From Ministeria vibrans ATCC 50519 (lineage: Eukaryota; Protista; Filasterea), in NCBI GenBank assembly GCA_943704425.1, contig CALSCP010000086.1, positions 1-43,120 of the forward strand: 43,120 bases of DNA, read 5' to 3'. Each line of letters starts with the position of its first letter. Within the stretch, counting starts at the first letter, position 1. The position numbers were made by a program, and so were the translations under genes. Shown in pieces: positions 1-43,120 of this stretch. Under the pieces are notes generated by a model. It was not told the origin of the DNA and did no database searches. It saw only the letters and a list, made by a program, of their open reading frames with translations.

Positions 1-108
<108 letters not shown>

Positions 109-117
109 CCTCACTAG

Positions 118-453
118 TTCATTGTGGGCCAAATGTCCTTCTCCCAACCGGCACTCACTGACGAGACCGTGCGCATTGCATTTGACGTGTTTGACGTGCA
201 CAAAACTGGCTCAGTTGAACTCGACGGTGTTACGTCCATTCTCACCTCCGCGTTTCCTCACATGTCTAATGCGCAAGTCAGAGCGCTCTTCTCTCTCGCA
301 AACTCGGACGACTCAGGAACACTCTCCTTTGACCAGTTGCGCTCCTTCCTCGAAGCCAATCCTGAGTATGCCGCAATCATCGAAAATGTGCACGAAGAGC
401 GCGAAAAGCAGCTCCAAATCCAATGTGAACAGCAAGACTCAGCAAAAGAATGA
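118..453 (+). CDS. LPCAT: Terminal exon of an LPCAT1/LPCAT2-like lysophospholipid acyltransferase (C-terminal EF-hand pair); 5' part outside the window
   Basis: After the AG at 116-117 it reads FIVGQMSFSQPALTDETVRIAFDVFDVHKTGSVELDGVTSILTSAF...LFSLANSDDSGTLSFDQLRSFLEANPEYAAI, stop TGA at 451-453. Two EF-hand-like loops plus the 'F...PEYA.I' ending parallel the LPCAT2 C-terminus as I recall it (…IQVAFKLFDVDEDGYIT…ISYEEFKSFALKHPEYAKIF). Confidence 0.75.
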   Translation, partial: FIVGQMSFSQPALTDETVRIAFDVFDVHKTGSVELDGVTSILTSAFPHMSNAQVRALFSLANSDDSGTLSFDQLRSFLEANPEYAAIIENVHEEREKQLQIQCEQQDSAKE

Positions 454-550
454 AAAAAATATAATTAATTTTTGCAATGTCACACACACACTCTCTCTCC
501 GTCTGTCTGTCTGTCTCTCTCTCTTTCTAGCACTCTCATCACAAATACAA

Positions 551-3500
551 TTACAAAAACTCTTCATCCGCGAGTGCGGGTGCATCGTCTTCTTCGTCCT
601 CTTCGCCAAACAAACGGCGCTCCCACTCGTCCAGCACCTTGCCCAGGTCCCGCTCGCGCACCACATGTCGCTTTGAGTTGACTGCGTCCATGCGCAGTTC
701 CTCCTCGAGCCGCATGCGAATTTCGCTGAAGCGAGGACGGTTTTCGGGCTTGCGCGACCACACATCGCGCAGCACAGAAAAGAGTGCCTCGGGACATGCG
801 GCAGGCTGAGGCAGGCGGCCTCCATCCTCAATGAAGCGCACCAGACCACTCGTCGGCACATCCCCGTATGGCCGTAGCGACCCCAGGGTGAGCACCTCCC
901 ACACGAGCACGCCGTACGACCACACATCCGACTGCACTTCGTACACCCCTTCAATCAGCACCTCGGGCGCCATCCATCGGATCGGTAACTTGCCCCCCTT
1001 GGGCATCACATAGCGGCTCTCGCCTTCGTTCAACATGATCGCAAGGCCAAAGTCGCTCACCTTGACCAGATTGCCCGTGTAAATGAGACAGTTGCGCGCC
1101 GCCAGATCTCGATGAATCACTCCGCGCGAGCCCAAAAAGTGCATTCCTTGCGCCACCTGACTGCAAATCTGCAAAAACTCATTGTACGCAATGACCATCT
1201 GACCCTGGAGCGAGTGCACGCGACGCATAAAAGTGCGCAGGTCGCCGTGCTGGGCACAGCTCGTCACAATGAGCCAGGGCGGCCGGTCCATGCACACGCC
1301 CATGAGATCCAGTACGTGCGGACAGCCCGCCAGCTCCGACAGCAGCTGTGCCTCGGCAATGAAGTCATCCATGTCGCGCTGCGACGCAGACGGATTCAGT
1401 GTCTTCACCGCGACAAACTCGCGCGGACGGTCGCTCTTGCCGCGCGTCGTCGACGCCCGAATCACATAGCCAAACTGACCTTTGCCAATCTCCGAGTCAA
1501 ACTCAAGCCAACTGCGTACAAACTGATGGTCGAGCAGCAGCGCATTGACCTCCTCTGCATCGTCGTCCGCGTAAAAGCCGTCAATGCTAGTGCCCAGCGT
1601 CGCCTGCGGCATCTCCTTGAACACATCGTGGTGCGTCGCGCGCTCCTTCTCGCGCGACTTGGTCGACTTGCGGCGCACTTGACTCTTCTGAGGCAACGAC
1701 GGAACACGCTTGGGCAGCGCTACAGAACGTGGACCAGCAGCGGGCACAGGACGTGACGGAGGCGGTGGAAGACGCGCCGAAGCAGCACGCGACACTGCCG
1801 GCGCGCTGCCCGGCTCAACGTACTCATCACCGTTCAACGCTCGAGGTGGTAGTGATGCAGCCGCACGCATTTGCGGCTCTTGTTTGTTACCCATGATACG
1901 CTCCATGGGATTCGTGTCGTACACCTGGTCCGTGTCCGTATTGCCGTACGTGTGATCGTCGTCGTACGGCAGCTCCGTATCGCGCACCGCGTTACCATAA
2001 ACCTGGCCTTCGCTTGCGTCCGCTGTCTCGCCCACAAAGCCACCCTCCAGCTTGAGCACACGGTTGCCATACACATCGTCGTCACCGCCCCCTTCGGCGT
2101 CGACTGTCTCGCCCGTCGTCGGGAACTGAAAGACGCCCAGAGACCGCTGCACAATCCCATTATCATACAGCTGCAACTCGTCGCCCTCACCCACGTTCAG
2201 GTACTCGTCGTCCTCGGCGCGCGTATTGTCCTCGAGATCGTCCACAAAGTGATAGCCATGCGCATACTCGCCATCGTTAAGCTGAGGTACCACAAAGCGT
2301 CCCGCACCCTTGCGCGACTCACCCCGCCGACGACGCTGGAAACGACGCTCGGGCGGCAGGTCCGGTGCCGGCAGTGCCTTGGACGAGCGTCGCTTGAGGT
2401 CCTCCAGCAACTCGCCGTTCTCGTCGTACTCGGCCGCGGCAGGGTCGCGCGAGATGGACGCACGCGAGTCCATCAGTGGCAGCTTCGACGACTGTCGCCC
2501 AAACACCATCGGATTCACCGTCATGTCCATCGACGAGCGCATCATATCGTTGTCTTCGGAGCGCGACGATGACAGGCGCGCTCGCTTCGACCCGCCACGA
2601 TGGTTGCGTCGGACCACCACAAAGATCACAATGAGCGCAAGCAGAATAATTCCAATGGCCGCTCCCGCATACAGTCCTACATTCGAACTCGATGCTGCAC
2701 CCACCACACCCGCATCGTACGCACCCGCAATGACACTCAGGTGGCGCAACGTGCCCCGCACCACCTGAGCAGTCTCGTTCACGACGGTCGCCTCGACCTC
2801 CTCAAAGTCCGCACCACTCGACGACGCATGCACACGAATGGTCGCCCACTTCGACTGCACCACAGCGCCCGCGTCGATGTCAATGGTCACCGTCACACCC
2901 GCACCACCAAAGACAGTGCCACTCGGCTCGATGCGGAAGTACTGGGTCGTCGCCAGTTGATAGGAGTCTGGGAACGCCGCAACACTCGTGCTGTTGGCCG
3001 GAATGGCGTACGCCGTAAAGACAATCGCGCTGGCGACAGCGCCCACCGCAAATTCAAGTTGGAACGAGCCACAAGCAGCACTGCTGCTCGTCAGCACGCC
3101 GCCCGACGCATCTATCGTGCCGCGCGCACACAAGTCATCGAGACGCGTCTCGCACAACGTGCCCGTGTAAGGGAAGGCACAGTTACACGTGTAGGCAGCA
3201 AGGCCGTCCTGGCACACGCCCGCATTTAGGCAAGGCATCGAGGCACATTCGTCAATAGGACTGGCACACGTGGCGCCGTCAAAGCCCGTCAACGCACAGT
3301 CACACAAAAATGAGGCGACGCCGTCAGCGCACACTCCGCCATTAGCACACGGCGACGACGCACACTCGTCAATGGGACTGACACACGTGGCGCCGTCAAA
3401 GCCCGTCAGCGCACAGTCACACAAAAATGAGGCAACGCCGTCAGCGCACACTCCGCCATTAGCACACGGCGACGACGCACACTCGTCCATGTTTGTCGAG

Positions 3501-6500
3501 CACACGGCGTCGGTGTAGCCGGCGGTACAAGTGCACGTGTGTCCTAGATGAATGTCCACACAAGTGGCGCCATTCACGCACGGCGATGACGCACACTCGT
3601 CAATGCTCGTCGAGCACACGGCGTCGGTGTAGCCGGCGGTGCAAGTGCACGTGTATCCTAGATGAATGTCCACACAAGTGGCGCCATTCACACACGGCGA
3701 CGACGCACACTCGTCGGTGGCCACCTCACACACCACACCCGTAAAGCCGGTCAGCGCACAGTCGCACGACCACTCGAGCAATGCATCGTGCGAACACACA
3801 CCACCATTGCGACAGGGCGACGAGTCGCAGCCCACCGAGGCAATGTCGCCGCACGACTTGCCTTGGAAGCCCGTGTCCGTACAGTTGCACTGGTAGTCAC
3901 CTGTAAGCTCGGTGCAAGTACCACCATTGCGACAGGGACTGCTCGCGCACTCGAGACCCTCTTCACAAGAAACGCCCGTGTACGCTTCGGGACAGGTGCA
4001 CGCATACGCATCCAAACCGTTCGCACACGTCCCGCCATTGGCACACGGCGATGACGCACACTCATCAATGTCTGCACACGTCAGCGCACTGCCTGTCCAC
4101 TCGCCGCCCATGCATGCGCGTGTCAGGTTTCCCGCACTCGGCGCAAAGCCCGCGTCGCACGCTTGCACGCACTGCACATTCTCAATGGACGTGGCTGGAC
4201 ACACCGGCGTGCCGTTGCTGGGCGCTGGCACCTCGGGACACACCTTGAGACACACCTTGAGACTCTCGGTGGACCACAGCGCCGATGCAAGACACGTCAC
4301 GTTGGTACGCAATCCCGCCGTCGACAGAGTATACCCTGCAACACACGTGTACGAACACTGATCGCCAAGACGCTGTGTGCCACAGCCACTTGTGTCCAAC
4401 GTAGAACTGACAGGCGCTCCACCAAACACGCCGCAGTAGCCGCTAATGAGCGAATCGCACGCGAGTGACTCCCAACCGGGCGCGCATGTGCACTGCCCCG
4501 ACGACGAACAACTCGTGCCCGTCGCACCTGCACTCGTGTCACAGCCACACGGTGTGCACGTAGCCGCGGCAGCGGTCGCCAGTGCACCGTACGAAGTTGC
4601 CTCGCAATGACACTCAAACGTACCATTTACGTTCACGCACACATTGCCCGTCTGCGTCGCGCACTCCACAGCACCCGCATGGCCCGCGGAACACTCGTTA
4701 ATATCCTCGTCGCAGAGCGTCCCGTTGTAACCGGTGCCCGTGCACGTGCACGTAAACACACCCACAGCAACCTTGGTACAGGTGCCGCCATTGTGGCAGG
4801 GCGATGACTCGCACACGTCCAACTCCACATGACAAAACTGTCCGCCCCAGCCAACGGCACACGTACACGAACCGTCGCCCGACGCTCCGTCCGCACACGT
4901 TCCCCCATTGAGACAGTTGCACGACAAGCACTGCGGTCCATAGCGATCGGAAGGGCACCCACCGCAGACGCCGTCACCCGCAAGTCCGTCGTTACACGTG
5001 CCTGTCTGGCACGAAGGCGTGCATTGTGCCAAGCAACTGTTTCCGTACCGACCCTCTTCGCAGTCTTCGCAGTTGACGCCACCATAGAATTGCGGACAGG
5101 TGCATTCGTAGGCGCTCGTCGTGGCGTTGGTGCACGTACCGCCATTCTGACACGGATCCGACGTGCACGGCACAAAGATCGTCTCGCACCGTTCACCCGT
5201 ATACAGCTCGGAGCACTCACAGCCAAAGTTGGAGGCAGGACGCTCAAGACAGGGCATGCCAAACATGCAAGGATCTGTCTCGAGCACCCAGTACACACCA
5301 AACTCCACAGTGCCCGTGCGACCCTCCACGGTGCCCGTGCCTGTCTTTGTGCCCGCCGTTGCCGCCAACAATCTCGCTCCGAGTTGGTCGCAGATGGCGA
5401 CAAAGCCAGCGTTGTTTGTCACGGCGATGTAGCCGCCGTTGCTACGCACGTGCGCAAGGCCACCAATGCTCGACAGTAGCGGATTACCCGTGATCAACAG
5501 ACCCGTGCCCACCGTCACAAGACCCACCAGTCCATCGACGTGCGCCAACTTCTGATTGTCCACCACCCACACGTATCCGTCGACACGGCTGAGCTGCGAG
5601 AATCCCTGGAAGAAGATCTCCACATTGCCATTGCTGCCAATCACAAGATTGCCACCGACATGACTCAACGAGGCGGGCCCCTCCAGCGACTGCAATTTTA
5701 AATTGTTCTCGACGCGCAAATCACCCCCGACACTCTCGAGTGCCCCCAGTCCCGTCGTCAGCACCAGCTCGAGGTTGCCGTCAATCACAAAGCTACCCGT
5801 GACATTTCGCAGACTTCCAAGTCCCCCCAGCGACAACAGACCACTGTTGGACTCGATCAGAAAGTCGCCGACAACCTCCTCGAGCGCGTCAAGACCAGAC
5901 ATGGACGAGAAAAGCCCATTGGCATTGTTGCGAATGTCAAGACCGTGCACCGACGCAAGCGACGAAAGCGCCCCTAACGAACTGATAGCGGTCAGGCCTG
6001 CACCGTCAATGACAAGGGGTGGACCCCTGAGCACCACACAACCGGCAAAGGCATTGAGCTGTGCCATAGTGTTGACAACTGTCCCAGGGTTCACACACTG
6101 AGTCGTGTCCACCTCGCACAGGTCCCCCGTGGTGCCCGACGGACAGGCACACACAAAAGCAGGGTACACGGTGGGCATGCATGTGCCACCGGCGGTGCAT
6201 GGTGACGAGGCACACACATCAATAGCGGATTCGCACAGCTCGCCCGTGAATCCGGGTGCACACAAACATGTAAACGAGTCGGTCAGGTGCGACGAAGTGC
6301 AATTGCCATTGTTCTGACATGGCAGCGATGCACAGATGTCTTCGCCGCAGAAACAGTCGAGGGCACACGAAGTGCAATTCTCGTTGTGTTCCTCGCGACA
6401 GTAGCCATCGCCGCACTTTTCAAGCGGCACAATCGCCGTAATGTTGACACGATTGATCACCCAGCGACCGCGCGTGTTCGACGTCGGCGTAGGCTGGTGC

Positions 6501-9500
6501 CAGCGAAAGCGAACGGACGGGGCACGCGCAACGTCGGGCAGTATCAAACGGTACTCTTGATAGTCGGCACGCGCCGACCAGGTCAACAGCTCGTGCCAAA
6601 TGACACCACCCAGAATGGAATACTCAAAGTAGAGGCTGTCGGTGGCGGCGCTGACGCCCGTGCAGCTCGACGAGGCAAACGACAGCCAGAAAACGACCTC
6701 AGAGCCGTTGCGCATGTCCAGGTCGACTGTCTCGAGGTAGCGCGCTCCTTCGCCGTTAAACTTGAGGGCGGGCTCGTTCACATCGCACGACGACGTGTCC
6801 TTGAACACTTCGTTGCGCACCCGTGTAAAGTGTTGGGGATCAAGCTGGGCGGCGGACAGATCGTCTTCAAGGTACGACGGACGTGTCTCGGTCAAGCTGC
6901 ATGCCGCACCCGAGTAGCCTCGGTCGCACACACACGTGTGTGCTGCAATATCGCAACGACCGTGTCCCGAGCACATGTCGGGACAATTGGCAAACTCGCC
7001 CACAAGCACATTGTCGATGCCAAAGTCTTGTCCACTCGGGCCCGTCAGGTCTTGGTACCAACGAATGCGCAGACGCTCCGAAAGTTGTACAGGCAGGAAA
7101 ATGGGCAACTGGACAAGGTAGCCCCCTTGAGCATTGGGATCGGTGCGATCGTCGATGGAGGCAAACTGCGACGAGGCAAAGCGCATGGGACAGGTGACGC
7201 TGCCGTAGTCACTACACATCGTTGTGAGGGGCGCGTATGTCGCTCCGTCGTCCACCGAGTACTGCACCTCGACATCCATCAGAATGGAAGCACCATCGCC
7301 ACACAGGGGGTAGTACTCAAATTGCAAAAAGGGTCCGCTCGCCTGTCCATTGGTCACCAACTCGACACTGTCGAGGGACCACACATCCTTGTCCACCGCA
7401 TTCCCACCGAGTGTCTTTTGCAACCAACGGAACTGCGTCGTCTGGTGATGCACAGGCGTGTCAAGCAAAAGTACAACAGCAAAACTACCGGAGCGCTCGA
7501 CGTCGTAGGAGGCAAGAGTGGTCCATGTTGAGCCGCCATCGTGGCTGTACGAGACGATGACACCGTCGCCGGCCTCGAGTGGGTCACAGCCGTCGGTTCC
7601 CGTCGGGAAGTAAAGCGTAAAGTCGAGCGAGAGCGCACCAAAGGTGTTCATGGGTGCCGTCACCGCTTGACGAGTGCCAGCCTTAGTCATCGTGAGCGCC
7701 TTGGAGGCGACGCCACAGAGCGTCTGAGAATTGTAACCAATCGACAAGCTGTCCCAGAGCGATGTGGGAAGCGTGGTGCTGGACGAATAGCTGTCAAAAT
7801 CGTCGCCAAAGCCGAGAATGGAGGCACGCAGAGAATACAAGGTGGTATTAAGCTCGCGCGTTTGCAGTCGACGTGGACCAGTCACGTCGGCAAGCGCGTC
7901 ATCAACCAGAGCAAAGTGAGCAAGTGCGCTGCTGGTATTGCAACGGGGCGCGCTGTCGATGAGTCCATGGAACATCCAATTGGTCTCATCTACGGGATCA
8001 AAGGTGTCGGCCAGCACGGCGGGGTTCACGGCCGAACCTCCCGCATAGACATTGTCGAGGGCCCATTGGTCGTTGGACGAATAGGAGTATTGAAGCCAGC
8101 GAAAGCGCACTGTCTCGCCCGAGCGTGTCCACGACGGTAGGAGCATGTAGTAGTGATGCGATGTGCCGTCTATTTCGTCGATAATCTGCCACGAGCTGCC
8201 GCCGTCGACCGACGCGAAGAGAGCAATAGTCTCCGCCGGCACCACATACCCCGAGCATAGATTGCTCTCGCCCCGCATGATGCTGGCAAACTCAACAAAG
8301 GTGGGACCACCGGCGGCGCGTGTCACGTCAATATCCGGTGTGTCCGCGTAGCGTTGCTGCACGTTCTCCAAGTCAAAGAAGAGTGAAAACGTTCCGTGAG
8401 TTTGCACGCGACAAGGGTTCTTTTGCACGCTCCCACCCACAACGGTTACAAAGTTGTTGCCGTCCAACTCGGATGCGTCCAGCATGTCGCGAAAATACGG
8501 CAAGAGTGTGCCCGCGTCGGCGACACACGCCACACCCGAGGTGGACCTCGTATAGCCACTGTCGCACACACACGCGCCCGCCACACACACGCCATGGCCC
8601 GAACAAAGGGTGCCGCATGAGGAGTCCACCGAGATGCTCGCAAGTGCCCATTGGGCTGCCGAAAACGGTTGCGTGGCGTCCACAAGACGAAAGCGCGTCG
8701 AGGGACCACGCGCCTGTAATGGCACAAATGTCGACATGCGACGGTAGTCGGTGTTGAGGAAGTTGCTCGAGTGGAATGAAGTAATGGTGCGAAATTGTGC
8801 GCACGACTGGCACGATGACCAGAGGTTCTGCCAAGTGGTGCCCAAGTCCACCGAGTATTGCAACTCGACCACCTTGTTCTCGTTCAGGGTGGTGCCACAG
8901 CCCATTTGTATTTCAACATTGACCACAGAGGAGCGCTCGAGAGGCGCCGCATGCACGGCAATCTCGTCAAGCGCCCACTGATCGTTGGTGCCCGAGGTCG
9001 TGATGGGCTGCGTCCAGCGCAACTGCAGCGTGTCGACACGCGCCTCAACTGGCAGCACCACAGACAGGTCGGTGCCGCGCGGATCAGTGTAGGGGGACTC
9101 GGGCGCATACTGTCCCAGCAAGTGATAGCTCGCACCGCCATCTACGGTGTACTGCAACACGACATCCTCCTGCGCATCCACCAACTTGCAGTTGGTGAAT
9201 CCCGCTGCAGCATCGTCGGGACCACCCAGTTTGATCCAAAAGGTGACACGCTCAGCAAGCGAGCCGCTCAGCACGGGGGTGAGCACGGTACGTGACGAGC
9301 CGGTGGCAAAGAGAGCATAGCCTGCCTTAGCGCCACACGTCACCGAGCCGCCCATGGCCTCGACAAACTGCGACGGAGTGCTTGTGCTCTCGACACTCTC
9401 GTAGAAGAGCAGGCCCACCGAAGAGTTGGTGGCGACGGGACGCAGCTGGACCTCGCGACGAACGTAGGCGTCGTCAAGGGTGGTCACAGCGGAGGCAAGT

Positions 9501-12500
9501 ACATTGGTGCGTGTGCAGTAGGCGGCAGAGTCAGTCATGAGCGGCGTAAAGAGGACCTCTGAGGCAGTGAGCGGCGCCACGGACACACTGCGACTAGACG
9601 GATAGCCATGCGTGCTGTTGCCGCCAATAAAAAGGTCGTCGAGACCAAATGCACGACGGGTGCTAGAACTCTGGGAATCGGTGCGTAACTGGATCCAACG
9701 GAAGCGCGTGCGGGCGGTCCGTGCACGCGAGGGGATCTCCACGACCGACGTGGCGCCCGTACTCCACGGACTTGACGGGGTGTAGGTAAACATGTGTGTC
9801 CAGTGAACGCCCGAGTCAGTCGAGTACATGAGGTAGACGTTGGAACCGGCGTCCTGAGAGCCGCCACACTTGGAGCCGAGCACAATGTTCACCTGGATAA
9901 AATGTCCGTCCCGCATGTCGAGATCGACCGTGGTAGCACCACGCTGCGACGTGGCATCGGTGGTAAAAAGCAGGTAGGTGCCCTCGCTGACAAGACCACA
10001 TTGGCCGCTGTTGTCGCTGGCCTGGATGAGTTCGCCTGCCACAATGGACGCCCAAGTGTCGGCACGAATGGTGTCGATGCGATCGAAAATCTCGGTGGCC
10101 AAAGGCGTGTTGGGCACGCACGTGGAGCCCGAGGCAGAGTAACCCGTGTCGCAGAGACACGTGCCACCGACGCGACACATGCCGTGACCGCCACAGTAGT
10201 CGGGGCACTCGTGTCCCACATAAAGATCGTCAATGGCCCACTCGCGCGTCGTCGAACCCCACGTGCCCGCTTGGCGCAGTCTAAATTGTGTGTGAGGGGA
10301 TGCGGCGGCCGTGTCCACAATGGGGAAGGTGACGCGTGTGTAGGCGGGACGGTGGGCCTCCGAGGTGAAGCGGGCAATGGGAGGCGCATCCAGGGAGCAG
10401 AGGACCGAGTCAAAACCAAACGAGGAGAGACAGGCCATGTGAACGGGCGACTTCCAGGTCACACCGCGGTCCGTCGAGTACTCAAGGAAGACGTCGCGAT
10501 CGTAGGCGACGTTGACACCACAACCAATGTTGAGCGAGAATTGCACAAAGGTCGCGACCTGCTGGGTGGGTTTGGCGCGCACAAAGAGCACCGAATCAAG
10601 CGACCAAAAATTACGCGAGTCGACAAACGTCGTCTGACGCCAACGGAAGCGCACGCCCATGGTGCGCGCGGCGGCGGGCAGGTTCATCACGCGTTGCACG
10701 GCGCCCACACGAATGGGGTCAGATGTGTCGAGGGTCGCGCCCGGATCAACTTCGAGAAGGGTGCTCCATAGCGACGCCTGGTTCGCGTCGAGACCCGCCG
10801 CGAGATACTCGAGCACCATGTTGGCACCCGAGTAAGGAGCGTTGCACGCGGTCGAGCCAGTGCCACCCGAGTGGCCCGCCTGCAGCCAAAAGACAACCGC
10901 CTCAAAGTCGCTCGCATTCAGAGGCTTTGTCATGAGAGAGCGAGTGGCGCCGCCAGTCGAAGTGAACACGGCCGAGTGGCTGCTTGAGAGTTCCTTGAAA
11001 CACAAATCCGTACTCAAGATGACACCCGACGCGGTGTCCCACCAGCTGGCGAGCGAACCCGAGTCGAACGAGTCGTAGTAGAGATCGTACTGTTCGCTTC
11101 GGGTGTCAATGGAGCGCGTGGTCACTGCACGCGTGAGGCCCAGGCCACTAAAGTGCAGAACTTGCTGACGCGCACAAAAGGTGCCGACCGCACCGTTGGG
11201 GTGAAACAGAAAGTTGCTCTCGTCAATCGTGTCGAATTGATCGTCCAGCGACGCAACGACTTCGGCACCACCCACAAAAAAATCGTCGATGGCCCAGTCG
11301 TCGGCGTTGGGCGACGAAATGAGCACTTGTTCGATGCGCAGGCGCGTTGCATTGGTCCAAGCACCCTCGGGCAAGGCGTAGACGTAGGACTCACTGACCT
11401 GCACCGAGGCCGAGCCGTCGCCAAGCGTCGCCACGTAGGTCCAGGTGGTGCCGCCGTCGGTTGAGTACGAGAGAGTGACGGGCTGGGAGGAGGACACCGA
11501 GGAGCAGTACGAGCCGGAGCCACTGGACTGGGTAAAGAAGGCGACCTGGAGCACGTCGCCCTCACGAATGCGCATGTCGACAGTCTCGGCTGAGCGTGCT
11601 GTGGAGGCACTGAAGATGAGACGCGTCCCATCCGACGCAGCTGTTGTGCCACAATCGACGCCCGTCGCGACTGCGCCCACGATTCGCGACCACACGTCGG
11701 CGGGTGGAGTGGTGGTCCATTCAAAGGTGTCGCGCAGAGTGGAGACACTGGGCACGGAGGGCACACAGCTGAGGAGAGGGTCGTTGACAAAACCCGAGTC
11801 GCACACGCACACACCCGTGGCACACGATCCATGGCCGTTGCAGTAGCCCGGGCATTTGTTGGTGAGGACGACGCGAGCGACGCTCCACTCGTTGGCCGTG
11901 GTGAGCGCGGAGGCGTCCGGTTGAGCAATGCGAATGCGCGTACCGGCCGCCGCAAGTGCGTTGGAGGCAACGGCTGCTTCGGGAATGGGAATGAAAAAGC
12001 GTGTGCGACTCGACAGGCGTGCGGGAGGGTAAAGGGTGTTGTGGACGATATTTGTAAGGCATCGTTCGGTGCCGGGCAGGCACTTTTCGTAGAGCGGCTC
12101 CCACGTAATGCCTTGGTTCACGGAGTAGGACAACTCGAGGGCGTCCGAGTCGCCAAGGCCCGACGGCACGCACTGGCCCAGCTGGAGGCTGACTTCGAGC
12201 GTGGACATGTTTTCGCTGCGCAGATTTACACGTTCCACGACCACACTGTCGAGGCCCCACTCGTCAAAGTTGAGCCCCGAGTTGCTCTGCTGGCTCCAGC
12301 GGAACTCAACGGCGGACGCCTGAGCTGGAGGCGTGCGACCCGCCAGGGACTCGGAGACAAAGACGGGTCCTCGGTGGCTGCTCGATGTGTAGATTGCGAT
12401 AGGATGGAAGGAAGTGCCGCCGTCGACGGAGTACGACAAGGTGACGCCCTCTGTCGCGGCGTCGGCCAGGTGACAATTGATGCCACCGCCAATGGAGATG

Positions 12501-14831
12501 TAGAAGCCAATGGTGGGCATGTCGCGCGTGTCGATGGGCTGTGTGCTCGCAAGACGCGTCCCGGCCTGGTTGAAGTAGAGAAAGTTGCTGCCTTGCATCG
12601 GCCCGCATCCGCCCCCGCCGTTGGACGGGGCACCACCAATGGGTGTTTGCCACTTGGTTGCGTCAAGGTTGGTCGTGGTGAAGGTGTCGAAGAAACGCGT
12701 GGTGATGTGCGAGTGAAGCTCTAGGGGCACCGAGACAAGTTGACGCAGGCCTTGGAGTCCGCCAAACGCGAGAGCGGGACCCGCACCGCACACATCCGAC
12801 TTGAGAACACTGTTGGGTCGCGATGTCCAGTAGGCGTTAGTGACGCTTGAGGAGACGGCAAAATCCTCGATGATTTCAGAGAGGGGTCCAGCCGCGAGAC
12901 TGCCGCCTAGCACGACATTGTCAATTTGAAACCTGTCTGCAGTGGCGCTGCCAAAAAATGGCATTTCCCAGCGAAAGCGAATCGATGCGTGTCGCAGACG
13001 GTCGTCGATGAGGAAGGAGACGTGGCGGGACACAAGGAAGAGGGTGTAGGGAAAGTCACTGATGAGGTGCCAGGAGGCGCCGCCGTTGGTGGAGTACGAG
13101 AAGACGGGACGGTAGGCAATGTTGGGGGCGCCGCATGCACCGCCACCGTACTGCAAGAGAAATTGCAGGAAAACGGCATCGGTGGTGTCAAGATCACGCG
13201 TGGTCGCATGACGCACAGGATCGGATGAGGCGCCAAAGAAGAGGGTGTTTCCCGCGGCCATGGTGTTGCAAATGGCAACGGTGGTGCGCGCAGCGCCCGC
13301 GAGCGAGTCCCACACGTCGGTGCGAGGCTGATTTGTGTCGAAATCGTCTGAGAAAGCGCCCACCAGCGACGTGTTGTTGGTTGCGGGAACGCAGGCATTG
13401 TCGGCGACAACATACGAGTAGCCAGAGTCGCAGAGGCAGCCGCCGCCCTCGGCGGCGGTAAGGCAACGCCCGTGACCCGCGCACCCATTGGGACAGTTGG
13501 GTCCAAAGTAGAAGTGAGCCAGCGCAAACTTGTTGACGGACGAGAGGGGGTTGCTGACGGTAAAGTCTTGGCGGATGCGAAAGGACACTTGCTCGAGGGG
13601 AAAAAGCGGTGCATTGAGTTGGTAGGCAATGCGCCGCCATGCAGAGCCGTACTCGCTGAAGACAAAGCGGCTTTTGGCCTGGTAGCCCAGAGAGTAGTTG
13701 TTGACTGCGTCAAAGGTGGGTGTGTCGACGACGACGTTGCTGAAGGAGGCGCCTCGATCCGTCGAGTATTCGAGATAGATGTCGTTGTCGTTGTTAATGG
13801 CGGCGCTGTTGGTACAGCTGTCGCCCATGAACAGCTCAAATTGAATTGTGTAAGAGGGTGTGAGGGCGGTGCGTTGGGCGAGCGTCTCCGGTTGGCCGAA
13901 GATGCGCAGCTCATCAATGTACGCGTGAGTTTCCGTGTTGTCAAGCTGAATCCAGCGCAGCGACGTCTGTTGAGTGCGTGCAGCAAGGGGTAGCGTGTGC
14001 GAGATGGGCTGGTAGCCGAGGGTGAGGTCGACGTAGCCAAAGGTGGACCAGGCCGAGCCACCGTTGGTGCTGTACTGGATGGAGATGCCGTTGCCGGAGA
14101 CGCCAAGGGGCGCGTTCGAAGCGACGACGCCGCCGACAAAGTAAATGGCGGTGATAGAGTGAGCAAGCCGCAAATCGAGGTCGCGCGTTGTGATGTGGCC
14201 CTGGTCGCCCAGGGTCGTGGACAGACGGTAGGCGAGGGAGCGGGTGCCGGCAAGGGCAGTGACGAAGCCCCCAAGAGAGGTAAACCAGGTGGAGGAGGCA
14301 AGCGGGGAGGTGTTGAAGTCTTCGTAGAGCAAAGGTAATGGGGCGCGAAGCACTGACGAGACATTGAGGTTGGTGGTGGTGATTTCACGACGACCGCTGG
14401 TGCCCGAGAAGAGGACGGCGTCACGACCACACCAGGTTGACACTTGGCCATTGTCGGCGAACAACCAGTAGGGTTCGTTGAGAGAGGAAGCAGCAAAGGT
14501 GTCAGCAAACTCGACGGTGGACGCGCTTGGGCCGCCGATGTAGATGTTGTCGATGGACCAGGGACTGTCTGCATTCGTGATGGTGGGTTGTGTCCAGCGA
14601 AAGCGCACCGCGGCCTTTTGGGCGGTATCTGGAAGCGACGTGGACACAAAGAGCGCCACATTACTGGTGGTGGTGTGTGTCGTAAGGGTTATCCAGGCGA
14701 CGCCCGCGTCGACGCTGTACTGAACGAGGACATTGTCACCGCTCCTGAGTGTGCCACAGCCGGTGCCTGCACCGCCGCCCATCCGAATGTGGTACTGCAC
14801 GACAGCGGCGTCGCGTGTGTCGATGTCCTCA
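551..14831 (-). CDS. Giant receptor tyrosine kinase with Reelin-repeat ectodomain (single 14,281-nt exon, at least 4759 aa, 5'-incomplete)
   Basis: Uninterrupted ORF. The track's 'M' at 14800 is a GTG; the frame extends to a splice acceptor (ctttgtAG at 14833-14832, phase 2) reading EDIDTRDAAVVQYH, with an in-frame TGA upstream at 14846-14848. Order N to C: Reelin-like repeats, CGDGxC cysteine-rich motif, EGF x2, L-domain-like repeats, EGF/laminin-EGF/sushi/cbEGF stalk, ZU5-like, TM, Tyr-rich linker, TK (IGKGQFG, VAVKTL, HRDLAARN, DFG, LPIRWMAPE, SDVWSYG), stop TAA at 551-553. Confidence 0.93.
706..1507 (-). other. Protein tyrosine kinase domain of the giant RTK
   Basis: GKGQFG P-loop, VAVK Lys, alphaC Glu (FIAEAQ), TK-type catalytic loop HRDLAARN, DFG, KLPIRWMAPE, SDVWSYGV. 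All catalytic residues are present. Confidence 0.97.
2612..2680 (-). other. Single transmembrane helix of the RTK
   Basis: VGLYAGAAIGIILLALIVIFVVV followed by the basic stop-transfer RRNHR, giving type I topology. Confidence 0.93.
2722..3130 (-). other. ZU5-like membrane-proximal extracellular domain
   Basis: GTIDASGGVL...LEF..GAV...FRIEPSGTVF...VTVTI...LRHLS resembles the ZU5 pattern (GxxxxxGGxL...L.IP.GA...GP.G..F...HFS). Confidence 0.6.
3140..5270 (-). other. EGF / laminin-type EGF / sushi (CCP) / calcium-binding EGF stalk
   Basis: Many [14 protein letters not shown]..Y/FxCxC..G Notch-type EGFs. Laminin-EGF-like CTPCGCDTSAGATGTSCSSSGQCTCAPGW. Two sushi-like modules (CSYTCVAGY...C..W; CVQACDAGF...CMGGEW). 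Confidence 0.88.
3251..3716 (-). repeat. Two pairs of near-identical tandem EGF-coding duplications (117-bp and 114-bp units)
   Basis: [35 protein letters not shown] x2 (offset 117 nt) and [20 protein letters not shown][YH]TCTCTAGYTDAVCST x2 (offset 114 nt), with only a few nucleotide differences. Confidence 0.93.
5385..6097 (-). other. Receptor-L-domain-like beta-helix (about 8 repeats of ~25 aa)
   Basis: Cap CVVLRGPPLVI followed by repeats L..L..V.G.[LF].I..N (LSSLASVHGLDIRNN, LDALEEVVGDFLIESN, LGSLRNVTGSFVIDGN, LGALESVGGDLRVENN, ...), as in EGFR/insulin-receptor L domains. Confidence 0.8.
6430..14831 (-). other. Reelin-like repeat array (16 Asp-box subdomains, 5 Reelin-type EGFs)
   Basis: Recurrent T.D[LI]DT...[LV]QF.L..GC...L.YS.DGG.[TS]W...FRW.Q....WA[IL]D pattern, one copy with a degenerate Asp-box. 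EGFs of the form Cxx.C.GHG.C...C.CD.GY/F start at about 13495, 11854, 10207, 8617 and 6985. Confidence 0.9.
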
Positions 14832-14854
14832 CTACAAAGCAGGCGTCAATGCAC

Positions 14855-14888
14855 GTGTGTGTGTGTGTGTGTGTGGAGCATTGAGGAT

Positions 14889-14970
<82 letters not shown>
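14855..14970. repeat. (GT)n plus (GA)n microsatellites; probable assembly junction
   Basis: GT run 14855-14875 and GA run 14893-14970, lying between the EXPERA exon-3 donor and the RTK acceptor. Confidence 0.95.
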
Positions 14971-14975
<5 letters not shown>

Positions 14976-15004
14976 TGTAATAAATGGAGTGTGTTGCTCA
15001 GTAC

Positions 15005-15452
15005 CATAGGCCCAGAGCAGAGCGGGAATCCGGATCCAGGCACGCTCGTTCAGGATTGCATAGACGGCAACAAGGTAAAAGGGGGCATACAAGACGGGAG
15101 AGAACCACGCCATGGTGTTGTACCACACATTGTTGACATGCAACATCGGATCGACTGCAGTCGCCCACCAGAAGTACTAACACAAAGAGACAGTCAGACG
15201 GACGGCGTGCGGACGAATCGAATGCGTACATGGTCCCACACAAAGGATGGGGGGAACGGGAGTGCTTTGAGTTGCTCGAGCGTCGCATTGGCGGGTGCAA
15301 GCGACTGCGCGAGATCAATCATAATCGCGATCACGAAGAACACAGCAAAGCCTAATCAAAACAGAACAAGGTCAACTGCCCGATTCCCAACAGCAATATA
15401 TATGGCATTGAGGCGTACACAGGACAAGGAGAAGATCAAGGGAGCGCGCCAT
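15005..15452 (-). CDS. EXPERA-domain (EBP/TMEM97/TM6SF family) membrane protein, 5' exons only
   Basis: Exons 15452-15419, 15351-15230 and 15176-15005, with GT-AG introns in consistent phase, give MARSLDLLLVLCFAVFFVIAIMIDLAQ...HYFWWATAVDPML...WYNTMAWFSPVLYAPFYLVAVYAILNERAWIRIPALLWAY. The 'DP....W......PF....YA.....W.R.PAL' pattern is EXPERA-like. No 3' exons found. Confidence 0.75.
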
Positions 15453-15532
15453 TGTATAAAAGTGTGTGAAAGTAATATTTTTGTTTTGAGTGAAAATTTC
15501 AAAGTTCCAACACCTTTTTTTCTCCAAGATTG

Positions 15533-16924
15533 ATGTGCTCCCACATCACAGTAGGTTTGATATTTGCCCTCGTGGCTGGCTTGGCGATCCACGTCGTTGA
15601 TCATGTCGAACATGTACGAAAATTTCGAAATATCCGTTTCCATCATCGCTCTGTCGGCTGACACGCCGCGTAGCACAACACCGAGCCGTCCATGTACAGT
15701 TCGTTTGACTTGGACCCGACCAACGCCAAGAGGATAGCAGTGCGCGACGGCCTCCTGCTCCACTGCCAGGAGATCCCCTGCGCCGACCCCGCGCGCGTCC
15801 TTGTCTTCGTCCACGACGGCGGCGACCACAGCGGCCGCTACAAGCACCTTGCGTCCGAGTTCAAGCACACCGCCGCCGCCTACTTGTGCGATCTGCGTGG
15901 CCATGGACGCTCTCAGGGTCGTCGATTTTACGCTCTTTCGTATCAAGAGTACGTGAGTGACATTCACGCCATCATTCAACATGTCCGTCAGCGCCACGCT
16001 CGCGTTCCACGTACGCCTCTCCCTCAACGTGTAGTCCTCTCTCTCTTACACACGTTTCCTCCTCCTCCTCCTCTCTCTATCACTTTGTTTCTCTCTATCA
16101 CTTTGTTTCTCTCTATCACTTTGTTTCTCTCTATCACTTTGTTTCTCTCACTATCACTTTTGTTTCCCTCTCTTCTCTCTCTCTCTATCACTTTGTTTCT
16201 CTTTCTGTCTCTCTCTCTTTATCTCTTTCCCTCTCTCTATCCCTCTCTCTATCTATTATTTATCCATCAGTGACTCTGATTGGCCATGGAACTGGCGCTG
16301 TGCTTGCCACGCTTGCGGCCTTACCCAACAGCGACGCAGAGGGTGCCGACGCGACTCCATCGAGTCTGCTGCCCGACTCATTGATTCTCACATCACCATG
16401 TTTTGCCCAGGGCCGTCTGGGCATCATTCCGTATCAGTCGTTGCTGGCCGACGCCGTCTCCTTCCTCCTCCCCTACTTTGAACTTGAGGCTGTTCCCAGC
16501 TGTTTGCGCACCGCCAACAATCAAACCGACGCCCAGTTCGACAATGACAAGTATGTCTTTCACGGCAAAATTCCCGGTGCGATCAAACCTTCTCGCGTCG
16601 TATCCCAACTCATTATTATTGTTTTTTAACGCAGTGCGCACTGCCGTCGAGCTGCGCAACGCCGCGCTCGCGGCAAGTCGCGCCCTGTCATGGCTTCCCA
16701 TGCCTGTTTTGGTCCTGCACGGCGACGCCGACCGTCTGTGCAGCTTCGAGGCCTCCAAGGCGGTCGCCGAGTCGGCCGGTTTCTCCTTCACTACCCGCAC
16801 GCGCGGCTCTCGCATTCGCCTCTTTCTCTCTCTCGTCCAGGGTCCCCATGATCTCTGGCACTCCACGAAGGCCCGTGAGGTCTTTGATTCCATCGTCGAA
16901 TTCTTCTCTGCTCTTCCAACGTAA
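15533..16924 (+). CDS. Monoglyceride-lipase-like alpha/beta hydrolase (Hydrolase_4 type) with N-terminal hydrophobic segment; nucleophile Ser replaced by Gly
   Basis: Exons 15533-15613, 15674-16010, 16271-16576 and 16635-16924 are phase-consistent. Motifs VFVHD..DHSGRY, DLRGHGRSQG, LIGHGTG (elbow), PVLVLHGDADRLC, GPHDL. Confidence 0.85.
16073..16200 (+). repeat. 18-bp intronic minisatellite CTCTCTATCACTTTGTTT; degenerate copies elsewhere
   Basis: About 4 perfect tandem units plus degenerate ones. Related copies at about 17960-18050, 26575-26590, 35470-35500 (reverse complement) and 36680-36700 (reverse complement). Confidence 0.85.
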
Positions 16925-16968
16925 AATATACACATTGCATATTACATTTTTAAGTAATGAATCAGTAT

Positions 16969-19900
16969 CTACAACGCAATGGACAAACTTGCAAACCGGC
17001 GCTCAGTGGCTCCCGCCAAGGACCGCGAGTGTGCACATAGCCGTGTATGCATCTCACGCACCTTGACCCGCATAGCCGCACGTACACGCTCTTCCTCCTG
17101 CCTCGGTGGTGCACGCGTGCTCAGCATGTGCAACGCCGCACTCACAAGCACATCGACAAAACACACGTATTCATGACACGCAAGCGGATCACACTCGCCC
17201 GCACCGTGCGCCATCAACCGACGTACACACTCCTCATGCCCATTCGCTTGTGCCAGCCCTATCGCAGTCTCCCCATTCTTTCCTATCGCATGCGCATCCA
17301 CACCCGCATCAAGTAATAAAGACACTGCCAAGTACTGCCCCGACACACACGCCTGTCCAAAAATTTCCATTCAATATCATCATCATTTTGTTTGGTCTCC
17401 TCCGTTTTCTCTGTTTTTACCTCATGCAACGGAGTGAGGTCATCGTAGCAGCGCAAATGTACATTGGCCCCTTTGCCTAACAGGTCCTGCACACGCTTAG
17501 CGATGTGCTCCACCGGCGCCCGCGCAGGCTTCTTTTTGCACGCCAGCATCAACTGCGACTCGCCATACTGATTACACGCATTCACTCCCTTGCGCATTGC
17601 CTACATGTCATCACATCATCAACACCATTGTACACGTTGAAAGAGAGAACACGGCTTGTGTTTCACACCTTTGATGGGGTGTCGGGTGCAAACGTGCTTT
17701 TAGTCGCATCAGGCACATTTGTCCCGCTAGCACTCGTACTTGCTGTCGTACTTGTGCCGACTGTCGCCATCGTCCTGGACGGTGTGCGCTCCATATAAAA
17801 CGAAATCAGCTAAAACAACACAATGAGAAAGCGACAGATAAACGACCAAGACATATTCTTTCTACTCGAGTTTCTTTGCTTCGCCTCTCTATCGCTCTGT
17901 TTCTTTGCTTCGCCTCTTCATCGCTTTGTTTCTCCTCTCTCTCCATCGCTTTGCTTCTCTCTCTCTCTCTATCACTTTGTTTCTTTCTCCCTCCTCTCTC
18001 TCTCCCTACCACTTTGTTTCTTTCTCTCTCTCTATCACATTGTTTCTTTCTCCCTCCTCTCTCTCTCTCTATTTATGTCTTGTACCTTTTCGAGATGAAA
18101 GGGAACAGTCGCATTGTGTTGCGGGGCTGCACCGTACTCGGGCCCATCGAGAATGGCAGTGACGACGGCAGTGCGAAGGGACACCGATTCAATCGACTCA
18201 ATGGCAACAAAGAGCGCCAGAGAGAGCGGCACACGCTGGCGGAGATGCGCAAAGAGAGTCACAAAGCCGTGTTTGAGCTTGGGAAAGAAGACGTTGCGAC
18301 GAGCAGAGTAAAGTAGTGTGATGGTGCGATGAAGGAGACGTGTCAGGCGCACTGAATCTCGGTCCATCACCTCATGCGCCTCAGTCCAGCGGTTGCGTGT
18401 GCTCAGCCGAACCGGACAGCACTCTTGTGCCACATCTTGTAGTGCATTTAGAATGTTTTGCACAGTTGCGTCGAGTCGTCCTTCCATTTTGTGCACGTCC
18501 AACACCTGTCGCATTAATGGTCCTTCCTTGTTGTTGCTACTGCTACTGCTGTTGTTATTGTTGCTACTGTTGCTACTACCGGCACTGCGCCTTTGCACAG
18601 GCGCTCGCGCGTCGCTCTCCAAGTCCGCCACAAACATCTCCAGAGCCAACAGACCCTGAACACGACTTAGCTCCGCTTTGCGCGATGCTACTGCAATCTG
18701 TTGCATCTCACGCTCGACTGCCGTCGACTTGGCTGTTGCTGCTGCTGCTGCAGCAGCTGCCACTGATGTCGCCAAAAAGGTCGCGGGCGTTGCCTCTGCG
18801 TCATCGTCTCCTTCGTCGTCAGCATCGTCTTCGTCCTCCTCCAGGTATCCACTTTGCTTCTTCGTCGTGGTCGCCACACACTGTGCGGGTCGTGCAGTGC
18901 CGTCACGCTGTCGACCCACCGCCAGGTACACGGCAATATCGACAAGCTTCCAGCCACACTGCCGCCGGCTCGCCTCGCTCACCCGCTTCGCATGGACAGA
19001 AGACGCACTACCACCACCACCACCACCGCTACCGCGCTCAGGCGACCCCATCAAATCATCGTCTGAGCCAGGTCTGTAGGCCAGGGCACTGCACTGGCTC
19101 ACTGTGCCCTCGTCCAGATCCCACGCGCGCAAACAACCAAGCACATGTGTTGCAAGAGACATGTGACTCGCTGCCTCGTCTAGCGCTGCCAAGTCGTCCA
19201 GACGATGCACTCGCTGCAAGACCACCTTGACAACCAGCAGCCAGCTGACTCGCGGCGTGGGTCTGCGTTGAGCACTCGCCATGCCCCGCAGCAACGACAG
19301 CGAGTGTTCAAACCGTTGACTCATCGACAGATCCACGACGGTCTCCACTTCGTTGTCCCGAAACCTTCGGATGATGGCTGACGGTGCGTTGTCTCGCGGC
19401 AGCGCGCAGTAGGGAGCCACGGCCAACAAACGCGGTACGGCTACCGCTGCAGAGACACTTTCTGCCGCATCACGAGTACCAACGGATGATGTTTGCCGCG
19501 CAAATGGAATGATGCGCCACGGCTCGCCACCACTCTGACCATTGGTGGGGGTTTCAGCAAACCCACCAGGGTCTGTAGTAACAGTAAGATTACGTGCACA
19601 CGATGAATTCCGTTTCAGCGACGATGTGACCTTCTGCTGTTTTAGTGGTGGTGTCTCGCCAGACGTTGCCTCGTGTTGCTGCGACTCGCTCAAGCGTCGT
19701 TTCGGAGCTTTGCGCGGCGACGGTGACGACAGCGAATCCGACAGCCAGGCCAACCGCCAGTGTTCAGCCGAGGATTTCACATCAAGCAAGCGTTGTACAA
19801 TGTAGGCCGTCGCAAGAAAGTCTACCTGCTTGAGGGCGCGTCGTTCGCAGTCTGCATACAAAGTGCAAACTTCGGCCTGCAACGACCCGTCCGCAGCCAT

Positions 19901-20683
19901 GTCGCAAAATACATGGGTGACATCATCGGGAATGCTGGTCAGTGGTACCTCGGCGGTTACAGGCACGACGGTTGCGCCACCAGCGCAAAGTAGTCTACAC
20001 AAAAAAACAGAAATTGGAAAATATGATCATTCCACCAACCTCTTGCACACCACAACACTATTGGCAAGCGCGCCATTCCTCTCACGCGAACCTACCTCGA
20101 GAACATTTGGATGCGTTGAGCGCTGTTGTGCAGCACAATCACCTTCCAGTTATAAAACACCGGCGGCTGCTGCTGCTGGTCGTGCGGTTGGCGGTTGGGT
20201 CTGCGTCGGCGAAGTGCAGGCAAGGCATAGAGCGACCGTTGGGTTGCGTTGGTCGCCTGGCTCGCCGGTACATCGGCCTCGGACCATTCGTGGTCACTCT
20301 CGCGTGCCCAGCCAGTCTGCGAAGCCTTGCAAGCCTCGACAAACGACGGTTTCAACACCCATATGCCTAAAGAGAGGCGGAATTTGAACGGTGAAAAAAA
20401 CTCGCAAAATGATCGGATGCGCCCACCTTGCGCACAGGCACACAGGAACTTCTCGTCGAGCTTGGGACCGGCGGAAATAAGATGCGTACACGTATCGAGA
20501 AGGTACTGAGTCGCAACGACACAGATATGTCCATTAGAAGCGGATGTGCGGGTGTTTGAAACATGCACGTACCGACTCCTTTTCATGCGGAATGTCGAGC
20601 GCCTTCAAATCGTGGTGGACCTGCACCTTCTGATCTGCCGAGAACGCACATATCTGTACTACGGCAAGACTCTTGCCACTCAT
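16969..20683 (-). CDS. SLF1: SLF1/ANKRD32-like protein (tandem N-terminal BRCT, C-terminal ankyrin repeats)
   Basis: Seven phase-consistent exons: 20683-20573, 20505-20427, 20366-20096, 19994-18086, 17809-17669, 17600-17421, 17352-16969. BRCT: CTHLI....DEKFLCACAQGIWVLKPSFV...W and FYNWKVIV...RLLCAGGATV. ANK: NQYGESQLMLAC, DDLTPLHEAC, NGETAIGLA. Architecture matches SLF1. Confidence 0.8.
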
Positions 20684-20707
20684 GGCGGTCAAATAAAAAA
20701 TAATAAA

Positions 20708-20847
20708 ATAATAGGAATAAATGAAGTCGAAAAGTTTACTCAAAAAGGAGAGAGAGAGAGAGAAATAACCCTAATAAAATAATAATAGAAGAAGAAATAA
20801 ATTAATAATAATAGGAATAAATGAAGTCGAAAAGTTTACTCAAAAAG
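20708..20847 (+). repeat. Two direct copies of a 40-bp element (20708-20747, 20808-20847); third copy inverted at 36085-36124
   Basis: ATAATAGGAATAAATGAAGTCGAAAAGTTTACTCAAAAAG is identical in all three copies. Confidence 0.92.
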
Positions 20848-21265
20848 TAATAAATATAATCAGACAAAGTGTAAACTTGTCAAACGAATAATGCTTGCCT
20901 CTTGCTTGGTTCGGAGTCGTCCCGCGCCGTGCTCTTGTCGTTGCTACTATACGTATACTCTCACACATGATCCTTTTATAAACTCTCACACATACATGCA
21001 TACACACACGCTCAATTTTTTCTCCCCTCAACTTTTTGACTCCTTAATATTATTATTGAATTTGGCGCTCTTTTGATCTCAACGGTGCCAGGAGTGCTTT
21101 GTGGTCACCCAACGCGCTCTGCAAGATGTGCCATTCTACCGTCTTTTTCATTGCAGCACGTTCCAATACACTGCGCTCAATCAACTGTGTCGATATCTGT
21201 CCCAGTTCCACATTCGAGTGTCAGTCATAAGTGCGTCTTATTTTTCAATGTATTTGAATCAAGAG

Positions 21266-21267
<2 letters not shown>

Positions 21268-21327
<60 letters not shown>
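21268..21327. repeat. (CA)n microsatellite
   Basis: Perfect CA run just downstream of the AUH stop codon. Confidence 0.95.
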
Positions 21328-21329
<2 letters not shown>

Positions 21330-21349
21330 TTTTACACTACACACTGGTC

Positions 21350-22358
21350 CTATTCGCCAGTGTAGACGGGCTGACGTTTCTCGCGAAACGACGCGAGACC
21401 CTCGAGACGGTCCTTGGTGGGAATCACCTGGGCATAGCAGAGTTGCTCAATGGCCAGGCCCGACGCCAGATCCGTCTCAATGCCTCGGTTGATGGCCACC
21501 TTGGCCATGCGCGTGGCCACTGGTCCCTTGCGCGCAATCGTCATCGCAAGGTCCTCGGCAACGCCTAGCGCCGTCTCCCCGAGATCCTCATTGGGCACAC
21601 GGTCCACCAGACCGATGGCTTGTGCCTCCTTCACTTGCACCGTGCGCCCCGTGAATGTCATCTCCTTGGCACGCGACAGACCAACCAGTCGCGGCAGTCG
21701 TTGTGTTCCGCCCGCACTGCCGAGAAATCAAAAGAGAGAGAAAAGAAAACCCCCAAAACACATAAATTTGCGTGCTTGCTTGTTTGTGTCTCTGTGCGTG
21801 TGTACATACCCAGGGATGATAGCGAGGTTGGTCTCAGGCAGCGCAAAGCGTGCATTCGAGTCGGCGACGCGCAGATCGCAGGCGATGGCAAGTTCGCACC
21901 CGCCGCCAACGGCAGCGCCCGAGACCACCGCAATGGTGGGCACGGGGAGCTCGGCGAGTTGCGTAAAGGTCGACCTGAGCAGGTGAACAAACTCGGCGAC
22001 CTCGGGCGGGGCCATGGCGGCGCGTTCCTTGAGGTCGGCGCCCGCGCAGAAGACAGAGGCGGAGCTGGAGAGGATCAGCGCTCGAACCGACGGATCAAAG
22101 TGCGCCTGTCGCACCGCAGCCTGCAGCTTGCTCAGGAGCGACGCTGACAATGCATTGCGTGCCTTGGGCCGGTTCAACACGACGTGGAAGACGCCGTGCT
22201 CGTCCAGGCGCTGCTCAACTTCCTGCACACAGTCACTGATCAAGCGTTTTTTTGATCAATTGCCCTCTCTCGCTTACAGTCTCTCCAGACGCTTGGGAGC
22301 TCATTGTTCGTTGGCTAGCAAGGCGCCACACGCCGGCGCGACTAATTCGAGCGAGCAT
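21350..22358 (-). CDS. AUH: Methylglutaconyl-CoA hydratase (crotonase family), mitochondrial
   Basis: Exons 22358-22278, 22222-21810 and 21716-21350. Arg-rich presequence [21 protein letters not shown]. Motifs [36 protein letters not shown]|[10 protein letters not shown], and the AUH-like C-terminus [33 protein letters not shown]. Confidence 0.88.
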
Positions 22359-22592
22359 ATTTAGTCACAAAGAAGTTACAAAGAACTGAATGAATTTATA
22401 TTTTATTCGTGGTTGGTTCATGCAAATGATCAAATGTGAGAGGGTCGCAAAAACGAAATCGAAACATCAATGCGCATGCCAGAGTACTCGCGACTCAGTC
22501 GCGAGCGAGACAGCGAGTATGAATAACGGTGTGAAGGGAGTGAATAGTGATGCTTCATCATTGTAATCTGCATTACTCTTTTTTCGTTTGTC

Positions 22593-22932
22593 ATGTCGCG
22601 GGGACTCCATTATGGAACACTCGACGGAGTCCCTTTAGTGCCCAACACGGTTGCACAGCGGCAAAGTGAACAGATGGTGAGGCAACACAAGGCTCGTTTT
22701 TTCGTGTGTCGTGTTGGGTCGACATCGCGAACTTCCCCCAACGGCTGTTTCGCTCTCACGCTGGCCCAGTGCACTCATTCCCTCTCTCCTGTGCATCCTT
22801 ACAGCGTGCCTGGGCTGGTGATTTCCCGCACCCGGGGGCTGCGTGGAGTGCTGCCCGCATCAAGGCAGACATGGCCGCAACATTTGACAAGCTCAAAGTT
22901 GCTCGCTTGCGTCTTCAAACACACCTCGACGA
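22593..22932 (+). CDS. 5' fragment (two exons) of an unidentified protein
   Basis: ATG exon 22593-22676 (donor gtgagg), acceptor at 22803-22804, exon 22805-22932 (donor gtaagt): MSRGLHYGTLDGVPLVPNTVAQRQSEQM|RAWAGDFPHPGAAWSAARIKADMAATFDKLKVARLRLQTHLD. No continuation before the poly-T. Confidence 0.55.
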
Positions 22933-23012
22933 GTAAGTCGTGCTGCTCTTCTGTTGAACTACATCTATCTCTACTCGGTTCTGTCGCTGGTGTACATGGT
23001 GGTGACGGACGT

Positions 23013-23013
<1 letters not shown>

Positions 23014-23043
<30 letters not shown>
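23014..23043. repeat. Poly-T (30 nt); probable assembly junction
   Basis: Two incomplete genes on opposite strands both run into this tract from within introns. Confidence 0.9.
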
Positions 23044-23044
<1 letters not shown>

Positions 23045-23068
23045 GAGAGGATGGTAGAGCTCACGTAC

Positions 23069-23436
23069 GCCAACAATGACCAAGGGCTGTCCGGCAAAAA
23101 GCGCAAAGATACTCCCAGTGACGGCGGTCGAAAGAATCACCTCAACATTGCCATAGTGTCGTTGAGTTTCGTTGGTCAAATACTCACCTGCAAACACATC
23201 CGTGTTAGTCAATCAGAACATTACGCGTCGTCCGTACCAAAGGTGAGGCCAGGAAGGATCGAGGCAAAGAACATAAAGAGAGCGGAAGCGATGATCTTGC
23301 GGTCAAAGCCATCCTTGAAGTCGCTAATATAGAACGGCAGCTTGCGCTTCAGGTCCTTGTAAACACCCTCGAAAATGCGCATCTTCTTCATGTCCTCCCG
23401 AGGGTTTTCCGCGGTATCAAGCTCAGGGTTTGTCAT
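23069..23436 (-). CDS. SLC4/BOR1-family anion (bicarbonate/borate) transporter, 5' exons only
   Basis: Exons 23436-23238 and 23187-23069: GVYKDLKRKLPFYISDFKDG...IASALFMFFASILPGLTFG|EYL...EVILSTAVTGSIFALFAGQPLVIVG. This is the start of the HCO3_cotransp domain. An upstream exon is possible. Confidence 0.88.
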
Positions 23437-24415
23437 ATCTGAAACGATGACAAGAGTCCGGCCACACTACACAAACAAGAAAATTCCGATTCAAAATTTG
23501 ACATGCAGAAAAAAAAAAAGAAAAAAAAAAAGAGCAAATTTTTGGGTCATTCGCGGCGTGGATCCACGACTGGCGCAACGGGGAAGGGTTAGGAAATGGT
23601 TGTACGAGTGCGGTGCGGGCCAGACAGAGCGGAAGACGCGAGAAACTGTTTGGTGTTTGGGAAAGCAAACACTCAAGTGCGTCGGGCGTGTTGCAAGTGG
23701 GGCGCCACGACCCGCTGTGCGCATCACCACTACAAGCAAGCACCATCAAATACCAGGCGTCGCATGGCGCCAAAAATGGGAGGCAGCCAAGCGTAAAGAT
23801 GATCAGTGCAAAAGAGGCAAATCACAGCACACACGACGAGAGGGAAGGCCGCGCACGCTCTCCCGCTGACTCAGAGCAATTCTATCAACTCGCTACTCAC
23901 AACGGAGTGCTCCCCGGAAGCTCCGTCAGGCAAACTTGAAGAAATGCCAAATAATGTTCGGAAACAAGAACCCCCCCCCCGTAAAGCCATTGACACAACT
24001 CCACTCCACACACAAGGGTGCATGAATTCACACCTTGAAACTAACCCCTGTTCTCTATGAACGAACCGAACAAGATGAAAAAGTGAAGTGAAACTCAAGG
24101 TGAGATTACTACTGATAAGAATGTGATTATGAAAGACTTTTTCTACTCACTTTCTACTATCAAAATAAAACGGTTTGCTCATTGATACGAAACATATTGA
24201 CGTACACTCATCTTGTCATCTCGTGGGTCTATCAGTGGGTCTATGGGCTTCTTTCGGGACATTATCGCCTAGATTCTAGAGTGATTCTAGAAGTCTAGGG
24301 CGAAAAGTATCGCTGCTTTGACTTTTGAGTTTGTTTTGACAAATGACATTTCATTAATTCATTTTATTTTTCTTCTACTGCTGCATTTGATCCCACATCG
24401 CTTGATACTACAATC

Positions 24416-26547
24416 ATGGCTGTGCGATCCAATGCCGTACGCCGAAACTATCATAAAACTTTCCTTTTCATCCCTTATCTTCCCTCTCTGTCTCTCTCTG
24501 TCTCTGTCTCGCTCTCTCTCTCCCTCTTTCCATCCCCTCCCCCTCTCCCTTCCTCCCCTACCCTGCCTATCTATGCACCCTTACGCCGCCTGTCATCTCT
24601 TTGCGCAACTCGCCTCAATTGAAACACACCAACTCAACATTGTCCCCCATCGTAGGTGGAAGAACTGCACGTTGGCGACTCGATCGCGCTCTTCTCTGAG
24701 AGCGGTCGAGGCGAACAAGGTGGCTATATCTTCTCAGCCGAGTAAGATGCGTATCTTTTTTTGAACATACACAAAAAAAAAAAAAAAAAAAAAAAGCGAA
24801 GAAAGAGAAGAAAAAAAAAAAGTATGTCTCCATTTTAAGAAAATCCTTCGCTTGTTTGTGACAGGTCTTTGAACCCAAAGCTCGTGGTGCAGAAGGAGAG
24901 CGGGCCCCAGCCGGCCAAGAACCCGTTGTTCGACAACATTCAAGGTGAGTGCCTCGCGACTCTTTTTTGCCCTTGAGCACTGCCCACAACCAAACCTAAA
25001 CGAGTCGCTCAGATCCCCTTCTCCAATGCCCTCCTCCTTACCACCCAACCCGTTGATCTCGCCCCATCACCGCCCCCGCCCCCCTCGTCTCCCTCCCCCG
25101 TCCACTTGTCGCAGACTCACAGCCCATTCCTAAATACTAATACACCTCTTTACTCTTCCTCGCGCGATGCTAAAAAAAGAACCAATACCAAAAAAAAAAA
25201 AAAAAAAAAAAACATTACGCCCTTGCCGCCTTCGCACTGGTGTATTCTTCGCGTTCTCCCCGTGGTTCTGTCAATTTCTTCAATGGTTACGCCCTTCGCC
25301 TTCGATGTCGCCGCGCAAGCGTCCATAACCGCCGTATTGCGCCGGTTTTTGGTCTGTTTCGTTTTTGGCTGATGATGAAAGCAAAGTTTTACAATCATCG
25401 CTTTGCTCTCTATAGTGTGTACGTTTGAGGTGTTTGTGCCCCAAAAGTATCGACGACATCGTGAGGCGTACAGGAAACGCCTAGAGTTCGATCGAGCAAA
25501 GCAAGATCTGGAGGTATTTCATATCTTGTCAATTCAGTCTTGTGTGTGTTAAAACGGATATTAATTTATTGCTTGATTTTTTTTTGTTGTATGTGTGTGT
25601 GTCACAGACCATGATCGCCATGAAGGCCATGCAAACAGATCAGGTACGTTGCGCATTCTAAAGAAGTTCATTTTCAAACAATTCTCGTTTGCCCGTTGTT
25701 TGTAGCCAAAGTCCCAGCAGCTGTACGAGTCACAGCCGGACGAGATGGAAATGTCTACCTTTGCCAACAGTCGTTCCAAACTCGCGGGACGCGGTGACCG
25801 CTCGGTTATCATGCCAGCGCACAAGGTCACCAACGAGGCGTTGCGCTACAAGGAAGAGCTAGTCGAAATGCTCAAGAACGACGTTCTCTCGCTCGAGGCG
25901 CAAGCTAAACAGGACGACCAGGACAACATTTTCGAGCAGGGCCGTCAGCGTGGCAAGCCCGTTGTCTACGGTCAGATCATTCAGCTGCGCCATACCTTTT
26001 CGAATGCGTTCATCAAGGCGAGCACCAACAAAACATCCGAACTCGAGTACAACAGCATGTCGGTGACGCTCGATCGCAAGAGCGACTCGCGCTGCTACTT
26101 TCGCGTCATGCCCCGCTACAAGGTCCGTGCCGTTGGCGAGTCTGTTCGCATCGGTGATCACATCATCCTCGAATCCACCAAGTTTCGTGGTCAATTCCTT
26201 CACAAGTCCCTTCTTATCTTCAACGACCCCATGAACCTCAACCACATGTGCTTTGAGATCAACCTCAGCACCCAAGCATCCGGCTTCACCCTCGCCTCCC
26301 ACTCCAGCTACAATCGCTCCCGCGGTGACCAACTCCTTGTCAAAGGCGGTGATGTCATTCGTCTCTTTCACAAGGAAGTTGAAGGTTTTCTCGGCGGTGA
26401 CGGTGCCTACAAAACTTTTGTGCATGGAGCGGTAAGAAGATTTTTGATTGTTTCATTTTCTTCAAGTACTCTTCCTAATTCTCTCCTTTTTTTTCTTCTC
26501 CTTTCTCTCTCTGTCTCTTTATCCCTTTTTTCTCTTCTTTCTCTCTC

Positions 26548-26587
<40 letters not shown>

Positions 26588-28641
26588 CTTTTTCTTTTTT
26601 CTCTCCTTTCTCTCTCCCCTTTCACCCTTTCTCTGCCTTTGTTTCTTTTTTCCTCCTTTCTGTATTCAGGTTGCTGACGGTGGTGTCAGTGGCAACGAAG
26701 TCTTTTTGCACTCGCCTAACGACTTCCACGCCAAGAGCAAGTCGCGCGTCGCCTTCAACAATGCTCTCGTCTTCTGGCAGGTTATAGTCAGCGAGGCGTC
26801 CATCCAAGGTACCGACATCTCATGGAACACTCGCATTCGTCTGCGCCACTTCCAGTCCAAGCTTTTCCTTTGCGTCAGCGACGATGGTCGGGTTTCCATG
26901 AAAAAGTCGCCCACCGCCACCGAGTCCGTCTTCCTCTTCTACCCCATGGGTCAGACCTCGACCGACGTGACCGAACGCTCAGACTTGCGCATTCGTCACT
27001 TTGCCACCAAGCTCTACCTGCACGCCAGTCCCACTGGAAGTGACTCCACCGGCGCTCTTTCGGACCGCCCGTTGCTCCGCCACGAAAACGCCACCTATAC
27101 GCGTCTGCTCACCAACAAGGAGATGGTGTACAAAGATGTGTTCGCCGTCACACGCGTAGAGGAATCCGTCATTGCCGATGCCAACTTCATCTTCGGCTTC
27201 CTCCCTATCTTCAACCAGTTCCGCGACCACTACGGCAGCCCCGGCCAGATCCGCACGACTTCCACCAATCCTGTTGAGACCCTCGCTTGTCGTCGACTCC
27301 GCGAACCCCTCGTCGAGGCACTCACGCAACTCGAAGAGTTCCTCGTCGAAGACATTGGTGACGACGGCGTCAAGAAAAAGTCGTCGTCGACCAACAGCAC
27401 CGAGCGGTTGCCCATCGAGTCGCGCCAGGACCTCATGCGCCACTTGGGTGTCCTCGACGTCTTCATTTCCATCATGCACGCGCCCTTTCAACTTGACATC
27501 CGCACACTCGACCAGCTCAACGCCGAGGCTCGCAGCTCCCCTGACAAGTTAGGTGCCTACAAGACATTCGCGCAGGTCGCCAGGTGGGCCAAGAGCGACT
27601 ACATGTTCTACGAGAATGACAACACGCTCAATCCTATTGCGCCCAATGATCCGGCCGAGTTCAAGCCGCTGTGGGATCGCATCTTGCACGTCATGCGAAA
27701 TTGCGTCTCCAACAACAACGTCGGTAGCAAGCTCTTCATCTCGTCCTCGTCGCGCACCCTCGCCGTCCTCCAAATGCTCATCTTCTTCCTCAAGATTGAT
27801 TTTGCTCTTGCCGTCATCAAGGAACTCGTCGACGACAACCGCGAGGTGCTGGAACTTCTCATCGACAACGGCTCGCTCGACTTCTTCTTCTGCATTCAGC
27901 GTCGTCACTTGCGCGAGGCCAAAGCCGACTTTCATTTCCTCGAGATCCTCACCGTCTTCTGCGTTTGCAACGACCTCGCTGTGCGTCGTGGTCAGACCAT
28001 CATCATGGATCGCCTCTTCAACACCATTCAGGGCGAGGCGGGCTCGCTCCAGCCCTACGAACACACCGACGCTGACAGCCGTCTTATCTACGAGATGGTC
28101 TTTCGCGAAGGCATCAACGAGATCACCATTGTACTCAACCCCGAGGCTCCCGGATTCTCCCTTGCCGGCACGCCCCTTGTTGACCTTGCCAAGGGCGCTG
28201 CCGGTGTGGGCAGCGTTGGCAAGAACGAAGACATGGCCAGCCAAATTGAGTACTTCACCTTCCAACTGAAACTCTTCGAGGCACTCTGTCGCGGTCGAAA
28301 CGACAAGGCCATCGAAATTGTGCGACAGCGCTATGTCAACTGGCAGCAGATCGTGTGGATGATGAATCAGGACGATGAGTCCCAGGGTATCCCCGACAAC
28401 CTCCGTGCCATGTACTCGCGTCTCCTTGTCGTTCTCGAAGTGGACGTGGGCGCAAACTACCCCGAGTTTGACCCTCTTCAACCGCGTCTCATCTACGATT
28501 GGAACACCGACGAGTACCCCGCCAAGATTCCCCAGTACGCCCACCTCGGAAACCACACCAAGATCCCCGACAGTGCTCTCAAGAGTCTCCAGTGCAACTA
28601 CTCCATTACCGGCGTTCACTGTCGTTTCTTTGTCGAGGTAA

Positions 28642-28683
<42 letters not shown>

Positions 28684-31600
28684 TTTATTTATTTATTATT
28701 ATAATTATTTTTATTATTATTTAATTTATTTTTGTTCAATTTTAACTCTTTTGTTTTTTATTTCTCGTTTCGTGTGTGTATGTCTGTAGCTGCATGACTT
28801 CTTTTACACCAAGTTTTGTCCGTACTACGAGAAGATCAAGATGGACACAGACTCGCAGGACAACACATCGCGCTTTGTGTTTGTCTTTTCGGTCCTTGAG
28901 ATTATTCGCACGTTTGTCTCGCTCGGCTACTACTACGTGTACAGCACGACGGCGATTGAAGACCAAGCGGGCATGCCCGCCGAAGATGGGCATTTGCTTG
29001 AAGGTCGTTCCAACTGGAAGCCCCTCAAGGAGCTCGTCGCGTCCATTTTCACCGTCTTCGTGCCTATTTCCGAGGCTGAGAAGAAGCGCGAGAAGGAACT
29101 CACGCTGCGCCTGAAGAACGCCAACTCGCGTACCCTTCACGTGCGTGCCGACGTCAAGTACCAGGCATTGCGCATCGTTGAGCTTCTCATTGCTTACCAG
29201 CGTCGTGTCACTCTCATGCGCTACATCATTGACTTCAAGTCCATGTACCTGCGCTCCAAGTATCGCAAGACACTTGACGACGAGCTACATGGTGCTCAAG
29301 ACGCCATCGTCGACAAGAGCGCCGAGCCCATGCCCACCCTTCTGTTGGACACGGTCAAGGCGGAGAGTGCCAGCCGTCGCTCGCGCAATCGCATGAACAC
29401 CGAAGACCGCTACCGTCTGCCGCGTCTCCCTGACCCCAGCCTTGCTGCCAAGTACCTGCTGTCCGCCGAGCGTGGCATTCACGACTACACTGAGTACCTT
29501 GGGTTCTGCTCGCAACGCTTCCAGATTCCCGACATTATGGACGTGCTGCTGGACACGGCCGAAGAGCCCAACTCGGGCAACCTCACTGTGCTCGCGCTCG
29601 ACGTCCTGCGTCGTCACTGCGATCGTCTTGCGACCCTTTTCGACACTGCCACCGCCGTGCAGGTTGCCGTCGCGCCTAGCAGTGTTGCCGTGCGTAATGC
29701 CATACGTCGCAACCGCGTGCACATGCGCAAGCTCGTTGCCACCCAGATCACTCCCGTCGAGGCACAGGATCTCCAGCACATTCTCTCCGAGTTCACTTCG
29801 CTCTGTCTGCTCAATGGCCGTGCTCGCCGCAACTGCCAGGACATCATTGTCAATGGGCATGTGCACACCCAAGTACTTTCGATTCTCTCCAAGCAAATCG
29901 ATCGTGACATGTTAGTGGGCAGCGACGCCATGCTTGATGCCTTCCGCAGCTGTCTGCGCCTTCTGCGTGTCGTCTGCCAGAACAACGCTGGCATCCAAAG
30001 CAAGATTTTTGAGTCGTTGGACTTCCTTCTCGACCCCAGTAGTTGCCAGGCGCCCCACACCCCTGAGCTTATCGATGATCTTTCGCGCACCGTCATGGAA
30101 ATCTTCCGCAACAACACGGTGTTGTCGCTCGACGTGCGCCGCGACCAGATTCAAACTATTGTTTTGATTCTGTCCACTTTCCATCGTCGTCGCTTTGGCG
30201 ACAGTCCTTCGCTGGCTGCCACGAGCGGTCGCAAGCTAGACTCGTCGCTTGCCGCAGGCCTCCTTGACACCATGCTTGCGTTTGTCAAGGTCGACGGTCT
30301 TCCCGTACCGCGCAACCAGAACTACGTCGTACAGTACTTTATGAAGCATGAGGAACTCCTCTTTTTGCTGTATCGCGACGAGTCGGCCTCCACCAACAAC
30401 CAGCAGGCACGCCTGAAAATGCTTCGTGTCGACAAGAATCTCACGAGCAACAAGCTGCCAACCGAGGTGGAGTTCCACGTCAAGCTGGTCGATTTGCTCG
30501 CGACCTGTGTCGAGGGTGAGAATCGCTTTATCGAGTCTATTTGCAAGAAGATCTACTCCATCAAGAGTCTCCTTGTGGTTTTGCTTGATCAGAACACGGC
30601 GATGTGCATCAAGCGTGTCTACTTGCGCTTCCTCCTCACCGTGTACATGTCGCCGAGCAGCGCGCGCGACGATGTCGCCCTACAAAAGTTTGTGCGCAGC
30701 CGTGAAATGGGCGAGCTGATTAGCCGCGTGTGCATTTGCAGCATGCAAGACTATGTGGGTCTTATGCTCGAGGATCTGGTGACGGGACCACTCGAGAGCA
30801 GTCCCGTCGACTCGGACTCGATGTCGCCCAAGGAGGCCATGGCGATGGATCTGCGTGCACTCGTTCAGGACGCGATTTTGCCCTTTATCGAGCTCTACTA
30901 CCGCGCCTACTACACGTCGCTGCGCACCGACAGCAATGGTCGTCGTCGCGATGTCACTGCCGCGTCGCTTCCGCCCCCAATTGAGCTGGTGGACGAGTCG
31001 GGGGCCGCGAACATTAGCAGTGGTCTCGAGGAGTTTGTCGACGAGGTAGACGTGGCCTTGGTCGACCGGATTCTCCTGGAATCGCTACAGTGTCTCAAGA
31101 ACGCCATTGCACGCATCAAGCGACTCAGCGAGGAGTCGGGTATGACAACCGAGCTTGCGCAGGAGGTGAAAACGCTGCGCGCCTGCTACCTCACTCTGTC
31201 GCGTGCCGACTTGAGCCCCGACACGGGTGCGGCTGACTCGAACCTCGAGCACGAGGCGTCACAGTCGGCCTTTGAGGCTGGTGCGTCTCGATCGGCGTAC
31301 GCGCGTGATATCAGTCACGAAGAGGATCTGTTGAAGCTCGAGGCCATGGTCAACGAGGAGCTCAACATGGGCGTAACTATTATGGCTGAGTCGCTGTACA
31401 ACAGCAACCATGAGTTCCATCTGTGTGCCCATGTCAATGACCGCATCCAGAGCAGCAACGAGGACGACACCGACCTGGTCGAGTCGTCGGCGCTCCAGTC
31501 TGTCTTTGGCGAGCGCCTCTTCAAGTCCAAGAAAGCCGTTGGTGACCTCGACTGCCCCTACTTTCCGCACAAGGGCTTTGGCGGTGTCGAGGTGCGCGAC

Positions 31601-33631
31601 ACGCTTCCGCGCGGTGGCGAATTCCAGACGCATGTGCACCTCTTCCTGGACGGCGAGTCTTTTGACGAGGGCAAGCCACCGCTGGGCCAGCTCATTGCGC
31701 CCACCACCAAGATTCGCTGCCAGGTGCTCGTGCGTCAGCTGAGCATTTCGCTGCGTGACATTAACGACCGCAACGCAGACGATCTTGACTGCAAGACACT
31801 CCAACTGATGCGTGGCATTTTGCAGCGTCAACGTTGTGCGCTTCCGCTGCGCAGCACCACCGAAACTTCCATGGGCGAGCCAGAGTGGAATGAAGTGCGC
31901 AACATCCAAGTGGTGCTTGCGCGCAACCAGGCAGCCGACGTCGCCTTGCGCATGTTGTGCTCGTCGCGCGACCGCGTCATTCACGAGTCGCTGCTGCTCC
32001 TTATTGCACTTCTTGAGGGTGGCAACAAGGTGGTACAGGGGTCTGTGCAGCACTACATGGACCGAACGCACGACGACACCTTCCTGCAGCGCATCCGCGA
32101 GGAGCTCCAGAACACGTTTGCCAAGATTCGCGAACGTCGCGATTTCCTCAACAAGATCACGGAGGAGGGCGAGGAGATGGACCGCGCGCAGACAATGAAT
32201 ACTTTGACGCGTCACTCGCTGCGTGGCTCGGTCAAAGACATTGACGATATGCTCAAGGACGACGAATCAATGCATAGCGAGATGCAGGAACACCGTCGCA
32301 AGCAGCAGGAGTCAGAGCGTCTCGAGCAGATCGAGGACAACACCTATTTGCGTTCCATTCTGCGCTTTCTTCAGCTTCTTTGCGAGGGTCACCATCGCCA
32401 GTTGCAGGACTACATGCGCACCCAGTGGGAGAATCCGGCCAGCGTGAACATGGTGCGCGAGACGGTCGCCTGTCTCCACCAAGCGTGCTCGGTCACGAGT
32501 GATTTCCGCGAGTTCGGTCTGCCTAATGCGCTGCAGCTTTTCGAGACCCTCGTTGAGTTTTGTCAAGGCAACCAAGAGAACCAACGTGAGGTGTTTGACG
32601 CTCAGGCGGTAGAGTGCGTCAACTTTATTCTCACGTACAATGCGTTTGAGACGAGTGACGAACTTGAACAGCTGTCGGCGGGCAAGCTGGGTGCGGTCAA
32701 ACTTGTTCTGTCCATGCTCGAGGACAGCAACGAAGCGGCCGACCGTCTCGCCAAGGACCTCATGTCGACGCTCGATCTTCCCGCGCTCTACGACACCATG
32801 AACCGCGCCTACTACTTTGAGCACTTTTTCAAGTGGTTTTCGTCGCGTGACCAAGACGACCTCTTTTCATCTGGCGACGAAATGTCCACGCTGATGCACC
32901 TCGGCTTCAACTCCTACCGCGTCTTTGCGCGCCTCGAGGACATCAACAGCGCTGCGTACGCCGTCGTCATGAAAAACCACATGCTCATCAACGACTTCTC
33001 GCTGTACACGTCGGGGCAGAACCACCCTCAGTTGCATGTGTCGTTTGATGGTGCCGAGACCCGCGCCATTGAGAGCAACACCGACACCCTTGGCAGTGGC
33101 GCAAAGGACAAGGACGGGCTTGAGGATGAGTCTAATGAATTTGGCGGCCGTACCCGTGACGATGCAGTCGAGGACCAGATGGCCCGCTACATGGCACAGT
33201 CCGACAAGTTGATTGCGGAAGCCTTTACTCACAAGTATGGTGTTTTTGTTGTTGCTGTTTTTCATTTGGTGTGCTTTCTTTTTGACTAAAATAATCTTTT
33301 TTTTTTTTTGCGTTAATTCAGAGTGCGACCGGATGAGACTGGTATCAAGAATGACGCGTCGCGCCAGGAGACACGTCTTCGATCGTTCAGGGCCTTCCTC
33401 ATGACCATGAAGAACTCGGGCCAGGTGAACCGTTGGGACACCGAGTACGACCGCTACATCTTCTTCCACCTCAAGAGTGCGTCCATTGAGTTTCTCAGCG
33501 AAAACCGCGAGTTGCAAAAGGCTTACTTCCCACTCCCGTCGCAACCTCTGCCCAACCGTGTGCAAGAATCTCTTCTTTGGTCCGTCGATCGCACTTCGCC
33601 CACTGACAAGATTCGTGATTTCATGAAAAAG
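24416..33631 (+). CDS. ITPR: Inositol 1,4,5-trisphosphate receptor-family protein (about 2590 aa in window; C-terminal channel domain missing)
   Basis: Nine phase-consistent exons: 24416-24436, 24656-24741, 24865-24944, 25416-25513, 25608-25643, 25706-26431, 26670-28637, 28790-33234, 33322-33631. Suppressor/MIR motifs LHVGDSIALF, VVYGQIIQLRH, FRVMPRYKVRAVGESVRIGD, KGGDVIRLFHKE. RIH motifs RQDLMR, LCRGRN, LLATCVEGEN. RIH-associated ILRFLQLLCEGHHRQLQDYMRTQ and LVEFCQGNQENQ. Confidence 0.92.
28641..28725. repeat. (ATT)n microsatellite in an ITPR intron
   Basis: ATT run immediately after the donor at 28638. Confidence 0.9.
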
Positions 33632-33688
33632 GTACACTCACGAACTTACCATGTGTGCACAATCAACAAGAGCGCGTCTCAAACTGTC

Positions 33689-33794
<106 letters not shown>

Positions 33795-33880
33795 CGTTGA
33801 ACTGAACTCGGGTCGTTTTGTCTTTTTGTCTTTTTGTCGTTTTGTCTTTTTGTATTCATCCTTCTTTGTTTCGTTTGAAG

Positions 33881-35623
33881 ACTTGCCGCTGCGGAAGCTG
33901 CTGCTGCCGCGACTGTAAGGAGAGCTGAAGAGGAGCGTGAGCAGCGTGTACAGCAGGAGGAGCTCACGTCGAAGCTTATGCGCGAGTGGACAGGCGAAGA
34001 ACGCGATGGTGACTTGGACGCAGACAGCACGTCTCCCGACAATGTTCTCATCCCCATTGACGATTCCCGCTCGAGCACCACCACCACTCCTGCGACGATC
34101 GCGTCGCCCCCAATTACAGCCCGTGGATCTGCAAGGGACGACACGACTCTCTCTGCGCCTCTTGTCGACATGTCCGATGGTGACGATGCTGCGAGCAAGT
34201 CAAGTTCTCCTCACTCGGGTGTTGCTGTTGCTGCTGTGCCCCGGCCGCCCGCCTTTATTGCCGTGCCCTTTGCTTTGTCTGAATTTGAGCCGGACGAGGA
34301 TCCATTTGATGCGGCGGAACGTCAAGTCATCGACGAAAAGGCTGAGCTTGAGTCGTTGCTCTCAGCGGCCGCGGCAAAGCTCGTCGCGGAAAACGATGTG
34401 GCGGAGAAGGGTGAAGAAGAAGAGGGACAGGGAGGGAAAGAGGATGGTGAAAGTGCAGAGGATACAGCTGCAGAGTTGTCGACATCGTCGACGTCATCAT
34501 CGAGCGGAGAGGCGAGTGAGACGCAAGCGAGCGAGACCGTAGAAGAAGGAGAGGCAGAGGAAGAAGGAGGAGAAGTGGAGACGGAGGAGATGCTGGTGTG
34601 TGTGGACACCAGTAATGATGATGTGACTGCGACAACGTCCAGTGGTGGAGTGCAGGTGGACGGAGATGGGAAAATTGACGAGGGGTTTGTGAAAAGTAAC
34701 GTAGAGTGCGCGACTAATGCGTCGCCGCTCGTCGCGGACACGCCACTCATTTCGATCGAACCCACCGTCGACACAGTCGCTACTCCGATCCATGACAGTA
34801 GTGGTGGTGGTGCTGCAGTGATCCATGACAGTAGTGGTGGTGCTGCTGCAGTGGAGCTACGCTCTCCACCTAGCTCTCCACCCGCTTACGCAGCGGATAA
34901 TGACCATCTTGCGCCCACAGGCACTGCCCGCTCGCCGTCCCCTTCCTCCCGCCACTCCTCCGTCTCCTATCCCTCCATCTTTGACTCCCCACTCTCATCC
35001 AAACCCCCCAAAGCAGCGCCGCCGACAACGACACGGCCGCCAGCGGCGACCACGGCAGTGGAAACCGATGTACTTTCATCCGAATCGACTCGCGAGCACA
35101 ATCCCACCGTGGAAGGGTTTGTATCAATGGGGTTCCCTCGTGCGTCCGTCAAGGCCGCACTCAGTGCAGTCCAATCAGGAAACGATCAAGAGGTTCTTAT
35201 ATAAAAAGAAAGAACGAGCTGTTCTCACTCACGCACTATTTTTTGTCAAGGTTCTTGATTACATTATTGTTTTCAACGAATGCACTGAGGAGCATCATTT
35301 TGACGCGACGGCCGTGAGTGCCGCCATAGCACTATGTGGGACCGACTTGACGCTCCTCAGAGCCCATCTGACTGCCTACACGCGACTTGTCGAGTTTGGC
35401 TTCTCACCTGGTACGACTAACAGAGGGATATATATATATATATTTAGAGAGAGGAAGAAAGAAAGAAAAAAAAACAAAGTGATAGAAACAAAGTGATGGA
35501 GTGGGAAGAGAATTGTGTGAGTAATATGTTCTGCATGTAGAGCGAGTCCATCGTGCAGTGTGCGATGCAAAGAGTGATAGTGATGCTGCACTCGAGCAGC
35601 TTCTGCAACAGCAGGACGAATAG
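33881..35623 (+). CDS. UBAP1: UBAP1-like ESCRT-I subunit (5'-incomplete; N-terminal UMA domain absent from the window)
   Basis: Exons 33881-35192, 35251-35410 and 35541-35623. Motif FALSEFEPDEDPFDAAERQVIDEKAELESLL resembles UBAP1 [31 protein letters not shown] (recalled). C-terminal overlapping UBAs (SOUBA): FVSMGFPR...VLDYII...FDATAV..A...LVEFGFSPERV..A......DAALEQLL. Confidence 0.85.
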
Positions 35624-36084
35624 ACAACTGTTTGCTCTTTTCCGTGTGTACATACGTCAATGTGAATGTAAACAACAGCATAATTATTATTATATTTTTA
35701 TCATCTGCGATGGGAGGTGTTTTGAGGCGGACGATGAATTAGGGCAAGGAGGACGACGGAGAGAAGAAGGAGCGGAATATAAGAAGGAGGATGAGGAGGG
35801 ACGTTTGTGATGGCAACGAGATGTTGTTGCTGCTGCTGCTGCTCCCACTACTGCTCGCTCGGTGCGGTTCAGCTCAATCTCCTCATGCAATATTGATTAA
35901 TAATAATAATAAAAATAATAATGTTATAATAATTAATTATAATATTAATATTTTTATTATTATTATTATTCTTATTATTATATGTGGGAGTGCATGCGTG
36001 TCTTTGTAGTGGTGTGTGTGTGTGTGTGTGTGTGCGTGTGTGTGTGTGTGTGTTTATATGTGTATTCTCTCTCTCTCTCTCCTT

Positions 36085-36124
36085 CTTTTTGAGTAAACTT
36101 TTCGACTTCATTTATTCCTATTAT
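36085..36124 (-). repeat. Inverted copy of the 40-bp dispersed element
   Basis: Exact reverse complement of 20708-20747, and adjacent to a (CT)n/(GA)n run like copy 1. Confidence 0.9.
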
Positions 36125-36155
36125 TAATTATTTATTATTGTAACATTAATTTTAG

Positions 36156-37647
<1,492 letters not shown>

Positions 37648-37909
37648 CGACCATGTATTATACTGTTTGTTTTTGTAACAATATTTCGCCAAATATCTTA
37701 TGCCAAGTGGCCCATTACTCGAGTTTTCCATTCTTATCGTCGGGGAAAGCCTTCTATAGCGCTACTCTACTCAAACCTTCCTTCACAGCCTCGCACCCTT
37801 TACCGATCGTGTTTGACTAACAAGGATCAAAATGACTAAATTTACATCAATTATTTTTGATTGACACAATCTCCCCCATCGACATCATCTGCGGAAGTGT
37901 TTTAGGGAC

Positions 37910-40900
37910 ATGTCGAGTGGTGGGGAGGTCACTAGTGTGCGCGTCGCTCTGAGGTATGTGAAGTTTCAACTGTGAAATATCTCCAAAATAACCTTTAAGA
38001 AACTGTTCCTCTCTCGACCTCCACTTCCTCTCTCTGTCTCTCTCTCTCTCCTCCTTCTCCTCCTTCTCCTGCCTCTCTGGCGCCGCCCCGCCTCTCCCCA
38101 TTCGCCCCCTCTCCCCCCTCCCCCCCTCCCATCCACTTGGCGATGGGTCTATCCGTCGACAACCCTTCACATCTCTCAAACTTGTCACTTCTTCTTCTTT
38201 TTTTTTTTTTTCATCGTCTTTTGTGACTCCTTTCACTCCTTAATTCACCTCTCCTCGTTGCACGGCGCGTGTTCCGCTCTGTCCTCGACGCAGAGTGCGT
38301 CCTCAGAGTGCCGCTGAGAAGATTGCACAGTGTCGCGAGTGCGTGGCGCGCGTCGACCACGAACCACAGATCGTGCTGGGCAAAGATCGGTGCTTCACGT
38401 ACGACTATGTCTTCGATACGGCGACGCAGCAGCGCACCGTGTACGGCGACTGCGTGGCCGACCTTGTCCGGGGGTGCTTTGACGGCAAGAACGCAACGGT
38501 GCTTGCGTACGGCCAGACGGGCTCGGGCAAGACGTACACCATGGGCACGGGCTTTGACGAGTCGCTGGCGGACGACAAGCAGGGCGTTGTGCCGCGCGCC
38601 GTCGAGGAGATGTTCGCCCTCATCAAGAGGAAGCGTGCAGACGCCGACGTTGCTGGCTTGCCCGCCCCGCAATTCTCTGTCGAGGCATCCTTCATCGAGT
38701 TGTACAACGAAGAACTCAAGGATTTGCTGTCGCCCGCCGTGCCAGGTGCCAATAACGGTCGCCCGGCCATCGCGATCCGCGAAGACCGCACCGAGGGCAT
38801 GTACATTGCGGGACTCGCCACGGAGCGTATAACCAGCAAGGAGGACATGCTCGCGTGTCTCCATCGAGGCTCAGAGTCGCGCACGACGCACAGCACAAGC
38901 ATGAATGCACAGTCGTCTCGCTCACACGCCATCTTCACCGTTCACCTTTCACAACGACGCCCCATTGCTTCGACCGTCGCATCTACCACCTCAACAACAA
39001 TAACAACAACAGCGAACGAGGGGAATCCCAGTGGGACCGAGAGCAACGGTGGCGACGGCGGGTGTGCGTGGGAGAACCTCAAGGCCAAGTTTCACTTTGT
39101 CGACTTGGCCGGCTCGGAGCGACTCAAGCGCACCAAGGCAGAGGGTGCGCGTGCACGCGAAGGCATCTCCATCAATGTGGGACTACTTGCGCTTGGCAAC
39201 GTCATCAGTGCGCTAGGTGACACGTCCAAGAAGGCACTTCATGTCCCGTACCGTGACAGCAAGCTCACACGACTGCTGCAAGACTCTCTTGGAGGCAACA
39301 GTCGCACGCTTATGATTGCGTGTATCAGTCCGAGCGATAGCGACTTTGTTGAGACACTGAGCACGCTCAAGTATGCGAACCGTGCACGCAATATCAAGAA
39401 CAAGGTGGTGGTCAATCAGGATAGCAACGCGCTTGAGATTGCACAGTTGCGTCGCGAAATTCAGTCGCTCAAGCTTGAAGTGATGGAGTACAAGACGGGC
39501 ATGAGGGCACCGGGCCAGGCGAGTGCCGACGACGAGCTCTTGCGTGACGACATGCGCGCTGAAAATGCCATGCTCGCTGCTGACGTGGCGCGGCTCAAGA
39601 CACAGGTGACCTGGCTCAATGAGAAGCTCAAGGAGTCGCGTGCGCGCATTGTGTCGCTTGAGACGGCCGGTCAGGCCGAACGGTTTGCGAGTGTAAGTGC
39701 AGGTGTGAGTGTGGGTGCCGGCGATGCGACCGCCGTGGGCATGATTGAGTCGTACGTGAACACCATTGAGACGCTGCGTGCTCAACTGGCCGATGTGGGC
39801 GCACCAGCAGGCACCTTTGCGTCTTCGTCGCCGCTCGCAGTGCCTTCGTCGCCATCCTCTGCCGCCTCGTTATCCAAGGCGGCACGCAGACGACAAAAGC
39901 GACAAAACCAGAAGCAGAAATTGAAGCAGCTCAAGATGCAGGAGGACGAGGATAGGACGGTCGCAGCAGTCGTAGGGGGAAGTGCTGCAGAATCATCGAC
40001 AACTACCACTACAACGACGACGGATGCACATGGTGTGAGCGAAGATACGTTTTCGAAGAAGAAGAAGAAGAAGAAGACGGAGATCAAGAAGAACAAGAGC
40101 ACGGAGGGAGCTGAGGAAGGCATGACGAATGGTAGCATCGACAGAAACAGAGTGGGTAGTCAGGCTGACGATGAGATTGCTGAGACACACGGGGAGGACG
40201 ACGCAGAGGAGGAGGAGGAGGGTGAGGATGATGAGATGGTCGTGATGGACGCAACAGACGAAGATCGATTAAACAACGACGACGACGACGACGATGATGA
40301 TAATGATAATGAGGAGGAAGAGGAGGAGGATGATGATAATGATGATGATGATGATGATGATGATAATGATGATGATGATGACGGTGATTGTATGAGCACG
40401 GCTGATGAGGATCGTCTTGAGTCGCTGAATGCTGCGATTGAGATGCGCGAGACGCTGTTGCGTCAGATGGAGGTGTCACTGGAGACGACACAGCACCAGT
40501 TGTCGCTTGCTAAGAAGCAGTATCAAGACAAGTTGACGGTGCTGCAGGATACAATACGACATCGCGAAGAGGAGCGCAACAAGGTCATGGCGAACCTGGA
40601 GTCAGTTTCATCCGTGTCGGCAGAGGAGAAGGAACGCATGGAGCGCAAGTTCAAGGCCGAACTGACAAATCTACGGGGCGAGGTTGTTGAGTACAAAAAG
40701 TTGTCGAAGGAGCAGGCGCGCTGGGCACAGTTGCGTGAGCGCAATGAGCGCGAGATCAAGGCACTCCATGACGACTTGCAGGCGATGAAGCGTCAAAAGG
40801 TTCAGCTCATGACGCGCATCAAGGAGGACAGTAAGCGACAGCGCGACGAGAAACAGGCACTCAACAAGCAGATGAGTCGCATTCGCAAGGAGAAGCAGCA

Positions 40901-43041
40901 GGAGGAGACGCGTGCGAATCGGCTAGAGGCGACCGTGTCGCGTCGAGACACCGAGTTGAAGAAGAGCAAGGACGAGCGGGCGCTGCTCGAGCGTCAACTG
41001 CGTGACCTCAAGTCGTCCACGACGGCTGCTGCTGCCGCCGCCGCTGCGGTTGCCGCTTCGTCGAGCAGCGGTCTGCGTCCCGTTCCTGCTGTCGTTGAGC
41101 GTCTCACGCGTCGGAGCAAGAGCCGCGCCGCTGTGCCCAACTTGAGTTTGCCACCACCGGTATCGGGCGAGTCACTGCGTCGCATGAAGGGCAAGCGACA
41201 GCAGCTGGAGAAGGAAGTGCCACGACTGGCGTTGCGACGTGAGACGCAGGCGGAACTTGAGAAGCTGCACCAGACACGCGCACGACTAGTCAAGGCGCGC
41301 GATGCGCTGACTGCACGCATGTCGGAGGAGGGGCAGGAGGAAGGCTTGACGGTGAGCACGAGCGATACGGCCGCCAGTCGCGCTGCAGACGTGGAGGATC
41401 TTGAAGGGATTGTGGCCGAGCTGGACTATGTGGGCGATCGAATCCAGTCGATGCAAGCGGATCTACTAATGAGCGACGCCGACGACGGCAATGCGGTGGC
41501 AGCCATTATTCGAACGTGTTCCCGCGACGACGCTCGCTACCTACTCGACTCATTCTTCAACGTTGTCGTCGACATGGAACTAGCCCATCGCAAGCGGCAG
41601 TCGCGTGTCAAGGAGCTCGAAAAGAAACTCCGTGCTCGCGATGAAGTGCAATCGTCGTTGCGCCACTCCGCCTTGGGCGCACCCTCACTTGTGTCGTCGC
41701 TCGTGGCCGTTGCTGAACCGTCTCTTCTGCCCACCCCCTCGCCATCGTCGTCGCCACCATCAGCAGCAGCATCAGCGAACATGAGCGCTCCTTCTGCCGT
41801 TCCCGTGCTGCCCATTCTCGCGCAATCTCGTACAGCAGCGATCAAAACACCTGTGATGCACACTGATGGCCCCTCCGTATCATCTGTGTCGTCTTCGCCT
41901 CTTCAGGCAATGGCCCAGCCGAATCCGCAGCCCACTGACACTGTCGCGGCTCCATTTTCTCTTGCTCCCGCGGCCGCGTCTGATACTGTAGTGAGTCAGC
42001 GCGCCAGTCTTCCCTCAACTGGTCCACCTCGCACTGGCACTGCCGCAATGCTTGCGGCCTTTGCTGATCCTACCACTGCCACAGTCATACCGAGCACCAC
42101 AGCCGCAGCGACCACTTCGACAGCAGTGATGATGCCAACCGACTCGGACCATTCTGCTCCTACGACTCCCTCACAGCCACCACCGCTCGGCACACCTGTG
42201 ATGTCTGGTGAGGCTCAGGCGTTTCCTGAGGTTGCTCATCTCAAGGCTGGCTCGCGTCTGTCCACACCATCCACACAGCCGAATGCACCATCACTGCCGG
42301 TTGAGCAGCCGGCATCGCGTGCGCGCACTGTGAGTCGTGCCAAGGACTCCAAGGACGTATTTTTGCGACTGACCCCCGACAGTTCAGGAGCAATTAGCAC
42401 GCGGGGTTCATGGGACGCCACGTCGGCTGCTACACCGGCGACACAGACGACGACGACGACGACGTCGTCGTCGTCGTCTTCATCTGCAGCAGCGACGTCG
42501 TCCTCCTCACGCAATGGCTCAACAACAAGTGTGCACGCCAATGCAAATGGGAACCTTGTGTTGTCGCACACGGCGAGCGGACACGGCGCAGCGGTCAAGT
42601 GTGTCGCGGCGCTCGGCGGTGTGATGGTGAGTGGGTCGCAGGACGCAACAGTGAAAGTGTGGGATGTGCAGCAAGGCCGCGAGACGATGGTGTTGAGCCA
42701 CGGAGCGGATGTCCGCTCCGTGACCCTTGGTGCGCCCAATGTGCTCTACACTGCAAGTCAAACTGCAGTGCGCATGTGGGACTTGCGTACTGCCAGTGAC
42801 AGTGCCACGCGCATCCTCCAATTGGGCTCGTCAATGCAGGCGGGTGCCGTCTACGTCAACAGCGAGCGACCCGACCGTCTCTTTGTGGGCGCAGGCAAGG
42901 CACTCAAGGTTGTAGACACGCGGCAGATGTCGACCACACGCACCATCCAGCCGCACGCAAGCGACATTACCGCCATCTGTGCGTCGCGCGTCCATGACCA
43001 TGACTATGTCGTTTCGGGTAGTCGCGATCATACTGTCAGAG
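37910..43041 (+). CDS. KIF21: KIF21-like kinesin-4 (motor, coiled coil with acidic insert, C-terminal WD40); 3'-incomplete
   Basis: Exon 1 37910-37953 (MSSGGEVTSVRVALR) and exon 2 38294-43041, which is absent from the ORF track because its frame has no stop before the window end. Motifs EPQIVLGKDRCFTYDYVFD, AYGQTGSGKTYTMG, SSRSHAIF, DLAGSER, HVPYRDSKLTRLLQDSLGGNS. WD40 motifs SGHGAAVKCV...SGSQDATVKVWD and SGSRDHTVR. Donor gtaag at 43042. Confidence 0.93.
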
Positions 43042-43120
43042 GTAAGAAGGACCTTTTTTGCGGGTGTGTGTGTGTGTGTGTGTGTGTGTGGTTAAAGACA
43101 TCTCATGAAACTTTTTTTTT

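What the first reader, a model, noticed from the sequence alone, without database searches (positions are those of the whole stretch)
551..14831. Giant Reelin-repeat receptor tyrosine kinase: a Reelin-like ectodomain fused directly to a kinase
Seen: one continuous, intron-free ORF carrying about 2800 aa of Reelin-type repeats, then L-domain, EGF/sushi stalk, ZU5-like domain, TM and an intact TK. Because it is all one exon, the fusion cannot be a gene-model artefact. Known: animal Reelin is a secreted ligand that signals via ApoER2/VLDLR, Dab1 and Src-family kinases, and has no TM or kinase. Inference: this is a membrane-anchored Reelin-repeat receptor that signals on its own, probably in a unicellular animal relative. 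It would be a candidate new RTK family and a possible pre-animal source or parallel use of Reelin repeats. I know of no described RTK with this architecture.
Basis: partly seen in the sequence, partly recalled or inferred. Interest (0 to 1): 0.92.

Follow-up and report, generated by a model that had tools for sequence, protein, structure and literature searches.

The report
Giant Reelin-repeat receptor tyrosine kinase
A marine single-celled relative of animals encodes and transcribes a huge membrane receptor that joins true Reelin repeats (known from an animal brain-patterning protein) to a working-looking tyrosine kinase, which suggests Reelin repeats were cell-surface signalling parts before animals existed.

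Summary
The open frame is real: window 551-14831, minus strand, 14,281 bases without a stop. It holds 16 Reelin-type jelly-roll subrepeats with five Reelin-type EGFs. Then come two EGFs, a receptor L domain, about 14 more EGFs, two sushi modules, a ZU5 domain, one transmembrane helix, a 370-residue tail rich in YxN motifs, and a tyrosine kinase with every catalytic motif.

Animal Reelin is the only solved relative of the first 2,800 residues, and Reelins make up all 75 length-matched database hits.

It is not the whole gene. A spliced RNA contig shows the frame starts at an acceptor (exon begins at 14831) in the middle of a subrepeat. The contig runs on into an upstream exon that is missing from the assembly. 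The window's join across the (GA)n tract at 14893-14970 is probably chimeric.

No protein combining Reelin subrepeats with a kinase appeared among the 150 best Reelin-like representatives, or among the 140 best kinase hits of 1,248-8,310 residues. Membrane-anchored Reelin-repeat proteins without a kinase do exist in a choanoflagellate, a sponge and one unnamed EukProt entry; the last has a cytoplasmic SH2 domain.

The scan already noted paralogous Reelin-repeat kinases on other contigs of this genome (s1-761891, s1-774561, s1-770239). I confirmed two of those loci myself.

Verdict: a new variant of a holozoan receptor tyrosine kinase; its function is inferred only.

The parts
551..14831 (-). 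Giant terminal exon (14,281 nt; 4,759 full codons, one split codon and the stop) of the receptor tyrosine kinase gene
   Evidence: Stop-free frame. An RNA contig lies colinear on 10500-14831 and ends its match at 14831.
14832..14833 (-). Splice acceptor (ag); the exon starts at 14831 on the third base of a codon
   Evidence: Sequence ...ctttgtag|T. The loose end of RNA contig X6 record 11 begins behind 14831, and its letters continue the same subrepeat in frame.
14893..14970 (.). (GA)n tract, with (TG)n at 14856-14875, where the window is probably joined chimerically
   Evidence: DNA contigs of two runs break at 14846-14980. The genes on both sides splice to exons that lie elsewhere: the EXPERA gene's next exon is on contig C1980, and the RTK's upstream exon is nowhere in the assembly.
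6431..14831 (-). Reelin-repeat region: 16 jelly-roll subrepeats (14 Asp-boxes) in five B-X-A-EGF units of about 545 aa, plus a final B
   Evidence: Pfam PF21471 in 16 stretches; own HMM map; Reelin-only PDB hits; architecture string JJJe x5 then J; Asp-box count.
13391..13495 (-). Reelin-type EGF 1 (aa 436-470)
   Evidence: C..C.GHG.C...C.CD motif.
11765..11854 (-). Reelin-type EGF 2 (aa 983-1012)
10118..10207 (-). Reelin-type EGF 3 (aa 1532-1561)
   Evidence: Aligned to the EGF of a Reelin repeat in the R5-6 fragment 3a7q.
8525..8617 (-). Reelin-type EGF 4 (aa 2062-2092)
6899..6985 (-). Reelin-type EGF 5 (aa 2606-2634)
   Evidence: Aligned to the second Reelin EGF in 3a7q.
6095..6415 (-). Two EGF modules after the last subrepeat (aa 2796-2902)
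   Evidence: Pfam EGF; motif map.
5201..6088 (-). Receptor L-domain-type solenoid (aa 2905-3200)
   Evidence: A profile of 15 own-genome copies hits the L domains of LET-23, EGFR, ErbB, InsR and IGF1R at E about 1e-7. The nearest Atlas clusters are Recep_L_domain. Pfam is silent on this single copy.
4481..5200 (-). Cysteine-rich EGF-like stalk (aa 3201-3440, about 6 modules)
   Evidence: Pfam EGF, hEGF and EGF_CA; motif map.
4073..4480 (-). Two sushi/CCP-like modules (aa 3441-3576)
   Evidence: phmmer against PDB finds mainly CCP proteins: CR1 2e-7, factor H 1e-6, beta2-GPI 4e-5. Below Pfam's threshold.
3122..4072 (-). Array of 8 EGF modules, including two near-identical pairs (aa 3577-3893)
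   Evidence: Pfam EGF in 8 stretches, 145 bits; module list. No copy above 81% identity elsewhere in the genome.
2711..3121 (-). Extracellular ZU5 domain (aa 3894-4030)
   Evidence: The family profile hits ankyrin ZU5 at 4.9e-9. The AF2 model has pLDDT 85. Foldseek's best matches are the ZU5 domains of ankyrin, UNC5B and ZO-1. Two of 16 paralogues hit Pfam ZU5.
2735..2743 (-). H-L-S motif (aa 4020-4022) in the turn before the last ZU5 strand, 19 residues before the TM helix
   Evidence: In 16 aligned paralogous copies G and H are invariant and S is 90% or more (T in one); 17 of about 20 copies carry H-[FL]-[ST]. The model's strands are 124-129 and 134-140.
2612..2680 (-). Transmembrane helix (aa 4041-4063), followed by a basic stop-transfer stretch
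1508..2611 (-). Juxtamembrane tail (aa 4064-4431) with five YxN motifs and proline-rich stretches
   Evidence: Motif scan: Y4200, Y4212, Y4244, Y4268, Y4285.
707..1507 (-). Tyrosine kinase domain (aa 4432-4698)
   Evidence: Pfam PK_Tyr_Ser-Thr 268 bits. PDB kinases FGFR4, CSF1R and IGF1R at about 1e-57. All catalytic motifs present.
554..706 (-). Acidic C-terminal tail (aa 4699-4749)
   Evidence: Translation.

Best explanation
Window 551-14831 (minus strand) is the giant last exon of a gene for a type I receptor tyrosine kinase. The organism is a marine unicellular holozoan, probably the filasterean Ministeria vibrans.

Shown:
- The exon encodes, in order: at least 16 Reelin-type subrepeats (five expanded B-X-A-EGF repeats plus a last B), two EGFs, an EGFR/InsR-type L domain, EGF and sushi modules, an extracellular ZU5 domain carrying an H-L-S motif, one TM helix, a YxN-rich tail, and a kinase with all catalytic motifs.
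- It is transcribed and spliced to at least one upstream exon.
- Paralogues with the same domain order exist in the same genome.

Inferred mechanism:
- The long Reelin-repeat arm binds a surface, matrix or prey-derived ligand, or the same protein on another cell.
- Clustering brings the kinases together, and they phosphorylate the activation-loop tyrosine and the YxN tyrosines.
- These tyrosines then recruit SH2 adaptors of the Grb2 type.

More speculative: the ZU5 domain cuts itself at H-L|S, as PIDD, UNC5CL and NLRP1 ZU5 domains do and as adhesion-GPCR GAIN domains do at H-L|T. The receptor would then be a two-chain molecule whose huge outer chain can be pulled off.
For: - Frame and domains.
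- Reelin homology: only Reelin among PDB hits, with colinear A-EGF-B alignment. All 75 length-matched hits are animal Reelin, E about 1e-273. A-class subrepeats average 30 bits against Reelin and 8-14 bits against the other groups. The fold model's best match is the Reelin N-terminal region 6a48, E 3.7e-29.
- Other ectodomain parts: L domain; sushi; ZU5 with its conserved motif.
- Transcription and splicing: RNA contigs with introns removed cover the exon and define its 5' boundary.
- Assembly link between the Reelin part and the kinase: continuous frame, and no near-identical EGF array elsewhere.
- Paralogues: the same order (Reelin, L domain, ZU5, kinase) is found on C2128; Reelin, ZU5, kinase on C1961.
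- Link to phosphotyrosine signalling elsewhere: an unnamed EukProt protein has 17 Reelin subrepeats, a TM helix and a cytoplasmic SH2 domain.
Against: - The N-terminus is missing: no signal peptide was seen, and the upstream exon is absent from the assembly.
- The window is probably mis-joined only about 15-140 bases upstream of the exon.
- RNA colinearity was laid only for 10500-14831.
- There are no biochemical data on ligand, kinase activity or cleavage.
- Pfam itself does not call the L, sushi or ZU5 parts in this copy.
- The fold model of the repeat unit has low confidence (pLDDT 63).
- The organism's identity is circumstantial.
Confidence: 0.8

Rival explanations
1. The ectodomain mainly serves as a released, Reelin-like matrix or adhesion protein. 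After self-cleavage at H-L|S, or shedding, the giant outer chain leaves the cell. The kinase stub is then a by-product, or is switched on merely by loss of the outer chain, not by ligand-induced dimerisation.
For: - The H-[FL]-[ST] motif is conserved across about 17 divergent copies and sits in a tight turn before the last strand of a ZU5 fold next to the membrane.
- Animal Reelin is secreted and proteolytically processed (established knowledge).
- Weaker fold matches to autoproteolytic GAIN and NLRP1 domains.
Against: - No evidence of cleavage.
- Many ZU5 domains do not cleave.
- The intact kinase and the YxN tail argue for regulated signalling.
- This rival overlaps with the best explanation rather than excluding it.
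Confidence: 0.15
2. The link between the Reelin repeats and the kinase is an assembly artefact: two genes were fused in silico inside the repetitive EGF array.
For: - The same contig is probably chimeric at the (GA)n tract just upstream.
- By their lengths, the short-read contigs laid on the stretch would end near window 4040-4117, at the start of the EGF array.
Against: - The reading frame is kept across the whole array.
- No other locus shares more than 81% identity with the array, so there is nothing to mis-join with.
- Two other contigs carry the same domain order independently.
Confidence: 0.04
3. The kinase is a pseudokinase, and the protein is a pure adhesion or scaffold molecule.
For: None from the sequence. 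Giant adhesion-like ectodomains without enzymatic tails exist in the choanoflagellate and sponge relatives.
Against: - The glycine loop, VAVK lysine, HRDLAARN, DFG, PIRWMAPE and an activation-loop tyrosine are all present.
- 264-268 bits to PK_Tyr_Ser-Thr.
Confidence: 0.04
4. The gene is a contaminant from an animal, or a recent transfer of animal Reelin.
For: The best named hits of the ectodomain are animal Reelins.
Against: - Identity to Reelin is only 22-30%.
- The repeat unit differs.
- The genome holds five loci with such repeats and more than 100 kinase loci with the same stalk modules.
- The locus is found in culture DNA and RNA runs of three different years and in marine metagenomes.
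Confidence: 0.02

Closest known systems
Animal Reelin (RELN), including its irregular N-terminal region (PDB 6a48) and repeats R3, R5-6, R8 (2ddu, 3a7q, 7lyu)
   Same: - Jelly-roll subrepeats with Asp-boxes, split by the special C..C.GHG.C...C.CD EGF.
- Colinear A-EGF-B alignment.
- Three subrepeats in a row before an EGF also occur at the start of Reelin (JJJe). That region is the best fold match.
   Different: - Reelin is secreted, has a reeler domain and eight two-subrepeat repeats, and acts through ApoER2/VLDLR.
- Here every unit has three subrepeats.
- No reeler domain was found in the frame or the genome.
- The chain continues into L, EGF, sushi and ZU5 modules, a TM helix and a kinase.
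EGFR/ErbB and insulin-receptor families of receptor tyrosine kinases
   Same: - An L-domain solenoid followed by cysteine-rich modules, a single TM helix and a tyrosine kinase.
- L-domain profile match at about 1e-7.
   Different: - One long L-like solenoid, not an L1-CR-L2 arrangement.
- No furin-like domain was called.
- The kinase is at most 40% identical to, and not specifically related to, any animal family: ROS1, MET, InsR and FGFR score alike.
Lineage-specific receptor tyrosine kinases of unicellular holozoans (choanoflagellates, filastereans, ichthyosporeans; Suga et al., PMC4342544)
   Same: A large repertoire of RTKs whose ectodomains are shuffled independently in each lineage. This genome has more than 100 kinase loci.
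   Different: None of the searchable papers mentions Reelin repeats in such kinases. The size (over 4,760 residues) is also unusual.
Membrane-anchored Reelin-repeat proteins without a kinase: Salpingoeca infusionum EP00049_P002869, an unnamed EukProt protein of 4,693 aa, and Sycon ciliatum LOC135828544
   Same: Reelin-type J-e-J repeats followed by EGF modules and a C-terminal TM helix.
   Different: - Their tails are short or carry an SH2 domain, not a kinase.
- No match to the ZU5 or L-domain family profiles.
Self-cleaving ZU5 domains (PIDD, UNC5CL, the NLRP1/CARD8 FIIND) and the GAIN/GPS domain of adhesion GPCRs
   Same: - A beta-sandwich with an H-[FL]-[ST] triplet in the turn before its last strand.
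- ZU5 fold matches at E 1.5e-6, and weaker GAIN and NLRP1 matches.
- It lies next to the membrane, as a GAIN domain does.
   Different: - The known ZU5 domains are cytoplasmic (from memory); this one is extracellular and has no UPA or death domain.
- Cleavage is untested.

Membership tests
Reelin-repeat proteins (Pfam PF21471 subrepeats arranged A-EGF-B) | Several Reelin_subrepeat-B jelly rolls above the Pfam cut-off | tested here: met
   16 stretches, 858 bits against a cut-off of 27.
Reelin-repeat proteins (Pfam PF21471 subrepeats arranged A-EGF-B) | Subrepeats separated by the Reelin-type EGF, colinear with solved Reelin repeats | tested here: met
   One alignment runs through A, EGF and B of Reelin R5-6 (3a7q, 1.7e-63). 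There are five such EGFs.
Reelin orthologue (RELN) | N-terminal reeler domain | tested here: inconclusive
   PF02014 was not found in the frame or the genome. However, the N-terminal exon(s) are missing, and that search rang in no control genome either.
Reelin orthologue (RELN) | Eight canonical repeats with two subrepeats per EGF | tested here: not met
   The architecture is JJJe x5 then J, against JJJe(JJe)x7 J in Latimeria and Ptychodera Reelin.
Reelin orthologue (RELN) | Secreted, with no membrane anchor or enzyme domain | tested here: not met
   TM helix at aa 4041-4063 and a kinase at 4432-4698.
Receptor tyrosine kinase (type I membrane protein) | Tyrosine-kinase catalytic domain with the HRDLAARN and P[IV][KR]W[MT]APE signatures | tested here: met
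Receptor tyrosine kinase (type I membrane protein) | A single TM helix between the ectodomain modules and the kinase | tested here: met
   One hydrophobic stretch of 23 residues followed by RRNHR.
Receptor tyrosine kinase (type I membrane protein) | N-terminal signal peptide | not testable with these tools
   The first exon(s) are absent from the assembly.
Receptor tyrosine kinase (type I membrane protein) | Tyrosine kinase activity and ligand-dependent activation | not testable with these tools
   Needs biochemistry.
EGFR / insulin-receptor family | Receptor L domain | tested here: met
   The profile of own-genome copies hits L domains of LET-23, ErbB4, EGFR, InsR and IGF1R at 1e-7 to 2.5e-6. 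The single copy is below Pfam's threshold.
EGFR / insulin-receptor family | Furin-like cysteine-rich domain between two L domains, and a kinase orthologous to the family | tested here: not met
   No PF00757 and only one L region. The kinase is 33-40% identical to many families alike.
ZU5 domain | ZU5 fold and sequence profile | tested here: met
   Profile against ankyrin-B ZU5 at 4.9e-9. Foldseek ZU5 hits at E 1.5e-6, probability 1.00. Pfam ZU5 in 2 of 16 paralogues, best 2.4e-6.
Self-cleaving ZU5/GPS-type modules | Cleavage before the Ser/Thr of an H-[FL]-[ST] triplet | not testable with these tools
   The motif is present and conserved; cleavage needs a protein experiment.
Sushi/CCP | CCP module profile | tested here: inconclusive
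   Mainly CCP proteins are found in PDB (CR1 2e-7, beta2-GPI 4e-5 with one passing stretch). There is no Pfam Sushi hit at E<=1.

The most novel reading that the evidence does not exclude
Reelin repeats arose before animals as the outer arms of membrane receptors wired to phosphotyrosine signalling: a kinase here, an SH2 domain in another protist. Animal Reelin would be a secreted descendant of such a receptor. In addition, the extracellular ZU5 domain with its H-[FL]-[ST] motif would make this and about 17 sister receptors self-cleaving two-chain tyrosine kinases, a regulatory design known so far from adhesion GPCRs and not from RTKs.
Probability: 0.3. Interest if true: 0.85.

Novelty: new variant of a known kind. 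Interest (0 to 1): 0.68.

Why it matters
One review of matrix evolution groups Reelin among later-evolving ECM proteins (PMC3308698). It acts only as a secreted ligand.

Here true Reelin repeats sit in the same polypeptide as a tyrosine kinase, in a single-celled relative of animals. Related membrane-anchored Reelin-repeat proteins occur in a choanoflagellate and a sponge.

This moves the origin of the Reelin repeat to before animals. It also suggests the repeat's first job was at the cell surface, in contact or particle sensing coupled to phosphotyrosine signalling.

It gives students of holozoan signalling a concrete gene family. Aggregation RNA-seq data and culture methods already exist for the likely organism (PMC13366479).

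Finally, it points to a possible self-cleaving juxtamembrane module in receptor tyrosine kinases.

Tried and rejected
- Pfam on five separate pieces found no Recep_L, Sushi or ZU5 at E<=1.
- Single-sequence PDB searches of the L piece and the ZU5 piece gave nothing useful. Both parts needed family profiles built from own-genome copies.
- The Atlas look-up of the ZU5 piece was inconclusive.
- The reeler domain was not found in the genome, but that search rang nowhere, so it proves little.
- The upstream exon's 30-mer, 17-mer and 18-mer, all taken from the tool output, are absent from the assembly.
- I tested whether contig C2459 (which ends in a microsatellite) or C2017 could be the missing 5' part. 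Both carry canonical two-subrepeat Reelin repeats. The last exon seen on C2459 ends at a later point of a subrepeat than the point where my exon starts, so it is not the adjoining exon. A more distant link remains open.
- The AF2 model of one three-subrepeat unit reached only pLDDT 63. I cannot say whether the extra subrepeat is 'nested' inside subrepeat A, as note s1-774576 proposes. By score pattern it is B-like.
- Suga et al. 2012 (MvPTK names) is not held, and no supplements of the M. vibrans aggregation paper are held. I therefore could not check whether this kinase domain already has an MvPTK name.
Only the window's own exon was used by reference.
Full report
OBSERVATION

The window holds one stop-free frame on the minus strand. 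It runs 551..14800 (4749 aa) counted from the first GTG, and is open up to 14845. Pfam on the whole translation gives:
- Reelin_subrepeat-B in 16 stretches (858 bits, cut-off 27);
- PK_Tyr_Ser-Thr at aa 4432-4698 (264 bits);
- many EGF modules.

So the central claim, Reelin-type repeats and a tyrosine kinase in one uninterrupted frame, is true at the stated coordinates.

THE 5' END: NOT THE WHOLE GENE

The frame starts in the middle of a subrepeat. It is preceded by ...ctttgtag, then (CA)n and (CT)n tracts on the gene strand, and then the 5' half of an unrelated EXPERA/TMEM97-like gene.

I laid four public runs on 10500-16400 (5,901 letters, within the operators' limit).
- Two of the runs are RNA in fact. 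Their contigs lack three introns of the neighbouring genes: 15177-15229, 15614-15673 and 16011-16270.
- One RNA contig of 10,971 nt lies colinear on 10500-14831 and ends its match exactly at 14831. It then continues for 256 nt into sequence that is not in the stretch.
- Read on the gene strand, the 30 letters reported continue the same subrepeat in frame: ..FTGSTRFMQT joined to EDIDTRD. This matches the ..F.......R...T.D.D.. pattern found at the same point of the other subrepeats.
- The acceptor is therefore real, and the exon starts at 14831 on a third codon base.
- By its length, the contig should reach down to about window 4117.

The 30-mer and two shorter pieces of it are absent from the whole 29.7-Mb assembly. 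At least one upstream exon, the signal peptide and possibly more repeats are therefore missing.

The EXPERA transcript in turn splices from its donor at 15004 to an exon on another contig (C1980:62256-62285). That exon also abuts a (GA)n tract there. DNA contigs of two runs break at 14846-14980. The window's join across the (GA)n tract at 14893-14970 is therefore probably chimeric.

I built no spliced model. Every search used the window's own exon by reference.

IS THE REELIN-KINASE LINK ITSELF SAFE?

The only repetitive place between the two parts is the EGF array (3122-4072). By their lengths, the short-read contigs should end near there.

Three points argue against a join between genes:
- The best other match in the genome to 2900-4300 is 70-81% identical, apart from two matches of about 40 nt at 90-97%, so there is little for an assembler to confuse it with.
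- The frame is kept throughout.
- Contig C2128 carries Reelin subrepeats, an L domain, a ZU5 domain and a kinase in the same order and strand. C1961 carries Reelin subrepeats, a ZU5-like domain and a kinase.

I put an assembly artefact at about 4%.

THE REPEATS ARE REELIN REPEATS

For aa 1-2800 the only solved relatives are Reelin fragments: 3a7q/5b4x at 1.7e-63, then 2e26, 6a48, 2ddu and 7lyu. One alignment runs through subrepeat A, the EGF and subrepeat B.

In the 5.8-billion-protein index, all 75 hits of 2,612-8,310 residues are animal Reelins, from coelacanth to molluscs and crustaceans. E is about 1e-273 to 1e-149 at 22-30% identity.

An HMM iterated on the protein itself maps 16 cores and five Reelin-type EGFs, at aa 436, 983, 1532, 2062 and 2606. 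The period is about 545 aa. There are 14 Asp-boxes.

Written as a string of jelly rolls (J) and EGFs (e):
- this protein is JJJe x5 followed by J;
- Latimeria and Ptychodera Reelin are JJJe(JJe)x7 followed by J.

Each unit thus has one extra subrepeat (B-X-A-EGF). By its scores the extra one behaves like a B subrepeat.

Three subrepeats in a row before an EGF also occur at the start of animal Reelin. A fold model of one unit had low confidence (pLDDT 63). Its best match was still the crystal structure of the Reelin N-terminal region, 6a48, at E 3.7e-29 and TM 0.49, followed by the other Reelin entries.

- B and X cores score only slightly better against Reelin than against EGF-less arrays from bacteria and metagenomes (42 and 38 bits against 37 and 35).
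- The A cores are clearly Reelin-specific (30 bits against 8-14).
- The EGF-less arrays lack the Reelin EGF altogether.

The test is passed.

Paralogue C2128 mixes canonical JJe and expanded JJJe units. C2017 and C2459 have only canonical units. The expanded unit is therefore a local variant of the ordinary repeat.

THE STALK

Pfam sees only EGF in the separate stalk pieces. I therefore built family profiles from copies in the same genome.

(a) L domain, aa 2905-3200.
- The genome has more than 60 matches.
- A 15-sequence profile hits the L domains of LET-23, ErbB4, EGFR, the insulin receptor and IGF1R at about 1e-7.
- The nearest Atlas clusters are Recep_L_domain.

(b) Sushi, aa 3441-3576. 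PDB hits are mainly CCP proteins: CR1 2e-7, factor H 1e-6, beta2-glycoprotein I 4e-5. This support is moderate.

(c) ZU5, aa 3894-4030.
- At least 20 large frames in the genome carry this module just outside a TM helix.
- A 16-sequence alignment has G, H and one P invariant and S at 90% or more, within a G...H-[FL]-[ST] motif. Here the triplet is H4020-L-S4022.
- Its profile hits the two ZU5 domains of ankyrin-B at 4.9e-9.
- The AF2 model is confident (pLDDT 85; above 90 over the domain).
- Foldseek ranks the ZU5 domains of ankyrin, UNC5B and ZO-1 first (E 1.5e-6). Weaker matches follow to GAIN domains and the NLRP1 FIIND.
- Two of the 16 paralogues hit Pfam ZU5 directly.
- In the model the triplet lies in the turn between the last two strands, 124-129 and 134-140. 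The TM helix follows 19 residues after the serine.

THE CYTOPLASMIC PART

There is one TM helix (aa 4041-4063) followed by RRNHR. Then comes a 368-residue tail with five YxN motifs (Y4200, 4212, 4244, 4268, 4285) and proline-rich stretches. The kinase has GKGQFGYV, VAVK, HRDLAARN, DFG, an activation-loop tyrosine and PIRWMAPE.

Solved kinases of FGFR4, CSF1R and IGF1R match at about 1e-57. In the big index the nearest named kinases are ROS1, MET, the insulin receptor, FGFR and TYRO3, at 33-40% identity. The kinase belongs to no particular animal family.

IS THE ARCHITECTURE KNOWN ELSEWHERE?

I ran three searches aimed at it.
- Giant proteins (2,612-8,310 aa) with a similar kinase: 20 hits, none with PF21471.
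- Proteins of 1,248-3,971 aa with a similar kinase: 120 listed, none with PF21471.
- A full HMMER scan of 1.84 billion cluster representatives with two repeat units: 625 hits at E<=1e-3. None of the best 150, nor any of the 75 Reelins, contains a kinase detectable with this kinase domain at E<=1e-5.

Neither this protein nor anything more than 41% identical to it is in those collections.

Named non-Reelin relatives:
- a 3,549-aa protein of the choanoflagellate Salpingoeca infusionum;
- a 4,693-aa EukProt protein of unnamed source, with SRCR and pentaxin domains and 17 subrepeats;
- a 5,793-aa protein of the sponge Sycon ciliatum.

All three have Reelin-type J-e-J order and a C-terminal TM helix. 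The 4,693-aa protein has an SH2 domain in its tail (25.1 bits, cut-off 21). That gives a second, independent coupling of a Reelin-repeat ectodomain to phosphotyrosine signalling.

Limits of these searches:
- only the best hits were inspected;
- gene models of such giants are often truncated;
- Capsaspora and Pigoraptor could not be queried by name.

LITERATURE

- No searchable paper holds 'reelin' together with Capsaspora, Ministeria or filasterea, except a CRK paper about the animal pathway.
- The ten papers holding 'reelin' and 'choanoflagellate' concern the reeler domain of semaphorins or animal Reelin.
- None of the 30 listed papers (of 44) that use 'reelin repeats' or 'subrepeat' has a title or abstract about anything other than animal Reelin or unrelated topics.
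- A holozoan tyrosine-kinome survey does not mention Reelin.
- Hynes's review groups Reelin among later-evolving ECM proteins.
- It is well established that unicellular holozoans carry lineage-specific RTK sets with freely shuffled ectodomains (PMC4342544). A new ectodomain as such is therefore expected.

ORGANISM

The assembly has 29.7 Mb in 2,860 contigs and more than 100 tyrosine-kinase-like loci. The locus is found in:
- culture DNA runs of 2011 and runs of 2022;
- spliced RNA contigs of 2011 and 2025;
- marine algal and seawater metagenomes.

This fits the marine filasterean Ministeria vibrans. Genomic data for it were released with Ocana-Pallares et al., and an aggregation RNA-seq series was deposited in 2025 (PMC13366479). 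The names are coded, so the identification is circumstantial. Earlier notes of this scan reached the same guess.

HOW IT MOST LIKELY WORKS

Shown: the domain order, transcription, the splice boundary, the intact catalytic motifs, and the conserved ZU5 motif.

Inferred:
- It is a type I receptor whose very long, probably rod-like arm of Reelin repeats and EGFs binds a ligand, a surface or its own kind.
- Clustering then lets the kinases phosphorylate each other and the YxN sites, which are classical Grb2-type SH2 sites (established knowledge).

More speculative (about 30%): the ZU5 domain self-cleaves before S4022, as the H-F-S sites of PIDD and UNC5CL and the H-L-T site of adhesion GPCRs do (from memory of those families). 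The outer chain would then be held only by the last strand and could be shed or pulled off, which would regulate the kinase stub.

VERDICT

- It is a new variant of a known kind (a holozoan RTK) with an ectodomain not described for any kinase. It bears on the origin of Reelin.
- The scan had already flagged paralogues of this family on other contigs of the same genome (s1-761891, s1-774561, s1-770239).

Noticed in passing
window 14846-15451 and L001 (C1980:60756-63785): An EXPERA/TMEM97-like gene is split between two contigs. Its exons lie at 15413-15230 and 15176-15005 (minus strand) in the window, with a possible further 5' exon up to about 15451. The next exon lies at C1980:62256-62285. Both ends abut (GA)n tracts, so one or both contigs are mis-joined at the microsatellite.
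   Followed up: yes
window 15533-16400, plus strand: A hydrolase-like gene (note s1-774744 calls it MAGL-like) is transcribed. RNA contigs confirm introns at 15614-15673 (GT..AG, 60 nt) and 16011-16270.
   Followed up: partly
window 16040-16280; L001 1640-1800; end of L045 (C2459): A minisatellite with the unit AAACAAAGTGATAGAGAG recurs in introns of unrelated genes next to (GA)n and (GT)n tracts. It may explain the many contig breaks and mis-joins in this assembly.
   Followed up: no
window 10998 and 13949: All three covering runs (two DNA-like sets, one RNA) read T at 10998 where the window has A. This turns F1268 into Y, so the window base is probably an error or a private variant. At 13949, two runs read G (a synonymous change).
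   Followed up: yes
P0100 (EukProt, 4,693 aa), residues 4385-4583: A protist protein with 17 Reelin subrepeats, SRCR and pentaxin domains, a TM helix and a cytoplasmic SH2 domain: a membrane-anchored SH2 protein with a Reelin-repeat ectodomain.
   Followed up: partly
G000 contigs C2128, C2736, C124, C232, C320, C1708, C313, C879, C1664 and others (L003-L023): About 17-20 large receptor-like frames share the extracellular ZU5 module with an H-[FL]-[ST] motif just outside the membrane. Many have a kinase downstream. It looks like a lineage-wide stalk module of these receptors.
   Followed up: partly
G000:C1954:10609-21783, minus strand: One 4,377-aa open frame carries at least twelve L-domain-like matches in a row, which is an unusual tandem array of receptor L domains.
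   Followed up: no
P0076-P0085, P0245, P0246 (ENA/Logan metagenome proteins of about 1,300-3,200 aa): These proteins score 600-1,250 bits against a single 350-residue kinase query, so they must hold many tyrosine-kinase-like domains in tandem. Some also have SH2. Their source is unnamed.
   Followed up: no
P0104 (Bacteroidota MAG, 3,445 aa), P0096 and P0105 (ENA): One named bacterial (T9SS) protein and two unnamed ENA metagenome proteins carry 12-35 Reelin_subrepeat-B-like jelly rolls without any EGF. The bare subrepeat is therefore not restricted to eukaryotes.
   Followed up: partly
L044 (C2017:9000-18999) and L045 (C2459:28000-36364): Two further Reelin-repeat genes or gene pieces have canonical two-subrepeat units and introns inside subrepeats. 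C2017 continues into 12 EGFs and a TM helix. C2459 runs off its contig end in a microsatellite.
   Followed up: partly
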